Shown one piece after another: positions 1 through 64,000 of a stretch of 64,000 nt of DNA; position 1 is the stretch's first letter; each line of letters starts with the position of its first letter. The DNA comes from Thermoplasmata archaeon. Its GTDB lineage: Archaea > Thermoplasmatota > Thermoplasmata > UBA10834. The notes beneath the pieces were generated by a model. That model saw only the letters and a list, made by a program, of their open reading frames with translations. It was not told the DNA's origin and ran no database searches. The stretch is from contig JBFESP010000001.1 of the NCBI GenBank assembly GCA_041548485.1, positions 72,835 through 136,834 of the forward strand, written 5' to 3'. The position numbers were made by a program, and so were the translations under genes.

Positions 1-676
1 GAGAGAGATAAGGGACATCCTCGGCGAAAAGATGATGGTAGTCGGCGTCAACCCACTGGCCCTCGCACTTGTGAAACCTCCTGGCGAGATGGGAGCTGAC
101 ATCGTGGTCGGCGATGCCCAGGTGTTCGGCGTGCCGATGAGCTACGGCGGCCCGTCGGTGGGAATCTTCGGCTGCAAATCGGACCATGTGAGGAAGATGC
201 CCGGGCGCCTGATAGGGATGACAGAGGACGCCGAGGGGAGAAGGTCCTTCTGCATGACGCTCCAGACACGCGAGCAGCACATAAGGCGAAGCAAGGCCAC
301 CTCCAACATATGCACGAACGAGGCGCTGCTCGCGGTAGCCGTGGCGGCACATCTCGCGGTGCTCGGGCGGACGGGCCTGAGGCGGACCGCGCTCAGAAAC
401 CTCGAGAATATGCACTCGCTCTCAAAAGGGATCGACGAAGTCGAGGGATTCGACGCTCCCGTCTTCGACGCACCACACTTCAACGAGTTTGCGGTCAGGT
501 CCAGCATTCCGGCGGAGAGCATCAGGAGGAACCTCCTAGACAAACGAATACACGGGGGCGTCTCGCTCGATGGGTGGTTTCCAGAACTCAGGGACTGCGC
601 CCTGTATGCGACGACCGAGATGCATTCACAGATGGACCACGACAGGCTCCTTGCCGCGCTGGAGGGAGTTAGATGA
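1..676 (+). CDS. gcvPA: Glycine dehydrogenase (decarboxylating) subunit 1, C-terminal part. The gene continues upstream of the window; the reading frame starts at position 2.
   Basis: Translation contains ...GEMGADIVVGDAQVFGVPMSYGGP..., typical of the GcvPA C-terminus. The stop at 674-676 overlaps the next gene's ATG, as in the gcvPA-gcvPB arrangement. Confidence 0.8.
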   Translation, partial: REIRDILGEKMMVVGVNPLALALVKPPGEMGADIVVGDAQVFGVPMSYGGPSVGIFGCKSDHVRKMPGRLIGMTEDAEGRRSFCMTLQTREQHIRRSKATSNICTNEALLAVAVAAHLAVLGRTGLRRTALRNLENMHSLSKGIDEVEGFDAPVFDAPHFNEFAVRSSIPAESIRRNLLDKRIHGGVSLDGWFPELRDCALYATTEMHSQMDHDRLLAALEGVR

Positions 677-2136
677 GATACCACCAGGCGATCCACGACG
701 TCCCCCTGCTCATGGAAGGGTGCGACGGTGTGGAGCAGAGCGACGACCTGAACATCGGCGACCTGTTGCCGGATGAACTGTTGCGGTCAGGCTTGAAGCT
801 TCCAGACCTCCCCGAGAGGGAGGTCGTGAAACACTTCGTCAACCTCTCGCAAATGAACTTCGGCGTGGACAACGGCCTATACCCGCTCGGCTCGTGCACG
901 ATGAAGTACAACCCCAAGGTGTGTGATGAGATCGTGTGGTGGGAGACGGTCGCAGGACTACATCCGTTACAGGACGCCGGCACGGTCCAGGGTGCGCTCG
1001 CCCTCATGCACGGGCTCGAGCAGATGCTCTGCGAGATCGGCGGCGTCGACGCCGTGAGCCTGCAGCCTGCCGCTGGAGCGCATGGCGAGTACACTGGAAT
1101 GCATATCGTGAGGGCTCATCATGGATCAAACGGGGAGGACAGGAGAGAGGTCATCCTGCCAGATACAGCCCATGGGACGAACCCCGCGAGCGCCGCGATG
1201 GTCGGATACGATGTGCTCGACCTGCCATCGAAGGACGGCTGCGTCGACGTCGAGGCGCTGAAAGCGGCCATATCCGACGATACGGCTGCGTTCATGTTGA
1301 CGAACCCGAACACGCTTGGCCTATTCGAGAAGGACGTGACGGAGATTGCGGGGATAGTCCATGAATCAGGAGCGCTCCTATACTACGACGGGGCGAACCT
1401 GAACGCCATCATGGGCAAGACCTCGCCCGGCGCTATGGACTTCGACATCGTCCACTTCAACCCCCACAAGACGTTCGCCACCCCCCATGGAGGGGGAGGG
1501 CCTGGGGCGGGACCGGTGGGCGTCAAGGCGTTCCTTGAGGAGTACCTACCAGTACCCCGAATCGTCAAGAGGGACGGCGTCTACAGCCTGGACCATGATA
1601 GACCTAATAGCATCGGCAAAGTCCGGGCGTTCTACGGCAATTTCGGCGTTCTTGTCAGGGCGTATGCCTACATCCGGATGCTCGGAGGAGACGGTCTCGA
1701 GAGGGCATCTGAGGGGGCGGTCCTGAACTCCAACTACCTCAAGGAGAAGCTCAAGGGCATCTTCGACATGCCCTATGGCGACCTCCGAAAGCACGAGTTC
1801 GTTCTGAGCGGGAACCCGCTCAGACAGAAGGGGCTGAGGACCACGGACTTCGCGAAACGACTCCTAGACTACGGTTTCCACGCGCCAACCGTCTACTTCC
1901 CTCTCATCGTCGACGAGGCCCTGATGATAGAGCCCACCGAGACGGAGACGAAGGGCACTCTGGACGCGTTCGCGGAAGCCTGCAGGAAGATAATGGCAGA
2001 GGACCCGGAGATCCTCAAGGGGGCTCCGTACAATACGGCCCGCAGGAGGATAGACGAGGCAAAGGCTGCCCGGGACATGATATTGAGCTGGAACGCGTAC
2101 GAGAAGAAGATGACTGACGGCGCAAGCCCACCGTGA
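673..2136 (+). CDS. gcvPB: Glycine dehydrogenase (decarboxylating) subunit 2, PLP-dependent
   Basis: 487 aa with MRYHQAIHDVPLLMEGCDG...YPLGSCTMKYNPK...HFNPHKTF motifs characteristic of GcvPB. Its ATG overlaps the gcvPA stop. Confidence 0.9.
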   Translation: MRYHQAIHDVPLLMEGCDGVEQSDDLNIGDLLPDELLRSGLKLPDLPEREVVKHFVNLSQMNFGVDNGLYPLGSCTMKYNPKVCDEIVWWETVAGLHPLQDAGTVQGALALMHGLEQMLCEIGGVDAVSLQPAAGAHGEYTGMHIVRAHHGSNGEDRREVILPDTAHGTNPASAAMVGYDVLDLPSKDGCVDVEALKAAISDDTAAFMLTNPNTLGLFEKDVTEIAGIVHESGALLYYDGANLNAIMGKTSPGAMDFDIVHFNPHKTFATPHGGGGPGAGPVGVKAFLEEYLPVPRIVKRDGVYSLDHDRPNSIGKVRAFYGNFGVLVRAYAYIRMLGGDGLERASEGAVLNSNYLKEKLKGIFDMPYGDLRKHEFVLSGNPLRQKGLRTTDFAKRLLDYGFHAPTVYFPLIVDEALMIEPTETETKGTLDAFAEACRKIMAEDPEILKGAPYNTARRRIDEAKAARDMILSWNAYEKKMTDGASPP

Positions 2137-2145
2137 ACGACGGTC

Positions 2146-2382
2146 TCAATCCCGCTTGAACCTGGCGCAGATGAGTGTCCTGGACCCCGTGACGCCTTGG
2201 ACACTCCTGACCTTCTGGAGCACGACATCACACAGTTTGTCGTAGTCGTCTGTCTCCATGCGGGCAATTATATCGTACTGGCCGAACAGCTGGTGGGCTT
2301 CCGACAGCTCAGGTAAGTGCCTTATGCTCTCCAAGACGGACGTCTCCTTGCCCGTCGCTGTCGCAATCAACACGTATGCCAC
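2146..2382 (-). CDS. Stand-alone Lrp/AsnC C-terminal (RAM) ligand-binding domain protein, GTG start
   Basis: 78 aa (MAYVLIATATGKE...YDIIARMETDDYDKL...) resembling the effector-binding domain of Lrp/AsnC regulators. A TATA-like TTATAAG sits about 30 nt upstream on the minus strand. Confidence 0.5.
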   Translation of the reverse strand: MAYVLIATATGKETSVLESIRHLPELSEAHQLFGQYDIIARMETDDYDKLCDVVLQKVRSVQGVTGSRTLICARFKRD

Positions 2383-2543
2383 GACCAGTGTATCACCTGA
2401 GATAGCGTGTAAGCGTATTTTGTCTACTTATAACCTGTCAGAAGGGGCGGTCAAACCTATGTTGGCATGCTGGCAAGAGCTCGACACCCGCCGCCACCCC
2501 GGAAAATGTTAACTACGGGCGGGACCAATCGGAGCGGAGTAGA

Positions 2544-3137
2544 ATGTCGGGATTCGTGGTGATCGAAGGAATCGACGGTTGCGGAAAGAGCACCGTCGCG
2601 ATGACCGTTGCGGGCAGGCTAGGCCCTCGAGCCGTTCTGACGAGGGAGCCGACGGACTCCTGGATCGGCAGGGCGGTCCGCAAGGGCGGCTCCGAGGAGC
2701 TGAGCCCCTATCTGGATGCGCTCCTATTCATGGCGGACAGAGCCAATCACACGCCGGAGATCGCAGACCATCTGGAGAAGGGAAGGATCGTCGTCTGCGA
2801 CAGGTACTATCATTCCACTGTGGCGTATCAGACCGCCTATCTGAGGAGGAAGTCCCAGGGCGACAACTTCGACTGGCTCCTCGACGCAAACATCAGGATA
2901 TCGATTCACCCAGACGTGACCTTCCTCCTGACCGTCGACCCGGAAGAGGCACTTGCCAGGATAGGCGACCGTGGCGAACTTACCAGGTTCGAACGCGCGG
3001 ACTTCCTCCAGGAAGTCCAGGAGAATTATCTAAGGCTCGCGGAACGGGACCCGACCATGGTCCGGGTAGACTCGGCCAGACCACCAGGAGAGATCGTCGA
3101 GGAGATACTCCGGGCTTTGGACGAGAGGAAGTTTTAA
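2544..3137 (+). CDS. tmk: Thymidylate kinase
   Basis: P-loop IEGIDGCGKST, DRY-type motif CDRYYHS, 197 aa. Confidence 0.85.
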   Translation: MSGFVVIEGIDGCGKSTVAMTVAGRLGPRAVLTREPTDSWIGRAVRKGGSEELSPYLDALLFMADRANHTPEIADHLEKGRIVVCDRYYHSTVAYQTAYLRRKSQGDNFDWLLDANIRISIHPDVTFLLTVDPEEALARIGDRGELTRFERADFLQEVQENYLRLAERDPTMVRVDSARPPGEIVEEILRALDERKF

Positions 3138-3165
3138 TACATAGAGAGGGTTCGAACGTGGTTGA

Positions 3166-4380
3166 ATGCATCCAGCGAACCATCTGAGAGGCACCAAGGG
3201 AGACGAACTGAGAGACAGACGGGTCGTCCTCGGTGTGACGGGTAGCATCGCGGCCGTCGACACGGTCAGGCTCTGCAGGGAGCTGATCCGACACGGTGCC
3301 GAGGTGCATGTGGTCATGTCCAAGGAGGCACAGAAGATCATCCACCCAAACGCGTTCGAGTTCGCCTCTGGACTCCCTGTTACCACGGAGATCGACGGTA
3401 GAGTTCAACACGTGGCGCTCTGCGGTGATGTGCCCGACAGAGCCGACCTGCTCCTGATAGCCCCTTGTACCGCCAACACTCTGTCCAAAGTCGCCCTCGG
3501 AATCGACGACACCTCGGTCACGACCTTCGCCACGACCGCGCTGGGAAGCGACATACCCGTCATGGTCGTGCCAGCCATGCATGGGAGCATGATGAAGAAC
3601 TCCGCAGTGCTCGAGAACATCGAGCGACTGAAAGGCATGGGAGTGACGGTTCTCGAGTCCAGGATGGAGGAGTCGAAGGCCAAGATGCCGGACATCGGCC
3701 ACATCGTCTCCACCGTGATATCACACATCGGAAGAAGGGACCTCAAAGGATTGAGAGTCCTCGTGATCGCCGGAGCGACGGAGGAGCCCGTCGATAACAT
3801 CAGGGTGCTGACCAACAGGAGCTCCGGGGAGACTGGCATCGAGATTGCCAGGACGGCGTTTCACAGAGGAGCGGAAACGGAACTCTGGATAGGCAGGTCA
3901 GACGCCGCCGTTCCATCCCATATGACACTCAGACGATTCCGAACGACTCAGGACCTCCACGATATGGTCGTCGCTGAGGAACCGACATGGGACATCGTGC
4001 TCTTCCCCGCTGCCGTGTCGGACTACGCCCCTGAGAAGGCGGAGGGCAAGATATCGTCGTCCGAGCCACAGATAACACTGACCCTGACGAGGAACCCGAA
4101 GATCATCGACGACATCAGGGCGAAGGTCGTCGTCGGGTTCAAGGCTCAGTCGCAAGTGGACGACGACAGACTGGTCTCAGAGTCGGTGGCGCTGATAGAG
4201 CGGTCGAAATGTTCGTTCGTCGCGGCGAACCTCGTGGAAGATGTCTCCGCCGGAAAGACACGGGTGTTGCTCGTCGACAACAAAGGCGCCCCTGAGGAAC
4301 TCAGGGGCACGAAGGCGGAAGTGGCGGAGAAGATTCTCGACAGGGCCGCGAGGATGGTCAGGTCAACTACCCACGAATAG
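3166..4380 (+). CDS. coaBC: Bifunctional phosphopantothenoylcysteine decarboxylase / phosphopantothenate-cysteine ligase (CoaBC/Dfp)
   Basis: 404 aa. N-terminal flavoprotein domain (VVLGVTGSIAAVDTVRL...PCTANTLSKVALGIDD) followed by a CoaB domain. The C-terminal ...LLVDNKGAPEELRGTKAEVAEKILD fits the conserved Dfp C-terminus. Confidence 0.9.
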   Translation: MHPANHLRGTKGDELRDRRVVLGVTGSIAAVDTVRLCRELIRHGAEVHVVMSKEAQKIIHPNAFEFASGLPVTTEIDGRVQHVALCGDVPDRADLLLIAPCTANTLSKVALGIDDTSVTTFATTALGSDIPVMVVPAMHGSMMKNSAVLENIERLKGMGVTVLESRMEESKAKMPDIGHIVSTVISHIGRRDLKGLRVLVIAGATEEPVDNIRVLTNRSSGETGIEIARTAFHRGAETELWIGRSDAAVPSHMTLRRFRTTQDLHDMVVAEEPTWDIVLFPAAVSDYAPEKAEGKISSSEPQITLTLTRNPKIIDDIRAKVVVGFKAQSQVDDDRLVSESVALIERSKCSFVAANLVEDVSAGKTRVLLVDNKGAPEELRGTKAEVAEKILDRAARMVRSTTHE

Positions 4381-5497
4381 ATTCGTGGGCTTGTAACTGA
4401 GGTGGAACCGAATGTTCGGAAACAGAGCTCGCTACGATTGGTTGGTTGACGGACAACCTACCAGCCTCAGCTTTACCGAGGCTGGCGATGTTGCGTGCGG
4501 CATTGAGGTCGGCGTGGAGTTCGAAGGCGCAAGCCTTGCATCGGTAGACGAGCCCGGTCCGGTTGCTCTTGCGGATGTCACCACATCTGGAACATCTCTG
4601 GCTCGTATATCGGGCGTCGATATAGATGACGGCCTTGCCCTGTCCTTCGGCTTTGTACTCGATGAACCTCTGGAGTTGGCCGAAGGCCCAATCCCCGAGC
4701 TTCCTGTTGAAGCTCCGCCCGAGTCGTTTGTCTCTTCGGATCCCAAGCTTCTCCAATGCCACGGCGTCGAAAGGTTGGGACAATATCCAGTTAGCTATCT
4801 GGTGATTGACATCGGCCATGAAGCGTTTTTCCCGGCCCGAGAGTCGCTTGAGCTTCCTCTTGGCGGAGCGGGTGCCTTTGGCCTGAAGCCTCCGACGGAT
4901 ATGCTGATATTCGCCCTTGACCTTTCGAATGTGAGAGGATCTGTAGAATTTGTCGTTGGAGAGAACGGCATGGTTGAGTATGCCTGTATCGACCCCGATG
5001 ATGGTGTTGGGTGGCCTGACGGACGGCGTCCTCTCCTCGACCACGATGCCGAGGACGAGTTTGTGGCCATTGTAGGAGAGCTTGGCAGAAACGACCTTCC
5101 AATCCGTGTATTTCTTAAAGTAATCAGGAATTTTAGTTGGGACATTGACTCTCTTGTTGATACTCGCAAGGGTCACGAACCCCCTTCCGAGTTCGGGCGT
5201 GAATGTCCGTTGGTTGTATCTGATGGCCGACCATCTCCGTTTGAACGGCAATCTCCTGAGTTTAACCAGTTTCAGCATCTCGGAAGCATTGTCCCGGGCG
5301 GTCGTGACGATGGACGCGGGGATGTTCGGATATTTTTCTCGGATGGGGTAGTATGTGAGATGGTGGAGCTTGAGCTTATTGACAATCTTATTCTCGAACC
5401 CCGCCTTGAGAATGTCATTGGTGGCGAGATTGGTCATCTCGATGGTCTTGACCAGGCGGTCATCTGGCTCGATATGCAGAGTGATCGTCCGTTGCAC
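4367..5497 (-). CDS. tnpB: TnpB (OrfB), the RuvC-like RNA-guided nuclease of the IS200/IS605 family. No tnpA accompanies it, so it is an IS1341-type element.
   Basis: 376 aa with the RuvC-I motif IGVDTGI, RuvC-II motif AVALEKL, zinc finger CSRCG...CKAC and RuvC-III motif HADLNAARNIA. GC content is lower than that of the flanking genes. Confidence 0.9.
   Translation of the reverse strand: MQRTITLHIEPDDRLVKTIEMTNLATNDILKAGFENKIVNKLKLHHLTYYPIREKYPNIPASIVTTARDNASEMLKLVKLRRLPFKRRWSAIRYNQRTFTPELGRGFVTLASINKRVNVPTKIPDYFKKYTDWKVVSAKLSYNGHKLVLGIVVEERTPSVRPPNTIIGVDTGILNHAVLSNDKFYRSSHIRKVKGEYQHIRRRLQAKGTRSAKRKLKRLSGREKRFMADVNHQIANWILSQPFDAVALEKLGIRRDKRLGRSFNRKLGDWAFGQLQRFIEYKAEGQGKAVIYIDARYTSQRCSRCGDIRKSNRTGLVYRCKACAFELHADLNAARNIASLGKAEAGRLSVNQPIVASSVSEHSVPPQLQAHESIRG
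4381..4530 (-). ncRNA. Predicted omega RNA (right-end RNA) scaffold overlapping the 3' end of tnpB. The guide is expected from the adjacent coaBC 3' end.
   Basis: Position is inferred from the known architecture of TnpB systems. The sequence shows perfect hairpins at 4408-4419 (CCGAA-TG-TTCGG) and 4461-4485 (CCAGCCTC...GAGGCTGG). Confidence 0.3.
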
Positions 5498-5602
5498 ATA
5501 GGGTCATTCAGTTCTGATTATGTATATATGTAAAGAGAGGGATGGTGAAACTATTCTTACAATTCCTCCCACGATTGAAATCACGGGTTTCCTTGGAGGT
5601 AA

Positions 5603-6478
5603 TTGATGAAAACCAGGGCTTTCTGCCCGGGACACATCACAGGATTCTTCGAGATGTGCAGGACGGACAACCCAATGGCAAGCGGTTCAAGGGGTGGGGG
5701 GCTATGTACCTCGTTGGGCGCACTATCCGAGGTCAGCGTAGAGAGAGCCGATCGTCTCGAGATCGATGTCAACATCGACCGCGAGCCCAGAGAAGCCGAA
5801 GTCACCCGGGCCGCACTCGGGCACCTGCTCGGTGATGAGCAGCTTCATGTCAATGTGACAACTGAGCTCGACCTTCCGGAGAGCCAGGGCTTCGGTATGA
5901 GCGCAGCAGGGGCACTCTCCGCATGCGTCGCAGCCTCGCACACACTCGGAATCGCCCGCCAGAAGGCATTCGAGGCGGCGCACGTCGCGGAGATCGAATG
6001 TGGTACAGGGCTGGGAGACGTTTCGGCGATTCATCGCGCAGGCATCACGATACGCGAATCGCCAGGTCTCCCGCCGACCGGCAGGGTCCACCGCATCGAG
6101 GGAGCCCCGGAAGTCGTTCTCGCGGTTGTCGGACCGCCCATCAGAACCTCGGACATGCTCAGAGATATCGAGCTGACACGGCGTATCAACCGTTGTGGCG
6201 CAGAGAGGGTTCCTCAGCTGCTCGGCGAACCGACGGTGGACGACCTGATGCGATTGTCATCATCGTTCGCGCTGGAGACAGGCCTCGCGTCCGAACGGGT
6301 GATATCCGCCATGGACGCAGCATCCGTCGCCGGAGCTGCCAGCATGATCATGCTCGGCAATTCCGTTTTCGCAATAGGACGGACGGAGGAGCTGATCGAT
6401 ATTCTCAGCGCGTTCGGAGAGGTCCGATCGTGCGGTGTCGACGGTGCAGGCGCCAGGGTTCTGCCCAATCAGGCGTGA
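5603..6478 (+). CDS. GHMP-family kinase, probable archaeal pantoate kinase (CoA pathway)
   Basis: 291 aa. N-terminal AFCPGHITGFFE, GHMP motif PESQGFGMSAAGALSA. It is adjacent to coaBC, and a GGAGGT SD lies 5 nt upstream. Confidence 0.65.
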   Translation: MMKTRAFCPGHITGFFEMCRTDNPMASGSRGGGLCTSLGALSEVSVERADRLEIDVNIDREPREAEVTRAALGHLLGDEQLHVNVTTELDLPESQGFGMSAAGALSACVAASHTLGIARQKAFEAAHVAEIECGTGLGDVSAIHRAGITIRESPGLPPTGRVHRIEGAPEVVLAVVGPPIRTSDMLRDIELTRRINRCGAERVPQLLGEPTVDDLMRLSSSFALETGLASERVISAMDAASVAGAASMIMLGNSVFAIGRTEELIDILSAFGEVRSCGVDGAGARVLPNQA

Positions 6479-6492
6479 GAGTCGTCACACGA

Positions 6493-6795
6493 TCACTCGT
6501 ACAGAGTGAAGAGTCGGTCGTCACCGCCCACATCGAACAAGCCGATCCTCGCACCGCTGTCCAGCCACCCGTGCGCGTAGTTCACGCATGCGAACGCGTT
6601 CGCCAGACTGCCCTCCCGGGCGAACCCTTTCGCGTCCTCGAAGTACGACCTCGCCATGGTGAGAAAATCCTCAGCTAGTTTCCTGTTGAATGACCTGTCG
6701 GGTGCGGCGATCCGCAGCTTGGCCAGCGCATCTGATGTGAGCCGGATGTACTTCTCGACCCGTTCGATGGTTATCGTCTCTCCCTCGCCAGTCAT
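6493..6795 (-). CDS. Small alpha-helical archaeal protein, DUF357-like
   Basis: 100 aa from an internal ATG, 5 nt after the HerA-like stop. The motif FACVNYAHGWLDSGARIGLFDV resembles DUF357. The upstream part of the long ORF is a frame-shadow of the HerA-like gene. Confidence 0.45.
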   Translation of the reverse strand: MTGEGETITIERVEKYIRLTSDALAKLRIAAPDRSFNRKLAEDFLTMARSYFEDAKGFAREGSLANAFACVNYAHGWLDSGARIGLFDVGGDDRLFTLYE

Positions 6796-6800
6796 CGCTC

Positions 6801-8405
6801 CTACATCCTTCTGGACGGGATGATCTCCACGCTCTCGCCGCCGTGGAGCGACTCCCTGGGACGAATGTCGACGAAGAGCGGCATGGATACGCCGCCGCCG
6901 GTGATTATGGCGGTTCCGATAGGCAACCTCTGGATCTCGTCCTCCATTCCATCCGTCAATCCCTCGATCGACGCTGCGATCGCCTTGAGGTCGTTCGGGT
7001 TGTTCACCTTGAGTATGACCTGGGTGTTGCACTGGCTTAGCACGTTCTTGTCCACCTTCGCAGGCCTCTGGGATATCACCATGAGGCCCAGGCCGAACTT
7101 CCTGCCCTCGGACGCGATGGTCCTGAAGACCTTGGAGCACGCCACCTGCCCTTGTTGCGGACAGAAGTTGTGCGCCTCCTCGACGACCAGCATCAACGGA
7201 GGTATCTTGCCGACCTTCCGGAGCTCGAAGAGCGCGTTGCCTATCCTGTTGACTATGAGTTCCTGCATGTCGGGCGGTGTGCCTCTCAGGTTGATGATTG
7301 TCGCCTTGCCCTTCTTGATGAGCTCGTCGATCTTCGTCCCCTGCTCCGCGAAGACATCTATCTCGTTCAGGTACTCAAGCTCGCTTATAAGTATCCCGCT
7401 GGACTGCTCATCGTTGGCTTCGAGGACAGCTATGATGTCGGTTATCGAGAAGCTATCCTTCGTGTCCCGAAGGGCGTCGACCGCCTTCCTGAGCATAGTC
7501 AGGTACGATCTCACGTTCTTGATGTTCGTGAGACCTAGTATCTCCCTCGCATCGAGGTTGTGGAGCGTGAACTTCAGAGGTTTGGCATGCTTGTTCAGGT
7601 TAGTGTCCGTCGCGAACTCGGCAATCTTATCATCGTATCCCTTCGGCTTCACACCGAAGTCTCTGTTGGTCTTCTTGACAGTCCCTCGCTTCCGCATCGT
7701 CGAGTATTCGCCGTGAGGGTCTAGCACGCAAACGGTGACATTGTGCTTCATCAGCTCCTCTATGAGTGCGCCGGAACAGTACGATTTCCCGCCGCCGGTC
7801 TTGCTGAGGATGCACACGTGCTTCTGCACGAGCAGGTTGATGTCGAGCTCCACGCGGATATCGTGGCCTGCCAGGAGGCCGATATACGCGCCGGAATCGG
7901 TGTGCTCCTCGATGCCGACCACGCTTTTTATCAGGTCCTCCTGCGCGCGGAAGACGCTCTCACCGGCGCGCATCGGGGTCCTGGGAGCCTGGAGCAGATT
8001 TCGGTCATCCCGATATCCCACGACGGATACCGTCGCGATCTCCTTCTCCTCGATATCGATGGGGGTCCCGTGCTTCATCGACTGAACTCCGTCCGTCGTC
8101 AGGTTGGTGCGCCGCTCGATCTCCGACACCTGCCCAAGTACGAACCCGTGCAGGCCATGGCGCACCTGGACGAACTCCATCTTCTCCAGGGGAGCGGTCA
8201 CTACAATGTTGAACTTGAGCGTGCCGACGTTGCCGTATATCACACCCACCTGAGTGAGTCCGTGAGGGTCGGCGACCTTGTGCGCGCGGCGGGAGCGCGG
8301 CTTGTGAGCGTGCTCGTCGTGGGCCTCACCAACATCTTCGGGGAACGGAGCGTCGGTTTCGCCCGTTGATAGGTCCAACTGGTCAGTGCTCTCGTTCAAA
8401 TGCAT
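6801..8405 (-). CDS. HerA/FtsK-like DUF87 ATPase (HerA-like bipolar-helicase family)
   Basis: 534 aa. Walker A ILSKTGGGKSY, Walker B LMLVVEEAHNF, VISQRPAKVD motif, N-terminal barrel-like region. Confidence 0.75.
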   Translation of the reverse strand: MHLNESTDQLDLSTGETDAPFPEDVGEAHDEHAHKPRSRRAHKVADPHGLTQVGVIYGNVGTLKFNIVVTAPLEKMEFVQVRHGLHGFVLGQVSEIERRTNLTTDGVQSMKHGTPIDIEEKEIATVSVVGYRDDRNLLQAPRTPMRAGESVFRAQEDLIKSVVGIEEHTDSGAYIGLLAGHDIRVELDINLLVQKHVCILSKTGGGKSYCSGALIEELMKHNVTVCVLDPHGEYSTMRKRGTVKKTNRDFGVKPKGYDDKIAEFATDTNLNKHAKPLKFTLHNLDAREILGLTNIKNVRSYLTMLRKAVDALRDTKDSFSITDIIAVLEANDEQSSGILISELEYLNEIDVFAEQGTKIDELIKKGKATIINLRGTPPDMQELIVNRIGNALFELRKVGKIPPLMLVVEEAHNFCPQQGQVACSKVFRTIASEGRKFGLGLMVISQRPAKVDKNVLSQCNTQVILKVNNPNDLKAIAASIEGLTDGMEDEIQRLPIGTAIITGGGVSMPLFVDIRPRESLHGGESVEIIPSRRM

Positions 8406-8498
8406 CCCATCTCAATTTCCCAATATGACGATTTCTTCTATTAATGCTTTCGTGGAACTCTCGCACGGCCAACGGGGCGTCAAGTTATATGAGAAAGG

Positions 8499-9377
8499 AT
8501 GACGTTCTCCGCGACTGATACAATGCACATCGTCGGAGGCTCAGCATCAGGAAGACTAGCAGGGGAATTGGCGAAGAGCCTCGGGGCCGATCTCGCGACC
8601 GTCGAGGTGAAGAGGTTCCCCGATGACGAATGCTACGTCAGGATCGGTGACAACCTGGACGGGCAGGATGTCGTCATCGTCCAGACCGCGTGGCCGGACA
8701 GGAACATCGTCGAGCTCCTGCTGCTGCAGGATGCGGTCCGGGAGTTCGACGTGTCCTCGGTGACCACGGTCGTGCCCTACTTCGGATACGCTCGTCAGGA
8801 CAAGAAGTTCAAGGAGGGTGAGCCAGTGAGCGCTCGGATGCTGGCTCGGATCATACAGCTCCAGTCCGACGCGTTCGTGACAGTCGATGTCCACGCTCCC
8901 AGCGTGGTTGCATGGTTCGACCGCATACCTGCGAAGAACGTCTCGGCCCACCCCGAAGTCGGCGCGTTCCTGAAGCGGGAGGGCGTCGAGCTGGTCCTGT
9001 CACCAGATGAGGGGAGACGGGACAACGCAGAGATGGTAGCTAGCGTCGCAGGATGCGATGCGGACTTCCTCGTCAAGGAACGACTAGACGGAGAGACCGT
9101 CAGGATGGCGCCCAAATCGCTCGACGTCAGTGGAAAGACGGTCGCGATAGTCGACGACATCATATCCACGGGCGGAACCATCGTCAAGGCCTCGGAGCAG
9201 CTCAGGCAGCATGGCGCAGCCAAGATCATAGCCGTGTGCACACACGGCGTCTTCGCATCCGATGCGATCCCCCGCCTCAAGAAAGCCTGCGACGAGGTAT
9301 TCTCCACGGACACCATCGAGAACTCCACCACTGCGATCACGGTCGCGCCTCAGGTTGCCAGGGCCATTAGGAAATGA
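8499..9377 (+). CDS. prs: Ribose-phosphate pyrophosphokinase (PRPP synthase)
   Basis: 292 aa. PRPP-binding loop VAIVDDIISTGGTIV and N-terminal MHIVGGSASGRLAGELA. Confidence 0.9.
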   Translation: MTFSATDTMHIVGGSASGRLAGELAKSLGADLATVEVKRFPDDECYVRIGDNLDGQDVVIVQTAWPDRNIVELLLLQDAVREFDVSSVTTVVPYFGYARQDKKFKEGEPVSARMLARIIQLQSDAFVTVDVHAPSVVAWFDRIPAKNVSAHPEVGAFLKREGVELVLSPDEGRRDNAEMVASVAGCDADFLVKERLDGETVRMAPKSLDVSGKTVAIVDDIISTGGTIVKASEQLRQHGAAKIIAVCTHGVFASDAIPRLKKACDEVFSTDTIENSTTAITVAPQVARAIRK

Positions 9378-9426
9378 AGGCGGCACCAAAAGCTACATAT
9401 GCCTCCCCTGGATTCTCGGAGCTGTC

Positions 9427-10824
9427 ATGAAGAAGGCCGAAGATTTCAGCGAATGGTACAACGAGATGGTCGAGAGGGCGAACCTCACCGACAAACGTTA
9501 TCCGATCAAGGGGATGAACGTGTGGACGTCCTACGGCTGGAAGATCATGCGGGCGATCGACACACACATACGCGAGGAGTTCGACGCCACGGAACACGAC
9601 GAGGTATGCTTCCCGCTCCTGATACCAGAGGACCAGTTCGCGAAGGAGAAGGAGCACATCAAGGGATTCGACGCCGAGGTGTTCTGGGTCACACACGCGG
9701 GATTGAACCCCTTGGATGTGAAGTTCCTCCTGAGACCGACGAGCGAGACGGCCATGTATCCGATGTTCTCCTTGTGGGTCAGGTCCCATGCGGACCTTCC
9801 CCTCAAGACATACCAGATAGTGAACACTTTCAGGTACGAGACGAAGCAGACGAGGGCGTTCATCCGGGTGCGGGAGATCCACTTCTTCGAGTCGCACACA
9901 TGTCACGCAGACTTCGATGATGCAGAGAGACAGATCAGGGAGGATTATGAGATCGTCGAAAGGCTTACCCAGAAATGGTGCATCCCTCACAAGCTGCTCA
10001 AGCGCACGGACTGGGACAAGTTCCCGGGAGCGGACTACACGGTAGGCATCGATACGGTTCTGCCGGACGGCAGGACGCTCCAACTAGGGTCGATACACCA
10101 ATACAAGGAGAATTTCTCGCGGCCCTACGATATCAAGTACGAGGACGACAAGGGGGAGCACAAGTACGCCCACCAGACGACCTTCGGCATGAGCGAGAGA
10201 CTGGTCGGGGCAATCGTGGCCATCCACGGCGATGACAAGGGGATCGTACTCCCGCCAGATGTAGCGACAATCCAGATCGTGGTCGTACCGGTTCTTGCGA
10301 AGGGCGCCGCGGAGGTTGTGACCGCGAAGGCGGTGGATTTGTACAACGAGCTCAAGAGTTCAGGATTGCGAGTCCACCTTGACGACAGAGACGTCAGGCC
10401 TGGAGTGAAGTACTACGACTGGGAGCTGAGGGGCGTTCCCCTTAGACTCGAACTGGGCACCAAGGACATCGAGAAGGGGGTTGTGACCTTCGTCAGGAGG
10501 GACGATGGCGAGAAGGCCCTTGTCGAACGGGAGCGCGTCGCTGATGAAGCCAGGGAAATGCTTGCCAAGATCGCCGCTGACATGCTCCAGAGGGCCAGGA
10601 AGACCATGGATGCGGACACCGTCACCATCGACTCTCTGGAGAATCTGCCTGATAAGTTCATCAGGGCAGGATGGTGTGGTGGCGAGGATTGCGGTCACTC
10701 GATCGAGGACCGTACCGAGAGGAACATAATCGGCACGCCAATCGATGACGAAGGGTTCAGCGGAGCTTGCGTCGTCTGCGGGAAGCCCACGCGCACTTCG
10801 GTCTACATAGCCAGAGCGATGTGA
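9427..10824 (+). CDS. proS: Prolyl-tRNA synthetase, archaeal/eukaryotic type
   Basis: 466 aa from ATG 9427 (MKKAEDFSEWYNEMV...). Class II motifs, FRYETKQTRAFIRVREIHFFESH, and the C-terminal zinc-binding CGGEDCG...CVVCGKP. The longer ORF start overlaps the prs 3' end. Confidence 0.9.
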   Translation: MKKAEDFSEWYNEMVERANLTDKRYPIKGMNVWTSYGWKIMRAIDTHIREEFDATEHDEVCFPLLIPEDQFAKEKEHIKGFDAEVFWVTHAGLNPLDVKFLLRPTSETAMYPMFSLWVRSHADLPLKTYQIVNTFRYETKQTRAFIRVREIHFFESHTCHADFDDAERQIREDYEIVERLTQKWCIPHKLLKRTDWDKFPGADYTVGIDTVLPDGRTLQLGSIHQYKENFSRPYDIKYEDDKGEHKYAHQTTFGMSERLVGAIVAIHGDDKGIVLPPDVATIQIVVVPVLAKGAAEVVTAKAVDLYNELKSSGLRVHLDDRDVRPGVKYYDWELRGVPLRLELGTKDIEKGVVTFVRRDDGEKALVERERVADEAREMLAKIAADMLQRARKTMDADTVTIDSLENLPDKFIRAGWCGGEDCGHSIEDRTERNIIGTPIDDEGFSGACVVCGKPTRTSVYIARAM

Positions 10825-10879
10825 GCGAAGTACTCATCCAGGGAATCGTCAGCCGAACAAGGGGGTAAGGGAACAGTTC

Positions 10880-11116
10880 CTACGTGGACGTCCTCTTCTT
10901 CCGGAACAGAATCATTCCGATGATGCCAAAAGCTATCAGAGGGGTGTATATCGTGTATATCCCGATGTTACCTCTGTCGAACGGATACCATGTCCCATAG
11001 ATGAGGCCCCAGCCCCAGTAGACGAGTATGCCCGCAACAAGTAAAAGCGAGAAGAAGACAAACGCTGCCTTTCGCTGGAACTCGGATTCGTCGCCTTCTG
11101 CCATCATCGCGCCCAA
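10880..11116 (-). CDS. Small two-TM membrane protein, hypothetical
   Basis: 78 aa with two hydrophobic helices and a basic C-terminus. A TATA-like TTTATACAG lies upstream on the minus strand. Confidence 0.4.
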   Translation of the reverse strand: MGAMMAEGDESEFQRKAAFVFFSLLLVAGILVYWGWGLIYGTWYPFDRGNIGIYTIYTPLIAFGIIGMILFRKKRTST

Positions 11117-11179
11117 TGGATTGGCTGTATAAATTGCTTTCTCATGGAGCTGCGGAGTTCGGGCATCGACTGCAAGTCG

Positions 11180-12679
11180 TCAACCTGGCGGCGAGGATGT
11201 TCCGATCTTCAGGAACTCCTCTTCGTCCTTGAGCGCCGCCTCGAATATCTCCAGACTCTTCTCGATCTGGACCCTGGACATGCACAGCGGTGGGGCGATC
11301 CTGAACACGTTGCCGTAGATTCCGGACGTTATCGTCATCAAGCCTCCCCTCCAGCACTTGCCCTGGACGGTGGTCGCCTCGTGGGGCTCCTTGGTGTACT
11401 GGTTCTTGACCAGCTCCACACCGATCATCAGGCCCTTCCCGCGGACATCTCCGATGATCTCCCTGCGCTCCATCATCTCCCTCAACAACTTCGAAGTGTG
11501 CTCCCCGAGCTTCGCCGACCTATCAACGAGGTTCTCCTCCACTATGGCCTGGACATGCGCCAGACCGGCCGCCATCGTGATGGCGTTCCCGCCGAACGTC
11601 GACGAGTGTGAGCCAGGGCGCCACTTCTTCATGATCTCGTTCTTAGCGATTATCGCGCCGAGCGGTACTCCGCCGCCGAGGGCCTTGCCCATGACCAGTA
11701 TGTCCGGGACTACGTTGAAATGCTCGCACGCGAACATCTTTCCCGTCCGTGCGAACCCGGTCTGCACCTCGTCCATGATCAGAAGCGCATCCTGTGATTC
11801 GCATATCTTCTTGAGTCCTGGCAGGAACTCCTTCGGAGGCACGACATAGCCGCCCTCACCCTGGATCGGCTCGACCACGATCGAGGATATCTGCCCTGTC
11901 GGCCCGCCCATCTGAAGGACCTGGTTCTCCAGGTAGTCCATGCACCAGAGGCCGCACTCCGGATATGTTTGCTTGAACGGGCATCGATAGCAGTAGGCGT
12001 ACGGGGTGAACACGATCCCGGGGATCAGCGGACCGTAACTGTACCTCAGTTTCAGCTTGCTGGTCAACGAGAGTCCGGCCCCCACCCTGCCGTGGTACGA
12101 GCCGAAGAACGCCACGTGCTCGCTCCTCTTGGTGTAATAGCGCGAGAGTTTGAACGCCGCCTCGACCGCCTCCCCCCCGCTGTTACCGAAGAACGTGCCC
12201 TTCAACGCCTTCCCTGGCGATATCTCGTGGAGCAGCTTTGCGAAGTACGCCTCCTTGTCGAAGTAGGCGTCGTTCGCCATTGAGTGGACGAGCTTCGCAG
12301 CCTGATCCTGGATGGCCTTGACCACCCTCGGGTGCGTCCATCCTGCGTTCTCTACGCCTATGCCCGATGTGAAGTCGAGCAGTATGTTCCCGTCAGCGTC
12401 CATCACAGAGGCTCCGGACGCCTTCTCGAATGTGAACGTGAAGCATCTGTCGTATGCGTACGAGACGTACTCCCTGTCGATCTTGATTATGGCCTTGCTC
12501 TTAGGGCCGGGTGCCCTGACGACCAGCTTAGGTGCCTCTCTCGCCCAGTCGGCGACCCAGTCCGGAAGAGGGAAATCCTCCTCGGGGGCCACCACTGGCT
12601 TCTCTTTGCCATCGACCTTCCCTGTCTTCGGCGCATTCACTGTCCCGCTCAGAACCTCGTTATCGGCCATCTCACTCAT
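11180..12679 (-). CDS. Class-III (omega-type) PLP-dependent aminotransferase (GABA/ornithine/acetylornithine aminotransferase family)
   Basis: 499 aa. The motif DEVQTGFARTGKMFA contains the PLP lysine; FGGNAITMAAG. The start overlaps the upstream ferredoxin stop (ATGA). Confidence 0.85.
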   Translation of the reverse strand: MSEMADNEVLSGTVNAPKTGKVDGKEKPVVAPEEDFPLPDWVADWAREAPKLVVRAPGPKSKAIIKIDREYVSYAYDRCFTFTFEKASGASVMDADGNILLDFTSGIGVENAGWTHPRVVKAIQDQAAKLVHSMANDAYFDKEAYFAKLLHEISPGKALKGTFFGNSGGEAVEAAFKLSRYYTKRSEHVAFFGSYHGRVGAGLSLTSKLKLRYSYGPLIPGIVFTPYAYCYRCPFKQTYPECGLWCMDYLENQVLQMGGPTGQISSIVVEPIQGEGGYVVPPKEFLPGLKKICESQDALLIMDEVQTGFARTGKMFACEHFNVVPDILVMGKALGGGVPLGAIIAKNEIMKKWRPGSHSSTFGGNAITMAAGLAHVQAIVEENLVDRSAKLGEHTSKLLREMMERREIIGDVRGKGLMIGVELVKNQYTKEPHEATTVQGKCWRGGLMTITSGIYGNVFRIAPPLCMSRVQIEKSLEIFEAALKDEEEFLKIGTSSPPG

Positions 12680-13116
12680 TCCTCATTCCCCCTGGCCTGA
12701 TTGAGGGTGAGTGCACCCTCAGGACATGCCTTCAGACACTTGGGGTCGCCACCGCACAGGTCACACATGTACGCAGTCTCCACGCCGAACTCCTCCTCGA
12801 AGAATATCGCTTCGTAAGGGCAGCGCGGGATGCACGCCATGCATGCGAAACACCTGTGCTCGTCAAGAGTCCAATACTTGCCTTCGTCGTGGAATTCAAG
12901 CAGCGCGGACGGACATACGTCTGCGGGTTCGCACTGCTCGCAATGCACACACACGACCGCCTTGAACCTGTCCCCATCCTCGATGATCTTCATTCTCGAT
13001 ATTCCTGCCGCGACACTCGATTTCTTCGAGGCGATGCAGGCCTTCTCGCATTCCCGGCATCCATCGCATTTCTGTGGGTCGAAAACCAACCCGAAGCTCC
13101 TTTTCGAACTAGGCAT
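12676..13116 (-). CDS. 4Fe-4S ferredoxin-domain protein (polyferredoxin)
   Basis: 146 aa with multiple CxxCxxCxxxCP cluster motifs. Translationally coupled to the aminotransferase. Confidence 0.75.
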   Translation of the reverse strand: MPSSKRSFGLVFDPQKCDGCRECEKACIASKKSSVAAGISRMKIIEDGDRFKAVVCVHCEQCEPADVCPSALLEFHDEGKYWTLDEHRCFACMACIPRCPYEAIFFEEEFGVETAYMCDLCGGDPKCLKACPEGALTLNQARGNEE

Positions 13117-13477
13117 CCATGCACCAACTGAAGGGCCAGACCCATCGAATCCATGGGGATGGCCATATCGGGGAGCCTGTGCTCCTCAACGCGCTCCTAA
13201 AGGACTGATGACATATATATTCTTGGAGACGGCAGTATATGTACCTTCGCTGTGTACAAATTGAACCGAGTCTTCATGAAGGATTTACGAATAACCACCC
13301 TTAATGATTGAAGATTTCACATTCGGCACCTACCTATTGGGAGGCGTTCGACGGCGACAAAAGTACCGGTGAAAAGGCATCAGAAACACCTATTTAAATA
13401 CCGATATTTTTATATTTTGATTCTGCTGCAAATAGCTGCGCGAATTCGCCGGAAGTCCGATGAAAATCGAACTGAGA

Positions 13478-13510
13478 CCAGAGGTGATGGGCACTGCTCA
13501 CCACTTCTGG
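13478..13510 (-). terminator. Imperfect hairpin followed by a T-rich tract downstream of the AOR stop
   Basis: CCAGAGGTGA...TCACCACTTCTGG lies 20-50 nt after the AOR stop and is followed on the minus strand by TTCGATTTTCATC. Confidence 0.3.
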
Positions 13511-13530
13511 TCGTTGAGGTTTGTGCCTGC

Positions 13531-15381
13531 TCAGAGATAGTCGAGGGTTCCTACGATATCGCTCAGACCGGCGTCTTCGAGCGTCTTCTTCGTCGGCCTG
13601 CCCTGCTCGTCCCAGCCCCAGAGCGCGTAGTATTCGTTGAGCATCTTCTCGAAGGCCTCGTGGCTGACGGTCTTCCCCTCGGTCTTCCCGCTCGGCAGGG
13701 GCTCCGTCGACATCCTGTCGGGCATCGTGTCGTCCTTCCTCGAGAAACCCTCTCTGACATTGAACGCTCTGACAAGGTTCCAGACCCGTACACCGACCGC
13801 TTTCAGCCAATCCACATCCGCGGGAAGTCCAGTGACGGCCGTGTAGTACATCGCCATGTTCTCGTCGCTGACCCCGTAGAAGTCACAGTAGATCATGCTC
13901 CACTTGTAGCTCTTCATTATCTGCTCCTCGTGGCAGATCGCGGCCTTGCCCTCAGTGCTCCACGGGTCCCCCTCGCCGTACGCATCCGACGCGACGGGCC
14001 ACGCTCTGTTGTGGTCGGCACCTCGGTCTGAGGTCGCGTATGCGAGCGCCATGCCGATCGATCCTCTCGGGTCGTATGCGGGATACTCGCTACCCTTCGA
14101 GTGCATGACGAGCTTCTCGGTATCCTTGCCTATCGCCTTCGCGGCACGCAGCGTCCCCTCTGCGAGGAGGTCGCCGATCTTGGTCGTCCTCAGGGAGATC
14201 ATCTCGGGCATCTTCGCGTATGCCTCCTCGTTCCCGAACCTGAGGTCCAGGCCTCCGGTGTCCTCTTTCGTTATGATGCCTTTCTCGTAGATGTCCATGG
14301 CGAAACCCACCGCTGAGCCAGCCGACATCGTATCCAGGCCGAACCTGTCGCAATCCTCTGAGAACTTGATGACGGCCTCGATGTTCTTCACGCCGCAGTT
14401 GGACCCTGCCAATCCGAGCGTCTCGTACTCAGGCCCCTCAGTGGACGACCCTTTGAACAAGCCGTCCCTCACCTTGGCGAGGCTGCCGCAGGCGATGCCG
14501 CACGAGAAACAGGCTTTCTTCCTGACGAAGACCCTGGTCTTCAGGGCGTCGGAGTCTATCCCCTGGTATCCGTCGAACTGGCCACTGTGCCAGTTGTTCG
14601 TCGGTAGGATGCCCGCGTCCTGGCTCATGTCGACGATGATCGGGGTGCCGTCGGTTATCAGGCCGGCATGGTCAGGCTGCTCGACGACATCCTTCCAGAG
14701 CATCAGCTTGGCCATCTCCATGAACTCGTCAATCTTGGGGACCTCGACGCCGAGTGAGCCCTTCGCGACCACTGCCTTCAAGTTCTTGGAGCCGAACACC
14801 GCGCCAGCTCCGCCGCGGCCGGCGTTCCGGGTTATGTCTGAGGTGACGCCAGCGATCCTGGAGAGTTTCTCACCCGCCTGGCCGATTCCCGCGACGCGGG
14901 CGTACTTGTGCCCGACCTCGTCTCTGAGGAGTTCCTCCGTCTTGAACATGTCCTTCCCCCAGACGTTCTTGGCATCCCGTATCTCCGCCTTGCCGTCGTT
15001 CACCCAGAGGTAGCTCGGCTTCGCCGCCTTCCCCTTGACGATTATGCCGTCGAACCCCGCGTACTTCAACTCCGGAGCGAAATAGCCTCCGGCGTAGGTG
15101 TCCAGAAAAGTCCCTGTGAGTGGGGACTTGGTTATCACGACATATCTGCTCGTCAGCGGGACCATCGTCCCGACCAGCGGACCCGTCCATATCATGAGCG
15201 GGTTGTCTGGAGACAGCGGGTCGGTACCCGGCTTCAGCTCCTCGTAGAGGTACCTGGCGCCCAGTCCCTTGCCGCCGATGAACTGCTTGGCCCACTCCAT
15301 CTTCGTCGGCTCGGCCGCTACCTTTTCATTGGTCAGATCGACCCTCAGTATCTTACCGGTGTATCCTGTCGGCATCTTCAC
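13531..15381 (-). CDS. aor: Tungsten-containing aldehyde:ferredoxin oxidoreductase (AOR family)
   Basis: 616 aa. N-terminal MKMPTGYTGKILRVDLT... and AOR family motifs throughout. Overlaps the upstream ferredoxin gene by 4 nt. Confidence 0.9.
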   Translation of the reverse strand: MKMPTGYTGKILRVDLTNEKVAAEPTKMEWAKQFIGGKGLGARYLYEELKPGTDPLSPDNPLMIWTGPLVGTMVPLTSRYVVITKSPLTGTFLDTYAGGYFAPELKYAGFDGIIVKGKAAKPSYLWVNDGKAEIRDAKNVWGKDMFKTEELLRDEVGHKYARVAGIGQAGEKLSRIAGVTSDITRNAGRGGAGAVFGSKNLKAVVAKGSLGVEVPKIDEFMEMAKLMLWKDVVEQPDHAGLITDGTPIIVDMSQDAGILPTNNWHSGQFDGYQGIDSDALKTRVFVRKKACFSCGIACGSLAKVRDGLFKGSSTEGPEYETLGLAGSNCGVKNIEAVIKFSEDCDRFGLDTMSAGSAVGFAMDIYEKGIITKEDTGGLDLRFGNEEAYAKMPEMISLRTTKIGDLLAEGTLRAAKAIGKDTEKLVMHSKGSEYPAYDPRGSIGMALAYATSDRGADHNRAWPVASDAYGEGDPWSTEGKAAICHEEQIMKSYKWSMIYCDFYGVSDENMAMYYTAVTGLPADVDWLKAVGVRVWNLVRAFNVREGFSRKDDTMPDRMSTEPLPSGKTEGKTVSHEAFEKMLNEYYALWGWDEQGRPTKKTLEDAGLSDIVGTLDYL

Positions 15382-15791
15382 TCACCCCTCGAAATGACCT
15401 TCCTAGGGCACACATCGATGCACTTGGGCGTCCCTCCACACAGGTCGCACTTGATCGCGTACGATTCCGATGGGTCGAGCCAGCATCCATTGTGCGGACA
15501 GGCATCGACGCACAGGCCACACGCAGTGCACTCCTCCTTGTCCACGCAGTATATGCCCAGCGCCTCATCCAGCTTGATCGCTTCGGCCGGACACGCCTCG
15601 ACGCACGGGTGCTCGTCGCACTGCGTGCAGTAGTTCAGCCTGAACTCGCCGGGCTCAGGGAAGACGTCCTCGACGTTGATCCGGGACTCACTGGGGTTGA
15701 ACTTACCCACGTGAGATCCGGAGCAGATCAAGGCGCACATGTTGCAGCCGATGCATTTCTCAAGCTCAATCTTCAAGCCTTTGCTCATCAC
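15378..15791 (-). CDS. 4Fe-4S ferredoxin, AOR-associated electron-transfer subunit
   Basis: 137 aa with several CxxCxxCxxxCP motifs. Stop/start overlap with the AOR gene. Confidence 0.8.
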   Translation of the reverse strand: MMSKGLKIELEKCIGCNMCALICSGSHVGKFNPSESRINVEDVFPEPGEFRLNYCTQCDEHPCVEACPAEAIKLDEALGIYCVDKEECTACGLCVDACPHNGCWLDPSESYAIKCDLCGGTPKCIDVCPRKVISRGE

Positions 15792-16005
15792 AGATTTCCT
15801 CCCAAGTCAGAGTCATCCTGGGAACACCGGCACTGGGGAACGCCATTCCGCTGGTGCGAAAACCGTTGCGTCCCCCTCGACTGCCGCCTCCCTGGAGCGG
15901 CGATATGATTGCCGTAGCCGTATATAGTTCTTGTCGGTTTTTCGGCTGGAGGCAGGATATTCAGATTTTCCTACTAAGAACGGGGCCAGATTATGGAAGA
16001 GCGAT

Positions 16006-16389
16006 ATGTTCGCGGGAGCACCTCGGATGCCACGGGTCGAATCGAGACAAGTCAAAATACGGATGAAGACATACGACCCTCGGAGACGAGAGGATTCATC
16101 CGACGACGTGAACGAGATGTTCCCATTCAAGAGAAAGAGGACAGACGGGGTCCCACCGCACCGACCGGTCTCGAAGGACCTGCCACGATACAGGATGGAC
16201 GACCATGCGGTTGAATACAAGGGCGAGACGGGAGCGAGAGAGGAGCGGCCCGTCGACGAAGAGGTCGCGGCGTCCGAACTGCACAGAAAAGGATTCCACC
16301 CGCTCCCGCGGTGCTCGCACTGCGGGACGGCAATCAGTTACTACCAGAGGAAGTGTCACGCGTGCGAGACGGAGTTCAGGGGGATCTGA
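16006..16389 (+). CDS. Hypothetical charged protein with a C-terminal zinc ribbon. The start is uncertain; the ORF could begin at 15931.
   Basis: C-terminal CSHCGTAISYYQRKCHACETEF. A TATA-like CGTATATAG at 15912-15921 overlaps the longest-ORF start, so the internal ATG at 16006 is preferred. Confidence 0.4.
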   Translation: MFAGAPRMPRVESRQVKIRMKTYDPRRREDSSDDVNEMFPFKRKRTDGVPPHRPVSKDLPRYRMDDHAVEYKGETGAREERPVDEEVAASELHRKGFHPLPRCSHCGTAISYYQRKCHACETEFRGI

Positions 16390-16402
16390 TGTCCGCTGAC
16401 AT

Positions 16403-17182
16403 GTGCGGAAGGGGATGGATTTGATCGAGGAGGGAACCAGGATCGTCCTCGTCGATGGGAAGGGGACGAAGCACTTCGCCGTCGCCGAAAGGAGGATGGT
16501 GGAAGTGAAACACCTTGGGACCGTAGATGGGACGGTCGTCTGCGGCTCGTCGTTCGGAGACGATATCACCGTCGCTGGCCACTCGTTCCGCGTCGTGAGG
16601 CCGTCCGTGATGGACATCCTGGGCCTGATGAACAGACGAGCTCAGATAATCTCGCCAAAGGATAGCTTCCACATACCGATGTACATGGACCTCGGATGCG
16701 GAAGTCGCGTCGTCGAGGCCGGAGCAGGGTCCGGGGCTCTGACGGTAGTACTCCTGAAGGCGGTCGCGCCGACGGGCAAGGTCTACACGTACGAGACAAG
16801 AGAAGACCATGCGAGGGTGGCCGAGAGGAACGTCGGACGCTCGGACTTCGTCTCCTGCTGGCAACTAAAGATGGGAGACATCTGCCGAGGAATCGAAGAG
16901 ACCGACCTTGACGGGGTCGTGCTCGACATCCCCAACCCGTGGGATGCTGTTTCTGCTGCGTCCTCTGCCCTGCGCTCCGGAGGACATATATGCTCCTACG
17001 TGCCGAACGCTAATCAGCTCGAGAGCACGGTCAAGGCGATGCGGAAAGCTGGCTTCCAGGACGTGTTCGCATTCGAGACTCTTCAGAGAGAGATGATGGT
17101 CCACGACCGTGGTGTCAGGCCAAGCTGTGACATGATGGGCCACACCGGATATCTGGCTTTGGCGAGGAAGACGAGTCCTTGA
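16403..17182 (+). CDS. trmI: tRNA (adenine57/58-N1)-methyltransferase TrmI (Gcd14 family)
   Basis: 259 aa. SAM-binding motif VVEAGAGSGALTVVL and catalytic region LDIPNPWDAV. Confidence 0.8.
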   Translation: MRKGMDLIEEGTRIVLVDGKGTKHFAVAERRMVEVKHLGTVDGTVVCGSSFGDDITVAGHSFRVVRPSVMDILGLMNRRAQIISPKDSFHIPMYMDLGCGSRVVEAGAGSGALTVVLLKAVAPTGKVYTYETREDHARVAERNVGRSDFVSCWQLKMGDICRGIEETDLDGVVLDIPNPWDAVSAASSALRSGGHICSYVPNANQLESTVKAMRKAGFQDVFAFETLQREMMVHDRGVRPSCDMMGHTGYLALARKTSP

Positions 17183-17283
17183 GCGGGCAGTGGAGGATCT
17201 CTCGCTCGCCACGATGTCGGACCACTCGGTCACTCATCAGAACCCTGCAGCCCTCAAAGTCTAAGTATCGGCGACGGTAATGC

Positions 17284-17297
17284 GGTCACAGGTGACC
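17284..17297. promoter_or_regulatory. Perfect palindrome GGTCAC-AG-GTGACC, 6 nt upstream of the purS start codon
   Basis: Read directly from the sequence. The position suggests an operator or translational control site for the purSLQ operon. Confidence 0.3.
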
Positions 17298-17302
17298 ACG
17301 AA

Positions 17303-17542
17303 ATGGCTGTGGCAGAGGTCAGAGTCACGCTCAAGAAGGGGGTAGCTGACCCGGAGGGGAGGAACACACTCAAGGCGCTAGAACTGCTCGGATTCGAGGG
17401 GGTCCGGGACGTCCGAACCGTGAAGGTTTTCGAGATTGAGACTGACGGGAAAGCGGAGGAGACCAAGAGGAGCGTAGAAGAGATGTGCAGGAAGCTCCTA
17501 GCTAACCCTGTGATTCACAACTACTCGATCAGTGTCAAGTGA
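17303..17542 (+). CDS. purS: Phosphoribosylformylglycinamidine synthase subunit PurS
   Basis: 79 aa (MAVAEVRVTLKKGVADPEG...), located immediately upstream of purL. Confidence 0.8.
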   Translation: MAVAEVRVTLKKGVADPEGRNTLKALELLGFEGVRDVRTVKVFEIETDGKAEETKRSVEEMCRKLLANPVIHNYSISVK

Positions 17543-17551
17543 GGATATCGG

Positions 17552-19885
17552 ATGTCGTCGAGCAGGCTCTATGCCCCCCAGGACACTCCATTCGAACTGA
17601 CGGAGATAAGACTCTCGAAGGCCTCCGATGATGAACTGATGGAGATAAGCCGCGAGAGCGGCACCGGACTTTCCCTCGACGAGATGAAGCGTGTCAGGGA
17701 CCACTTCGACGAGATGGGCAGGAATCCGACGGATGTCGAGCTCCAGTCGGTGGGCCAGGCATGGAGCGAGCACTGCTGCTACAAGAGCTCGAAGATGTTC
17801 CTGAGGGAGTACATCTTCGGGATAGACAACAGACAGGTCATTGACCGAGGCGACGCCGGCGTGATGGAGTTCGACCGGGACCACGCCTACGCGCTGAGGA
17901 TCGAGAGCCACAACCACCCGAGCGCGGTCGAACCCTACGGCGGAGCGGCCACAGGCATCGGCGGGATAATCAGGGACGTGCTCTGCATGGGGGCACAGCC
18001 GATTGCGTTGGTGGACCCGCTGTTCTTCGGACCCCTGGACTATCCGTTCAAGAAACTCCCGGACGGTGTGAAGCACCCGAAGTACCTCCTGGGGGGGGTG
18101 GTTGCGGGGATAAGGGACTACGGCAACAGGGTGGGGATTCCGACCGTCTCGGGCGGCCTATGGTTCGACGAGAGCTACACGGGCAACTGCCTCGTGAACG
18201 TCGGTTGCGTCGGCATAGCCGAGAAGAGGAACATACGGAGGAACGCGGTCAGGGGGCCGGGGGACGTCCTCATCCTCGCCGGAGGGCGAACCGGGAGGGA
18301 CGGCATCCACGGAGTCACATTCGCCTCGGCCGTTCTGACGGAGGATAGCGAGATGGAGTCGAGGGGCGCCGTGCAACTCGGCGACCCGATCATGAAGGAA
18401 CCGGTAATGCACGCCGTTCTCGAGGCCAACGAGAAGGGGCTTGTCAACGGGATGAAGGACCTCGGCGGAGGAGGCCTCTCCTGCGTGGTCGGCGAGATCG
18501 CCCTGGCTGGAGGCTGTGGGGCGGAGGTGGACCTCGGCAAGGTTCCGCTCAAGGAGGAGGGACTGGCCCCGTGGGAGATATGGGTGTCAGAATCACAGGA
18601 GCGTATGATGCTCTCAGTGTCTCCAAGGAACGCGGAGAGAGTCCTCCACATCTTCAAGCTCTGGGACGTGCCGGCAACACCGATCGGCAGGATAATACGC
18701 GAGAAGCGGGTGAGACTGCGTTACGGTGGCACGAAGGTCTTCGACCTTGAGCTCGAGTTCCTCACCGCCGGTCCGGAGTACTGCAGACCGTGCAGCGCGA
18801 GCGCGGGTGGACGTGGAAGGAAGGAGAGGACACCGAAGGCGAAGACGAGGTACGACAGGGACCTGCTGAGACTCCTGTCGGACCAGAACATCTGCAGCCG
18901 CGACTGGGTGATCCGACAGTACGATCACGAGGTCCGCGCGAACACAGTGATCAAGCCGCTGCATGGTAAGACGGGGCACTGGACGCACGGCGATGCCGCG
19001 GTCCTGAAGCCCGTCGAGGAATCGTTCAGAGGCCTTGCGATTGCAACCGCCTCGAACCCGATCGCCGTGGCCGTCGACCCCTACAGAGGGGGCAAGACTT
19101 GCGTCGACGAGGTCTGCAGGAACATCGCAGCCGTCGGAGCGCGCCCACACTCGCTGACCGACTGCCTCAACTTCGGGAATCCGGAGATGCCAGACAGGCT
19201 ATGGCAGTTCAGGGAGGCGGTCAGGGGAATCGGGGAGGTCTCGAGAGACCTGGACCTCCCGATACCTTCGGGCAATGTCAGCTTCTACAACGAATCCCCC
19301 AAAGGGTCGGTGCTTCCGACGCCTGTGATACTCGGATGCGGCATCATGAGAGATATCAGGAAGTGCGTCACCTCGGAGTTCAAGAAGGAGGGCGACCCTG
19401 TCTTCCTCGTCGGAGAGACGGGGCCGGAGATGGGTGCCTCCGCGTACTACAGGTCGGCAGGGGGCTACTCGTCCAGAAACCCGGACGTTGACACGGCCGC
19501 CCTCAGAGCAGGCATGGACGTCGTCATCGGAGGGATAGAGAGAGGTGTCATCGTGGCGTGCCACGACCTCTCCGACGGAGGACTGGCGGTCGCATCGGCG
19601 GAGATGTGCATCGGAGGGGATGTTGGCGCGAACCTGAACATCGACAAGCTCGGGCGCCTGAGGTCCGACGCGAAGCTGTTCGGCGAGAGCAACAGCCGGT
19701 GGCTGATCGAGGTACGGAAGGGCAAGGAGAAGCAGTTGCCGAAGGACAGAAGAACGAAGGTCACCAAGCTGGGAAGGGTCGGAGGGTCTTCCCTTGCCAT
19801 CGGCTCTGGCAGGAAGCTCATCGACCTCGAGGTCGAAAGGCTGGCGAAGAGCTTCGGCTCGACGCTCTGGAGGATGGTAGGGTGA
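17552..19885 (+). CDS. purL: Phosphoribosylformylglycinamidine synthase II (FGAM synthase large subunit)
   Basis: 777 aa with PurL motifs (ESHNHPSAVEPYGGAATGIGG, duplicated AIRS-like domains). Confidence 0.9.
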   Translation: MSSSRLYAPQDTPFELTEIRLSKASDDELMEISRESGTGLSLDEMKRVRDHFDEMGRNPTDVELQSVGQAWSEHCCYKSSKMFLREYIFGIDNRQVIDRGDAGVMEFDRDHAYALRIESHNHPSAVEPYGGAATGIGGIIRDVLCMGAQPIALVDPLFFGPLDYPFKKLPDGVKHPKYLLGGVVAGIRDYGNRVGIPTVSGGLWFDESYTGNCLVNVGCVGIAEKRNIRRNAVRGPGDVLILAGGRTGRDGIHGVTFASAVLTEDSEMESRGAVQLGDPIMKEPVMHAVLEANEKGLVNGMKDLGGGGLSCVVGEIALAGGCGAEVDLGKVPLKEEGLAPWEIWVSESQERMMLSVSPRNAERVLHIFKLWDVPATPIGRIIREKRVRLRYGGTKVFDLELEFLTAGPEYCRPCSASAGGRGRKERTPKAKTRYDRDLLRLLSDQNICSRDWVIRQYDHEVRANTVIKPLHGKTGHWTHGDAAVLKPVEESFRGLAIATASNPIAVAVDPYRGGKTCVDEVCRNIAAVGARPHSLTDCLNFGNPEMPDRLWQFREAVRGIGEVSRDLDLPIPSGNVSFYNESPKGSVLPTPVILGCGIMRDIRKCVTSEFKKEGDPVFLVGETGPEMGASAYYRSAGGYSSRNPDVDTAALRAGMDVVIGGIERGVIVACHDLSDGGLAVASAEMCIGGDVGANLNIDKLGRLRSDAKLFGESNSRWLIEVRKGKEKQLPKDRRTKVTKLGRVGGSSLAIGSGRKLIDLEVERLAKSFGSTLWRMVG

Positions 19886-20712
19886 AGGTCAGCAGCGCGC
19901 GCGTCTGCGTGCTGAGAATAGAAGGTACGAACTGTGAGGAGGAGTCGTACCTGTCCTTCAAGCGTCTCGGGGCGAAGCCCGAGAAGGTGCACCTCAAGCA
20001 GCTGACGGGGACCGACGTCACATCCGACGAGAAGCGGTCCCTGGCGGATTATCAGGTCCTCGTGCTACCGGGCGGGTTCTCGTCTGGGGACTATGTGCGC
20101 GCGGGGGCGATATTCGCCGCCCGGATGAAGAGCAGGCTCTCGCGAGACCTGGTGGAGTTCGTGCGTGCGGGGAAGCCCGTGCTCGGGATATGCAACGGTT
20201 TCCAGATACTCGTCGAGACCGGTCTTCTGCCGGCAACGTCGGGCGTGATGACGGAGGTGCCCGAGGCCGTCCTGAGCACGAACGACTCGGCCAGGTTCGA
20301 GTGTCGTCCCACGCTCCTGAGGAAGGTGAACAGGGGGAGCTGCGTCTTCACCACCAAGATCCCGTGCGACAAGATATCGGCCATACCATCCGCCCACGCA
20401 GAGGGCAAGCTGATGTTCCCCGTCGACCGCTCGAAGAGGATCGTGAAGGAGCTGGCCGACAACGACCAGCTGGTGTTCAAGTACGTGGATCCGGATGGGG
20501 ACCTCGCGGGATACCCGTGGTGCCCCAACGGTTCGACCGAGAACATAGCGGGTATATGTAACCGCGAAGGGAACGTCTTCGGGCTCATGCCGCACCCCGA
20601 GAGGGTGTTCTTCAGGTACACGCACCCGGACTGGACGCGTAACCCGGACGGCGCTGGAGACGGAAAGGCCGTGTTTGAATCAGTGCTCGACTACGTCTCG
20701 AAGAAGCTGTGA
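19882..20712 (+). CDS. purQ: Phosphoribosylformylglycinamidine synthase I (glutaminase subunit PurQ)
   Basis: The GTG start overlaps the purL stop (GTGA). VLVLPGGFSSGDY and the catalytic GICNGFQIL motif are present. Confidence 0.85.
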   Translation: MKVSSARVCVLRIEGTNCEEESYLSFKRLGAKPEKVHLKQLTGTDVTSDEKRSLADYQVLVLPGGFSSGDYVRAGAIFAARMKSRLSRDLVEFVRAGKPVLGICNGFQILVETGLLPATSGVMTEVPEAVLSTNDSARFECRPTLLRKVNRGSCVFTTKIPCDKISAIPSAHAEGKLMFPVDRSKRIVKELADNDQLVFKYVDPDGDLAGYPWCPNGSTENIAGICNREGNVFGLMPHPERVFFRYTHPDWTRNPDGAGDGKAVFESVLDYVSKKL

Positions 20713-20727
20713 GGACGCGGACGCCGC

Positions 20728-21384
20728 TCAGAGGGAGACTATGAGCTCCACTTGGTCGCCGTCCTTGAGTCCCAGGGACCGCCTGAGATGGTACTTGCAT
20801 ATGACTTCGATTATGTCCACATGATGCGACCGGACCGGCAGGACGACCGCGCATTCCATGTTGTGGATAGTCGCGAGAAAACATTTCACATCGCCAAACG
20901 TGCGCCCGTCCTTCTCGAAGCCTCTTATCAGTATGCCTTCGGACTTGCGCAGTACGTCCACCTTGGGGAGTTCCGGGCTGGATATCCTGAGGTTCAGTGT
21001 CCCCTCGTAGGGCTTGAACCACAGTTTCTTCTGGAACTGCTCGGCGTACGCCTCCTGGTTGACGTAGTACTGCCCCTCGCCAAGGCCGGAGGTGACGACA
21101 CCGATTATGACAAGGTGGTCCTTCATCTCGAATATCCTCTGATAGTCTGAGTACTCCTTCCTGAGCAGGTCGAACCCCTTGTCCGTCAGCTTGATCCGCT
21201 GCCTCCTTGCGCCGAGGTCGCGCTCGATCAGACCCTCACCAAGGAGTTCCAGTATCTTCTTCGAGGCGGACTGTTGGCTGATCTCAAGTACGTTCCCCAG
21301 CTCCCTCGAGGATATGGCGATGTAGTCATGCACGCCACCCATAAGAGCGATGTGCTTCAGGGTGGCGATCTGCTTTTCATGCAT
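20728..21384 (-). CDS. ribK: CTP-dependent riboflavin kinase fused to an N-terminal winged-HTH domain (RbkR-like bifunctional regulator/kinase)
   Basis: 218 aa. The N-terminal wHTH is about 80 aa. The C-terminal archaeal RibK domain carries the motifs GEGQYY and PYEGTLNLR. Confidence 0.75.
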   Translation of the reverse strand: MHEKQIATLKHIALMGGVHDYIAISSRELGNVLEISQQSASKKILELLGEGLIERDLGARRQRIKLTDKGFDLLRKEYSDYQRIFEMKDHLVIIGVVTSGLGEGQYYVNQEAYAEQFQKKLWFKPYEGTLNLRISSPELPKVDVLRKSEGILIRGFEKDGRTFGDVKCFLATIHNMECAVVLPVRSHHVDIIEVICKYHLRRSLGLKDGDQVELIVSL

Positions 21385-21476
21385 GGCACGCTTCGGATAA
21401 GCGAGGCCTCATAATAGCCTTTCGGCCGCCATTTTCCTGGCGGGTCCATGCGACGCACCCCGCCGTTCTGGAGGGT

Positions 21477-21842
21477 TCAATCCGATGTGCAGCCCGTGAG
21501 AACCAGGAAATGCCCGCTCCGTAGGCGAAGCACGGGGATCGCCCGCTCCTTCAGCCGTCCGATGAGTTCCCTGTCGTTCGTGAGCACTGCCCCGGAATGC
21601 CTCTCAGCGACGTCGATGACGGCGTCGTCCCCGTTTAGCTCCGTCGCGACGACATCGTATTTATGGGCGAGCGCCAGGGCGGCTTTGGCCTCCTTCGTGC
21701 CCAGCCTATCCAGCTCGCCCAGGACTGATTCCGGGACGAGTACGGGCACCTCCCCGAGAAGCCTTGTTATCTCCCTGTCGAGGTTCAGACGGAACTGGAA
21801 TGGCATCATAAGACCGTTGGCATCGATGACGAGAGCCCTCAC
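21477..21842 (-). CDS. PIN-domain nuclease (Fcf1/Nob1-like), conserved neighbour of aIF2-gamma
   Basis: About 121 aa from the GTG at 21842 (RALVIDANGLM...), a typical PIN N-terminus. It begins 22 nt downstream of the aIF2-gamma stop. Confidence 0.6.
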   Translation of the reverse strand: MRALVIDANGLMMPFQFRLNLDREITRLLGEVPVLVPESVLGELDRLGTKEAKAALALAHKYDVVATELNGDDAVIDVAERHSGAVLTNDRELIGRLKERAIPVLRLRSGHFLVLTGCTSD

Positions 21843-21863
21843 CAAGAGAATCCACACCCGCGT

Positions 21864-23096
21864 CTACTCGACGATGCCGTATCCGATCAGGCGCCACTTC
21901 CCGGCGATCCTCCGGGATATCGCTATGCGCTGGTCCTTCTCCGTACAGACAGGTATCTTCAGAGAGATCTCGGCAGAATCCGACCTGCCGCTCGTCACCA
22001 CGCCCACGGTCGTGGCGGTCCCCACACTCAGCATGAGAGGCTCGTTGGTCTTCAAAGCCTCGACCGCCTGTTCGGACGACATCCCGACGACGCTTTTCAG
22101 TAGCTCCGTCCTTATCGTCAGCGATTCGAGAACCGGCGGGAGGGTGTCAGGCTTTCCAGCGATCCGGCCGACCAGGGAATCCGATTTCGTGAAGCTCGGG
22201 TCGAGCCCTGTGCCTATCGCAATCAGCCCCCCTCGCGTGGCCACGTCCAGTTGGAGGGTGCCCGCGAGGAGCGAGCGTACCGTCGTGACCATGGGTTCCC
22301 ACGTGACTCCCCTGCTCGTCTCGACCTTCCTGCCGGGACGGACCTCTATCTCGTCTCCTATCTTCAATGTCCCCTCGGTGAGCGAGCCGCCTATGACTCC
22401 GCCCTTCAGGTCCTTCAGCTCGGTACCTGGCACATTGACGTCGAACGACCTTGCCACGTACATCCTGACCGGGTTCTCCTCGGAGTACTTGGGCGACGGG
22501 ATGACCTTCTCGATGGCCATTATGAGCGTGTCGATGTTCATGTTGTGATGGGCAGATATGGGTATGACTGGCGCATCCTCGGCGATCGTGCCCTTCAGGA
22601 ACTCCTTGATCTCGTTGTGGTTCTGGACTGCCTGCTCCTTTGTGACGAGGTCGACCTTGTTCTGCACGACGACTATCTTGTCGACACCGATGATGCTCAA
22701 GGCCATGAGGTGCTCCCTCGTCTGCGGTTGGGGGCACTTCTCGTTGGCGGCGACCAGCAGGAGCGCTCCGTTCATTATCGCAGCGCCTGACAGCATCGTC
22801 GCCATCAGGGTCTCGTGACCGGGCGAGTCGACGAAGGACACCGCCCTGAGCAGCTCGCACTTGCCTCCGCACTCAGGGCACTCGGGCTGGTTGGTGTAAC
22901 ACGCGGGCTCTTCGCAGGCGTCACACTTGTAGAAAGCGGCGTCGGCGTATCCGAGCCTGATCGATATACCCCTCTTGACCTCTTCGGAATGCCTGTCCGT
23001 CCACTCCCCCGTCAGAGCCTTGGTCAGCGTGGTCTTGCCATGGTCGACATGGCCGATCATGCCGATGTTCGTCTCCGGCTGGGAGGGGACATTCAT
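21864..23096 (-). CDS. eif2g: Translation initiation factor 2 subunit gamma (aIF2-gamma)
   Basis: 410 aa from ATG 23096. G1 motif [10 protein letters not shown], zinc ribbon [21 protein letters not shown]. The upstream part of the long ORF is R-rich read-through of the S6e region. Confidence 0.9.
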
Positions 23097-23530
23097 TATT
23101 CCTTCTTCTCCTCTTTCTTGATGAGCTCTGAGACGGGCTTCGTACCGTGCTGACTGACCTTGAGATTGACCTGGACGCTGTCCGGGGATATCGTGTTGCC
23201 CCTGAAGTTCTTCTTCCGCCTGAGGCCACTCTCCTTGGACCTGAAACCTATGCTCTTCGATACGAGCAGCTTCTTCCTGCGGGGACCTGGAAGGTCCTTC
23301 CTGAGCGGGAAACCATCCTTGTCGCTGCCACCAGTGATCGTCAGCTTGTAGCCGGGAAGTCCGACGAATATGCCATCTATGGTATCGCCGATCTTCTTGC
23401 CGATCAACGTGTTGGCGTGATGCCCTGAGACCGGCACCTGGTATGACTTCCCGTCCTTCGTATCGTTTATGACGGCTCTGAACTCTGCCACACAATCAAC
23501 TCCAGTGTCGCAGGACGCCCTAATGCGCAA
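23096..23530 (-). CDS. rps6e: Ribosomal protein S6e. The true start is possibly the GTG at 23491.
   Basis: The [17 protein letters not shown]... N-terminus and KR-rich C-terminus are typical of S6e. The stop overlaps the aIF2-gamma ATG. Confidence 0.8.
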
Positions 23531-23590
23531 GGAGTTAAATAGGTTTCGGGAGCGACTGGGACCACTGGTAGGGTCCCCACGGAGGGTCGT

Positions 23591-25357
23591 TCAACTTCCC
23601 CAGAACGGACTCTCCTTCCTCTTGATCTTCACAACGGCGTCGAGTACCTCCTGCTCGTCCATCGAGAGCTTCTGGGAGAGCAGCTCACGTGCGTGCCCTT
23701 CGGGCAGATCCACCAGCAGAATGTCCTCGACATCGATCTGCCTGCCGACTGTCGCGGCGTCGATGGCGACCGCGACCTCGGCGCCCATTCTCGCCTCGGG
23801 AAGGGTCTTTTCCCCGCTCCTGATGCTCTTTATCCTTCCCACGGGCCGCCCGTCGTCACGCATAAGGCTCTGGCCAGGGCGAATCCTGCCGGCCAGGACC
23901 CTCACACCCACTATCGCGGGCTTGCTAACGCGGAACACGTGGTCCCGCAGGATGGACACCTTCCCAGGATAGGATATCTCAAGCCTCTTCTTGGCCTCGA
24001 GCTCGCGGGAGCGCTCCTTGCACCAGGCATCGTAGTCCTCCAGGAGCTTGTAGACGACCTTGCTCTCGAACAGCATGACGCCTAGCTCACGGGCGGCGTC
24101 CCGCGCGTCGGCGTTGACGCCCACGCTGAAAGCGAATATCGCCCTGTGGAGCGGGTCGTCGAAGTTCGACGCCTCCACGACGTCCTTCCTGGAGACGTTT
24201 CCGATGTCAATCTTACGCATCGGCATATCAGCGTTCCTAGCCTCGAATGCAAGCGCCTCCAAGGAGCCGACGGTGTCGCCGCGCACGATGACGCCCTGCT
24301 CCGATAGCTCGACATTGATTGCGCTCTCCTTCCGCACTTCCTCCAGCGTCTTCTCGATATCACCCGAGGCGACCCTTACGAGGCCTCCGGCCATGGCGTC
24401 TTCCAGGTTCGGGGCGACCACCCTGATGCCCGCGGCGGCTGAGACCGACTCGACATGGTCGAACTTCTGGTTCGGATCCCTTATCTCGTCAAGCGGCTTG
24501 GGGCGAAGCATCGCCCTGATCTTCGTTTGGATTGGCGCGCCCTTGACGGAGGATATGACAATGGTATCCCCGACTGTCATCGTCCCGCTGTAGATTATCG
24601 TGTCCATCACGGTGCCCATGCCCCTGTCCTCCTTCACCTCGAGGACGGTCCCTTCTCCAGGGCCATCCTCCGTCCGCAGGTCCGATTCGAGGAACCTCTG
24701 TGCAAGACCGATCAGGATGAGCAGGAGATCCGCCAGCCCTTCTCCCGTCTTGCCGCTAACCGGCACGATGGCCACGGATTTGGTGAAATCGGTGATCCTG
24801 TCGAACCTATCAGCGCTGAAGCCGCCCACCTCGTACAACCTTCCCGCGAGGGCGTACAACCTCTCGTCCAGCTCGGAGGAGACCCTGGGGTCCTGTGCCG
24901 CGAGCGACTCGCTCACAGGTTTCCCCTTCTGAGCCCTCCATCCGGGTATGAGATCGACCTTGTTCGCGGCGATGACGAAGGGGGTTTTGAGCTTCCGGAG
25001 GATGCTGATAGACTCCGTAGACTGCGGCTTCAGCCCTTCGTTGATGTCTATGACGAGCACCGCCAAGTCCGCCAGGGCGCCCCCACGGCTGCGCAAACTG
25101 ACGAATGAGTAGTGGCCGGGTGTGTCGATGAACAGAAGGCCAGGGACTGCGAACCTCTGGCCACCGATAAGCCCCCCACAGAGCGAGTATATTGTCTCTA
25201 TGGGGACATCGGTCGCCCCGATGTGCTGCGTGATGCCGCCAGCTTCCCTCGACACCACATTGGTCCCCCTGATGCTGTCGAGGATCGTCGACTTGCCATG
25301 GTCCACATGGCCAAGGACGGACACGATTGGCTCCCGCGCGGACACGACCTCGTCCAA
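23591..25357 (-). CDS. infB: Translation initiation factor aIF5B (IF2 homolog), no intein
   Basis: 588 aa. VLGHVDHGKSTILD, DTPGH, NKVD GTPase motifs. Confidence 0.9.
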   Translation of the reverse strand: MDEVVSAREPIVSVLGHVDHGKSTILDSIRGTNVVSREAGGITQHIGATDVPIETIYSLCGGLIGGQRFAVPGLLFIDTPGHYSFVSLRSRGGALADLAVLVIDINEGLKPQSTESISILRKLKTPFVIAANKVDLIPGWRAQKGKPVSESLAAQDPRVSSELDERLYALAGRLYEVGGFSADRFDRITDFTKSVAIVPVSGKTGEGLADLLLILIGLAQRFLESDLRTEDGPGEGTVLEVKEDRGMGTVMDTIIYSGTMTVGDTIVISSVKGAPIQTKIRAMLRPKPLDEIRDPNQKFDHVESVSAAAGIRVVAPNLEDAMAGGLVRVASGDIEKTLEEVRKESAINVELSEQGVIVRGDTVGSLEALAFEARNADMPMRKIDIGNVSRKDVVEASNFDDPLHRAIFAFSVGVNADARDAARELGVMLFESKVVYKLLEDYDAWCKERSRELEAKKRLEISYPGKVSILRDHVFRVSKPAIVGVRVLAGRIRPGQSLMRDDGRPVGRIKSIRSGEKTLPEARMGAEVAVAIDAATVGRQIDVEDILLVDLPEGHARELLSQKLSMDEQEVLDAVVKIKRKESPFWGS

Positions 25358-25429
25358 GGGCTGGACGATATATCAAGTTAACTGGTTCCTATGGTTGAGC
25401 TGACAGGCGCGGCGACGGGCTCTGTGGAT

Positions 25430-25885
25430 TCACTTCTCGAAAAGCCAATCCTCTCCCGGCTTCTCGTACTTGTGGAGCTCGTAGTCGTTGAAGAACAGAT
25501 TGATCTCGCGTTTGGCGCTCTCGGACGAGTCCGACCCATGAACGACGTTCCTGCCGGTCACCTGGGCGAGATCTCCCCTGATAGTGCCAGGAGCGGCGTC
25601 CTGCGGGTTCGTCTTGCCCATCATGGCACGGACCACCGCGACGACGTTCTCGCCCTCGAGCACGATGCAGACGACAGGGTCTGATGTGATGTACGATAGG
25701 AGCGCCTCGTAGAAGGGCTTACCCTTATGCTCCTCGTAGTGGCGCTCCGACAGCTCCCGTGGGACCTTCATCATCTTGACGCCGCAGATCCTGAATCCCC
25801 TGGACTCGAATCGCGACACGATATCGCCGACCAGCCCTCGCTGGACGCCATCTGGCTTCACCATCACGAAGGTGCGTTCCATCAT
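25430..25885 (-). CDS. ndk: Nucleoside diphosphate kinase
   Basis: 151 aa. [26 protein letters not shown] active-site motif. Confidence 0.9.
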
Positions 25886-26262
25886 TCCTTCTCACCCTGC
25901 TCGTCTTCGATGTCCGCGACGCTCTCCTCTTCGGGGCCAGCTACGGCGCTCTTGGCCTGGTCGATCTTCTCGGGCTCCTCATCTGCGACCGTCTCCTCCT
26001 TGGGCTTAGTACGCTTCCTGACCTTCCGGATCCTGCTAGATTTGGCAGGCGCCGGCTCGGTCCCCTTCGTCCTGACCTGCTTCTCTCTGGCGCTCCATTC
26101 GGTCCACGCGGTCCGCCTCGGGACACGCTTCAGTTCGACCAGATTCTTGAAGCATTTGGAAGTGCAGAACTGATAGACCACGCCGTCCTTCTTGACGTAC
26201 ATCCTGCCGGTTCCGGGCTCGATCTCCTGACCGCAGAATGTGCATACTCTTCGCTCCACCAT
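25882..26262 (-). CDS. rpl24e: Ribosomal protein L24e with a roughly 60-aa K/E-rich C-terminal extension
   Basis: N-terminal zinc-binding CTFCGQEI...CTSKC matches L24e. The stop TGA overlaps the ndk ATG (ATGA). Confidence 0.8.
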
Positions 26263-26295
26263 TGAATCTCACCTCGCACACATGGCCCTGGCGCG

Positions 26296-26505
26296 TCAGC
26301 GTACGCTGAGCTTCCTTGCCTCTCTCGAAGTCTCCTTGAGCATCAGCACGTCACCGACCCGGATCGGACCCATGGCGTTCCTGGTGATGATCCTGCCCTT
26401 GTCCCTTCCGTCCAGGACCCTTACCTTCACCTGGGTGGCCTCGCCCGTCATCCCCGTCCTGCCGATGATCTCGACGACCGTAGCCGGTATGCTGTCCTCG
26501 ACCAT
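26296..26505 (-). CDS. rps28e: Ribosomal protein S28e
   Basis: 69 aa. [24 protein letters not shown]-type sequence. Confidence 0.85.
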
Positions 26506-26514
26506 CTGTCACAC

Positions 26515-26886
26515 CTACTTCTTCAGCGCCTTCAGCTTTCCGGCGAGCTCGTCCAGGGCGGGCTTTCCCTTCGCAGGGTCCAGAACTGCAACGGCCGCCG
26601 TCGGCTTCTCCAGTCCGCAGGCGTTGCCCAGCTCGGCCTTCGTCGGAACGTAGGCGTACGGGGTGTTCTTCTCCTCGCACAGGACTGGCATGTGCATGAG
26701 TATCTCCGGGGGAGACACGTCCTCCGCCATAACGACGAACAGTGCCTCGCCGCGCTCGACCAGCTTGGTGACCTCGTTGGTCCCCCTTCTGACCTTTCCG
26801 CCGTCCCTGGCGAGTTCGACGACATCGTATGCCTTGTCCACGAGTTCCTTCGGCATCTCAAATTTCACGTAGACTGCCTTCGTCAA
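26515..26886 (-). CDS. rpl7ae: Ribosomal protein L7Ae (K-turn binding), TTG start
   Basis: 123 aa (TKAVYVKFEMPKELV...). The TTG at 26884-26886 is preceded by a perfect SD GGAGGT with a 6-nt spacer. Confidence 0.85.
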   Translation of the reverse strand: MTKAVYVKFEMPKELVDKAYDVVELARDGGKVRRGTNEVTKLVERGEALFVVMAEDVSPPEILMHMPVLCEEKNTPYAYVPTKAELGNACGLEKPTAAVAVLDPAKGKPALDELAGKLKALKK

Positions 26887-26892
26887 GTTGAT

Positions 26893-26898
26893 ACCTCC
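26893..26898 (-). promoter_or_regulatory. Shine-Dalgarno GGAGGT for rpl7ae
   Basis: The reverse complement reads GAAGGAGGTATCAACTTG, with the TTG start 6 nt downstream. Confidence 0.5.
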
Positions 26899-27081
26899 TT
26901 CAGGTGCCTGAGCACCGTCATCATTCACAGGCTCCTTCGATTGAAAAGAGCGTGATGCGGTAGATGCTCGTCGTATAAAAGCGTTGCTGAAGGCTGACGG
27001 CGTTGGCTGTCTGTCCACGCCCAGGGATCAACACGACCAGAAATATAATCATATACCATAGTTCTCACCCAATCGGTCCCC

Positions 27082-28983
27082 ATGACGAAGACGGTCACGC
27101 GTTTCCAGCCCCTTGGACGGGGAACTAGCACACGAACGGGAGCTTCGCTCCTGGACCTCGCGAGGGAGGTCGACGTCTCCATCGAATCGATATGCGGCGG
27201 GACAGGGAAGTGCGGCAAGTGCAGGGTGGTGGTGGCCACGGGAGCCGGGCATCTCTCCCCCGTCAACGAGAGCGAGCGCGCAGCCCTGACAGCTGAGGAG
27301 GTCGATATGGGTGTGCGATTGGCGTGCCAGGCTAGAGTCGTCGCTGAGGGAGACATAGTCGCCGACATCCCGGAACTCAGCCGGAGGGGACATCACCGGC
27401 TCCTCGCTTCCGGGATAGAGCCAGAGGTGGAGCGTGCGCCGGCCGTGGGGAAGATACTCCTGAGGATCCCGCCGGCCACGTTGAGCGACATCAGAGCGGA
27501 CGACGACAGGTTGCTTGAACTACTGCATTCAGAGGCGGCGGTCACGGCGAACATCGCGCAGGGAGTGCACCAGCTTCTCCCCAAGGCAGTCAGGGAGAAC
27601 TCGTGGGAGGCTACCGTCACGCTCTTCAGGGGCGAGGAGTTGATCAGGATCGACCCGGGAGATACGACCGGGAACCTGCTCGGCGTCGCTGTCGACATCG
27701 GAACGACGAAGGTCGTGGCATACCTCGTGAACCTCATCACCGGCGAGATAATGGGAACGGAGAGCCAGCCCAACCCGCAGATACCCTTCGGCGAGGACGT
27801 GATGTCGCGGATAACCTACGCCTCCAGTAGCAGCGACGGCCTCAGGGAGCTCGGAGAGGCCGTGGTGGGATCAGTCAACTCGCTCATCGCAAGGCTGTGC
27901 GCAGGTGCCGGGAGGGACCCGACGGACGTCCTCGAGGTCGTCGTCGTCGGCAACACGGCCATGCATCACATATTCTTCGGAATCACTCCTCAGCACCTCG
28001 CTCAGGCGCCGTATGCGCCAGCGGTCAGAAGCTCCTTGACCGTTGACCCAGGCCATTCCGGCCTGGACATATATCCGTTCGGTAAGGTGAGCTCGTTGCC
28101 GAACATAGCCGGCTTCGTCGGCGCTGATGCGGTGGCAGTCCTGATCGCCTCTGGCCTTTACCAGGACGAGGAGATCGGCATGATGATAGACATCGGTACC
28201 AACACGGAGATCATCGCGGGCAACCGTGAGAGGCTGATCGCGTGCTCGTGCGCCTCGGGACCCGCGTTCGAGGGGGCTCACATCAAACACGGCATGAGGG
28301 CGGCCTCTGGGGCGATCGAGAGGATATGGATAGATTCTGACACTCATGATGTCCATCTCAGGACGGTGGATGACGCCCCCGCGCGTGGCATCTGTGGCTC
28401 AGGAATCGTTGATGCCGTATCTGAGATGTTCAAGTGCGGCCTCCTCTCTGACTCGGGCAGAATGCTTCCGTCCGATATGGGTGATCGGTTCAGAGAAGGC
28501 GCAGACGGGAAGGCGGAGTTCATCCTCACGTCCGAAGAGGACACTGAGGCGGGAACCGAGATCACGATAACACAGAATGACATACAGGAAATACAGCTGG
28601 CGAAGGCCGCTATATTCACCGGAGTATCGGCGCTCATGAGGAAGCTCGGTCTCTCTTGCTCAGGTCTGAAGCAGGTCTACGCGGCGGGCGCTTTCGGGAC
28701 GTATGTCGACGCGACGAGCGCGATAACCATCGGCATGTACCCCGACATCCCCCCTGAACGCATAAGATTCGTCGGCAACGCAGCAGGCTCGGGCGCGAGG
28801 ATGGCGCTCAAGTCGACCAAGGTCAGAGACCTCGCGGACCACCTGTCGAGGCGCGTCGAGTACATCGAACTGGCGGTCGAAAAGGACTTCCAGACAGAGT
28901 TCGCGAAGGCCATGTTCCTCCCGCATAGGGAATCCTGGCGGTTCCCCAGCGTCACGCGACACGGCTCGATCGCACCCCGATGA
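27082..28983 (+). CDS. RACo-like reductive activator: N-terminal plant-type 2Fe-2S ferredoxin domain fused to an ASKHA (DUF4445) ATPase domain
   Basis: 633 aa. CGGTGKCGKCRV 2Fe-2S motif; ASKHA phosphate loops (VAVDIGTTKV, IDIGTNTEI). Confidence 0.7.
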   Translation: MTKTVTRFQPLGRGTSTRTGASLLDLAREVDVSIESICGGTGKCGKCRVVVATGAGHLSPVNESERAALTAEEVDMGVRLACQARVVAEGDIVADIPELSRRGHHRLLASGIEPEVERAPAVGKILLRIPPATLSDIRADDDRLLELLHSEAAVTANIAQGVHQLLPKAVRENSWEATVTLFRGEELIRIDPGDTTGNLLGVAVDIGTTKVVAYLVNLITGEIMGTESQPNPQIPFGEDVMSRITYASSSSDGLRELGEAVVGSVNSLIARLCAGAGRDPTDVLEVVVVGNTAMHHIFFGITPQHLAQAPYAPAVRSSLTVDPGHSGLDIYPFGKVSSLPNIAGFVGADAVAVLIASGLYQDEEIGMMIDIGTNTEIIAGNRERLIACSCASGPAFEGAHIKHGMRAASGAIERIWIDSDTHDVHLRTVDDAPARGICGSGIVDAVSEMFKCGLLSDSGRMLPSDMGDRFREGADGKAEFILTSEEDTEAGTEITITQNDIQEIQLAKAAIFTGVSALMRKLGLSCSGLKQVYAAGAFGTYVDATSAITIGMYPDIPPERIRFVGNAAGSGARMALKSTKVRDLADHLSRRVEYIELAVEKDFQTEFAKAMFLPHRESWRFPSVTRHGSIAPR

Positions 28984-29166
28984 TGCCGCGCCTGCATCGG
29001 CCCGCCGACCGAACACCATTTTACTGTAAGGGCACCATTTCGAATATCGTGCACCCTATTGGCAAGATTTACAACCCCATTCGAAATTGCTCGAGAAGTT
29101 TAAGTAAAAAGCCCGCAATCTGGGTAGCATCGGGTTCGGGGCCGTGTCCCGCCACCCGAGGCGAAT

Positions 29167-30384
29167 GTGAATGGCATGAAGGCAGTAGTACTAGGCGTTG
29201 GAGCCGTGGGATCGGTCACTGCGGACCTGTTGGCGGGCTCGGAGGAGTTCGACAGCGTGGTCCTGGCAGACATCGACCTTGAGAAGGCTCAGAGAATGGA
29301 GAAGCGAATAGCGAATGACAAAGTGTCGTCGATGAAGGTCGACGCGTCGAACGTCGAGCTGATGGCACAGGCATTCAAAGGAGTGGATCTTGTCCTCAAC
29401 GGGGTGATTCCCCGCTTCAACTTCGCGATAATGGACGCGTGTCTCATGGCGAAGGCGAGCTACGCGGACATGGCGAGCGACATCTTCCTGTCCAAGGAGA
29501 AGCCGGGGGAGATAGTGAAGGAGCCGCCGGTGCAGTACCAGGCAAGAAAGTACTCGGATGCATACGAGAAGGCGGGGATCATCGGCATGCTAGGCATGGG
29601 ATGCGACCCCGGAGCAGTGAACGTCTTCGCGAGGATGGGTGCCGACCGGCTGGACAGGGTCAAGGACATCCTGGTTAGGGATGGCGACAACGGCTATGTC
29701 GAAGGGTACGATTTCGCCCCCATGTGGTCGCCAGAGACTCTGATCGAGGAGGTCCTCATGCCACCAATGATCTACAAGGACGGGGCGTACAGGAAGATCG
29801 AGCCGTTCAGCGGCAAGGAGGAGTACGAGTACCCGGCTCCGGTCGGGAAGCTGCCGGCATACAACGTCGACCACGAAGAGCAGGAGACCCTTCCGACGTA
29901 CATCGGAGAGGTTCTCGGCAAGGGGTGCGACTACTGCGACTTCAAGATAGGCCTCGGCGATGAGTATGTCGATGCGATCAAGACAATCGGCATGCTCGGA
30001 CTTGACAGCATGGAGAAGATAGACGTCAAGGGCGTCAAGGTGGCACCGAGAGACGTCGTCGCTGCGGCCCTACCCGATCCGGCCTCCCTGGGCGACAGGG
30101 CGAGAGGAGACCTGGCTCACGGCACGATCACGACTGGCGTGAAGGACGGCAAGGATGAGGGGTACTACATCTACACTACGATGAACCACCAGGACTGCTG
30201 GAACAAGTACAAGCACAGCGCGACCGCATACACTGTTGGCGCACCGTTGGTGATAGGTGCGATCCTGTTCGCGCAGGGCAAAATCAACCAGAAGGGTGTG
30301 TTCCCTCCGGAGATGCTCGACCCCCAGCCGTTTGTCGACATGCTTCCGAGATTCGGTATGAACTGCATCGTGAAGAAACTGTAG
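29167..30384 (+). CDS. Saccharopine dehydrogenase-family NAD(P)-binding protein
   Basis: 405 aa. Rossmann motif VVLGVGAVGS; Sacchrp_dh-like layout. The start may be at 29176. Confidence 0.7.
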   Translation: MNGMKAVVLGVGAVGSVTADLLAGSEEFDSVVLADIDLEKAQRMEKRIANDKVSSMKVDASNVELMAQAFKGVDLVLNGVIPRFNFAIMDACLMAKASYADMASDIFLSKEKPGEIVKEPPVQYQARKYSDAYEKAGIIGMLGMGCDPGAVNVFARMGADRLDRVKDILVRDGDNGYVEGYDFAPMWSPETLIEEVLMPPMIYKDGAYRKIEPFSGKEEYEYPAPVGKLPAYNVDHEEQETLPTYIGEVLGKGCDYCDFKIGLGDEYVDAIKTIGMLGLDSMEKIDVKGVKVAPRDVVAAALPDPASLGDRARGDLAHGTITTGVKDGKDEGYYIYTTMNHQDCWNKYKHSATAYTVGAPLVIGAILFAQGKINQKGVFPPEMLDPQPFVDMLPRFGMNCIVKKL

Positions 30385-30504
30385 GGGGACCTCCCCGACT
30401 GCATGAGAAATCCCTCCTGCAGTCGAAACATCTTCTCCGCGGACCGGAATTAACACCTCCGACTCACAATCAGGTTAATAGCGAGTCTGCGATACGGGCT
30501 ATCC

Positions 30505-31716
30505 ATGGCGGCAGGGGAGGGCCGGATCCGCAGGTTCTATCTGTTCCGCGCAGCGACGTCGTTCGCCCTGTGGATGCCGTTCTGGACCCTCTGGGCGTAC
30601 GAGAACCTCGACGACCTGTTCCTTATAGCGGTCGTTGACGCGGCCTTCTGGGCCACCATGATTGGGCTCCAGATACCGGCAGGACTCATAGGGGACAGGT
30701 TTGGAAGGAAGGCCGCACTGCTGTTGGGCGAGGGGCTCTTCGCGCTGGGTGTCCTCACCTTCGGGCTGAGTACTGAGTTCTGGCAGTACGCCGTGTCCAA
30801 TATGATTTGGGCAGCTGGCGTCTGCTTCGTCGTCAGCGGGGACACGCCGTTCGTCTATGACACGCTCGTTGAGCTCAAGCGAGAGAACGAGTTCACCGTG
30901 GTGATGCTGACGGCGACCGTCGTCATGTTCGCAACCAATGCTGTTGCGTGCGCGTTGGGAGGGTTCGTCGTCGAGTGGTCTGGACGTCTGGACCTCCCCC
31001 TCATCATAGCATCGCTCATCGCCTTTGCGGGATCACTCACGGTGTTCATGCTCAAGGAGCCGAAGGTCGAGAGGAAACGGGAGTTCTCATACACCACTCA
31101 TTTCGGGATGGGGCTCAGACAGGTCATCTCGTCCAGAGCGATCGTCATCCTGATCCTGTTCCAGATAATCATTGGGATAGGGATCTATGTGATGGCGTTC
31201 TTCAGATCGATCTACATGAACGAGGACCTCATGCTCGGATATCTAGAGATCGGCATCTTCTTCGCGAGCTTCCTGGCCGTCGCCGCGATCGTGATGCGCA
31301 TGGCCAGGAGGATAGAGGGAGTCCTAGGTGAGAAGAGGTCGCTCGTCTTCTTGTACGGTACGATACTCATCGCATTCGTCGCTGTGTTCCTGGTCAGACA
31401 CCCTATCGCAATCATAACGCAATATCCAATATACCTTGTAGCGGGTATCCAGGCGCCGATAATCAACGGGTACATCAACCGCCGCGTGGACTCTGAGCAC
31501 CGGTCCACGGTCATGGCCATCGCCACATTCGTCTTCACAAGCCTGCTTGTCGTGATCGAGGTCGGTTTCGGCTACATGGCTTCCGCCTGGGGCCTCGTCG
31601 AGAGCATCATGGCCATGGCGATGATGACCGTCCCCCTGGCCGCCTTCTTGCTGCTCCAGTGGAGCAGGGAGGTGGACAGGGATCGAGAGGTCGGAGCCAC
31701 GGTCGACGCAATCTGA
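30505..31716 (+). CDS. MFS transporter
   Basis: 403 aa with about 12 predicted TM helices. GDRFGRK motif between TM2 and TM3. Confidence 0.75.
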   Translation: MAAGEGRIRRFYLFRAATSFALWMPFWTLWAYENLDDLFLIAVVDAAFWATMIGLQIPAGLIGDRFGRKAALLLGEGLFALGVLTFGLSTEFWQYAVSNMIWAAGVCFVVSGDTPFVYDTLVELKRENEFTVVMLTATVVMFATNAVACALGGFVVEWSGRLDLPLIIASLIAFAGSLTVFMLKEPKVERKREFSYTTHFGMGLRQVISSRAIVILILFQIIIGIGIYVMAFFRSIYMNEDLMLGYLEIGIFFASFLAVAAIVMRMARRIEGVLGEKRSLVFLYGTILIAFVAVFLVRHPIAIITQYPIYLVAGIQAPIINGYINRRVDSEHRSTVMAIATFVFTSLLVVIEVGFGYMASAWGLVESIMAMAMMTVPLAAFLLLQWSREVDRDREVGATVDAI

Positions 31717-31845
31717 TCTACTCATCAGACATGCGGGGAAGGAGGGAGGAGGACAGTCCGAGACAGGCTGCATCCTCAATCAATGCCACCATTATCGAGA
31801 CTGAGAACGGCGTTTCGGGTGACTGCAGACGGCGTTGGGGGTGAC

Positions 31846-34287
31846 TCACTCCGTCCGACCCAGCTTCTTCTCCTTCTCTGCTATCAGGAGCCGGGTCTTA
31901 ATCACGCTGTCGGGATTCAGGGATATGCTGTCGATGCCGAGCTCAACGAGGAACTCCGCGAACTCCGGGAAGTCGGAGGGGGCCTGGCCACAGATACCGA
32001 TCTTCTTCCCCTTCGCCTTGACAGCCTTCACGGCACTCGCGATGAGCTTCTTCACCGCAGGGTTCCTTTCGTCGTACAGATGTGACACGAGCTCGGAGTC
32101 CCTGTCGAGACCGAGCGTCAGCTGGGTGAGGTCGTTCGACCCTATCGAGAACCCGTCGAACACCTCCGCGAACTCCTCCGCAAGGAGGACATTGCTGGGG
32201 AGCTCGCACATGACATAGACCTCCAGCCCGTTCTCGCCCTGCTTCAGGCCAAAGCCGGCCATGGTCTCTATCACCTTCCGACCCTCCTCAGGGGTCCTGC
32301 AGAATGGGACCATCACCTTCACGTTGGTGAGACCTTTGCTGTCCCTTACCCTCTTCAGCGCGCTGCACTCGAGGGCGAAGGCAGGGCTGAACTTCTTGTC
32401 GTAGTAGCGTGCGGCCCCGCGCCAGCCGATCATCGGGTTGGCCTCCACAGGCTCGTACAACTTCCCCCCGAGAAGGTTCGCATACTCGTTCGTCTTGAAA
32501 TCCGACAGCCGGACTATCACGTCGTTGGGAAAGAACGTCGCGGCTATCTTGCCCACGCCCCACGCGAGTTTGTCGAGGAAGAAATCCGTCTTGCTCTCGT
32601 AGCCATGGGTCCGCTCGTCTATCTTCGCCACTATCTCCGCGACCTCGGGCTCGTCCTTCGCGCGTTTGACGAGCTCGTCGTACTCTATCAAGGCAAGTGG
32701 ATGGATGCCGATGTGGGACGCGATGATGAACTCGAGTCTGGCAAGGCCTACCCCGTCGCACGGAATCTGCCCCTGCGTGAAGACGTGCTCGGGAACTGCC
32801 ACATTCATGAATATCTTCGTCCTGGTAGACGGCATGTGAGACAGGTCGGTATTGTCGATCCTGAATTTGAGCTTGCCCTCGTAGACGCGTCCCTCGCCCT
32901 CCGACGTGTCCACGGTCACCTTCTGTCCGTCGCTTAGAACGCTGGTACCGTTCCCCGCCCCGACTATGCATGGAATCCCCAGCTCGCGGGAGACGATCGC
33001 GGCGTGACAGGTCCTTCCGCCCCTGTCGGCGACTATGGCGGACGCGATGCGCATTATGGGCTCCCAATCCGGATCGGTCTTGTCGGTGACCAGGACCTCG
33101 CCCTTCTTGAATTCCGATATCTCGAAGGCGCTCTCGAGGACGTTCACAACGCCCGCGCCTATCTTGTGGCCGACCGCCTCGCCCAGCAAGAGCACTTCGC
33201 TCCGCTCCTCCAGCACATACGTCTCGAGCACCCTCTCCGCTTTGGCGGCATGGACGGTCTCGGGACGGGCCTGAACGATGTAGAGCTCGCCCGTCAGACC
33301 GTCCTTGGCCCACTCCACGTCCATGGACTTCCTATAGTGCTCCTCGATGATGCACGCCCATTTGGCGAGCGTGATGATCTCGCCGTCGTCGAGGACGAAC
33401 CTCTGCCTGTCCTTCGTCGGCACTTCGACGTCGATCATGCCATGACCCTTGGAGGCGTACACCAGCTTGTGCTGTTTGGTGCCGAGCTTCTTCTCGACGA
33501 TGGGGTCGTCGAACCGGCCGAGGGTGGGTTTGAACACGTAGAACTGGTCCGGGTTGACTGCGCCCTGGACGATCATCTCCCCCAGACCCCAGGAACCTGT
33601 TATGTAGACGACCTTGTCGAAGCCGCTCTCTGTATCCAGTGTGAACATCACCCCGGAGCACGCCTGGTCGCTCCTGACCATCCTCTGGACGCCTACCGAG
33701 AGCGCGCTCTCCAGCTGTCCGAACCCCCTGTGGGCCCTGTACGCTATCGCTCGGTCGGTGAAGAGGCTGGCGAAGCACTGCTTCATCGCTTTCAGCACGT
33801 TGGCCTCGCCTTTCACGTTGAGTATCGTCTCGTGCTGACCGGCGAACGATGCGCCGTCAAGGTCTTCCGTGGTAGCGCTCGAACGGATCGCCACGCTCGG
33901 GTCGCGTAGGCCGAGCCTCCGGCCGAGCTCCCAGTAACCGTATGCGATCTCTCGCCTGAGCTCGCCCGGGAACTCAGCATCCAGGAACGCTCGGCGTATC
34001 TTGCGTCCTCTCTCGGACACGTCGGAGGGGTTGTCAGGGTCGACGCCCTCGAGGGTGTCCTTGATCTGCTCATCGAGGCCTGCGCTCTCGACGAACCATC
34101 TGAAAGCCTTGGTGGAGACTGCAAAACCCTCGGGGACGCGTATCCCCTTGTCGGCGAGATGCCTGAGCATCTCACCCAGCGAGGCGTTCTTCCCACCGAC
34201 CTTGGAGACATCATTCAGACCGATCTGGTCAAACCATAGCAGATGCTCGTTGGTCCCGTTGCGTGGTTTCTTCGGCCCGTTGAGCAT
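31846..34287 (-). CDS. ppsA: Phosphoenolpyruvate synthase (pyruvate, water dikinase)
   Basis: 813 aa. ATP-grasp N-domain, phosphohistidine domain (GGRTCHAAIVSRELGIPC), PEP-utilising C-domain. A leaderless-type TATA lies about 27 nt upstream. Confidence 0.9.
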   Translation of the reverse strand: MLNGPKKPRNGTNEHLLWFDQIGLNDVSKVGGKNASLGEMLRHLADKGIRVPEGFAVSTKAFRWFVESAGLDEQIKDTLEGVDPDNPSDVSERGRKIRRAFLDAEFPGELRREIAYGYWELGRRLGLRDPSVAIRSSATTEDLDGASFAGQHETILNVKGEANVLKAMKQCFASLFTDRAIAYRAHRGFGQLESALSVGVQRMVRSDQACSGVMFTLDTESGFDKVVYITGSWGLGEMIVQGAVNPDQFYVFKPTLGRFDDPIVEKKLGTKQHKLVYASKGHGMIDVEVPTKDRQRFVLDDGEIITLAKWACIIEEHYRKSMDVEWAKDGLTGELYIVQARPETVHAAKAERVLETYVLEERSEVLLLGEAVGHKIGAGVVNVLESAFEISEFKKGEVLVTDKTDPDWEPIMRIASAIVADRGGRTCHAAIVSRELGIPCIVGAGNGTSVLSDGQKVTVDTSEGEGRVYEGKLKFRIDNTDLSHMPSTRTKIFMNVAVPEHVFTQGQIPCDGVGLARLEFIIASHIGIHPLALIEYDELVKRAKDEPEVAEIVAKIDERTHGYESKTDFFLDKLAWGVGKIAATFFPNDVIVRLSDFKTNEYANLLGGKLYEPVEANPMIGWRGAARYYDKKFSPAFALECSALKRVRDSKGLTNVKVMVPFCRTPEEGRKVIETMAGFGLKQGENGLEVYVMCELPSNVLLAEEFAEVFDGFSIGSNDLTQLTLGLDRDSELVSHLYDERNPAVKKLIASAVKAVKAKGKKIGICGQAPSDFPEFAEFLVELGIDSISLNPDSVIKTRLLIAEKEKKLGRTE

Positions 34288-34591
34288 TCTTCGCCCCGCC
34301 TGAAGCAGATATAGTACGTAGACGCCGCGCGTGCCATCTCAGTCCGGGGAGGCTATCCTCCACGCCGCCCATACCATTCAAAGCGGCCGCCCCGGTGGAG
34401 CATCCGAGCCATGCACACGAGACCTGGTGAGGTGATGTTCACGACGTTACCAGGGATGTGAATCGCTAGCTCCGGTACGGGGATAAATGCGCCGGCCTTA
34501 ATAACGTTTCCCAGCCGAGGAAACAGTTTTGTCGGCGAAGGTTCTTCGAGGTCTTAGGGGAGAGACGGGGGACGACGCGTTGAAAGTGGCG

Positions 34592-35683
34592 ATGCTCACA
34601 TACAGCACGAGGGCGAGAGGTGGTGTGGCGCATGCGCTGAAGCTCGCCGAGCATCTAACGACGATGGGGGTCGACATCACCCTCCACTCGTTGGCTAGGG
34701 GAGACGACGACAGGTCGCTCCAAGGCTTTTATCGAGGCGTGGGGGTTCCGCATGAAATCTATCCTTTCGAGTGGCACGAGGATGTCATGGTACGCCTCGA
34801 ACGGATGATCAACGCCTATGTGACTGCCCTGCCACGCGGTGCTGACATCTACCACGCCCAGGACTGCGTCGGCGGCACCGCCCTTCACAGGATGAAGTCT
34901 GCCGGGCACCTGCGTGCGCCGGTCTTCCGCACGGTCCACCACATCGACGACTTCGCAGAACCGAGGCTTTTTGAATTCGAGAAGGCGGCCGTGAGACACG
35001 CGGATCACAGGTTCGTCGTCTCCTCCTTCTGGAAGGATGCTCTCGAGCGCGAACACGGCCTCGAATCCCGCATCGCCTACAACGGCATCGACCTCGCTGA
35101 GTTCTCAGCTCTGCCGGATAGGGGATCTCAGGGGCCGACCGTCCTCTTCGTGGGGGGGTTCGAGCCGCGCAAGGGTCTGGAGCATCTCATCCTGGCAATG
35201 GAAAGGATCCACAGGGTCATGCCTGAGGCGAAGTTGCGCGTCGTCGCTAAAACCGGGTTCAGGGGAACCGACACCGAGGAATGGTTCAGGCTGTTGGCCG
35301 ACAGAGCACGGGTTGGCCATGCAGTGGAGTTCCTTCAATCAATAGGCCAGGATGAACTGCTCCAGTGTTATTCAGACTCGGACGTGGTCGTCCTGCCGTC
35401 GAGAAACGAGGGGTGGGGACTCTCGCTCATGGAGGCCATGGCCTGCGGAAAGCCGACTGTGGCGACGAGGGTCGGAGGCATCCCTGAGCTTGTTAGAGAT
35501 GGAGTTGACGGCGTACTCGTCGATCCCGGAGACACCGCCAGACTGGCGGAGGCGATCACTGGACTCCTCAGAGACGGCGACATGAGGTCGAGAATGGGTG
35601 CTGCGGGGCGGGAGAGGGTCGCGGCGTTCTCGTGGACGGAGACCGCCCGAGCTACACTCGATGCCTACAAGGGCGCCCTCTAG
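34592..35683 (+). CDS. Glycosyltransferase family 4 (GT-B). The start may be the TTG at 34580 or the TTG at 34529.
   Basis: C-terminal EGWGLSLMEAMACGKPTVATRVGGIPE is a GT4 signature. Confidence 0.75.
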   Translation: MLTYSTRARGGVAHALKLAEHLTTMGVDITLHSLARGDDDRSLQGFYRGVGVPHEIYPFEWHEDVMVRLERMINAYVTALPRGADIYHAQDCVGGTALHRMKSAGHLRAPVFRTVHHIDDFAEPRLFEFEKAAVRHADHRFVVSSFWKDALEREHGLESRIAYNGIDLAEFSALPDRGSQGPTVLFVGGFEPRKGLEHLILAMERIHRVMPEAKLRVVAKTGFRGTDTEEWFRLLADRARVGHAVEFLQSIGQDELLQCYSDSDVVVLPSRNEGWGLSLMEAMACGKPTVATRVGGIPELVRDGVDGVLVDPGDTARLAEAITGLLRDGDMRSRMGAAGRERVAAFSWTETARATLDAYKGAL

Positions 35684-37146
35684 TTCCCCTGCGCGAACTC
35701 GTCCATGAACCGCACATTGAACTTCTCGGCGTCTGTCAGGGACGCCACCTTCTTATTGCCCTCGATGACCATATACTCGTTCGGGCTGTGAGGTAGCGCG
35801 GAGTGTCCGATCCCGCCCATAGCGAAGGGCAGCTTGAGTATGCGGTTGAATACGTAGAACGGCACTGCCCCGCCGCTGGTAGGCCAGACCTCTGGCTTGT
35901 GGCCGAACGCCCTGTAGCATCGGAGCATGGCCTGGACGACTGGGTCCTTCACGCTCATGCGGCACCAGTCGTACCCTGTATCGACCTCCTTGATCGTGAT
36001 GTCGGTGTAGCCGTGCGCGTCCAGATGCTTCCTCACAAGGGGCATCATCTTCTCCTTCTCCTGATTCGGGACTAGCCTGATGTCGACCTTGCATGTCACC
36101 TCGTGCGGCAGAACGGTCTTCGAGCCCTCCTCCATGTATCCTCCCCAGATGCCGTCTATGTTGAGCGTCGTGCCGAAGGTGAAAAGCCTCATCAGTTCCT
36201 CAGGCCGGTCGTCGGGGGCCATGAACCGTTTCACCTTCATCGTTCGCTTGAAACCCGCTGTGTCGACCCGCTTCGCAAGATCCTTGATCAGCCGTTCGTC
36301 CTCCTTGGACGGGGGCGCAACATCGTCGTAGAAGCCGTCGATGAGTATCTTGTTGCCGTTGTCCCTGGACATCGTACCCAGCGCGTCGATCAGCCTCCAG
36401 ACCGGGCTGTCCACCCAAGCCTTGTTGGCGCTGTGTATCGCGAACTCCTGAGGGCCACGGCCCCACCGCTTCCCGCTGCAGGTCATCTCGAAATAGACGA
36501 CGCCCTTCACGCCCAGGAAGTGCGTGCACGCTCCGGTGGCCTCCTGGCCGAAGAAGGGGAAGTAGCACGCGTCGGATCTCGATAATCGCTTCTTGTCCTT
36601 CCTCACATAGGCGGGTAGGTTGGGGCTCCCGAGCTCCTCCTCGCCCTCGGCGACCAGTATCAGACTGGCTGGGGGTCTGCCCTCGCTCTTGCAGCACGCC
36701 TCGACAGAGTTGAGGAACGCAGCCAGCGGTCCCTTGGTGTTGTCCGCACCCCGGTTCACGATGGACCTGACCTTGCCAGATGGAAGGTTCATGTCGACGA
36801 TCTTCGCACCCATCGCAGGATGCCTCCATCCTGGTTCGTTGAACGGCATCGTGTCATACATGAAGTAAGCGAGGAGCGTCCTGTCGGAGCTGCCCTTGCA
36901 CTCCCCGTAGACGACGGGGTTGCCCCTCGTCTCCACGATCTCGACCTTATCGCATCCGACCTCGGAGTACATCTTGCCCACGAGCTCGGCACATTCCTCG
37001 ATGCCCAGGTCCTCCTGGCTGGAGCTAGGTTGTCTCAGCAGGCGTCTGATTCTGGAGATGTGTCTGCTCTTGTCTCTGTCAATCCTGTCGAACACTCCGG
37101 CTAGCCTCTCCTTTCGGGCCATGTGAATCAAGTCGTTTATGCGCAC
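35680..37146 (-). CDS. M20-family metallopeptidase (ArgE/DapE/dipeptidase-like)
   Basis: 488 aa. M20 motifs including the metal-binding H/D/E residues (GADNTKGP, LVAEGEEELGSP). Confidence 0.75.
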   Translation of the reverse strand: MRINDLIHMARKERLAGVFDRIDRDKSRHISRIRRLLRQPSSSQEDLGIEECAELVGKMYSEVGCDKVEIVETRGNPVVYGECKGSSDRTLLAYFMYDTMPFNEPGWRHPAMGAKIVDMNLPSGKVRSIVNRGADNTKGPLAAFLNSVEACCKSEGRPPASLILVAEGEEELGSPNLPAYVRKDKKRLSRSDACYFPFFGQEATGACTHFLGVKGVVYFEMTCSGKRWGRGPQEFAIHSANKAWVDSPVWRLIDALGTMSRDNGNKILIDGFYDDVAPPSKEDERLIKDLAKRVDTAGFKRTMKVKRFMAPDDRPEELMRLFTFGTTLNIDGIWGGYMEEGSKTVLPHEVTCKVDIRLVPNQEKEKMMPLVRKHLDAHGYTDITIKEVDTGYDWCRMSVKDPVVQAMLRCYRAFGHKPEVWPTSGGAVPFYVFNRILKLPFAMGGIGHSALPHSPNEYMVIEGNKKVASLTDAEKFNVRFMDEFAQGN

Positions 37147-37304
37147 CCGCGATTAAAGATGTTTCTTGGAGGACGGCCCATGGCCGCGGCGAGGCACCAC
37201 CTTTCGACGCACGATGAACGACGCCCGCTAGAGGTTGGTTAGTAGGGCGGGTGGGGATGCTAGATAATGTGGTCCCGGGGGGCGCGCAGAGGTGTGGCTC
37301 GACG

Positions 37305-38216
37305 CTAAGTGTGTGCCATCGTGGTCGACTTGTACCGTTCGTCTCCTGATGCCACCAGATAGACCGAGAGCAACACCAGAGCTGCGCCGAGTGCCGCGAG
37401 GGGTCTGAGGCTCTCCTCGAGGAGATACATAGAAATCACCAAGGCTGTGACAATCTCGAGCAGCATTATCGTGGCGGATGAAGTCGCGGATACGCCCTCA
37501 AGGCCCATGGCCCAGAGGAGTATGGCGACAGATGTGCACAGCACACCCAAGTAGATGATCGCAACCCACGCAGATGCCTCTATCGTGAAGTCCGCTCCTG
37601 CGAAGAAGAGGTAGGTCACCGGGATGAGGAGCCATACGGCGGAAGTTACGATAACCGAGGAACTGAGCTCCACTGCGGAGTGACGCGCAAGCATATTCTT
37701 GTTGAGGATGATGAAGACCGCCCATAGCCAACCGCATCCATAGACAAGCAGATCCCCGATGAACTCCGACCTGTTGAACGAGAAGCCACCGTCACCGGTG
37801 ATCAGTACGACACCCGCGACGCCAGAGGCGATGCCGAACGCTCTCTTCCAGCCTATCCGCTCGGAGAAGACGAAATAGGATATTATCGCGACCGCAACGA
37901 CGTTAATGTCAACCAGCAGCGCGGTCTTGGATGCTGTGGTGTAGTTCAGGCCGACGTACTGGGCGACGAAGGCCGCAGCGTTGACTCCTCCGATGAGCCA
38001 GACCATCGGCTTCCTCAGAACAGAGAATGAGAATCTCTTTAGCCAGAGCACTATCGAGAGCGTCACGACAGCGGCGACGACGAACCTCAACCACAGGAAG
38101 AAGACGTCGTTTCCCGCGTAGCCGAGGCCCCACTTCACGCCTGGGAAGGATGTGCCCCATATCAGGCTGGCGAACACTGTCAGCATGATCGCCGACGAAC
38201 GACCCCTGCGATCCAT
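37305..38216 (-). CDS. DMT-superfamily (EamA) transporter
   Basis: 303 aa with 10 TM helices and a duplicated EamA-domain architecture. Confidence 0.75.
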   Translation of the reverse strand: MDRRGRSSAIMLTVFASLIWGTSFPGVKWGLGYAGNDVFFLWLRFVVAAVVTLSIVLWLKRFSFSVLRKPMVWLIGGVNAAAFVAQYVGLNYTTASKTALLVDINVVAVAIISYFVFSERIGWKRAFGIASGVAGVVLITGDGGFSFNRSEFIGDLLVYGCGWLWAVFIILNKNMLARHSAVELSSSVIVTSAVWLLIPVTYLFFAGADFTIEASAWVAIIYLGVLCTSVAILLWAMGLEGVSATSSATIMLLEIVTALVISMYLLEESLRPLAALGAALVLLSVYLVASGDERYKSTTMAHT

Positions 38217-38248
38217 CGACGCGGAGAAGGTCTGAATGTATTAGAAAC

Positions 38249-39874
38249 CTACCTAGACGGTTCCTTTGGCAGGCTGACGTGGAACACACTGCCTTTGCCG
38301 ACCTGGCTCTCGACCCAGAGGCGTCCACCGTGGGCATCCACTATACCTTTCGATATCGGAAGGCTGAGGCCAATCCTGTTCACCTGGTGTGACAGATCGT
38401 CACTGGCTACGATGTAGAATCTGTCGAATATCTTACCGAGGTTCTCAAGCGGGATGCCAACCCCGTTGTCCATTATCCAAACGTGGATCATCCTGCCCTC
38501 GTCCCTTGCGCCGATCTGCACCCTGCCGCCCTCTTCCGTGTACTTGATGGAGTTGTCCAGGATGTTGTTGAACACGTCTCTGATCCTCCGTCTATCGGCG
38601 CTGATCAGGGGCAGCTCGCCCTCAACCTCGAGGGACAGGCTCTGCTTCTTCTCCACAGCGTCGTGGGACCGGGCCTTGACAACCTCCTCCAAGATGGTGT
38701 CGATCTTCGTAGGTTCGACACTGATCTGCAGGGCGCCTTTCTCAAGTCGGCTGACGTCGAGCATGCTCTCGACGAGTGCGTAGAGCTTGTCCGCGTTGAC
38801 CCGTATCGTCCTAAGCTTCTGAGAGAACTTGGGCTCAGTCGTGGAAGCGCACTCCGACTCTACAAGATCGAGATATCCCCTCATGACCGTCAGGGGCGTC
38901 CTCAGCTCGTGGGAAACCACGTCGATGAATTGTGACTTCATCTTGGTCACGCGCTCGAGCTCCTGATATGTCTGGATCAGCTTCTCGTACGATCTCTCGA
39001 GCTGACTCTGGAGGCGTATGTTCGACGTCACATCCATGGCCACCAACAGGGCTGATTCCGCGTCACCTGTCTCGGAGGCGATGGGCACGACCTTGACATG
39101 GAGATAGAACACCTTGTCGGGGACGGGGACGAAGTGCACCTCGTTCTTCTCGCCAGCGTGGCCATCAAACGCCTGCATGAGAAGGGCATCGAGTCCGGAC
39201 TTCACCACCGCCTGTATCTCGAAGACGCTCGTTCCTACCAGGTCCTGCTCAGATTCGCACGATAGGATGGCCAACATATGCCTGTTGGCAGACTGGATCA
39301 TACCTCTGGAGTCGACGGTCATCAGACCTATCGGCGCAGCGGACAGTACCTTGTCCGTCGCAAGCTTTGTCCTCGCAAGCCTGTGGGTCTCCCGCACATG
39401 ACCCAGGATGGGAGCTACGGAGTCGGACATCAGGGAGACAGCACCCGTCTCGGGCTCGGAGAACCGATGTCGCTCCTTCGTTCTGGCACCGATCAACAAG
39501 GCAATGAGTTCTCCACGGACGAACACTGGCCCGACGACCAGACATCCGAGGTGGAGGGCCTTGAACAGTTCCCGACCTCCCTCGGGGACCTCCTCCTCCC
39601 CGTCGATCAGAATCGCGGTGTTTCGCAACTCCCTCGCCAGACGTTCACGGACATCCGGTGTCACCAGGGCTTGAGGCAGCTTCGCCAGGCTGTGGCTATC
39701 CAACCCGTCCAATCCGACGAACCTCACTTCTGAGAATCCAGGCGAGTAGACCATGACCCCGGCGTAGTCCGCATCCGTCAGACGCCTGAGGGCCGAGGCA
39801 ATCAACGAATATGCGGTCTCGACATCCGGGCTCTCAGCGAGCTCCTTAGTCAATGAGGTGATTTCCCTGAGCAC
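38249..39874 (-). CDS. Orphan sensor histidine kinase with GAF and PAS domains. The start is uncertain; a GTG at 39874 is proposed.
   Basis: HisKA H-box VSHELRTPLTVMRGY and HATPase_c motifs (DNGVGI, GLSLPISKG). The longest-ORF start at 40063 would overlap the divergent gamma-CA start. Confidence 0.7.
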   Translation of the reverse strand: MLREITSLTKELAESPDVETAYSLIASALRRLTDADYAGVMVYSPGFSEVRFVGLDGLDSHSLAKLPQALVTPDVRERLARELRNTAILIDGEEEVPEGGRELFKALHLGCLVVGPVFVRGELIALLIGARTKERHRFSEPETGAVSLMSDSVAPILGHVRETHRLARTKLATDKVLSAAPIGLMTVDSRGMIQSANRHMLAILSCESEQDLVGTSVFEIQAVVKSGLDALLMQAFDGHAGEKNEVHFVPVPDKVFYLHVKVVPIASETGDAESALLVAMDVTSNIRLQSQLERSYEKLIQTYQELERVTKMKSQFIDVVSHELRTPLTVMRGYLDLVESECASTTEPKFSQKLRTIRVNADKLYALVESMLDVSRLEKGALQISVEPTKIDTILEEVVKARSHDAVEKKQSLSLEVEGELPLISADRRRIRDVFNNILDNSIKYTEEGGRVQIGARDEGRMIHVWIMDNGVGIPLENLGKIFDRFYIVASDDLSHQVNRIGLSLPISKGIVDAHGGRLWVESQVGKGSVFHVSLPKEPSR

Positions 39875-40055
39875 GTTGGCATCGTCGACAACTTCGCCGG
39901 GCAAGGGCCGCTCCTCCGTTCCGACCGGACAAGCAATGTAGGCGGATTTGGGGGGTCGTGCACTGATAAGGAACCTCCGCGGTATTAAATGTGTCCGGCG
40001 GAGTCCTGTTTGCCACGTGAAACATAATAATGCACGGACATCGATCCCTAGGCGT

Positions 40056-40595
40056 ATGTCCACGAGGAGCTACGGAGACAAGAGGCCAGAGATTCCCGCT
40101 AGCGCATACGTCGATCGGGATTCGATCCTGATCGGAGATGTCGTTCTTGAGGATGATGTCACTATCTGGCCGGGTGCCATTCTCAGGGGAGACGATGACA
40201 GGGTCATCATCCGGAAGGGGTCTGCGGTGATGGACGCGTCATTCGTCGAGGCACCCCGAGGAGGGCCGGTCACAGTGGGCCGCGATTGCATGATCTCTCA
40301 CGGGGCGAGACTGCATGGGTGCGTAATCGAAGACTGCGCACTGGTCGGAATCGGAGCCATAGTTCTCGATGGGGTGACGATAGGGAGAGGTTCGACAGTG
40401 GCTGCGGGCAGTGTGGTCACTCCTGGAACGACGATCCCATCGGGGTCCCTGGCTATGGGGACGCCGGCGAAGGTGGCGAGAGCGACCACCGACGACGAAG
40501 CCTCCTGGCTCGAGATGGAGCTCGGGAGGGTCAGGGAGAAAGCCAGGGTGTATGCTATTGCGGAGGGCGGACCGCGCGCTGCGCGCGTGACATGA
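40056..40595 (+). CDS. Gamma-class carbonic anhydrase family protein (left-handed beta-helix, hexapeptide repeats)
   Basis: 179 aa from ATG 40056 (MSTRSYGDKRPEIPASAYVDRDSILIGDV...), with hexapeptide repeats throughout. Confidence 0.8.
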   Translation: MSTRSYGDKRPEIPASAYVDRDSILIGDVVLEDDVTIWPGAILRGDDDRVIIRKGSAVMDASFVEAPRGGPVTVGRDCMISHGARLHGCVIEDCALVGIGAIVLDGVTIGRGSTVAAGSVVTPGTTIPSGSLAMGTPAKVARATTDDEASWLEMELGRVREKARVYAIAEGGPRAARVT

Positions 40596-40689
40596 CCACG
40601 GAGTATTCCCCCCTCACCGTCGGTATATGACATCTCCGCGAACGTTGTGATGTACGTTTTCGTACGTTGAGATATAACTTGAAATATCC

Positions 40690-40964
40690 GGAGATTCATC
40701 GAGTGCGGAGAGGTTCGGAGAAATCAGGGAGGGTTAGAACCTCGGTTCCTCAGGACGTGGAGTGTTTGGAGGTACATTTCGGAAAGCCCGTGGTCGCACG
40801 AGTGCGCAAGTGCAGGCTGGTCGTAGTCAAGGGCAAGCGTGCGCAGGACGATGAAGACCCACCCCGTATGGATGGTTGCTGACGGGGACTGAGGCCGGCG
40901 ATACAGCGTACAAGACTGACGCCCGGTCAACAGACGTTCAGAATCGGGCGTCTCGGGTGGAGAC
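40690..40964 (+). ncRNA. Candidate structured ncRNA in a 410-bp ORF-free locus. RNase P RNA is one hypothesis. Boundaries are approximate.
   Basis: A promoter-like GTACGTT x3 plus GATATAA sits at 40632-40668. An oligo-T (TTTATATAGTTTTT) sits at 40965-40979. GGAAAGCCCGUGG at 40781 and ACAGAcguucAGAAUCGGGCG at 40930-40950 resemble the two strands of RNase P helix P4. Confidence 0.3.
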
Positions 40965-41008
40965 TTTATATAGTTTTTGCGAAAAAGATATTCACCAGGC
41001 AAATCAAT

Positions 41009-41440
41009 ATGCGGTCGGAAGGGATAAAAATGTCATCTGGACAGAGTAACGAACCCCAACAGCAGGCACCGTACCCTGCGTACGGAATGCAGTATCAGCC
41101 GGCACACAGACCGCCGAGCGAATACATAAGGTCTTTCGCTTCGGATCTATGGCTAGCCCTCGGGGTCATCGCAGGATTGTTCCTGCTGATGATTGGATCC
41201 ATAGTCTACGGCGTCGCAGACACGAGCACGGGTATGGATGCGGGGATGGTCGTGAAGGCTCTCGGCCTGTTCGTAGTGGTCGCAGCCATGCTCCTCGGCG
41301 CGTTGCTGAGGAACGACATGAACAAGTGGGTGAGGGTGGCTCTTCTTCTGAGCGCGACTCTGCTCATAATACTGGTTGGATTCTGGGGACCGTTCTGGGG
41401 CCTGACCGTGAGCCTGAGCATCCCAGGAAGCCTCCTGTAA
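41009..41440 (+). CDS. Membrane protein with a Q/P-rich N-terminus and three TM helices, hypothetical. The start may be at 41030.
   Basis: 143 aa with hydrophobic segments LALGVIAGLFLLMIGSIVYG and others. Confidence 0.45.
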   Translation: MRSEGIKMSSGQSNEPQQQAPYPAYGMQYQPAHRPPSEYIRSFASDLWLALGVIAGLFLLMIGSIVYGVADTSTGMDAGMVVKALGLFVVVAAMLLGALLRNDMNKWVRVALLLSATLLIILVGFWGPFWGLTVSLSIPGSLL

Positions 41441-41445
41441 ACCCT

Positions 41446-41751
41446 TTATTTTCTCAGCCTTTTTCCTACTTTTTTCTCGACTGACTCCATCTTGGAGCGG
41501 AGCCCATCCTTGGCTCCTCTTCGATCATCGATCCTTATGGTCGTCAGGACCCGAGCACATGAGACGGTTGCTGCTTTGTGGCAGGTGGCGACCACCGCCA
41601 TGACCTCGTCGAAATCACCTTCGAGCACAGTGCCCATCGGGTTGAGCCGATAATCGACTCCGGACTCGTCCACAATCCTCAGGCAATCCGCAACGTACTG
41701 ACTCACGCTTTCACCTGCTCCGACCGGCACAACACTGAACTCCGCCAACAT
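41446..41751 (-). CDS. MTH1187/YkoF-family small protein (DUF77)
   Basis: About 101 aa from the internal ATG (MLAEFSVVPVGAGESVSQYVADC...), typical of the MTH1187 family. Confidence 0.6.
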   Translation of the reverse strand: MLAEFSVVPVGAGESVSQYVADCLRIVDESGVDYRLNPMGTVLEGDFDEVMAVVATCHKAATVSCARVLTTIRIDDRRGAKDGLRSKMESVEKKVGKRLRK

Positions 41752-41913
41752 ACTTGACCACCTGTATCCTCGCCTGAACCCCGTCGAGACCACACGGTCC
41801 CATGATTCCGAGCATGTCGCTCGTCGAAAGCCAAGGTATTTATACCTCGGCTATCTAAATGAAACCTCTGTTGCGAGAGCAAGGGGTTTTTTAGGTTCGG
41901 GGGCAAGTTTGTT

Positions 41914-42369
41914 ATGAAACGACGTGGGGAACCATTGAACGAATCCTTGAACATCATCACTAAGCTGAAGAAGTCCGACGTGAGCATCACCGACGCGACG
42001 TTGACGGTCGAGCATCTCACGAAAGCCATCAAGAACAGCATCGACAAACAGGGCATGCCGGAGGAGGAGGCGAGGGCGATGGCCCAGCATGTCATGAACT
42101 TCTTCGGCTACAGCGAGAGGATAATCGACAACGTGCTCGAGCCGGAGGACAGGGATGCATTCTATATGCTGGAGGACGCGGGCATCCTTACGACCGAGCG
42201 CGAGGAGACCACCCTGTACGACGGCAGGGAATGGCGCATCCACTACTGGATGTTCCACAAGGAGCGCATATCCGAGCTCATATACGGAAGGGGCAGGTCC
42301 CTGGATAACCTGGACGAGGGCGCCACGGTCTACGACGACATTCCCGAAGACATATGGTCGAGGGAATAG
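41914..42369 (+). CDS. Conserved hypothetical acidic protein
   Basis: 151 aa with no recognisable catalytic motif. The promoter region (41794-41913) is divergent with GGTATTTATACC. Confidence 0.45.
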   Translation: MKRRGEPLNESLNIITKLKKSDVSITDATLTVEHLTKAIKNSIDKQGMPEEEARAMAQHVMNFFGYSERIIDNVLEPEDRDAFYMLEDAGILTTEREETTLYDGREWRIHYWMFHKERISELIYGRGRSLDNLDEGATVYDDIPEDIWSRE

Positions 42370-42440
42370 GCCGGTCGTCGCCTATTTTCGCCAGTGCCGG
42401 GCAAAGCGTTTAGAGTGTACTTGTCGCTCGGGCCTCGTGT

Positions 42441-44390
42441 ATGTCGCAGGATGGCTTTCCGTACCGCCTCAGGCGAGGACAGGACAGGCTCATCGACCTC
42501 GTTCGCTCGGCGTGTGAGTGTCGAGGCCATCTTGTTGTCGAGAGCGGGACGGGTACTGGAAAGACCGTGTGCTCACTGCACGGCGCCCTGGACGTGTGTC
42601 GCCGTCGGGGGAAGAAGCTGCTCTATCTGACACGCACGAACTCTCAGCAGCGTCAGGTCATGCACGAGCTGCGTGGCATCAAGGGTCCCCGGAAGCACTT
42701 CGGCATTGCCCTCCAGGGAAGGAGGAGCATGTGTCCCCTGGCGAAGGTCGACCCCGAGCTGGCCGACGGCAACCCCGAGGAACTCTCGAAGGTATGCGGT
42801 GAGAGGAAGGCCAGGGTCATACGCGGAGAGGAGGGGGCGTGCGTGTACTTCGCGTCGGTCATGTCGCAAGACATGCAGGAGGTGACGAAGCATCTCAGGA
42901 GGGAGCTTCCTACCGCGGAGGAATTCGCGGATTACTGTCAGGAACGGACCCTCTGCCCGTACGAGGCGACGAAGATGCACATCCCCGCGGCGGACATGGT
43001 CGCGGCGCCGTACATCATGTTCTTCGATGGATTCATAAGACACACGCTCCTCGATTGGATGGGGTGCTCCCTGAGTGATGTCGCCCTGATCGTGGACGAG
43101 GCGCACAACCTGCCGGCGTACGCTCGTGAGCTGAAGTCCTCCAGACTCTCCGAGGTCACCCTGAGGCTGGCAGAGAGCGAGATCGATGAGTTCGGTGACC
43201 CAGAGGTGGCGGATGGAACGAGCATGAGCGACCTGGTCGGCCTTCTCGGCAACTCGCTGGAACGGGCAGTGGAGGAGTATCTCATCGACGAGGACGGAAT
43301 CATCCCTCAGTCCTTCCTGGAGGAGGAACTGATGTTCGGAACCCGTCAGACCAGTACGAAGCTGAATGGTGTCTTCTCCCAGCTGAGCAACTACGGTGAG
43401 ATGGTACGAGACGCCCGTAAGGGTGCTGGGAGGCTACCGAGGTCGTACATACACAGGATGGCGGGTTTCCTCACTCTCTGGCACACCCTGGAGGAGGGGG
43501 AGTACGTCAAGCTGGTGGTGAAATCCGACACGAGCGCATTCGAGGCATACTGCCTCGATGCGTCGATTGCCTGCAAGCCCGTGCTCGAGTGTCACTCCAG
43601 CGTACACATGTCGGGCACTTTGAGGCCGCTTGACGACTATGTCCTGTCCTTGGGACTTCCGAGGGATTCCGTGCGGGTGGAGATCGAGTCGCCTTTCCCC
43701 CCGCATAACAGGAGGATAATCTTCGTCGACGACGTCACGACCAGACACGAAGACCTGGAACGGGACCCCGCCATCGTCAATCGGATCGCAGACCACATTT
43801 CATCGATCGTATCGGCCTGCAGGAGGAACACGATCGTGTTCTACCCGTCGTACGCAACCATGCACAGAGTCAGCGCTCTCGTGGACGCCGCCGAGGGGAT
43901 TCAGGTCTACATGGAGGAGCGTTCGATGGGGCAGGGAGACCTCGCGGACACCGTCCAGCAGTTCAGATCCGCACGGGGGGATGCGGTGATGCACGCCGTC
44001 TCTGGCGGACGGATCAGCGAGGGTATCGATTTCCCCGGCGACGAGATGGAGTTGGCGATAATCGTGGGGATACCTTACCCGAAACCCACATCCCGCCAAC
44101 GCGCGCTCCAGTACTTCTGCGAGATCAAGTTCGGAGACGGCTGGGCACATGCCGTCAAGGCGCCCACTGCCAGGAAGCTGCTCCAGGCCGTAGGCAGGTT
44201 GATACGGTCGGATACGGACAGAGGCATGGCCGTCGTGCTGGACAGAAGGGCGGCACAGTTCGAGGACGTGTTGAGCGCCTCGAGGTGCGACCGGCCCGCG
44301 GGCGCCGTGCTCGACTTCTTCTCTCAAGAGTCGACGGAGGGCCACACCTCATCGGGGGCGTGCGAGAGGCTGCGTCCCGGACGTGGATGA
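42441..44390 (+). CDS. xpd: XPD/Rad3-family 5'-3' DNA helicase with an FeS domain
   Basis: 649 aa. Walker A ESGTGTGKT, four FeS Cys (CPLAK...C...C...C), DEAH box IVDEAHNL, C-terminal helicase motifs. Confidence 0.85.
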   Translation: MSQDGFPYRLRRGQDRLIDLVRSACECRGHLVVESGTGTGKTVCSLHGALDVCRRRGKKLLYLTRTNSQQRQVMHELRGIKGPRKHFGIALQGRRSMCPLAKVDPELADGNPEELSKVCGERKARVIRGEEGACVYFASVMSQDMQEVTKHLRRELPTAEEFADYCQERTLCPYEATKMHIPAADMVAAPYIMFFDGFIRHTLLDWMGCSLSDVALIVDEAHNLPAYARELKSSRLSEVTLRLAESEIDEFGDPEVADGTSMSDLVGLLGNSLERAVEEYLIDEDGIIPQSFLEEELMFGTRQTSTKLNGVFSQLSNYGEMVRDARKGAGRLPRSYIHRMAGFLTLWHTLEEGEYVKLVVKSDTSAFEAYCLDASIACKPVLECHSSVHMSGTLRPLDDYVLSLGLPRDSVRVEIESPFPPHNRRIIFVDDVTTRHEDLERDPAIVNRIADHISSIVSACRRNTIVFYPSYATMHRVSALVDAAEGIQVYMEERSMGQGDLADTVQQFRSARGDAVMHAVSGGRISEGIDFPGDEMELAIIVGIPYPKPTSRQRALQYFCEIKFGDGWAHAVKAPTARKLLQAVGRLIRSDTDRGMAVVLDRRAAQFEDVLSASRCDRPAGAVLDFFSQESTEGHTSSGACERLRPGRG

Positions 44391-44472
44391 GCCAACGTCG
44401 ACACGACGGCCCCGGGGGAGAGGGTCGCCTTGCGTTTCAGTTATAATGCACTTCTGCAATATGCCCCCGAAG

Positions 44473-45036
44473 ATGTCCCCTCTAGAGGCGGCCTTTGCAG
44501 GCCTGTGGTTGATGCTGCCAGCCCTTATACCCAACCCAGCCGCCGTCCTTGTCGGTGGAGGGACTCCCATGGACCTCGGAAGGACCTGGAGGGGGCGGCG
44601 GATCCTCGGAGACGGCAAGACGTGGAGGGGGTTCATCGGGGGAACGACCTGCGGTGCACTGTTCGGGGTCCTCCAGATCGGCGTTGGACAGGCGGCGGAA
44701 CTCGGAGACTCCTGGACTTTCGGTGAATGGCCTGTCGCCTTGGTGGCTGTGCTTTGCCTGAGCTTCGGTTCTATGATCGGGGACAGCATGGGGTCGTTCG
44801 TGAAGAGGAGATTCGGGGTCGACAGGGGGTTCAAAGCGCCTGGGCTGGACCAGTACAACTTCGTGGTGGGGGCGGTGATTCTGCTGATGATATTCCGATT
44901 CGATTGGTTCGACCAGCACTACATCGCGGGCGACGCGATATGGGGCCTCGTCGCACTCCTCGTAACCGTCCCTCTCCTGCATCGCGGGATCAACATAATA
45001 GGTTATAAGATGGGAAAGAAGAATGTGCCTTGGTAA
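44473..45036 (+). CDS. carS: CDP-archaeol synthase (CDP-2,3-bis-O-geranylgeranyl-sn-glycerol synthase, CarS). The start could be 44461 or 44446.
   Basis: The motif ILGDGKTWRGFIGG and a hydrophobic N-terminus LWLMLPALIPNPAAV are typical of CarS (DUF46). Confidence 0.75.
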   Translation: MSPLEAAFAGLWLMLPALIPNPAAVLVGGGTPMDLGRTWRGRRILGDGKTWRGFIGGTTCGALFGVLQIGVGQAAELGDSWTFGEWPVALVAVLCLSFGSMIGDSMGSFVKRRFGVDRGFKAPGLDQYNFVVGAVILLMIFRFDWFDQHYIAGDAIWGLVALLVTVPLLHRGINIIGYKMGKKNVPW

Positions 45037-45048
45037 GGTGACGGTAGC

Positions 45049-45549
45049 ATGCTCAGGCGGATGTTGATGGACCTCAAAGTCGTGGAGACTGGTGACTTCG
45101 TCCTCGCCTCCGGGAAGAGGAGCAGCTACTTCGTGAACATCAAGAGGGCGAGCACGGACCCAATCGTTCTGAGAGAGATCGCCAAGGTGATGGCGCCGCA
45201 CATCGAAGACAACAAGATAGCCGGTATGGCACTCGGAGCGGTCCCTCTCGCCGTGGCGGTCGCCCTGGAAACTGGACGGCCGTACGTGATAGTGCGCAAG
45301 GAAGCGAAGGACCACGGGACGAAGGAGCTCGTCGAGGGCGAAGTGCGTGAAGGGGACGAGTTCGTGGTAGTCGAAGACGTCGCCACAACGGGCGGGTCCA
45401 CGATGAGGGTCGTCCGCGCATTGAGGGAGAAGGGAGCCGCGGTCTCCAAGGCCGTCGTCGTCGTTGACAGGGAGGAGGGCGCTTCCTCCGTCCTTTCCAG
45501 CAACGGTGTCGAGCTGATATCACTCTTCAGAGCCAAGGACCTAACATGA
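45049..45549 (+). CDS. pyrE: Type-I phosphoribosyltransferase, orotate phosphoribosyltransferase-like
   Basis: 166 aa. PRPP-binding motif FVVVEDVATTGGS. Confidence 0.6.
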   Translation: MLRRMLMDLKVVETGDFVLASGKRSSYFVNIKRASTDPIVLREIAKVMAPHIEDNKIAGMALGAVPLAVAVALETGRPYVIVRKEAKDHGTKELVEGEVREGDEFVVVEDVATTGGSTMRVVRALREKGAAVSKAVVVVDREEGASSVLSSNGVELISLFRAKDLT

Positions 45550-46100
45550 CATCACATGGGTACACGCTGACGGACTGCAGGAAATGCCGTCTATGGACCG
45601 GGAGGGCCAACATAGTGAACGGGACAGGACCGCGCGGCGCCAGGGTAGTCTTCGTGGGCGAGGCCCCCGGCCGTGACGAGGACCTCTCGGGCGAGCCGTT
45701 CGTCGGAAGTGCTGGTAGGATACTGAACGAGGCACTCGAGGAGGCGGGTGTTGACAGGGGGGAGGTCTACATAACGAATCTCGTGCGGTGCAGACCCCCC
45801 GGGAACAGGAGACCGAGACGGGACGAGCTCCACGCGTGCTCCGAGCACCTGAGCCGTGAGCTGGCGCCAATGAACCCCGTGGTCATATGCGCGATGGGGC
45901 AGACGGTCGCCCGCAGCCTCTTCGAGACCTCGGAGAACATGGCTGATGTAGCTGGCAAGGAGATCCCCCTGGAGATGGGTGCAAGGAGATTTCGAGGGAT
46001 GATTGCGTACCACCCGGCCGCGTGCCTATATCGCAGGGCCAATCTGGATTCGTTCAGGTCGACAGTGAGGGAGAGCCTCAGAATGGCTGGGATGGTGTGA
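45546..46100 (+). CDS. udg: Uracil-DNA glycosylase, family 4 (FeS-containing)
   Basis: 184 aa. N-terminal Cys cluster (CRKCRLW), GEAPG motif (VGEAPGRDED), F-x-G-x-AG. Confidence 0.8.
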   Translation: MTSHGYTLTDCRKCRLWTGRANIVNGTGPRGARVVFVGEAPGRDEDLSGEPFVGSAGRILNEALEEAGVDRGEVYITNLVRCRPPGNRRPRRDELHACSEHLSRELAPMNPVVICAMGQTVARSLFETSENMADVAGKEIPLEMGARRFRGMIAYHPAACLYRRANLDSFRSTVRESLRMAGMV

Positions 46101-46103
46101 TTC

Positions 46104-48002
46104 GTGCGGAATGCGGGTCGCTCAAGGGTCGCAGGCCTGGCCGTGCTGTCCCTCGCAGTGGCCTCATTAATGGTCTCCGGCGTGCAGGTGCAGCAGGGGG
46201 TGCTTGCCGGTCAGGCGGCATCCACATGGACCGTCATGGTGTACATGGCGGCCGATATAGAAGACCCTCTTCCGTGGGCGCAGGACATCAACGAGCTCGA
46301 GGCTGCCACCCACGTCGAAGGAGTTGATGTCTTGGTCCTAGTGGACCCGCCGGAACAAGGCGACTCCAGACTGCTGAAGATAGAGCACGATGACAACTAC
46401 TTCGACCCAATGATCGTGTCACCTGAGTTGGACGACGGAGGAGAGGTCGTGCCGGGCGGGGGCGAGGTCAACACGGGGTCGCCCTCGACGCTGAGGGACT
46501 TCGTTGTCTACTCTGCGACCCAGTACCCCGCTGACAACCTCGTCCTGGTCTTGTGGGGTCACGGCGGGATATGGAGAGGACTGTGCCCGGACGGGTACGA
46601 TCTTCTGACGCTCCCCGAGCTCCGCTCGGCGCTGTTCATGATCGGCGAGGCCCTTGACAGGAGTATCGACATGATCGTGCTTGACACCTGCAACGGCGCG
46701 ACCTTGGAGATCGCGTACGAGATCAGCGGGTATGCGGATATTCTCGTGGGGAGCGAGCTGCTCGTGCCTGCGGAGGGGCTCCCGTACATGGACATCGTCA
46801 ACGACCTGACATCAGACACATCGCAGTCGGTCGAGGTGTTCGCAGGGGCCGTCGTGGACAGCTACGTCGACTGGGCGCTATATGGTTCCTCGTGCTCCAC
46901 GTCGATGGGCGCCTTCGATCTCGGTCAGATAGACGACCTCGTCGACAGTCTGGACAGACTCTCGGTCCTGGGCTTCGGATACGACCGGCTCTATCACGAC
47001 CTGACATCCTCGGCGATGTTATCCTCCGAGCGCACAGAGGAGCCATGGTACCTCGATGTGGCAGCCATCGCCGAGGGGGTGTGCGGGCGTAACCTTCCTG
47101 CGGAGGTCAAACACGCCGCGCTGCTGGTCACCCAATCACATCAATCAGCTGTCCTGCGTCACGAAACGGTCGACCCGGGCGGCACGAGTGACGGCGCGTA
47201 TACCTCGCTCGGCCTTGGAGTGTACGTCCCGGCGGACACGGTTTCCGACGAGGCCTACTCTGAACTCCGGATAGCCGGGACCTCGTGGGACGAGTTCTCG
47301 GCCGCACTGCGGGGAGACAGGGAGACCGTTCCATCGGGGCCAGGACCGGTCACTGAGGTGGACGATTCGGCCGCAGACGGTGACCTGCTTCCGGATGTTC
47401 TCACCGTGACCTGGAGTCCCGACCAATCGTGGAACTACTCGTCGTACGCAGTCTATGTGTTCCAGATGTGGTCACATGGTCTTGTCATCTGTTCTGAGAC
47501 CCACTCCGTGACACCCATAGTGAGGGTTGCAGGCGTCGTCGGCAACCTGCTCATCTCGGCATCAGCTTTCATCGGGGACGAGGTCCATTCCCACCATGTC
47601 CTGAACGCCACCCTCTCGAAGCTCATAGGTATAGAGATTACTGTCAGAGACGGGAGCCTAGTGCCAGGAGAGCAGCTCGAAGTGGTAACATATCACGAAG
47701 GCGAGGAATCCCACAGCGTTCCCTGCCTGAACGGTTCGTGCATCGTCTATCTGGTGGTGCCTGAACAGGGCGACGTGGGTGAAATCATCAGGGTCGAGGT
47801 CGTCGACGCGGACAGTGGAGAAGTCCTCTCGGAGCGACTGGTCATGATAACAGGGGACGACATCGTACTCACCATGTCCATCCACGAGCCAACATCCGAC
47901 GGTATCGGAACGGTGCTGGCGGTGGCCATGATCGCATCACTAACATTGCTCGGCCTCGCTTTCGTGATATACGCGAACTTCCTGAGGCGAAGGAAGCGAT
48001 AG
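46104..48002 (+). CDS. Secreted, membrane-anchored clostripain-like cysteine peptidase (family C11)
   Basis: 632 aa. Signal peptide; C11 motifs VMVYMAADIED, LVLWGHGG (catalytic His), VLDTCNGA (catalytic Cys). C-terminal TM helix plus RRRKR. Confidence 0.7.
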   Translation: MRNAGRSRVAGLAVLSLAVASLMVSGVQVQQGVLAGQAASTWTVMVYMAADIEDPLPWAQDINELEAATHVEGVDVLVLVDPPEQGDSRLLKIEHDDNYFDPMIVSPELDDGGEVVPGGGEVNTGSPSTLRDFVVYSATQYPADNLVLVLWGHGGIWRGLCPDGYDLLTLPELRSALFMIGEALDRSIDMIVLDTCNGATLEIAYEISGYADILVGSELLVPAEGLPYMDIVNDLTSDTSQSVEVFAGAVVDSYVDWALYGSSCSTSMGAFDLGQIDDLVDSLDRLSVLGFGYDRLYHDLTSSAMLSSERTEEPWYLDVAAIAEGVCGRNLPAEVKHAALLVTQSHQSAVLRHETVDPGGTSDGAYTSLGLGVYVPADTVSDEAYSELRIAGTSWDEFSAALRGDRETVPSGPGPVTEVDDSAADGDLLPDVLTVTWSPDQSWNYSSYAVYVFQMWSHGLVICSETHSVTPIVRVAGVVGNLLISASAFIGDEVHSHHVLNATLSKLIGIEITVRDGSLVPGEQLEVVTYHEGEESHSVPCLNGSCIVYLVVPEQGDVGEIIRVEVVDADSGEVLSERLVMITGDDIVLTMSIHEPTSDGIGTVLAVAMIASLTLLGLAFVIYANFLRRRKR

Positions 48003-48003
48003 C

Positions 48004-48663
48004 TCAGAACCTCTTCTTGAACAGGAACTTCAGATTGCCAAGACCGTCCCGCCAGCTGTTCAGCTTGACCTCGCCTATCCGCACCCTGTAGGTTATGGGG
48101 ACCTCCTTCGCCTTCACCTTCCTGAACGCCTCGATCTTGATCTCCTCTGACATCGCCATTCCGAGGCTCTCCAGCTCGACCACGTCCAGGACGGACCTTC
48201 TGAATACCCACATCCCGCTTTGGGAGTCCTTGACCTTCACCCGGAAGAGCAGCCGCGCGGCGGCCGACAGGACCCAGTTGCCTACCTTGTGTTTCGTCCT
48301 CATCGCTCCCTTCTGCATCCTGGCGAACCGGTTGGTCGTGATGAAATCCAACCCTTCAACGTCAAGCATGTCAACGAGGCCAGGTAGATCGGTCGCTGGG
48401 TAGGTCATGTCGGCGTCCAGCGTCGCTATGAAATCGCCCTTGGCGTTCTCGAAACCCGTCCTATACGCCCGGCCATAGCCGCGCCTCGGCTCATCGAGGA
48501 CGACCGCGCCGAGCGATGCCGCTATCTCCCTGGTTCTATCCACCGAGTCCGTGTCCACGACCAGGATCTCAGCCTCACGTTTTCCGGCGAACGCGTCCCT
48601 GACCTCTTTGATCACGAGACCCACGCTCTTCTCTTCGTTCATCGTTGGGATTATCACCGACAC
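48004..48663 (-). CDS. Glycosyltransferase family 2 (Dpm1-like), GTG start
   Basis: About 219 aa from the GTG at 48663 (SVIIPTMNEE...), with a DxD-type motif LDADM. The longer ORF start overlaps the upstream GT2 gene and is R-rich. Confidence 0.7.
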   Translation of the reverse strand: MSVIIPTMNEEKSVGLVIKEVRDAFAGKREAEILVVDTDSVDRTREIAASLGAVVLDEPRRGYGRAYRTGFENAKGDFIATLDADMTYPATDLPGLVDMLDVEGLDFITTNRFARMQKGAMRTKHKVGNWVLSAAARLLFRVKVKDSQSGMWVFRRSVLDVVELESLGMAMSEEIKIEAFRKVKAKEVPITYRVRIGEVKLNSWRDGLGNLKFLFKKRF

Positions 48664-48682
48664 CGTCGATTCTGACAACGCA

Positions 48683-49528
48683 TCATCTCCCAGGGAACAG
48701 AAGGCTCGACCTCCCGGTCCTGGAGCGCCTCCGTTTCGATTTGTCGCCGCCCTCCGGAGGCGTCTCAAACAGCTTGCACATGAAGTAACCCAGCACTGCG
48801 ACCGCGAGCCTAGACACCGCCCAGATGGACTTCGATGTCTCAATCAATCGGGTAGGCTTGTATGACGACCAGAGATAGCCGTGCTTCATAGTCAGCTGCT
48901 TCCTCCCCCAGCCGTTCCAGAAGGCCTGCTTGAAGAACCCCTTGAAACTACCTTTCGTCCGATGGTACACGATGGCGTTCTCGTTCACTCCAAGAGAATA
49001 CCCCATAGAGACCGCTCGTAGGTTGATGTCGATGTCCTCCGCCGTGACGAACCATGGGTCGAAGCCCTCGACAGCATCCAGAACCTCCTTCTTCCAGGCC
49101 ATGCTCGCGCTGGGATGGGACAGGTCCATCCCGCGGTGAAACAGCTCAACGCGCTCTAGGTCCTCGAACGCGTGATATCCAATATTGATGGTCTTTCCAG
49201 CGACGATGTCGTGTTCCCCTAGGGACTTCCGCAACTCGCTCACCCAGAATGGATTCGCGATGCAGTCGCCTCCGATTGTCGCGACAGCATCTCCCGTAGT
49301 CTGAGATATTCCAAAATTGGTGCTTTCGCCCCTCGTACCGGGATGCCGGTGGAGCCATATGCAGGGGTGCTTCTCGGCATAGGCCTTCACGGTCTCCACG
49401 GTGCCGTCGTAGCTTCCTGCATCTACGACGACGATCTCGACGGGGCCCTCCTGGACCATCAGGCTGTCGAGAAGGTCTCTGATATGCCTCTTCTCGTTCA
49501 AGAGGTTGAGCACAACGCTTATCTTCAT
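48683..49528 (-). CDS. Glycosyltransferase family 2
   Basis: 281 aa. MKISVVLNLLNE..., VVVDAGSYDGT, and a DxD-type motif AEDID. Confidence 0.7.
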   Translation of the reverse strand: MKISVVLNLLNEKRHIRDLLDSLMVQEGPVEIVVVDAGSYDGTVETVKAYAEKHPCIWLHRHPGTRGESTNFGISQTTGDAVATIGGDCIANPFWVSELRKSLGEHDIVAGKTINIGYHAFEDLERVELFHRGMDLSHPSASMAWKKEVLDAVEGFDPWFVTAEDIDINLRAVSMGYSLGVNENAIVYHRTKGSFKGFFKQAFWNGWGRKQLTMKHGYLWSSYKPTRLIETSKSIWAVSRLAVAVLGYFMCKLFETPPEGGDKSKRRRSRTGRSSLLFPGR

Positions 49529-49592
49529 GACGTCTCGAAGCCAACCGAACAGGTTCGACCCCTTAATATTATTTGCAGTGACTCAAAGCGAA

Positions 49593-50915
49593 TCAAGGTT
49601 CACTAGCCAGCCTATATCCGATGCCGTAGTAACGGGCTCCTGCCTTCTCGACCTCTGCGGGAACCAAGAACCTTCTGCCGTCGACGACGACCGGATTCCT
49701 CATCCTGGAGAACTCCTTCCTGCCTAGCCGTTTGAACTCCGGCCAATCCGCCTGGATGACGCACGCGTCAGCCCCGTCCAAAGCCTCCTCCGCTGACGAG
49801 GCGTACATTATGGTCGGCATGAGATCGATGAAGTTGGATGTCGCCATCGGATCATACGCGACGACCTCGGCCCCGCTGGCCAAGAGGCCTGCGATCAGAG
49901 GGATGGCCCTCGTCTCGCGGACGTCGTCCACGTTTCCCTTGAACGAGAGCCCGAGCACCGCGATTCTCTTTCTCTCCAGGGCTCCAAGCACCTCCTTGAG
50001 GATGAACGACGCTTCGAAAGGCTGCTCGTCGTTCACAGCCAGGACCGCGCTCAGGAGACGACCTGGATACCGCAGGCTCCTGGCCATCTGCCTCAGAGCC
50101 TTCACATCTTTCGGCAGGCAGCTGCCTCCGAACCCCAGGCCAGGTCTGAGAAAGAGTGGGCCAATCCTCGGATCCTTCCCTGCAGCATTGAGCACCACGT
50201 CGGAGTCGATTCCCAGTCGATAGCAGATATTGGCCATCTCGTTGGCGTAGCTTATCTTCGTCGCGAGGAAGACGTTCGATGCGTACTTGATCATCTCCGC
50301 CGTGCGGAGATCGGTCCGTATCTTATCGGAGCTGATAGGGGAGTAGATCTTCATGAGCGCATCGCCACAACGCTTGTCAATCGCGCCGATGACGATTCTC
50401 GTTGGTTCCATACTGTCCTTCAGAGCGCTTCCTTCCTGGAGGAACTCGGGGTTCATGCACAGCCCGAAATCGCGGCCTGCGGTCTTCCTGGACCCCGCCT
50501 CCAACGCCTCCCTCACAACGGTGTCGGTGGTCGAAGGCACCACAGTGCTCTTCACCACGACCACTTTGTAGTCTTCTGACTTCCGGAGGACCTTCGCGAC
50601 GCTCCTGCTCGCCGCCTTCAACGCGCGCATGTCTATGCGCCCCGAGGAGAGGGAGGGAGTCTGGACACAGATGAAGATGAACGCTGACTCACGCGCGGAA
50701 CCAAGGACATCCTTAGAGGCCTTCAGCACCCCCCTCTTGACCAGCATCGACAGCTCCTTCTCGAGAGGAGGTTCATAGAATGGGGACTCCCCAGAATTCA
50801 CGGCTCTGACACGTCGTTCGTCGACGTCTGCGCAGACGACCTCGTGCCCGAGCTTGCCAAACATGACGGCCGTTGCCAACCCGACATATCCAGCTCCTAT
50901 CACACATACGCGCAT
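49593..50915 (-). CDS. Nucleotide-sugar 6-dehydrogenase (UDP-glucose/UDP-GlcNAc 6-dehydrogenase, WbpA/WecC-like)
   Basis: 440 aa. NAD-binding VCVIGAGYVGL, catalytic Cys region GFGGSCLPKD. Confidence 0.85.
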   Translation of the reverse strand: MRVCVIGAGYVGLATAVMFGKLGHEVVCADVDERRVRAVNSGESPFYEPPLEKELSMLVKRGVLKASKDVLGSARESAFIFICVQTPSLSSGRIDMRALKAASRSVAKVLRKSEDYKVVVVKSTVVPSTTDTVVREALEAGSRKTAGRDFGLCMNPEFLQEGSALKDSMEPTRIVIGAIDKRCGDALMKIYSPISSDKIRTDLRTAEMIKYASNVFLATKISYANEMANICYRLGIDSDVVLNAAGKDPRIGPLFLRPGLGFGGSCLPKDVKALRQMARSLRYPGRLLSAVLAVNDEQPFEASFILKEVLGALERKRIAVLGLSFKGNVDDVRETRAIPLIAGLLASGAEVVAYDPMATSNFIDLMPTIMYASSAEEALDGADACVIQADWPEFKRLGRKEFSRMRNPVVVDGRRFLVPAEVEKAGARYYGIGYRLASEP

Positions 50916-51007
50916 GTCTGCTCGTACCCCATCTTGCGATTATAAACTTTTCATGCCTGGCGGATCTCGGCAAAGGATTATATTGCCACTGATTGTTCAT
51001 TTGCGGT

Positions 51008-51862
51008 ATGAAGGTGGTCATTCCCGCTGCAGGGCTGGGCACAAGGTTCCTACCAGCCACCAAGGCTCAGCCAAAGGAGATGCTGCCCGTCGTGGACAAG
51101 CCGACAATCCAGTATGTGGTTGAGGAGGCGGTCGAGTCGGGAATCACCGATATCGTCATCATCACAGGAAGGGGGAAGCGGGCGATAGAGGATCACTTCG
51201 ACAAGTCATACGAGCTGGAGCATAGGTTGACCGCATCCGGGAACGACGAAGGACTCGAAGAGATACGGAAGATCGCTTCGATGGCGGACATATTCTACAT
51301 ACGCCAGAAGGAGCAGTTGGGTCTGGGACATGCCATCCTATGCGCGAAGAAGCACGTCGGGCGGGAGCCGTTTGCCGTCATGCTCGGCGATGATATCGTG
51401 GTCAACGAGAAACCATGCATGGCCCAGCTTCTGCGAGTGCATTCGGAGAAGGATGCGTCCGTGGTAGGAGTGCAGGCCGTCCCGAAGGCGCAGACGGCGA
51501 AGTACGGGGTAATCGACGCACAGGAGGAGTCGGAAGGAGTCTATCGGGTCACTGACCTGGTCGAGAAACCCTCGCCTGAGGACGCACCGTCTGACCTCGC
51601 AGTGATAGGGAGATACGTGTTCGAGCCGCATATATTCGATTATCTCGAGAGGATCGGGCCTGGCAAGAACGGGGAGATACAACTCACGGACGCGATGAAG
51701 ATGCTGTGTAGGGAGCGTAGTCTGTACGGCCTCAGATTCAGCGGACGGAGGTTCGACGTCGGAAGCAAGGTCGACTGGATCAGAGCCACCGTCGAGCTGG
51801 GCCTCGAGAGACCCGACCTCAGCGGGGAGTTGAGGCCTGCGCTCAAGAGGCTCCTCGAATGA
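51008..51862 (+). CDS. galU: UTP-glucose-1-phosphate uridylyltransferase
   Basis: MKVVIPAAGLGTRFLPATKAQPKEMLPVVDKP is the GalU signature. Confidence 0.85.
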   Translation: MKVVIPAAGLGTRFLPATKAQPKEMLPVVDKPTIQYVVEEAVESGITDIVIITGRGKRAIEDHFDKSYELEHRLTASGNDEGLEEIRKIASMADIFYIRQKEQLGLGHAILCAKKHVGREPFAVMLGDDIVVNEKPCMAQLLRVHSEKDASVVGVQAVPKAQTAKYGVIDAQEESEGVYRVTDLVEKPSPEDAPSDLAVIGRYVFEPHIFDYLERIGPGKNGEIQLTDAMKMLCRERSLYGLRFSGRRFDVGSKVDWIRATVELGLERPDLSGELRPALKRLLE

Positions 51863-51912
51863 GCCGGCCAGCGACCCCTGGGCACGGCAGATACCGTTGT
51901 TTTCGGCTCCGC

Positions 51913-51924
51913 AATATATTATAG
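51913..51924 (+). promoter_or_regulatory. TATA-like box AATATATTATAG upstream of the acetyltransferase gene
   Basis: An AT-rich element about 40 nt upstream of ATG 51960, preceded by the T-rich TTGTTTTCGG after galU. Confidence 0.3.
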
Positions 51925-51959
51925 CTACGGATGGCTTCTGCCAAGTACCGGTGCATGGG

Positions 51960-52424
51960 ATGAAGATCCTTGCGAAACACTACAGCATCGAGGATTGCGA
52001 GATCGGGGAGGACACGGTAGTCCGCGATTTCGTGAACTTGTACGGATGCAAGATAGGGAGAGGCTGCAAGATAGCGGCATACGTCGAGGTCCAACGTGGG
52101 GTGACCGTCGGAGACAGATGCAAGATCGAGGCTTTCGCGTTCATACCGTCTGGTGTGACTGTCGAGGATGAGGTCTTCGTGGGCCCGCACGCATGCTTCA
52201 CGAACGATCTGATGCCCAAGGCGGTCGGCGATTGGGACGTAACACCCACTGTCGTTCGTCGAGGCGCTTCCATAGGGGCCAACGCGACCATCGTCTGCGG
52301 CGTCACGGTCGGCGAACACGCCATGGTCGCTGCCGGGGCGGTTGTCACGAAGGACGTTCCGCCCGGGGCGATAGTGGCGGGAAACCCTGCGAGAGTCATA
52401 GGAACCAGAGGGAGCGGCGACTGA
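51960..52424 (+). CDS. Hexapeptide-repeat sugar N-acetyltransferase (WbpD/PglD-like)
   Basis: 154 aa from ATG 51960, with left-handed beta-helix repeats (GANATIVCGVTVGEHAMVAAGAVV). Confidence 0.75.
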   Translation: MKILAKHYSIEDCEIGEDTVVRDFVNLYGCKIGRGCKIAAYVEVQRGVTVGDRCKIEAFAFIPSGVTVEDEVFVGPHACFTNDLMPKAVGDWDVTPTVVRRGASIGANATIVCGVTVGEHAMVAAGAVVTKDVPPGAIVAGNPARVIGTRGSGD

Positions 52425-52446
52425 AGCCGCGCACGGAGGAAATGAA

Positions 52447-53544
52447 ATGAAGGTACCGTTGGCCCAGCCGATAATGACGGAGGACATGGTTGAAGCCGCA
52501 GCGAATGCACTGAGGAACGAACGCTTGACCATGGGGGACAGCATGGTCAAGTTCGAGGAGGATTTCGCGCGCATGTGCGGGGTCGAACACGCCGTCTCCG
52601 TCAGCTCCGGAACGGCTGCCATCCAGCTCTCCCTCCTGGCGGCGGGCGTGAGAGCGAAGGATGTCGTTCTGACATCCTCGATGTCCTTCGTGGCAACAAC
52701 CAACGCCTACGTGGCATTCGGAGGGATTCCAGCTTTCACAGACGTCATCGAGAACGAGTACACGATGGACCCCACGGAGATCGTACTCGGACCTGAGGTC
52801 AAGGCAATCATGCCTGTCCACCTGTATGGCCATCCCTCCAGGATGGATGAGATCAACGACTTGGCGAAGGACAGGAGTGTGGTCGTCGTGGAGGACGCGT
52901 GCCAGGCCCACGGAGCGATGTACAAAGGGCGGAGAACCGGGGCCCTAGGAGACATCGGATGCTTCTCGTTCTATCCGACCAAGAACATGCACGTCGGAGG
53001 AGACGGCGGCATGGTGACCACGAATGACGCCGACATCGCAGACATGGTCAGGAAGCTGAGGCATTGTGGAAGGAAGACGCAGTACGAACACGACGTCATT
53101 GGCTATACTGCGAGGTTGAACAGCGCGAACGCGGCTGTGGGGGTCGAGCAGCTCAAGATGCTAGAGACCTGGAATGAGAAGAGGCGGTCGGTGGCTACGA
53201 GGTACCACGAGCAGCTCAAGGGCATCGACGGATTGCATCTGCCGCCACAGCCGACCGCGGAGGTCGTTCCGGTCTACCACCTGTACACGGTACGGACAAC
53301 CAAGAGGGACGAGCTCAGGAAACATCTCGACGGCGCAGGCATCCAGACGGGAGTCCACTACGAGATACCGATCCATCTTCAGCCCATCTACAGAGAGCTG
53401 TACGGGTTCAAGGAGGGGATGCTCCCGGTGACGGAGCGACTCTGCAAGGAGGTCGTGACGTTGCCGATGTTCCCGGGCATGACAGGGGAGCAGGTGAACT
53501 ACGTGTGCGATAACGTCAAGGAGTTCTGCGGTCAGGTTGGTTGA
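52447..53544 (+). CDS. DegT/DnrJ/EryC1-family PLP-dependent sugar aminotransferase (WbpE-like)
   Basis: 365 aa; the PLP-lysine context FSFYPTKN. Confidence 0.85.
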   Translation: MKVPLAQPIMTEDMVEAAANALRNERLTMGDSMVKFEEDFARMCGVEHAVSVSSGTAAIQLSLLAAGVRAKDVVLTSSMSFVATTNAYVAFGGIPAFTDVIENEYTMDPTEIVLGPEVKAIMPVHLYGHPSRMDEINDLAKDRSVVVVEDACQAHGAMYKGRRTGALGDIGCFSFYPTKNMHVGGDGGMVTTNDADIADMVRKLRHCGRKTQYEHDVIGYTARLNSANAAVGVEQLKMLETWNEKRRSVATRYHEQLKGIDGLHLPPQPTAEVVPVYHLYTVRTTKRDELRKHLDGAGIQTGVHYEIPIHLQPIYRELYGFKEGMLPVTERLCKEVVTLPMFPGMTGEQVNYVCDNVKEFCGQVG

Positions 53545-54493
53545 TATGGGGAAGATCAAAGTCGGTGTTATCGGGATCGGACACTGGGGAAGGAAGATCG
53601 TCGACGAGTACACGAAGATAGACGATGTCGACCTGGTAGGGATCTCCGACCTGGACAAGAAGAATATCGAGTTCTGTGCTGAGAGATACGGCGTGAAAGA
53701 CGGATACAGTGACTACAGGGATCTGCTCGACCAGGAGGGGTTGGACGCGGTCAACGTGTGCACGCCGAACTCGGCCCACTATGAGATCTGCAGGGAGGCC
53801 CTCGAGAGGGGGAAGCATGTCCTGGTCGAGAAACCGATCACCATGACATCCGCCGAGGGCTGGGACCTTGTGAACATGGCTCAGGAAAAGGAACTGACGC
53901 TGTCGGTGGGCCACATCTTCAGATTCAACAGCGCGCTCGCTGAGATTCGGAGGCTCATTGGCGAGAGGTTCTTCGGGAAGTTATTCCTGATGGAGATGAC
54001 CTGGACCAACCTGGAGAAACCGTGGCCAGACCGGGACGTGCTCATGGACCTTGCACCACACATGTTCGACATCCAGAACTACCTGCTCGGCGAGTGGCCC
54101 GTCGAGATCTCGTGTTCGGGGAGGCCGTCTAGGAGGGAGTCGGGCGAGGAGACCGCGTACGTCGTGTCCGCGTTCAGAGACGGCCCGATGGCGATGGCGA
54201 ACATCAGCTGGCTCGTGCCGCGGAAGACCAGACAGGTAATGCTCGTCGGCGAGATCCGTTCTGCGATGATAGACGCTGTCGCGCAGGAGGTCACGGTGTA
54301 TGAGGGCGGATACACCTACAAGCTCGGGATCGAGCGCAACAACACCATCCGTGACGAGCTGGCCCACTTCGTCAAGTCGATCGGAGATCCCGGGACGGAC
54401 ACGAAGATCAGCGGCACAATCGGCGTACGCACCGTGGAACTCATAGAGGCGGCGAAGCGCTCCATCGTCGAGAAGAAGGCCGTGCCCGTCTAG
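53537..54493 (+). CDS. Gfo/Idh/MocA-family NAD-dependent sugar oxidoreductase (WbpB-like)
   Basis: 318 aa. N-terminal Rossmann KVGVIGIGHWG and the EKP motif of the family (LVEKPIT). Confidence 0.8.
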   Translation: MVDMGKIKVGVIGIGHWGRKIVDEYTKIDDVDLVGISDLDKKNIEFCAERYGVKDGYSDYRDLLDQEGLDAVNVCTPNSAHYEICREALERGKHVLVEKPITMTSAEGWDLVNMAQEKELTLSVGHIFRFNSALAEIRRLIGERFFGKLFLMEMTWTNLEKPWPDRDVLMDLAPHMFDIQNYLLGEWPVEISCSGRPSRRESGEETAYVVSAFRDGPMAMANISWLVPRKTRQVMLVGEIRSAMIDAVAQEVTVYEGGYTYKLGIERNNTIRDELAHFVKSIGDPGTDTKISGTIGVRTVELIEAAKRSIVEKKAVPV

Positions 54494-54544
54494 AGGCCAT
54501 CGCTCGCATGCAGATTTATAGTCGCTCGGTGAATTCACCAGGCG

Positions 54545-55678
54545 ATGGCTTCGACCCTGATGCTGCTCTCGAATCCGTACCGTCCGGACCCCCGCGTGCT
54601 CAGGGAAGCGCGGGCACTGGTTGAGGCGGGCATCGATGTTCACCTGATCGCATGGGACAGGGAGAGTGATCTGGCGTCGTCGACGATCGAGGAGGGTGTG
54701 AGGGTGACCAGGCTCGGGCCTGCGGCGTCGTACCGGTCATTCTCGCAGGTGGGTCCGGGGCTCATACGATTCTGGTTCAGGGCCCTACGCGCAGCAGGGA
54801 AGGTCGAGTTCGACCTCGTCCATTGTCACGACTTCGACACACTCCCGCTGGGAATGCTCATCGCCAGGTTACACAGGAAGCCGTTGATACTGGATGCACA
54901 TGACATATACTCGTTCATGGTCGTAGGTGAGTCCGCACCGGTGGGAAGGCTGCTCTGGCCAGTCGAGAGATGGATGGCATCAAAGGCAGACGAACTCATC
55001 ACCACCAACGAGGTGATGGCTGAGATGCTCTCTGCGAAGAGGGGCAAGGATGCGGTCATCGTAAGGAACAGCCCCGACCTATCGGTTCTTGTCGGGCACA
55101 AGCCAGAGGAGACCCGCGCGAAACACGGTCTCGACGGTTTCGTCGTGTCATACTTCGGATCGCTCGAACCCGGAAGGGCCGTCGTGGAGTTGGCTACTTC
55201 CTTCTCACCCAACGAGGGCATCACAATCATGATAGGAGGGAGCGGGACTCTGCAACCGACCGTCGAAAGGGCTAGCAGGGACAACCCTGCTGTGCGCTTC
55301 GCCGGGACCATCGACACGGACGAAGTGCTTAGAATCACCGGCGCCAGCAGTATCATCCCAGCCATGTACGACCCGTCGAACCCGAAGTACAGGATATGCA
55401 CGCCGATCAAGGTCCTCGAAGCGATGGCGTGCGGGAAGGCGATGATCACGGCGAAAGGGCTGGACATCTCCGAGACGGTTGAGGGCATTGGATGCGGCTT
55501 CGTCATAGAATACGGCCGGGAGGAGTTCGTCCGGACGATTCGGGAGGCGTCTAAGTCTGGGGCGAAGCTCCAGGAAATGGGAAGAAGAGGAAGGAAGTAC
55601 TTCGAGCAGCATCTCTCATGGAGTTCGTCGAAGACCGCGCTCATCGGTGTGTATAGGGCCCTCCTGGGCCCTACCTGA
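54545..55678 (+). CDS. Glycosyltransferase family 4
   Basis: 377 aa; GT-B fold with a conserved E-x7-E-type C-terminal region. Confidence 0.75.
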   Translation: MASTLMLLSNPYRPDPRVLREARALVEAGIDVHLIAWDRESDLASSTIEEGVRVTRLGPAASYRSFSQVGPGLIRFWFRALRAAGKVEFDLVHCHDFDTLPLGMLIARLHRKPLILDAHDIYSFMVVGESAPVGRLLWPVERWMASKADELITTNEVMAEMLSAKRGKDAVIVRNSPDLSVLVGHKPEETRAKHGLDGFVVSYFGSLEPGRAVVELATSFSPNEGITIMIGGSGTLQPTVERASRDNPAVRFAGTIDTDEVLRITGASSIIPAMYDPSNPKYRICTPIKVLEAMACGKAMITAKGLDISETVEGIGCGFVIEYGREEFVRTIREASKSGAKLQEMGRRGRKYFEQHLSWSSSKTALIGVYRALLGPT

Positions 55679-55728
55679 CGACTGCTGGCGAGAAGTATTA
55701 TATACTCTCCAGGTCATTTTTACTAGGT

Positions 55729-55747
55729 GTCCGACATCTGTCGGACT
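55729..55747 (+). terminator. Perfect 8-bp hairpin GTCCGACA-TCT-TGTCGGAC preceded by TTTTT, between the GT4 gene and smc
   Basis: Read directly from the sequence. It sits downstream of the TATA-like AGTATTATATAC at 55694-55705. Confidence 0.3.
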
Positions 55748-55829
55748 CACGGGATGGGATGCAGAGAACAGCGTGCTGTAGGCTCTAGGATCACGGCTAG
55801 TTTTCTCGTCCCCAACGGGGTCGGTTGCG

Positions 55830-58800
55830 ATGCACCTAAAGGAGATCGAGCTTGAGAACTTCAAGTCATTTGCCAGAAAGACGAAGATACCCCTGCTGGA
55901 GGGATACACCGCGGTCACGGGCCCGAACGGGGCGGGCAAGTCGAACATTGCCGATGCCATACTCTTCGTCCTCGGACCGAAGAGCTCGAGGGTGATACGA
56001 GCGGGGAGGCTCACTGACCTGATCTTCAATGGGGGGAAGGAGAAGAGACCTGCGAGGGAGTGCAAGGTCAGCCTCCACTTCGACAACTCCGATAGGCTCA
56101 TCCCGATCGATTCCGACGTTGTCAAGCTCACAAGGCTCGTAAGGCTCTCGGACGCCGCGGAGGGATACTACTCGTACTTCTACGTCAACGAACGGAAGTC
56201 TTCCCTCGGCGAGTTCGACAGCCTCCTAGCCAACGCTCGCATCAGCGCGGATGGATACAACTTCGTCCAGCAGGGGGACATCACGAGGATCGTCGAGATG
56301 ACCAACCTGGAGAGGCGGAGGATTCTCGACGGCATCGCGGGCATAACGAAGTTCGATGAGGACATCCAGTCGGCCGAGAGGGAGCGTTCGAGCGCAGAGG
56401 AGAACATCAACAGGCTATCCATAATCCGAGATGAGGTCAAGAAGCAGATGAAGCAGCTTGAGAACGACCGCGAGGGCGCGCTGAAATACAAGGACCTCCA
56501 CGACACGCTCTCGACGGCGAAGGCGTCCCTCGCTGTGAAGAAGCTGGAAGGGATAGAACGGGAGATGGCATCGTACAAGGGGCAGGTCACGACATACACT
56601 CAGGAGAACGCAAAGGCCGAGGAGAGGGAGAAGGAACTCCAGAAGACGCTCGAGGAGGCCTCCACGGAGCTGATGGACGTGGAGAACGAGATCGACGAGA
56701 GAGGCGGCGAGGAGGCCAGAGAAATGAAGGAGAAGATCGACAGCCTGCGGATCGAAATCGCGCGCGCGAAGGACGCGTGCACTAGCTCCGTGGACATGGT
56801 CGAATCGCTCAAGGAGACACGCAAGGCACACGTCGAGGACCTCAAGGCGGTGAGGGAGGATCTCACCTCCCTCGAACAGCGGTTGGAGCCTCTCAAGAAG
56901 GAGTATGAGGAGAAGACCAAGATGCTCGCCGAATGCAGAGGCGAGCTGGAGGGGCATCAGGATGAGCTCTCCAAATCTGACACCGAGCTGAACGCCCTTC
57001 AGAAGGAAGTCCTCGAACTGGGGGTGGACATCGGATCCAAGGAGGAGAAGATCCACGCCCTTAGACTCGAGGAGGACAGGCTGAACGAGCGACTCTCCCG
57101 GGCCAAGATGGACATAGCCAACTTGGAGGAGACGAAGAAGACCTACGAGTTCGAGCTGAAGGATTCAGAGTGGTCGATCAAGGAGCTGAAGAGCGAGACC
57201 AAGACCTCCTCGATGGGACTGAAGAAGGCACAGGAGGAGTACTACGCGCAGAGAAACAGGGAGAAGAAGCTCCTCGGGCAGGCGCAGGATCTCGAGAACG
57301 CGGTGAAATCGCTCACTAGGGAGTACAACCAGCTCAAGGCGGAGGCGGAGGCTGCCGACATGGTCCGGAAGGGCTACAACTCCGCCACAATGTCGCTCCT
57401 GGAGGCGCGCGACAAGGGTCAGATGAAGGGCATACACGGCACAGTGGCCGAGCTGGCGGACGTGCATGACGATTACGGGACGGCGCTCAACGTCGCTGCG
57501 GGGAACCGGATGCAATCGATAGTGGTTGACACGGACCAGGTCGCCTCGGATTGCATAAACTACCTCAAGAAGAACAAACTCGGAAGAGCCACATTCCTTC
57601 CACTCAACAAGATGCTGGACGGAAGGCCGCGCGGGAAGGCGACGATGGCATCCAAGAGCTCGCTCGGGTTCGCCATAGACCTCATCAGGTTCGACGAGAA
57701 GTATCGAGCGGCGTTCTGGTTCGTCTTCGGGGACACCGTCGTCGTCAAGAACCTGACGGAGGCGCGGAAGCTGATGGGAGGCGTGAGGATCGTCACGCTC
57801 GATGGAGAGTTGGCGGAGGCCAGCGGCGCGATGGTCGGTGGGACGCTCAACTCCAAGCTCGTGAAGTTCGGCGCACCATCCGAGAGCAGGATAGAGAAGA
57901 AGGCCACCGAACTCCGAGAGGCGACCGAGCAATCTGAGAGGGTTCAGGCCGAGCTGGCAGAGCTTCGCTCGACCCTGCCGGACCTGGAGGGCAGGATCAG
58001 GGACTCGACCACGAAGGACAGTGGAGAGAGCGTAAGGATGAGCTCGCTCGAAGTCAAGAGGAAGGAGTTCCAGCAGAAGCTCGACTCCGTCGAGAAGGAG
58101 ATAGGGACCAAGAACAAGGAACTCTCCGATTGCCTCGACCTCATCGAGAGGATCAAGCAGGACATAGCGCGCCTCCAGGAGGAGCTGGAGAAGGTGCGCG
58201 ATACCAAGAACGCGAAGGACAGCAAGCTCATGGAGGTCACGCCCAAGGAGCTATCGCAGAGGCTCAAGCAGGTCGAGAAGCAGATTCTGGAACTCTCGAA
58301 CGAAACCGCGCACCTCAACTCGGACGTTCAGACACTGACGAAGCAGATCGAGCTGGTCGGCGCCAGAGGCAGGGAGATAGAGGAATCCGTCGAGGGAGTC
58401 GACAGCCGTGTGAAGGAGCTCAAAGCCAAGGGCAAGGAGAGTGCGAAAGACCATGTGAAGTACGAAACCGAGCTCAAAGCCCTGCTTGGCATTGAACGCT
58501 CCATGGGTGACAAGCTCAACACTCTGAGGAGCAAGAGAGACACCCTTTACAGGAAGAAGACAGAGACCGAAGCCTCGATAGAGAAGACCCAGACCAAGAT
58601 CCAGACGAACGGCGATTTCATCCTCAGCCTGCAGACGAAGCTCGGCGAGACCGAGGGGAGGTTGAAAGAGGCAGAGGTGGATGTCGCACAGTATTCATCC
58701 ACGAAACTACCTGAGTCGTTGCCTCCGACGGACGAGATTAGGAGGACTGTGGCTGAGTGCGAGAGACGCATGACATCACTCGGGGCGGTCAACCTCAAGG

Positions 58801-59438
58801 CGATCGACGAGTACGAGGACAAGAAATCGAGATTCGACGAGATCAAGACAGAGGTCGCCCAGCTGACGAAGCAGAAGACCAACCTCATCAAGCTGGTCGA
58901 CGAGATCAACACCAAGAAGAAGATAGGGTTCCAGAGGATATTCGTGGGGATAAGCGACAACTTCAAGAAGATCTTCGCTGAACTCTCCGGGGGTGGGGAG
59001 GCGGAACTACTCCTGGAGAACGAGGAGGACCCATTGTCTGGTGGACTGATAATCAAGGCACGGCCCAAGGACAAGAAGTTCGTCAGGATGGAGGCGCTCT
59101 CCGGAGGAGAGAAGAGCATGACGGCCCTCTCGTTCATATTCGCCATACAGGTGTACGAGCCGTCGCCGTTCTACCTCCTCGACGAGGTCGACATGTTCCT
59201 CGACGGGGTGAACGCAGAGCACGTGTCGAAGGCAGTGAGGAGGAGCTCGAGGAACGCGCAGTTCATCCAGATATCCCTTAGGAAGGTGACATTGAACGAG
59301 GCGGACCACATCATCGGGGTGACGATGCAGCGAGAGGGCGTCTCGGATGTGATCATGAAGCCGAACGTCGGCGCGGAGGTCGACATAGAGCAAACCCCGG
59401 AGGGACATGTGCCCGGGGAACCGCAGGAGGCTGCGTAA
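55830..59438 (+). CDS. smc: Chromosome segregation protein SMC
   Basis: 1202 aa. N-terminal Walker A GPNGAGKSN, long coiled coils, hinge, C-terminal LSGGEKS signature and Walker B LLDEVD. Confidence 0.9.
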   Translation: MHLKEIELENFKSFARKTKIPLLEGYTAVTGPNGAGKSNIADAILFVLGPKSSRVIRAGRLTDLIFNGGKEKRPARECKVSLHFDNSDRLIPIDSDVVKLTRLVRLSDAAEGYYSYFYVNERKSSLGEFDSLLANARISADGYNFVQQGDITRIVEMTNLERRRILDGIAGITKFDEDIQSAERERSSAEENINRLSIIRDEVKKQMKQLENDREGALKYKDLHDTLSTAKASLAVKKLEGIEREMASYKGQVTTYTQENAKAEEREKELQKTLEEASTELMDVENEIDERGGEEAREMKEKIDSLRIEIARAKDACTSSVDMVESLKETRKAHVEDLKAVREDLTSLEQRLEPLKKEYEEKTKMLAECRGELEGHQDELSKSDTELNALQKEVLELGVDIGSKEEKIHALRLEEDRLNERLSRAKMDIANLEETKKTYEFELKDSEWSIKELKSETKTSSMGLKKAQEEYYAQRNREKKLLGQAQDLENAVKSLTREYNQLKAEAEAADMVRKGYNSATMSLLEARDKGQMKGIHGTVAELADVHDDYGTALNVAAGNRMQSIVVDTDQVASDCINYLKKNKLGRATFLPLNKMLDGRPRGKATMASKSSLGFAIDLIRFDEKYRAAFWFVFGDTVVVKNLTEARKLMGGVRIVTLDGELAEASGAMVGGTLNSKLVKFGAPSESRIEKKATELREATEQSERVQAELAELRSTLPDLEGRIRDSTTKDSGESVRMSSLEVKRKEFQQKLDSVEKEIGTKNKELSDCLDLIERIKQDIARLQEELEKVRDTKNAKDSKLMEVTPKELSQRLKQVEKQILELSNETAHLNSDVQTLTKQIELVGARGREIEESVEGVDSRVKELKAKGKESAKDHVKYETELKALLGIERSMGDKLNTLRSKRDTLYRKKTETEASIEKTQTKIQTNGDFILSLQTKLGETEGRLKEAEVDVAQYSSTKLPESLPPTDEIRRTVAECERRMTSLGAVNLKAIDEYEDKKSRFDEIKTEVAQLTKQKTNLIKLVDEINTKKKIGFQRIFVGISDNFKKIFAELSGGGEAELLLENEEDPLSGGLIIKARPKDKKFVRMEALSGGEKSMTALSFIFAIQVYEPSPFYLLDEVDMFLDGVNAEHVSKAVRRSSRNAQFIQISLRKVTLNEADHIIGVTMQREGVSDVIMKPNVGAEVDIEQTPEGHVPGEPQEAA

Positions 59439-59440
59439 CC

Positions 59441-60367
59441 ATGAGGACCACGGAGACGGACTTCGGAAACGTCATCAACCACCTGATGTACCAGAAAGCG
59501 ATAATCGACGACGACGAGGACGTGCAGACCAAGATCGGCAGATACGTCAGGATCGCCGAGGAGATGCAGACCGGCGCGCTCGTACCGTCTGACGACCCGT
59601 TCGAGAGATGCGTGGCGCAGACTTTCGAGCTGGTCGTCCAGCAGCAGTTCAACCCCTGGGACATCAACCTAATTGAGTTCTCGAAGATGTATCTGGCGAA
59701 GGTCAGGAAGGCGTCGGAGGTCAACCTGATCGTCGCAGGGAAGATCGTGTACATGGCATGGGAGATCCTCAAGCTTCAGAGCGTGGACGCTGTGAGGAGG
59801 GCCGGAAGGCCGGAGACGTGCGAGCTGGTGTTCGATGGTTTCGACACGGAGGGATTCGACCTCTTCGCCGACCCGTTCGACCTCAGCGGAGGGGAGGCCC
59901 TCCTCTACACGGAGGAGTTGCCGATCAGGGAGAAGATACGGAGGAGTTCTGAGCGGCCTGTGACCCTGATAGACCTCCTTGATGCGTTCGAGGAGGCGAA
60001 GGAGGAGTCGGACATAAGGACGGAGCTGGCCAAGTTCATGCAGAAGTACCGACGGCCGGACTTCGACGATAAGTCACACAAGGAGTGCCTCGAGGACGAC
60101 ATAGCGGCCATCTGGGAGCGCGTACAGGTGTTCGGGAGCGGCCCGGTTCCTATGGCGGACCTCTGCATCAATGGCAGAGAGGACAGGATCAAGGTGTTCG
60201 TCGCGATGCTGTTCCTTGCGAAGATGGGCAAGGTGCACGTATGGCAGGAGAAGCCTCCGTACGGCGAGATCTTCCTTGAGGTCATGGTCCCGTGGGACAT
60301 CGCCCAACTCGAGGACGCACCGACCATCCAGAACGTCGAGGTAGAGAAGGTACCGGTGGTCAAGTGA
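59441..60367 (+). CDS. scpA: Segregation and condensation protein A (kleisin)
   Basis: 308 aa, located directly after smc. ScpA-like N- and C-terminal winged-helix regions. Confidence 0.8.
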   Translation: MRTTETDFGNVINHLMYQKAIIDDDEDVQTKIGRYVRIAEEMQTGALVPSDDPFERCVAQTFELVVQQQFNPWDINLIEFSKMYLAKVRKASEVNLIVAGKIVYMAWEILKLQSVDAVRRAGRPETCELVFDGFDTEGFDLFADPFDLSGGEALLYTEELPIREKIRRSSERPVTLIDLLDAFEEAKEESDIRTELAKFMQKYRRPDFDDKSHKECLEDDIAAIWERVQVFGSGPVPMADLCINGREDRIKVFVAMLFLAKMGKVHVWQEKPPYGEIFLEVMVPWDIAQLEDAPTIQNVEVEKVPVVK

Positions 60368-60879
60368 AGAGCGAGAGAGTCGTTGAGGCCGCGCTCTTCT
60401 CTGCGGCGGAGCCGGTGACGGTCTCCGACCTGAGACTCGCATCGGAGTTGGATGTGAGGACGATACGGTCGGCTTTGAAGAACCTCATGGAAGAGTACAA
60501 CTCCTCGGATCGCGCGATCGAGATCGCGAAGATGGGCCCCAGGTATGCGATGCAGGTGAAAGGGGAGTACTCATCGCCCGCCGCGAAGCTGGCCGCGCTG
60601 AAGATACCGAAGGACTTGCTGAAGACTGCGTCGCTGATCGCCTACTACCAGCCGGTCCTGCAGAGCAAGCTCGCAGACCTCCTCGGGGGCAAGATATACA
60701 CGCACGTCCGCACCCTCGAGGAGCTCGGACTCATCAGGAAGAGACCGAAGAAGAACAGCATCGAGCTCACGACCACGAAGAAATTCATCGAGACCTTCGG
60801 AATAGACGCCCGTTCGAGGGGTGAAGTCAAGGCTTGGATAGAGGGAGAGCTGTCCAGGAAGAACGGCAGGAAGCAGTAG
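60364..60879 (+). CDS. scpB: Segregation and condensation protein B, with a GTG start overlapping the scpA stop
   Basis: ERVVEAALFSAAEPVTVSDL... is a ScpB N-terminus; two wHTH domains. Confidence 0.75.
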   Translation: MKSERVVEAALFSAAEPVTVSDLRLASELDVRTIRSALKNLMEEYNSSDRAIEIAKMGPRYAMQVKGEYSSPAAKLAALKIPKDLLKTASLIAYYQPVLQSKLADLLGGKIYTHVRTLEELGLIRKRPKKNSIELTTTKKFIETFGIDARSRGEVKAWIEGELSRKNGRKQ

Positions 60880-60953
60880 ATTCCCGGCTCTCGACGTGGA
60901 ACCCAGAGAAGAAAGCTTTAAGACGACACTCAGCATTGACGAGGGTGATATCA

Positions 60954-61169
60954 ATGGTCATGCCTCTCAGTTTGCTTGAGAAATCTATGAACAAGAAGGT
61001 CTCGTTGCTATTAAAGGACAGCAGAATGCTTGAAGGGACGCTCACGGGATTCGACGATTATCTGAACATGGTTCTTGAGGACACCGAGGAGACGAACGGA
61101 GATCAGGTGAAGAGGCTCGGTATCGTCATACTCCGAGGGAATAACGTCGTGAGCATCTCGCCTCAGTGA
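60954..61169 (+). CDS. Sm-like archaeal protein (SmAP/LSm)
   Basis: 71 aa. Sm1 and Sm2 motifs (KVSLLLKDSRMLEGTLTGFDDYLNMVL...LGIVILRGNNVVSI). Confidence 0.8.
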   Translation: MVMPLSLLEKSMNKKVSLLLKDSRMLEGTLTGFDDYLNMVLEDTEETNGDQVKRLGIVILRGNNVVSISPQ

Positions 61170-61227
61170 TTCTACCTGGCAAGCCAATCAGATGCTTTTT
61201 ATGGCCTTTAGCCATATCAGGCCACCG

Positions 61228-62208
61228 ATGAAGGCTGTGCTCCTGGTAGGTGGAATGGGCACGCGCCTCAGACCTCTCACGTACAGGGTGCCTAAACCAC
61301 TGGTCCCGGTCATGGGTAAGCCGCTCATGATGCACGTGATAGACTCGCTCCCCGACGATGTTGACGAGACCATCGTCCCGGTTGGCTACAAACGGGACGT
61401 TATGGAAGACTACCTGAAGAGGAACCCTCCGCGGAGGAAGATAACCATCGTGGAGGAGAAGGAGCCGATGGGGACGGGAGGCGCCGTGAAGAACGTGGAG
61501 GACTACATAGACGGCCCATTCCTTGTCATCAACGGAGACAGCATCTCGTCGTTAGACATGAGCAGGTTCATCGGATATCATAGGGAGAAGAGGGCGTTTG
61601 CGACCATCTCGCTATGGGAGGTGGATGATCCCACGCCATTCGGCGTGGTCGACATCGATGCAGGCGGCCAGATACACAGGTTCCAGGAGAAACCGAACAG
61701 GACAGAGGCATTCTCTCGGCTCATCAACGCTGGTGCTTACGCGCTGGAGCACGAGGTCCTTGACTACATCGGGAAGGGGTTCGTCTCCATGGAGAGGGAG
61801 GTGTTCCCTCGGATAATCGAAAAGGGCATGTACGGACTCAGATTCGATGGATACTGGGTCGATTGCGGGACGAAGGATAACCTCCTAAACGCGTTCTGGA
61901 CACTCATGCGCGGTAGGTTACATGAGAATGTCGGGAACGGGTCACATGAATCCGGCATCGCACCCCCCGCAGTCGTCGAAGACGGCGCGGTCGTTACAGA
62001 TGCCGTCATCGGACCTTATGCATACGTCTCAGAAGGCACGATTGTAGGGCCATCGACGAAGGTCGAGAGTTCGGTGATCTTTCGCGGTGCCAGGATCGGG
62101 AGGGGGTGCACGATCAGAAACTCCATCATCGACGTCGACGTCGTTGTACCTGACGACACAGTCGTGAGCGACGCAATCGTCAGTGATGCCGTTTCCCCGG
62201 CTGAATGA
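61228..62208 (+). CDS. Sugar-1-phosphate nucleotidyltransferase with a C-terminal left-handed beta-helix domain (mannose-1-P guanylyltransferase / glucose-1-P thymidylyltransferase-like)
   Basis: MKAVLLVGGMGTRLRPLT signature. C-terminal hexapeptide repeats. Confidence 0.75.
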   Translation: MKAVLLVGGMGTRLRPLTYRVPKPLVPVMGKPLMMHVIDSLPDDVDETIVPVGYKRDVMEDYLKRNPPRRKITIVEEKEPMGTGGAVKNVEDYIDGPFLVINGDSISSLDMSRFIGYHREKRAFATISLWEVDDPTPFGVVDIDAGGQIHRFQEKPNRTEAFSRLINAGAYALEHEVLDYIGKGFVSMEREVFPRIIEKGMYGLRFDGYWVDCGTKDNLLNAFWTLMRGRLHENVGNGSHESGIAPPAVVEDGAVVTDAVIGPYAYVSEGTIVGPSTKVESSVIFRGARIGRGCTIRNSIIDVDVVVPDDTVVSDAIVSDAVSPAE

Positions 62209-62240
62209 CGCTCCCTCCGCGCCGCTATCGCAGAGTATCA

Positions 62241-63260
62241 TCACAGCGCGTTCAATATTAGGAAGAGTGCCCCGGCTATCGACGCCGACGCGGGAATGGT
62301 GAGAATCCAGGCGATCATTATCTTACGACCGACTCCCCACCTCACTGCGGAGAGTCTCTTGGTCGAACCCACACCCATGATCGCCCCCGACACCGTGTGT
62401 GTCGTACTCACAGGAATCCCGAAATGAGTCGCGACAGCTATCATCGTCGCGGCGCCTGTCTCTGCGCAGAACCCCTGGTATGGCTGCAGTTGAGTCACAC
62501 GTGCGGCCATCGTCTTGACTATCCTCCATCCTCCGAAGAAGGTGCCCATCGCTATCATCGCGCCGCACGACACGATGATCCATGAATCAGGCTCGAACGT
62601 CCCCGTGACGAGAAGTCCAGCTTCGAGCATCATCACGGTCGTGATAATGCCCATGCCCTTCTGGGCATCGTTCGAACCATGCATCATGGACAGGAAGGCC
62701 ATCGAACCTATCTGCAGTTTCCTGAACCACCAGTTCACCTTTATCCTTGTAGCCTTCCTCCCAGCCCGCATCGTCATCGCAGTCAACAAGAAACCGATTG
62801 CGAGCCCCACGACCGGAGAAATGACGATGAAGATGATCGTCAACAGCGTTCCACTCCAGACAATCGCACCGAGGAACCATACGGCTCCTCCCGCCCCGAT
62901 CAGGCCACCGATAAGTGCATGGCTGCTCGAAGTAGGTATCCCGAGCCACCAAGTTATCAGGTCCCAGATTATGGCTCCCATCACGGCACAGAATATCAGC
63001 AGGATGCCGTACTCCTCCACCAGGGCACTGTCGATGATCCCCTTGCCTACGGTCTTAGCGACTGCCGTGCCGAATAAGAATATCCCGACGAAATTGAAGA
63101 TGGCTGCGAGTCCCACGGCCCATACAGGGGAGAGCACCCTGGTTGCCACGATTGTCGCTACCGAGTTCGCGGAGTCGTGAAAACCGTTCACGAACTCGAA
63201 CGCGAGGGTAAGGGCGATGGTCGTCACGCCGAGGAGAGACAGTCCTAAGAGATCCATCAC
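62241..63260 (-). CDS. pit: Inorganic phosphate transporter, PiT (PHO4) family
   Basis: 339 aa. The duplicated GxNDxxN motifs (GFHDSAN, HGSNDAQ) are typical of PiT. Confidence 0.85.
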   Translation of the reverse strand: MMDLLGLSLLGVTTIALTLAFEFVNGFHDSANSVATIVATRVLSPVWAVGLAAIFNFVGIFLFGTAVAKTVGKGIIDSALVEEYGILLIFCAVMGAIIWDLITWWLGIPTSSSHALIGGLIGAGGAVWFLGAIVWSGTLLTIIFIVISPVVGLAIGFLLTAMTMRAGRKATRIKVNWWFRKLQIGSMAFLSMMHGSNDAQKGMGIITTVMMLEAGLLVTGTFEPDSWIIVSCGAMIAMGTFFGGWRIVKTMAARVTQLQPYQGFCAETGAATMIAVATHFGIPVSTTHTVSGAIMGVGSTKRLSAVRWGVGRKIMIAWILTIPASASIAGALFLILNAL

Positions 63261-63267
63261 GGCCCAC

Positions 63268-63897
63268 CTACGAGTGTTTGATGAAGATATCTTTGATTAC
63301 ATCTGCGGCGTCTTCGCACTTATCCGTTGCCTGTTCCAGGTGTTCGTAGATCTCCTTGAGCTTGATTATGTCCATCACATCGCTCGTTTTGAATAATCCC
63401 GCCACAGCCTGGTGGGTGATCTCATCTCCGATGTTCTCAAGACGGTTGATCTCTATGCAATGATTGACGATTTCGTTCTTCCTCTTGAAGTTCCTAAGAT
63501 CCTTGACCGCATGATTGACCTCCTTCGTCGCTATGAGCAAGACCTCGACCATCCGTATCATGTCTGGTGGAATCCGCTTTATCTCGTAGGACCACATCCT
63601 ATGCGACGCGGACTCCATGTAATCCAGGATGTCATCCAACCTCGACGCAAGCTTCGACATGTCGTCGTGGTCTATGGGAGTCACGAAAGTCTTGTTCAAC
63701 GCTTCGGAGATATCGTGCACGGCGTCATCCCCCTTGTCCTCGATCGTCTTCATCTTGTCGCGCTTCTCGGCTACGTGGTCGAAGTTCTTCACAAGGTCGA
63801 GAAGGGTCTCAGCACCCTCAAGGACGATGTCGGCCTGCTGTTCGAGCATCTCGAAGAAATGCTTCTCCTGAGGAATAATCCATTCCTTGAACCCCAT
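63268..63897 (-). CDS. DUF47/PhoU-like phosphate transport regulator, partner of pit
   Basis: 209 aa, helical, lying upstream of pit in the conserved arrangement. Confidence 0.75.
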   Translation of the reverse strand: MGFKEWIIPQEKHFFEMLEQQADIVLEGAETLLDLVKNFDHVAEKRDKMKTIEDKGDDAVHDISEALNKTFVTPIDHDDMSKLASRLDDILDYMESASHRMWSYEIKRIPPDMIRMVEVLLIATKEVNHAVKDLRNFKRKNEIVNHCIEINRLENIGDEITHQAVAGLFKTSDVMDIIKLKEIYEHLEQATDKCEDAADVIKDIFIKHS

Positions 63898-64000
63898 CGT
63901 TTGTCCCCTTGGTGACGGCGAATGCTACATGTGGTCTTAACCCTTGCGGGCCCCGACTGGCTTCCGGACGGGTGCATACTGCGCCTGGCGGAAGCTCAAC

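Follow-up and report, generated by a model that had tools for sequence, protein, structure and literature searches.

The 64,000-nucleotide stretch of Thermoplasmata DNA analysed here (the window) very probably carries, at 4362-5605, a non-autonomous IS1341-type element that lies directly 3' of TTCAT in the ATGA(A) overlap between coaBC and a pantoate kinase gene, and that would combine an omega-RNA-guided TnpB with mobilisation by a TnpA acting in trans. It is an ordinary small mobile element, made up of a TnpB nuclease gene and a guide RNA without a transposase of its own, and represents a fresh member of the IS1341 group of the IS200/IS605 family, which is already well known.

4362..5605, minus strand: whole element, 1244 bp, tnpB and omega RNA only; IS200/IS605 family, IS1341 group, non-autonomous
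4367..5497, minus strand: tnpB coding sequence, 376 aa, GTG start, TAG stop within the terminal GTAGTTGAC (profiles, homologues, dN/dS, fold)
3166..4380, plus strand: coaBC (TIGR00521, 334.6 bits)
5606..6478, plus strand: pantoate kinase gene (NF040725 alignment, residues 4-287)

Extent and origin of the element

The sister genome L013 contains the empty site, ...GGATGGTCAG|ATGAGC..., where the window reads ...GGATGGTCAG[GTCAAC...TAATTG]ATGAAA. In a blastn comparison of the two, the match stops at 4361 and restarts at about 5613, with both flanks approximately 90% identical and zero bases duplicated at the filled site relative to the empty one. Homology among independent copies stops at the same end bases as in the element defined by L013, and a 1-nt (G) ambiguity at the boundary was settled via the invariant GTTGAC terminus. 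The resulting limits, to which both L013 and the related copies (1216-1292 bp in length) contribute, supersede the span of 4250-5602 given in the original prediction. Horizontal acquisition had been proposed there from a GC content visibly lower than that of the neighbours. The difference is real, at 52.4% for the element against 59.1% for the rest of the window and with the element being the minimum among all 1244-bp windows in the 64 kb; it is the empty site in L013, however, that proves insertion, whereas low GC fits a foreign origin without being proof by itself.

The tnpB gene occupies 1131 of the 1244 bp and the left end about 108 bp, and tnpA is absent inside the element. A tblastn search of the 64-kb window with three TnpA sequences of the family returned chance matches only. 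Second copies or PATE-like ends were sought in the 64 kb by repeat finding, by tblastn with TnpB, by way of the terminal motif and with a covariance model, and each approach led to the one locus only. Close relatives share 92, 84 and 75% amino acid identity, and the 84% and 75% ones are found in unrelated gene neighbourhoods, which indicates that the family moves; Y1 transposase genes adjoin 12 of about 80 more distant relatives, which links the family with mobilisation of the TnpA type. All of the approximately 19 population contigs sampled carry the insertion, and look-ups of the kinase protein, in its 290-aa and 254-aa versions, for an empty allele in the population recovered element-carrying contigs only. 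The sampled population is fixed for the insertion, with one copy in the 64 kb.

A single copy, no tnpA in 64 kb and an insertion in every contig with an identical kinase or TnpB protein would also be compatible with a stranded relic, that is, a fixed, immobile copy in a genome without a matching TnpA, in which tnpB and the RNA sit idle and are undecayed for lack of time. We consider this reading unlikely though plausible, given the state of the protein, the RNA and the ends described below.

The TnpB protein

The 376-aa minus-strand reading frame scores 186.7 bits against NCBIfam NF040570 ('RNA-guided endonuclease TnpB', cut-off 100) and above the Pfam gathering scores with PF07282 (84.6 bits) and PF01385 (39.6 bits), the Pfam families matched being OrfB_IS605 and Cas12f1-like_TNB. 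The three RuvC motifs and the CxxC...CxxC zinc finger pointed out in the original prediction are confirmed at the codon level, as IGVDTGI with D170 (codon 4988-4990), ALEKL with E249 (4751-4753) and HADLNAARNIA with D330 (4508-4510), the cysteines being C302, C305, C320 and C323, between RuvC-II and RuvC-III. None of the seven residues varies among 30 homologues. The catalytic three, whose failure to align with RuvC had been named as a ground for rejecting the call, do align, with the motifs VGVDLG, ME(L)L and NADYNAARNIA of CnCas12f1 (8hr5) corresponding to D170, E249 and D330, respectively. The AlphaFold model has a mean pLDDT of 85.6, and its top Foldseek matches in the PDB, with E values as low as 6e-21, all belong to Cas12f, TnpB or Fanzor, led by AsCas12f, ISFba1 TnpB and ISDra2 TnpB. 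The profile scores, the invariant triad and the lack of tblastn evidence for tnpA in the window uphold the view of a stand-alone, apparently intact IS1341-type TnpB, which is predicted to be an RNA-guided nuclease with an intact RuvC site.

Comparison of tnpB with its three nearest copies gives dN/dS values of 0.14-0.16; the tnpB lineage is under purifying selection, although dN/dS cannot date selection after the present insertion. The start codon is GTG in the window copy and ATG in relatives, a replacement that would suit a stranded relic; the selection on the lineage, subject to the same limit on dating, and the unbroken reading frame with all catalytic and zinc residues kept argue against one.

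In the gene calls for JBFEXI010000003.1 and one Logan contig, a 373-aa plus-strand gene is listed at this place (4412..5533), and if this were the real gene, TnpB would be a mirror-frame artefact. The plus-strand frame has zero Pfam matches even at E <= 1, whereas for the minus-strand frame the family profiles match strongly, homologues at E <= 1e-10 number 1764, the fold is predicted with confidence and dN/dS is well below 1. The Pfam null and the minus-strand homologues and profiles refute the plus-strand reading for practical purposes, leaving it next to no credence, and flag a mis-annotation in the public assembly, with an antisense ORF called in place of tnpB.

Predicted omega RNA and guide

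4362..4492, minus strand: omega-RNA scaffold, read from 4492 to 4362 (covariation, covariance model)
4486-4476/4470-4460, minus strand: scaffold H1 (RNAalifold, 44 copies)
4458-4454/4444-4440, minus strand: scaffold H2, with the loop GUCAAC at 4450-4445 (RNAalifold, 44 copies)
4435-4428/4401-4393, minus strand: scaffold H3, enclosing a small hairpin at 4419-4408 (RNAalifold, 44 copies)
4390-4381/4378-4369, minus strand: scaffold H4 (RNAalifold, 44 copies)
4450-4445 with 4367-4362, minus strand: candidate pseudoknot GUCAAC/GUUGAC (complementarity)
4342..4361, minus strand: predicted guide CTGACCATCCTCGCGGCCCT, antisense to the coaBC codons ...DRAARMV; a length of 16-20 nt is assumed

The 3' end of tnpB had been expected to specify a guide RNA, and a conserved scaffold is indeed found there. 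Its helices are paired in 95.2% of cells, against 24-45% for slid controls, and contain 364 double-change cells against 47-79, a result that 0 of 500 shuffles equalled; folded as a single sequence, the scaffold gives z = -5.7. When a covariance model is trained on 40 relatives, with the window and its three nearest copies left out, it matches the 64 kb only once, full length from 4492 to 4362 (115.6 bits, E 1.8e-36). This match and the four covarying helices provide the right-end homology to other copies that the original prediction had suggested looking for, and the hairpins it noticed at 4408-4419 (CCGAACATTCGG) and 4461-4485 are real. The region fits the family model from end to end with every helix unbroken, a further argument against an idle relic. 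The arms of the pseudoknot are complementary in 99.6% of cells and both are almost invariant, with one compensatory change (in L168, GUCAGC/GCUGAC) and one G.U; the pseudoknot, which rests on these invariant bases and the single change in L168, is put forward as a candidate. A search of Rfam with the whole window and 20 related loci at gathering scores, and with the locus at E <= 10, produced no relevant match.

The omega RNA is predicted to be approximately 150 nt long, combining the scaffold (4492 to 4362) with a guide running from 4361 to about 4342. Both elements are displaced relative to the original prediction, in which the RNA region was placed at 4381-4530 and the guide at 4360-4380; the stretch 4362-4380 forms the 3' end of the scaffold and encodes the new C-terminus of coaBC. 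The predicted guide is identical to the sequence that adjoins the target-motif position in the L013 empty site, and its perfect match in the window is only the site itself. A 12-nt seed match at 33674 was considered as an off-target and dismissed, being without a TAM.

Left end and target motif

5536..5605, minus strand: left end, an outer stem around an inner hairpin (covariation, 26 copies)
~5599-5593 and 5562-5556, minus strand: arms of the left-end outer stem (covariation, 26 copies)
5587-5568, minus strand: left-end inner hairpin, CCCGTGAT (5587-5580), loop TTCA (5579-5576), ATCGTGGG (5575-5568)
5522..5535, minus strand: AT-rich TATA-like box TTTACATATATAC, about 30 nt upstream of the tnpB GTG (read from sequence)
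5606..5610, minus strand: target/transposon-adjacent motif (TAM) TTCAT, on the plus strand ATGAA, including the kinase start codon (left-flank comparison)

Covariation in the hairpins near the two ends of the element, namely the left-end helices and the terminal hairpin at the right end, clearly exceeds that of slid and shuffled controls. At the left end, 79.9% of cells in the 26 copies are paired (36-50% in slid controls), with 107 double-change cells against 25-39. The inner stem includes two G.U/G.T wobbles on the minus strand, which are A.C mismatches on the plus strand. The outer stem is down to five of its seven pairs in the window, as might be expected of a relic, but the same 5/7 is seen in L008, a copy at a different site. 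AT-rich segments occupy the equivalent place of the TATA-like box in related copies, and this box is a candidate promoter for tnpB.

CAT is constant in the left flanks of all 26 independent insertions, with T at position -4 in 22 of them and at position -5 in 17, suggesting that the TAM is TTCAT; the L013 empty site reads CTCAT at this position. The right-end terminus GTAGTTGAC is present in 41 of 43 relatives, and the sequence that follows this boundary is unrelated between the 43 copies. The nearly invariant end motif (TEM), TTGAC, mismatches TTCAT at positions 3 and 5. A preference for the start codons of opposite-strand genes was rejected as not significant, since 9 of the 26 insertions adjoin an ORF of 100 aa or more where the background is 21.6% (p = 0.089, in a crude test).

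Predicted mobility and retention

As for the mechanism, the element would insert as single-stranded DNA, without target duplication, directly 3' of TTCAT, and a Y1 TnpA encoded elsewhere would, by analogy with relatives that have been characterised, recognise the end hairpins and excise or insert the top (minus) strand. Most tnpB genes have no tnpA nearby and rely on one in trans (PMC10055086). Scarless loss would leave the junction ...GGATGGTCAG|ATGAAAACC, restoring TTCAT followed by CTGACCATCC..., that is, the target motif next to a match to the guide. TnpB (RuvC D170/E249/D330) would bind the ~150-nt RNA, scaffold plus flanking guide, and would cut this restored junction, the predicted target being TTCAT-CTGACCATCCTCGCGG; recombination with an element-carrying copy would then restore the element. 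The occupied site would escape cutting because the element ends in TTGAC, which departs from TTCAT at the two positions named above. Both features have precedents, in that the TEM departs from the TAM at positions 3 and 5 and guide-directed cutting of the empty donor site results in retention of the element (PMC10055086). The RNA likewise has a counterpart in archaeal IS1341-type tnpB genes, whose 3' sense-overlapping RNAs contain a right-end tetraloop hairpin of 8 bp (PMC4615843).

Consequences for the coaBC-pantoate kinase operon

The overlap of coaBC with the kinase gene, as ATGA or TGATG, is kept in more than 12 related Thermoplasmata and Methanomassiliicoccales genomes. The element had been described as sitting between the two genes; it was acquired by insertion there, but, as read from the two alleles, it landed exactly on the 4-base stop/start overlap and split the conserved ATGA. 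The last 19 nt of coaBC (4362-4380) are element sequence, comprising the final base of an Arg codon, S-T-T-H-E and the stop codon (4378-4380), and the C-terminus is ...RMVRSTTHE* in the window versus the ancestral ...RMVR* in L013. To judge by these reading frames, coaBC gains five element-encoded residues and a new stop from the right end, and it overlaps convergently with tnpB at 4367-4380. The kinase retains its ATG (5606-5608) from the original ATGA overlap and would have lost translational coupling, its upstream region now being left-end sequence that includes GGAGG 6 nt before the ATG.

This arrangement raises the question of whether the host has taken over the left end as a ribosome-binding site, and perhaps an outward TATA-box promoter, for the essential pantoate kinase gene, which we consider improbable. 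If it were true, the kinase would be uncoupled from coaBC for the first time in the lineage, and convergent transcription of the CoA genes and of tnpB and the omega RNA would tie the expression of each to the other. A broader form of co-option, in which the left end is the promoter or ribosome-binding site of the kinase or the TnpB-RNA complex or an antisense RNA regulates the CoA genes, is very improbable. Points that would suit co-option are the fixation of the insertion in the population as sampled, the GGAGGT supplied by the left end, a near-palindromic TATA-like box some 75 nt in front of the kinase ATG, and the antisense orientation of the guide and the tnpB transcript to any RNA reading through from coaBC. 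The GGAGG (5595-5599) and the CCTCC (5565-5569) on which the original prediction had built its proposal are both present and the former does come from the left end. A built-in outward Shine-Dalgarno (SD) sequence as a feature of the family was nevertheless rejected, since the sequence of the outer stem that contains GGAGG varies freely within the family, which makes the motif a lineage-specific accident. SD use in the host genome is not demonstrable, an SD-like 5-mer being found near some candidate start of 17 of 44 long ORFs, a count that is uninformative when each ORF offers several starts and the background is 5% per 13-nt window. The kinase could equally be expressed by read-through from coaBC, the plus strand of the element having no more than two T5 runs, and since scarless excision would restore the ancestral coupled operon, no host dependence is required. 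TldR proteins are exapted TnpB regulators and are nuclease-dead, with lost RuvC residues and lost transposon ends as their marks, whereas here the triad, both ends and the TAM are intact.

Comparison with known systems

The known systems closest to this element include ISDra2 TnpB with its omega/reRNA, from Deinococcus radiodurans (PMC8612924, PMC10097598; PDB 8exa, 8bf8, 8h1j). Both proteins are compact RuvC and zinc-finger nucleases with the same fold; in both systems the guide RNA, a predicted one here, extends over the 3' end of tnpB as far as the right-end boundary and takes its guide from the flank, with a multi-stem scaffold whose 3' end pairs, here putatively, with an upstream loop (pseudoknot) and a 5-nt target motif by the left end. 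The two differ in that the proteins share only about 17% identity, the scaffold sequences are unrelated, the TAM appears to be TTCAT here and is TTGAT in ISDra2, and ISDra2 has its own tnpA. Cas12f proteins (AsCas12f, CnCas12f1), not ISDra2, come nearest to the present protein in sequence and fold among solved structures. Type V-F AsCas12f (PDB 8j3r, 8dzj) is the best match among solved proteins (E 6e-21, TM 0.61-0.63). Unlike a type V-F system, however, the gene sits within transposon ends, no CRISPR array was found in a repeat search of the 64 kb, and the type V-F Cas12f2 profile NF049972 falls short at 105.7 bits, its cut-off being 450.

Among archaeal elements, the sotRNA loci of Halobacterium salinarum and other archaeal IS1341-type elements (PMC4615843; circular forms, PMC12558985) are likewise tnpB-only with an RNA at the tnpB 3' end. 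Their right-end hairpin has an 8-bp stem and a UUCA/UUUA-type tetraloop (PMC4615843); the window has 8 bp with the loop UCUA, and its relatives mostly UUCA/UUUA. The same study links HgcC (RF00062) to right-end tetraloops (PMC4615843), whereas neither HgcC nor any curated Rfam family reached its gathering score in the window and 20 related loci. In contrast to H. salinarum, the host lineage here is Thermoplasmata, and the RNA is predicted from sequence. TnpB7 of Sulfolobus islandicus (PMC11043419) resembles the present protein in being archaeal and in having a 5-nt TAM and a distinct end motif that shields the native site, as is predicted here, but it is IS605-type, from a thermophile, with TAM TTTAA and end motif TTCAC, and was tested in vivo and in vitro. 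The ISGst2-type elements of Geobacillus stearothermophilus are mostly tnpA-less copies mobilised in trans, their TAM and TEM (TTTAT/TTCAC, compared with TTCAT/TTGAC here) differ at positions 3 and 5 as well, and their guide matches the empty donor joint, as does the guide here, a match on which the retention ('cut-and-copy') model is founded (PMC10055086). Those elements are bacterial and their activity was shown experimentally (PMC10055086), whereas here function beyond the anatomy is predicted.

The locus leaves the present understanding of TnpB systems unchanged, and its value is mainly that of annotation and a resource: for one TnpB clade, largely archaeal in source and covered by no Rfam family, it offers the exact ends, a probable TAM (TTCAT), the TTGAC end motif and a guide-RNA model of four covarying helices plus a candidate pseudoknot, newly given for the clade. 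A trial of such a compact (376 aa) nuclease for editing would need just these parts. The target motif is complementary to ATGA, so an element of this type can land exactly on a stop/start overlap, where it leaves both reading frames usable yet breaks their translational coupling.

Identity and boundaries of the element

The insertion between coaBC and the pantoate kinase gene is a well-resolved, ordinary TnpB element of the IS200/IS605 family (IS1341 group), a type already known. Its protein is encoded as follows (all coordinates are those of the window):

4367-5497, minus strand: tnpB ORF, 376 aa, GTG start

The ORF converges on coaBC (3166-4380, plus strand), with which it shares 14 nt, and lies upstream of the pantoate kinase gene, which occupies the opposite strand at its other side. 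The NCBIfam profile for RNA-guided endonuclease TnpB matches it at 186.7 bits (model cut-off, 100 bits), as do Pfam OrfB_IS605 and Cas12f1-like_TNB, and among solved structures Cas12f and TnpB proteins are closest to it. Seven residues are invariant in an alignment of 30 homologues: D170 (IGVDTGI), E249 (ALEKL), D330 (HADLNAARNIA) and the four zinc-finger cysteines. The AlphaFold model has a mean pLDDT of 85.6, and every one of its top PDB matches is a Cas12f, TnpB or Fanzor structure. Compared with the three nearest copies, tnpB has a dN/dS of 0.14-0.16, and the GC content of the element, 52.4% versus 59.1% in the rest of the window, is the minimum among all windows of its size. Profile matches, invariant residues, fold, dN/dS and base composition therefore confirm the original prediction of a TnpB with intact catalytic residues and low GC content.

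The identical protein was found at this locus only, on contigs that come from several samples within a single study. Relatives that are 92%, 84% and 75% identical sit elsewhere; for the two whose neighbours could be read, the gene contexts are unrelated, which shows that the family moves. When the flanks of the copies are aligned, homology on the 3' side ends directly past ...AGTTACAAGCC-hairpin-GGTAGTTGAC and on the 5' side starts directly after TCAT. A sister genome (L013, a Thermoplasmatota bin), with a kinase 84% identical and flanking DNA about 90% identical, has the empty site, where an ATGA overlap joins coaBC to the kinase gene (...GGATGGTCAG|ATGAGC...); its blastn match to the window is interrupted at 4361 and resumes just past 5606. 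On the basis of these breaks and the empty site, the element spans 4362-5605 (1244 bp), and no target bases were duplicated at insertion. The core of the original prediction stands; its guide, scaffold and boundary coordinates had to be corrected.

Family anatomy and state of this copy

A metagenome scan added 80 loci, whose TnpB relatives are 41-84% identical. The near-invariant GTAGTTGAC occurs in 43 distinct copies (exactly in 41), 125-165 nt past the RuvC-III codons; the sequence beyond it is unrelated between copies. In 26 independent left flanks CAT is invariant, with T at -4 in 22 and at -5 in 17, which gives TTCAT as the target motif. The element terminus, TTGAC, differs from it at positions 3 and 5, a pattern of target and end motifs also reported for ISGst elements (PMC10055086). 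In the left end, an outer stem surrounds an inner hairpin whose loop is of the UUCA/UUUA type, and stem and hairpin each covary (79.9% paired versus 36-50% in slid controls). Element lengths in the family are 1216-1292 bp.

TTCAT is the complement of ATGAA, and nine of the 26 copies (L008, L110, L115, L116, L121, L127, L155, L162 and that in the window) lie directly beside the start codon of an ORF that is on the opposite strand and 100 aa or longer; where checkable, only 0-22 open codons precede the start. Against a background of 21.6%, this count is suggestive and not significant (p = 0.089). In two loci (L124, L125) TAGTTGA recurs about 160 nt beyond the first terminal motif, downstream of the right end; this second motif may represent a right end beside the element that is either tandem or protein-less (PATE-like).

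A Y1 (HUH) transposase gene adjoins 12 of about 80 more distant relatives; none was found within the 64-kb window, nor was a second tnpB or a second terminal motif. The element is of the IS1341 type, without tnpA, as most tnpB genes are (PMC10055086). Every contig encoding the identical kinase, including GenBank JBFEXI010000003.1, carries the element and none has an empty allele; across the population sampled the insertion is thus fixed, and the sister species (L013, empty site) lacks it. That neither a tnpA nor further copies are visible would suit a fixed, immobile copy stranded in a genome that is missing its matching TnpA, but the intact ORF, intact ends and full-length RNA match speak against decay, and we consider this reading rather unlikely.

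Guide-RNA scaffold and predicted guide

For 44 copies, RNAalifold predicted four helices in the stretch from the RuvC-III codons to the right-end boundary:

4486-4476/4470-4460, minus strand: H1 (RNAalifold and pair counts)
4458-4454/4444-4440, minus strand: H2, loop GUCAAC (RNAalifold and pair counts)
4435-4428/4401-4393, minus strand: H3, around a variable insert (RNAalifold and pair counts)
4390-4381/4378-4369, minus strand: H4, terminal hairpin (RNAalifold and pair counts)
4450-4445 with 4367-4362, minus strand: likely pseudoknot (near-invariant bases and one compensatory change)

The hairpin originally proposed at 4461-4485 corresponds to H1, and the small one at 4408-4419 falls, in the window, inside the variable insert of H3. 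With the GUCAAC/GUUGAC pseudoknot included, 95.2% of cells are paired, versus 24-45% in slid controls, and 364 cells are double changes, versus 47-79; no shuffle equalled the real alignment. Because its bases hardly vary and a single compensatory change backs it, the pseudoknot is regarded as likely. A covariance model built from 40 relatives of at most 71% protein identity, leaving out the window copy and its three nearest copies, found exactly one match in the 64 kb, at 4492->4362, full length (115.6 bits, E 1.8e-36); the right end and omega-RNA region are homologous to those of other copies. The window scaffold folds with z = -5.7. [quoted passage not shown]

The TAG stop of tnpB falls within the terminal GTAGTTGAC, and ORF ends differ widely among relatives. 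Residues 351-376 (4367-4444, minus strand) are encoded by scaffold DNA, and these final ~26 residues have pLDDT below 50; the tail therefore seems to be read-through into DNA constrained by the RNA, and not a functional domain.

Judged from sequence, the predicted guide would be the stretch beyond 4362, running 4361->~4342 on the minus strand (CTGACCATCCTCGCGGCCCT) and antisense to coaBC codons ...DRAARMV. The guide had been placed at 4360-4380, of which 4362-4380 is scaffold. The predicted guide equals the empty-site sequence adjoining the target-motif position (CTCAT in L013), a match that the donor-site retention model for TnpB depends on (PMC10055086). With TTGAC ahead of the guide match, the occupied site would be spared from cutting. 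At 33674-33689 (plus strand), 12 nt match the beginning of the predicted guide (CTGACCATCCTC); this site follows CGCTC instead of TTCAT and is unlikely to be a target.

Effects on the neighbouring genes

More than a dozen genomes of Thermoplasmata and Methanomassiliicoccales (junctions L013-L029) retain the coaBC/kinase overlap (ATGA or TGATG), so the coupled arrangement is ancestral, which implies that translational coupling of these two genes of the CoA pathway has been long conserved. The end of CoaBC has changed from ...RMVR-TGA to ...RMVRSTTHE-TAG, with the TAG in the terminal-hairpin loop. The kinase ATG (5606-5608) is retained, and the region upstream of it is now the left end of the element. 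There, GGAGG at 5595-5599, 6 nt ahead of the ATG, is a candidate ribosome-binding site; it is part of the outer stem, whose sequence varies freely across the family, and is therefore an accident of this sub-lineage. In a crude survey of SD use in this genome, 17 of 44 long ORFs have an SD-like 5-mer close to one of their candidate starts; with several such starts per ORF and a 5% background per 13-nt window, the figure says little about SD use. A TATA-like box at 5522-5535 is a candidate outward promoter, and read-through from coaBC a candidate alternative source of kinase expression. The proposal that the insertion now provides promoter and translational control of the kinase is speculation.

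Gene callers have cut the kinase to 254 aa on Logan contigs (L001, L179-L188), using an internal TTG at 5714 versus the ATG at 5606. The family profile alignment begins at residue 4 of the 291-aa form, and start-codon prediction appears to have been misled by the insertion. Antisense to nearly all of tnpB lies a 373-aa ORF (4412-5533, plus strand; counterpart in L173 at 1807-2928), for which Pfam gave no match and which is almost certainly an artefact of the mirror frame; the recorded gene calls for JBFEXI010000003.1 (GCA_041545865.1) and one Logan contig, which give it in place of tnpB, thus miss TnpB.

Elsewhere in the window, two 41-nt direct repeats (61216-61256 and 62899-62939) are 71% identical and 1683 bp apart. 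Near them, at about 62701-63944, lies the only other 1244-bp stretch with a GC content (53.0%) near that of the element.

What the first reader, a model, noticed from the sequence alone, without database searches (positions are those of the whole stretch)
6493..8405. Orphan HerA-like DUF87 ATPase tightly coupled to a 100-aa DUF357-like protein, without NurA/Mre11/Rad50
The 534-aa ATPase has HerA/FtsK-type Walker A (KTGGGKS) and Walker B (VVEEAH) motifs and the QRP motif, but an unusual acidic, His-rich N-terminal 50 aa. It is not in the canonical herA-mre11-rad50-nurA operon. Instead a small helical protein with the motif YAHGWLDSGARIGLFDV begins 5 nt after its stop. Two-gene HerA-family modules with small partners are a recurring theme in recently described defence systems. 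This pair sits next to a mobile element (TnpB).
Basis: partly seen in the sequence, partly recalled or inferred. Interest (0 to 1): 0.55.

Follow-up and report, generated by a model that had tools for sequence, protein, structure and literature searches.

The report
Conserved archaeal HerA-like ATPase–DUF357 operon
The HerA-type ring ATPase and the small DUF357 protein are real and form a tightly coupled gene pair, but it is a slowly evolving, vertically inherited chromosomal operon of Thermoplasmata archaea set among housekeeping genes, not a mobile anti-virus system.

Summary
A 534-aa DUF87/HerA-family ATPase (6801-8405, minus strand) is followed after 5 nt by a 100-aa DUF357 protein (6493-6795).

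The defence and mobile-element reading is not supported:
- In 80 species-level Thermoplasmata genomes the ATPase lies directly upstream of DUF357 in 57. The usual block is ProRS<-Prs<-|->ATPase->DUF357|<-PoK<-CoaBC<-Tmk.
- The ATPase evolves as slowly as prolyl-tRNA synthetase (median identity 63% vs 66%). Its divergence tracks ProRS (r = 0.96), which indicates vertical inheritance.
- It has no relatives on viral contigs and only distant ones (33% identity or less) on plasmids.
- Its closest solved relatives are the canonical HerA proteins of Thermococcus and Sulfolobus, ahead of all anti-phage HerAs.
- DUF357 is a near-universal archaeal core protein (463 of 524 genomes). It persists without the ATPase in 16 of the 80 Thermoplasmata loci (many labelled Methanomethylophilaceae) and in five loci outside that clade, three labelled DPANN (two Woesearchaeota, one Nanoarchaeota).
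- The TnpB element is a species-specific 1.24-kb insertion one gene away.

The pair does stay adjacent in at least four different neighbourhoods, so it is a true operon in this class. That gives a weak functional lead for DUF357. Whether a NurA is encoded elsewhere in the genome could not be tested.

The parts
8406..8498 (-). 93-nt divergent intergenic region between the ATPase and the PRPP synthetase gene. It probably holds the operon promoter. An A/T-rich TATA-like element ATTAATA lies at 8439-8445, about 37 nt before the ATG.
   Evidence: Read directly from the sequence. The promoter assignment is inference only. No archaeal promoter tool was available.
6801..8405 (-). HerA-family (DUF87) ATPase, 534 aa, stop codon included.
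   Evidence: Pfam DUF87 1e-31 and HerA_C. Best PDB sequence hits are TkHerA 9x1l (1.7e-36) and SsoHerA 4d2i (3.8e-33). Foldseek gives full-length matches to the same two proteins (about 5e-27). Orthologues are 49-97% identical in 60 species loci.
8268..8405 (-). N-terminal extension (aa 1-46): acidic, His-rich, low complexity, lineage-specific and probably disordered.
   Evidence: Not alignable among orthologues and missing in P0184 and in the L086 lineage. pLDDT is 25-29.
7941..8258 (-). HAS-barrel-like beta domain (about aa 50-155), including the invariant IYGNVGT motif (8220-8240).
   Evidence: The AF2 model shows beta strands at residues 52-153. Pfam PF09378 (HAS barrel) is precomputed for many orthologues. 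Foldseek alignments to HerA span the full length.
6861..7850 (-). RecA-like ATPase core with a helical-bundle insert (about aa 296-350). Walker A is at 7782-7805, Walker B at 7170-7196, and the Q446-R447 motif at 7050-7073.
6796..6800 (-). 5-nt spacer GAGCG. Together with the stop codon it reads TAGGAGCG-ATG, a GGAG Shine-Dalgarno-like motif that suggests translational coupling.
   Evidence: In other species the spacing is typically -4 to +6 nt.
6493..6795 (-). DUF357 (arCOG01224) protein, 100 aa, a three-helix bundle, stop codon included.

Best explanation
This is a vertically inherited chromosomal housekeeping operon of Methanomassiliicoccales-type Thermoplasmata. The first gene encodes a HerA-family ATPase with a HAS barrel, a RecA-like core and a helical bundle. 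By homology it should form a hexameric ring that pumps double-stranded DNA through its channel using ATP. Its most likely role is processing the cell's own chromosome (end resection for recombinational repair, or a related DNA-translocation task), with any nuclease partner encoded elsewhere. The second gene encodes the pan-archaeal three-helix-bundle protein DUF357. It is co-transcribed and probably translationally coupled with the ATPase in this class. Its core function does not depend on the ATPase, because DUF357 is kept, equally conserved, in lineages that lack the ATPase. Shown: family membership, operon conservation, vertical slow evolution, and absence from mobile elements. Inferred: hexamer formation, DNA translocation, a repair role, and co-transcription.
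For: The closest solved relatives by sequence are the T. kodakarensis HerA of the HerA-NurA complex (129 bits) and S. solfataricus HerA (118 bits), against 91 bits or less for anti-phage HerAs (identity of 9X1L from PMC12977600). Foldseek gives the same order (5e-27 vs 1e-20 or weaker). NCBIfam ranks DSB-repair HerA models (169 and 136 bits) above anti-phage HerA (112 and 91) and CedD (96.5). In 80 species-representative genomes, 57 have the ATPase directly upstream of DUF357 and 4 more have a 0.6-1.4 kb insert between them. The usual setting is the block ProRS-Prs|ATPase-DUF357|PoK-CoaBC-Tmk-GcvPB. Median identity to the window is 62.7% for the ATPase, 65.7% for ProRS and 64.4% for GcvPB, against 46-50% for PoK, CoaBC, Tmk and Prs. 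ATPase and ProRS identities correlate with r = 0.96. The pair stays adjacent in other neighbourhoods: L086, L089 and L090 behind a Na/Ca exchanger with a 4-nt overlap (54% and 52% identity), and L070, L071 and L031. There are no relatives on viral contigs and plasmid hits are 33% identical or less. DUF357 is arCOG01224, present in 463 of 524 archaeal genomes (PMC6393860), and is one of the 76 archaeal common marker genes.
Against: No NurA, Mre11 or Rad50 is nearby, and their presence elsewhere in the genome was not testable. The ATPase is far below the NCBIfam equivalog cutoffs for DSB-repair HerA (169 vs 970; 136 vs 800). It is only about 22-24% identical to TkHerA and SsoHerA. It could therefore be a paralogue with another role. 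The ATPase is dispensable in 16 of the 80 loci, many labelled Methanomethylophilaceae. Retention of adjacency through several rearrangements, with overlapping or near-overlapping stop and start codons, argues for more than passive co-transcription and favours a direct functional link with DUF357. The AF2 model of the ATPase is only moderate (mean pLDDT 67).
Confidence: 0.6

Rival explanations
1. The pair forms a two-component machine. DUF357 is a lineage-specific accessory subunit (adaptor, regulator or cap) that binds the HerA-like hexamer in Thermoplasmata, possibly in place of or in addition to NurA. The operon would then reveal the process in which the pan-archaeal DUF357 protein acts.
For: The genes are tightly spaced (5 nt here, -4 to +6 nt in most species). 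Adjacency is retained in 57-61 of 77 informative species and in at least four different genomic contexts. DUF357 has a conserved polar patch (Y51, D54 and Y73 invariant; Y16 and D79 nearly so) on a small helical bundle, which fits a binding module.
Against: DUF357 occurs in about 88% of archaeal genomes, and the published linkages are to DUF555 and a cytidylyltransferase, not to HerA. It is not next to a DUF87 gene in five loci outside the clade. It is retained with unchanged conservation (61-68% identity) in the 16 loci that lack the ATPase. No DUF87-DUF357 fusions appear among the 150 best family representatives. No complex prediction could be run.
Confidence: 0.2
2. The ATPase is a HerA-family paralogue with a role outside repair, such as chromosome segregation or dimer resolution (FtsK-like) or DNA uptake or export. 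DUF357 is simply co-transcribed with it.
For: It does not reach any NCBIfam equivalog cutoff. There is no adjacent nuclease. Sequence distance to the characterised HerAs is large. It is dispensable in the loci that lack it, many labelled Methanomethylophilaceae.
Against: There are no membrane, pilus or Ced-like partners in the conserved neighbourhood. CedD and conjugative ATPase models score lower than HerA models. The full HerA architecture, including the HAS barrel, is present.
Confidence: 0.15
3. One reading: a two-gene HerA-based anti-virus or anti-plasmid defence module associated with a mobile element.
For: HerA-family ATPases with small or effector partners are known in defence (PDB Sir2-HerA and DUF4297-HerA). 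PADLOC HerA models hit the ATPase (best 8.4e-53). A TnpB gene lies about 1 kb away.
Against: DUF357 has no PADLOC hit. No effector domain (Sir2, nuclease and the like) is adjacent. The ATPase shows vertical, slow evolution in a class-wide housekeeping block. It has no relatives on viral contigs and only relatives of 33% identity or less on plasmids. It is closer to housekeeping HerA than to anti-phage HerA. TnpB is a single-species insertion at the CoaBC/PoK junction and is absent from 80 other species. DUF357 is a universal core gene.
Confidence: 0.03

Closest known systems
Archaeal HerA of the HerA-NurA end-resection machinery (T. kodakarensis, PDB 9X1L-9X1P; S. solfataricus, PDB 4D2I)
   Same: The architecture is the same: HAS barrel, RecA-like core with Walker A and B and a QR motif, and a helical-bundle insert. 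These are the best sequence and structure matches in the PDB. Like them, the gene is chromosomal and conserved.
   Different: Identity is only about 22-24%, far below the NCBIfam equivalog cutoffs. No nurA, mre11 or rad50 is adjacent. Instead the gene is coupled to DUF357. It carries a lineage-specific disordered N-terminal extension.
Bacterial anti-phage HerA systems (Sir2-HerA/Nezha, DUF4297-HerA; PDB 8WLD, 8J4U, 8ZIQ, 9C1M)
   Same: They are two-gene modules with a HerA-family hexameric ATPase, and the fold is the same.
   Different: In those systems the partner is an effector enzyme (Sir2 NADase or a nuclease). Here it is a 100-aa helical bundle that is a universal archaeal core protein. 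Distribution here is vertical and syntenic rather than patchy or island-borne. Similarity is lower than to housekeeping HerA.
DUF357 / arCOG01224 (AF_1782, PDB 2OO2; PDB 2PMR; TK1195)
   Different: The published genomic linkages are to DUF555 and a TagD-like cytidylyltransferase. Linkage to a HerA-like ATPase was seen here only in Thermoplasmata. It is not mentioned in the papers that could be searched.

Membership tests
HerA family (FtsK-HerA superfamily, COG0433/DUF87) | P-loop RecA-like core with Walker A, Walker B and a conserved Q-R (arginine finger region) | tested here: met
   Pfam DUF87 1e-31. SKTGGGKS, VVEEAH and SQRP are present and invariant in 31 orthologues.
HerA family (FtsK-HerA superfamily, COG0433/DUF87) | N-terminal HAS-barrel domain | tested here: met
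   The model shows a beta-rich domain at aa 52-153. PF09378 is annotated on many orthologues. Foldseek gives full-length alignments to HerA structures. PF09378 did not reach the 0.1 E-value reporting limit for the window protein itself.
HerA family (FtsK-HerA superfamily, COG0433/DUF87) | Helical-bundle insertion in the ATPase domain | tested here: met
   Helices 298-315, 321-331 and 334-349 have pLDDT of about 80-88.
HerA family (FtsK-HerA superfamily, COG0433/DUF87) | Hexameric ring that translocates dsDNA | not testable with these tools
   No multimer prediction or biochemistry was available. This is inferred from homology.
DSB-repair HerA (HerA-NurA-Mre11-Rad50 system) | Equivalog-level similarity to characterised HerA (NCBIfam NF040819, NF040937) | tested here: not met
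   169 bits against a cutoff of 970, and 136 against 800. These are nevertheless the top-ranked models.
DSB-repair HerA (HerA-NurA-Mre11-Rad50 system) | NurA nuclease partner, adjacent or elsewhere in the genome | tested here: inconclusive
   NurA is not adjacent in any of 80 or more loci. It is not among the 30 window ORFs scanned. The rest of the genome could not be searched.
Anti-phage HerA systems (Sir2-HerA, DUF4297-HerA, PADLOC/NCBIfam HerA_antiphage) | Adjacent effector (Sir2, DUF4297 or another nuclease) | tested here: not met
   The neighbours are DUF357, PRPP synthetase and pantoate kinase. DUF357 has no PADLOC hit.
Anti-phage HerA systems (Sir2-HerA, DUF4297-HerA, PADLOC/NCBIfam HerA_antiphage) | Model score above the curated cutoff | tested here: not met
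   NF042943 scores 112 against 800 and NF042944 scores 90.6 against 850.
Anti-phage HerA systems (Sir2-HerA, DUF4297-HerA, PADLOC/NCBIfam HerA_antiphage) | Patchy, horizontally mobile distribution in variable islands | tested here: not met
   Synteny is conserved and the ATPase co-diverges with ProRS at r = 0.96. No viral relatives and only distant plasmid relatives were found.
DUF357 (PF04010, arCOG01224) | Pfam gathering threshold and the three-helix-bundle fold of 2OO2/2PMR | tested here: met

The most novel reading that the evidence does not exclude
DUF357 is one of the most widespread archaeal proteins with no known function. The most novel reading is that it is a physical cofactor of HerA-type DNA translocases. 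The Thermoplasmata operon would then expose this link, perhaps as a NurA-independent HerA-DUF357 DNA-processing module, and would give the first functional assignment for arCOG01224.
Probability: 0.15. Interest if true: 0.6.

Novelty: new member of a known kind. Interest (0 to 1): 0.25.

Why it matters
As a defence candidate it does not matter, because the evidence points to ordinary housekeeping. Its residual value lies in DUF357 (arCOG01224), which is listed among the top-priority uncharacterised pan-archaeal proteins. A class-wide, rearrangement-resistant operon with a HerA-family DNA translocase is a testable guilt-by-association clue that DUF357 may act in DNA metabolism. The finding also documents a conserved NurA-unlinked HerA orthologue group in mesophilic Thermoplasmata and its absence from 16 of the 80 species loci, many labelled Methanomethylophilaceae.

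Tried and rejected
- A genome scan with a 35-sequence DUF357 alignment failed because no conserved stretch was long enough. It was rerun with 9 sequences sharing NYAHGWLD. That biased the 80 loci towards Thermoplasmata.
- To look outside the class, a profile search with divergent DUF357 proteins was followed by 9 context look-ups on its hits. Five loci outside the clade lacked the ATPase. The sample is small and drawn mostly from DPANN.
- Literature searches for NurA/HerA distribution in Thermoplasmata or Methanomassiliicoccales found nothing usable. The two key 2004 papers are not held.
- A search for domain fusions found none with DUF87. There was only a sporadic GNAT fusion and probable frame-fusion artefacts.
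- PADLOC gave no system-level support.
- Viral-contig and plasmid searches for close relatives of the ATPase were negative.

Full report
**1. Observation**

The minus strand of the window carries a 534-aa ORF at 6801-8405 and, 5 nt after its TAG stop, a 100-aa ORF at 6493-6795.
- The large protein matches Pfam DUF87 'Helicase HerA, central domain' (E 1e-31) and HerA_C. The small one matches DUF357 (E 3.5e-28).
- Walker A (SKTGGGKS, aa 201-208), Walker B (VVEEAH within aa 404-412) and the SQRP motif (aa 445-448) are present. They are invariant among 31 orthologues.
- The acidic, His-rich first ~50 residues exist (11 Asp/Glu and 6 His). They are not conserved: orthologues differ freely there and some lack the segment. 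The model is disordered over residues 1-46. This is a lineage-specific low-complexity extension, not a functional signature.
- The spacer reads TAG-GAGCG-ATG, which gives a GGAG motif just before the second start codon. That is compatible with translational coupling.

**2. Surroundings**

The neighbourhood is housekeeping throughout:
- glycine dehydrogenase subunits;
- an AsnC-type small protein;
- thymidylate kinase;
- CoaBC;
- TnpB;
- a GHMP-kinase-type pantoate-kinase-like gene;
- the pair itself;
- PRPP synthetase (divergent) and prolyl-tRNA synthetase;
- a class-III aminotransferase, ferredoxins and an aldehyde:ferredoxin oxidoreductase.

Thirty window ORFs scanned with Pfam gave no NurA, Mre11 or Rad50. 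The 1202-aa ORF at 55830-59438 is SMC with a hinge domain and is followed by ScpB.

**3. Related genomes**

A scan of one genome per species recovered 597 DUF357 loci. The 80 best are all Thermoplasmata, Methanomassiliicoccales and relatives. I called ORFs in these loci and searched them with an HMM of the ATPase and by BLAST against the window's neighbours.
- The ATPase lies directly upstream of DUF357 on the same strand (60 nt or less, typically -4 to +6) in 57 loci.
- In 4 loci a 0.6-1.4 kb insert separates them, encoding a small membrane protein.
- In 16 loci the ATPase is absent from the whole ~14-kb locus. Three loci end at a contig edge.
- The usual arrangement across the class is ProRS<-Prs<-|->ATPase->DUF357|<-PoK<-CoaBC<-Tmk...GcvPB.
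- In the ATPase-less loci, many labelled Methanomethylophilaceae or Methanoplasma, the order is Prs<-|->DUF357|<-PoK. The ATPase was therefore cleanly lost while DUF357 stayed. DUF357 conservation is unchanged there (61-68% identity to the window protein).

**4. Evolutionary mode**

| Protein | Median identity to the window orthologue |
|---|---|
| ATPase | 62.7% |
| ProRS | 65.7% |
| GcvPB | 64.4% |
| Prs | 50.4% |
| CoaBC | 48.4% |
| Tmk | 46.3% |
| PoK | 45.9% |

- ATPase identity correlates with ProRS identity at r = 0.96 (n = 36). This is the signature of a strongly constrained, vertically inherited gene, not of a defence gene.
- No relative was found on viral contigs. The best plasmid hits are haloarchaeal and Aquifex DUF87 proteins at 33% identity or less.
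- Comparison with the closest TnpB-free relative (L005) shows that window 4362-5604 is a 1243-bp insertion exactly at the CoaBC/PoK junction. TnpB is found only in this species (L001-L004) and in none of the other 80 species. The mobile-element association is therefore coincidental.

**5. Is the pair more than inherited synteny?**

Yes, within this class.
- A different Thermoplasmata lineage (L086, L089, L090) keeps a 484-aa DUF87 ATPase overlapping DUF357 by 4 nt. It sits in a different neighbourhood (Na/Ca exchanger upstream, Trm5 downstream). The two proteins are 54% and 52% identical to the window proteins, and the ATPase lacks the N-terminal extension.
- L070, L071 and L031 also keep the pair with one or both flanks changed.

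So the adjacency has survived several rearrangements, as expected for a real operon.

Outside the class the link disappears.
- In two Woesearchaeota loci, one Nanoarchaeota locus and two further loci, DUF357 sits after the exosome genes Rrp4-Rrp41-Rrp42, near Cbf5/L31e/S19e, or elsewhere. None of the five has a DUF87 neighbour.
- The literature lists DUF357 (arCOG01224, TK1195) in 463 of 524 archaeal genomes, 'tightly linked' to DUF555 and a TagD-type cytidylyltransferase. It is flagged there as a top-priority unknown (PMC6393860). It is also one of the 76 archaeal common genes used for phylogenomics (PMC12680538).
- No DUF87-DUF357 fusion exists among the 150 best family representatives.

**6. 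What the proteins are**

The ATPase:
- By sequence it is closest to the T. kodakarensis HerA of the HerA-NurA complex (9X1L; 129 bits) and to S. solfataricus HerA (4D2I; 118 bits). Every anti-phage HerA scores 91 bits or less (9X1L identified in PMC12977600).
- Foldseek with the AF2 model (mean pLDDT 67, core 70-90) gives the same ranking: about 5e-27 for the two archaeal HerAs against 1e-20 or weaker for Sir2-HerA and DUF4297-HerA. The alignments are full length.
- NCBIfam ranks the DSB-repair HerA models first (169 and 136 bits), then anti-phage HerA (112, 91) and CedD (96.5). None reaches its equivalog cutoff of 600-970 bits.
- PADLOC hits only generic HerA models, and gives nothing for DUF357.

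It is therefore a bona fide HerA-family member nearest to housekeeping archaeal HerA. Orthology to the end-resection enzyme is not proven.

DUF357:
- Y51, D54 and Y73 are invariant, and Y16 and D79 nearly so, across divergent members. This suggests a conserved binding surface.

**7. Mechanism and rivals**

My best explanation (confidence 0.6) is a housekeeping operon.
- A HerA-type hexameric dsDNA translocase acts on the cell's own DNA in recombinational repair, end processing or a related task. Any nuclease partner is encoded elsewhere.
- It is co-transcribed with the independently functioning core protein DUF357.
- Shown: family membership, operon conservation, vertical slow evolution, and independence of DUF357 from the ATPase.
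- Inferred: hexamer formation, DNA pumping, a repair role, and a single transcript.

Rivals:
- A true HerA-DUF357 complex (0.2). Tight coupling and rearrangement-resistant adjacency support it. The pan-archaeal, HerA-independent distribution of DUF357 weakens it.
- A HerA paralogue with a role outside repair (0.15).
- A defence module (0.03). This is contradicted by almost every test above.

**8. Limits**

- The rest of the genome could not be searched, so 'NurA elsewhere' remains open.
- The survey outside Thermoplasmata covers five loci plus one review.
- No multimer prediction was possible.
- The promoter assignment (TATA-like ATTAATA at 8439-8445) comes from reading the sequence only.

**9. 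Verdict**

The feature is real and correctly described, but it is ordinary in kind. It is a conserved chromosomal HerA-family ATPase gene with the core gene DUF357 attached, not an orphan defence system next to a mobile element. Its only notable aspect is the class-wide operonic link, which offers a weak and testable lead on the function of DUF357.

Noticed in passing
window 4362-5604: A 1243-bp IS (solo TnpB, OrfB_IS605/Cas12f1-like_TNB, gene 4367-5497 on the minus strand) is inserted exactly at the junction where CoaBC and the pantoate-kinase-like gene overlap in the closest relatives. The last ~19 nt of CoaBC now come from the IS, and the kinase gene is cut off from its upstream operon. The insertion is specific to this species.
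   Followed up: partly
L001 9263-10384 (= window 4412-5533, plus strand): In NCBI assembly GCA_041545865.1 the gene called at the TnpB locus is the 373-aa antisense ORF with no Pfam hit. Other assemblies of the same sequence call the 376-aa TnpB. This is probably an annotation error caused by a long antisense ORF in GC-rich DNA.
   Followed up: partly
L005-L084, downstream of DUF357: The pantoate-kinase-like gene was detected in 70 of the 80 loci. Where present, it usually lies immediately downstream of DUF357 and convergent with it, with 3' ends often overlapping by about 17 nt, followed by CoaBC and Tmk. This neighbourhood is more widely retained than the ATPase-DUF357 link. Tail-to-tail orientation argues against co-transcription, but the persistent proximity of DUF357 to CoA-biosynthesis genes is unexplained.
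   Followed up: no
L054, L056, L077, L082 (between ATPase and DUF357); L034 6421-7104: A ~180-250-aa membrane protein (N-terminus MD[LV]FSH[IVA]LW...; only a weak Zn_dep_PLPC hit, E 0.002) is inserted on the same strand between the ATPase and DUF357 in four species. In L034, which lacks the ATPase, it precedes DUF357.
   Followed up: partly
L068 (CAVHHN010000002.1) and L080 (CAVGRR010000002.1): Contigs deposited under bacterial names (Faecalibacterium sp. CAG:74, Eggerthellaceae bacterium) carry the archaeal ProRS-Prs-DUF357-PoK-CoaBC-Tmk block typical of Methanomethylophilaceae. They are probably mis-binned archaeal contigs.
   Followed up: no
protein representatives P0241-P0388: Many DUF357 family representatives are ~190-aa proteins with two tandem DUF357 domains. 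One (P0258) is fused to a GNAT acetyltransferase domain.
   Followed up: partly
L085 407-5288; L092 579-4294: In a Woesearchaeota locus and one further locus of unnamed lineage, DUF357 follows the exosome superoperon genes (SBDS, Rrp4, Rrp41, Rrp42, with Rpb6 in one case) on the same strand. This hints at an information-processing context for DUF357 in those lineages.
   Followed up: no
L091 (ENA contig_109441): The same synteny block appears with ProRS, Prs, CoaBC and the ATPase split into fragments. This looks like frameshift errors of a long-read assembly rather than real pseudogenes.
   Followed up: no
window 55830-60879; 42441-44390; 45546-46100; 27082-28983: Other chromosome-maintenance and lifestyle genes lie in the window: SMC (with hinge) followed by a 308-aa ORF with no Pfam hit and then ScpB; an XPD/Rad3-type helicase; a uracil-DNA glycosylase; and a RACo-type corrinoid reductive activase.
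   Followed up: partly
literature (PMC4247193): In T. kodakarensis the DUF357 gene TK1195 lies just downstream of sRk28, an RNA described as preQ1-riboswitch-like. TK1195 is reported to have its own promoter.
   Followed up: no
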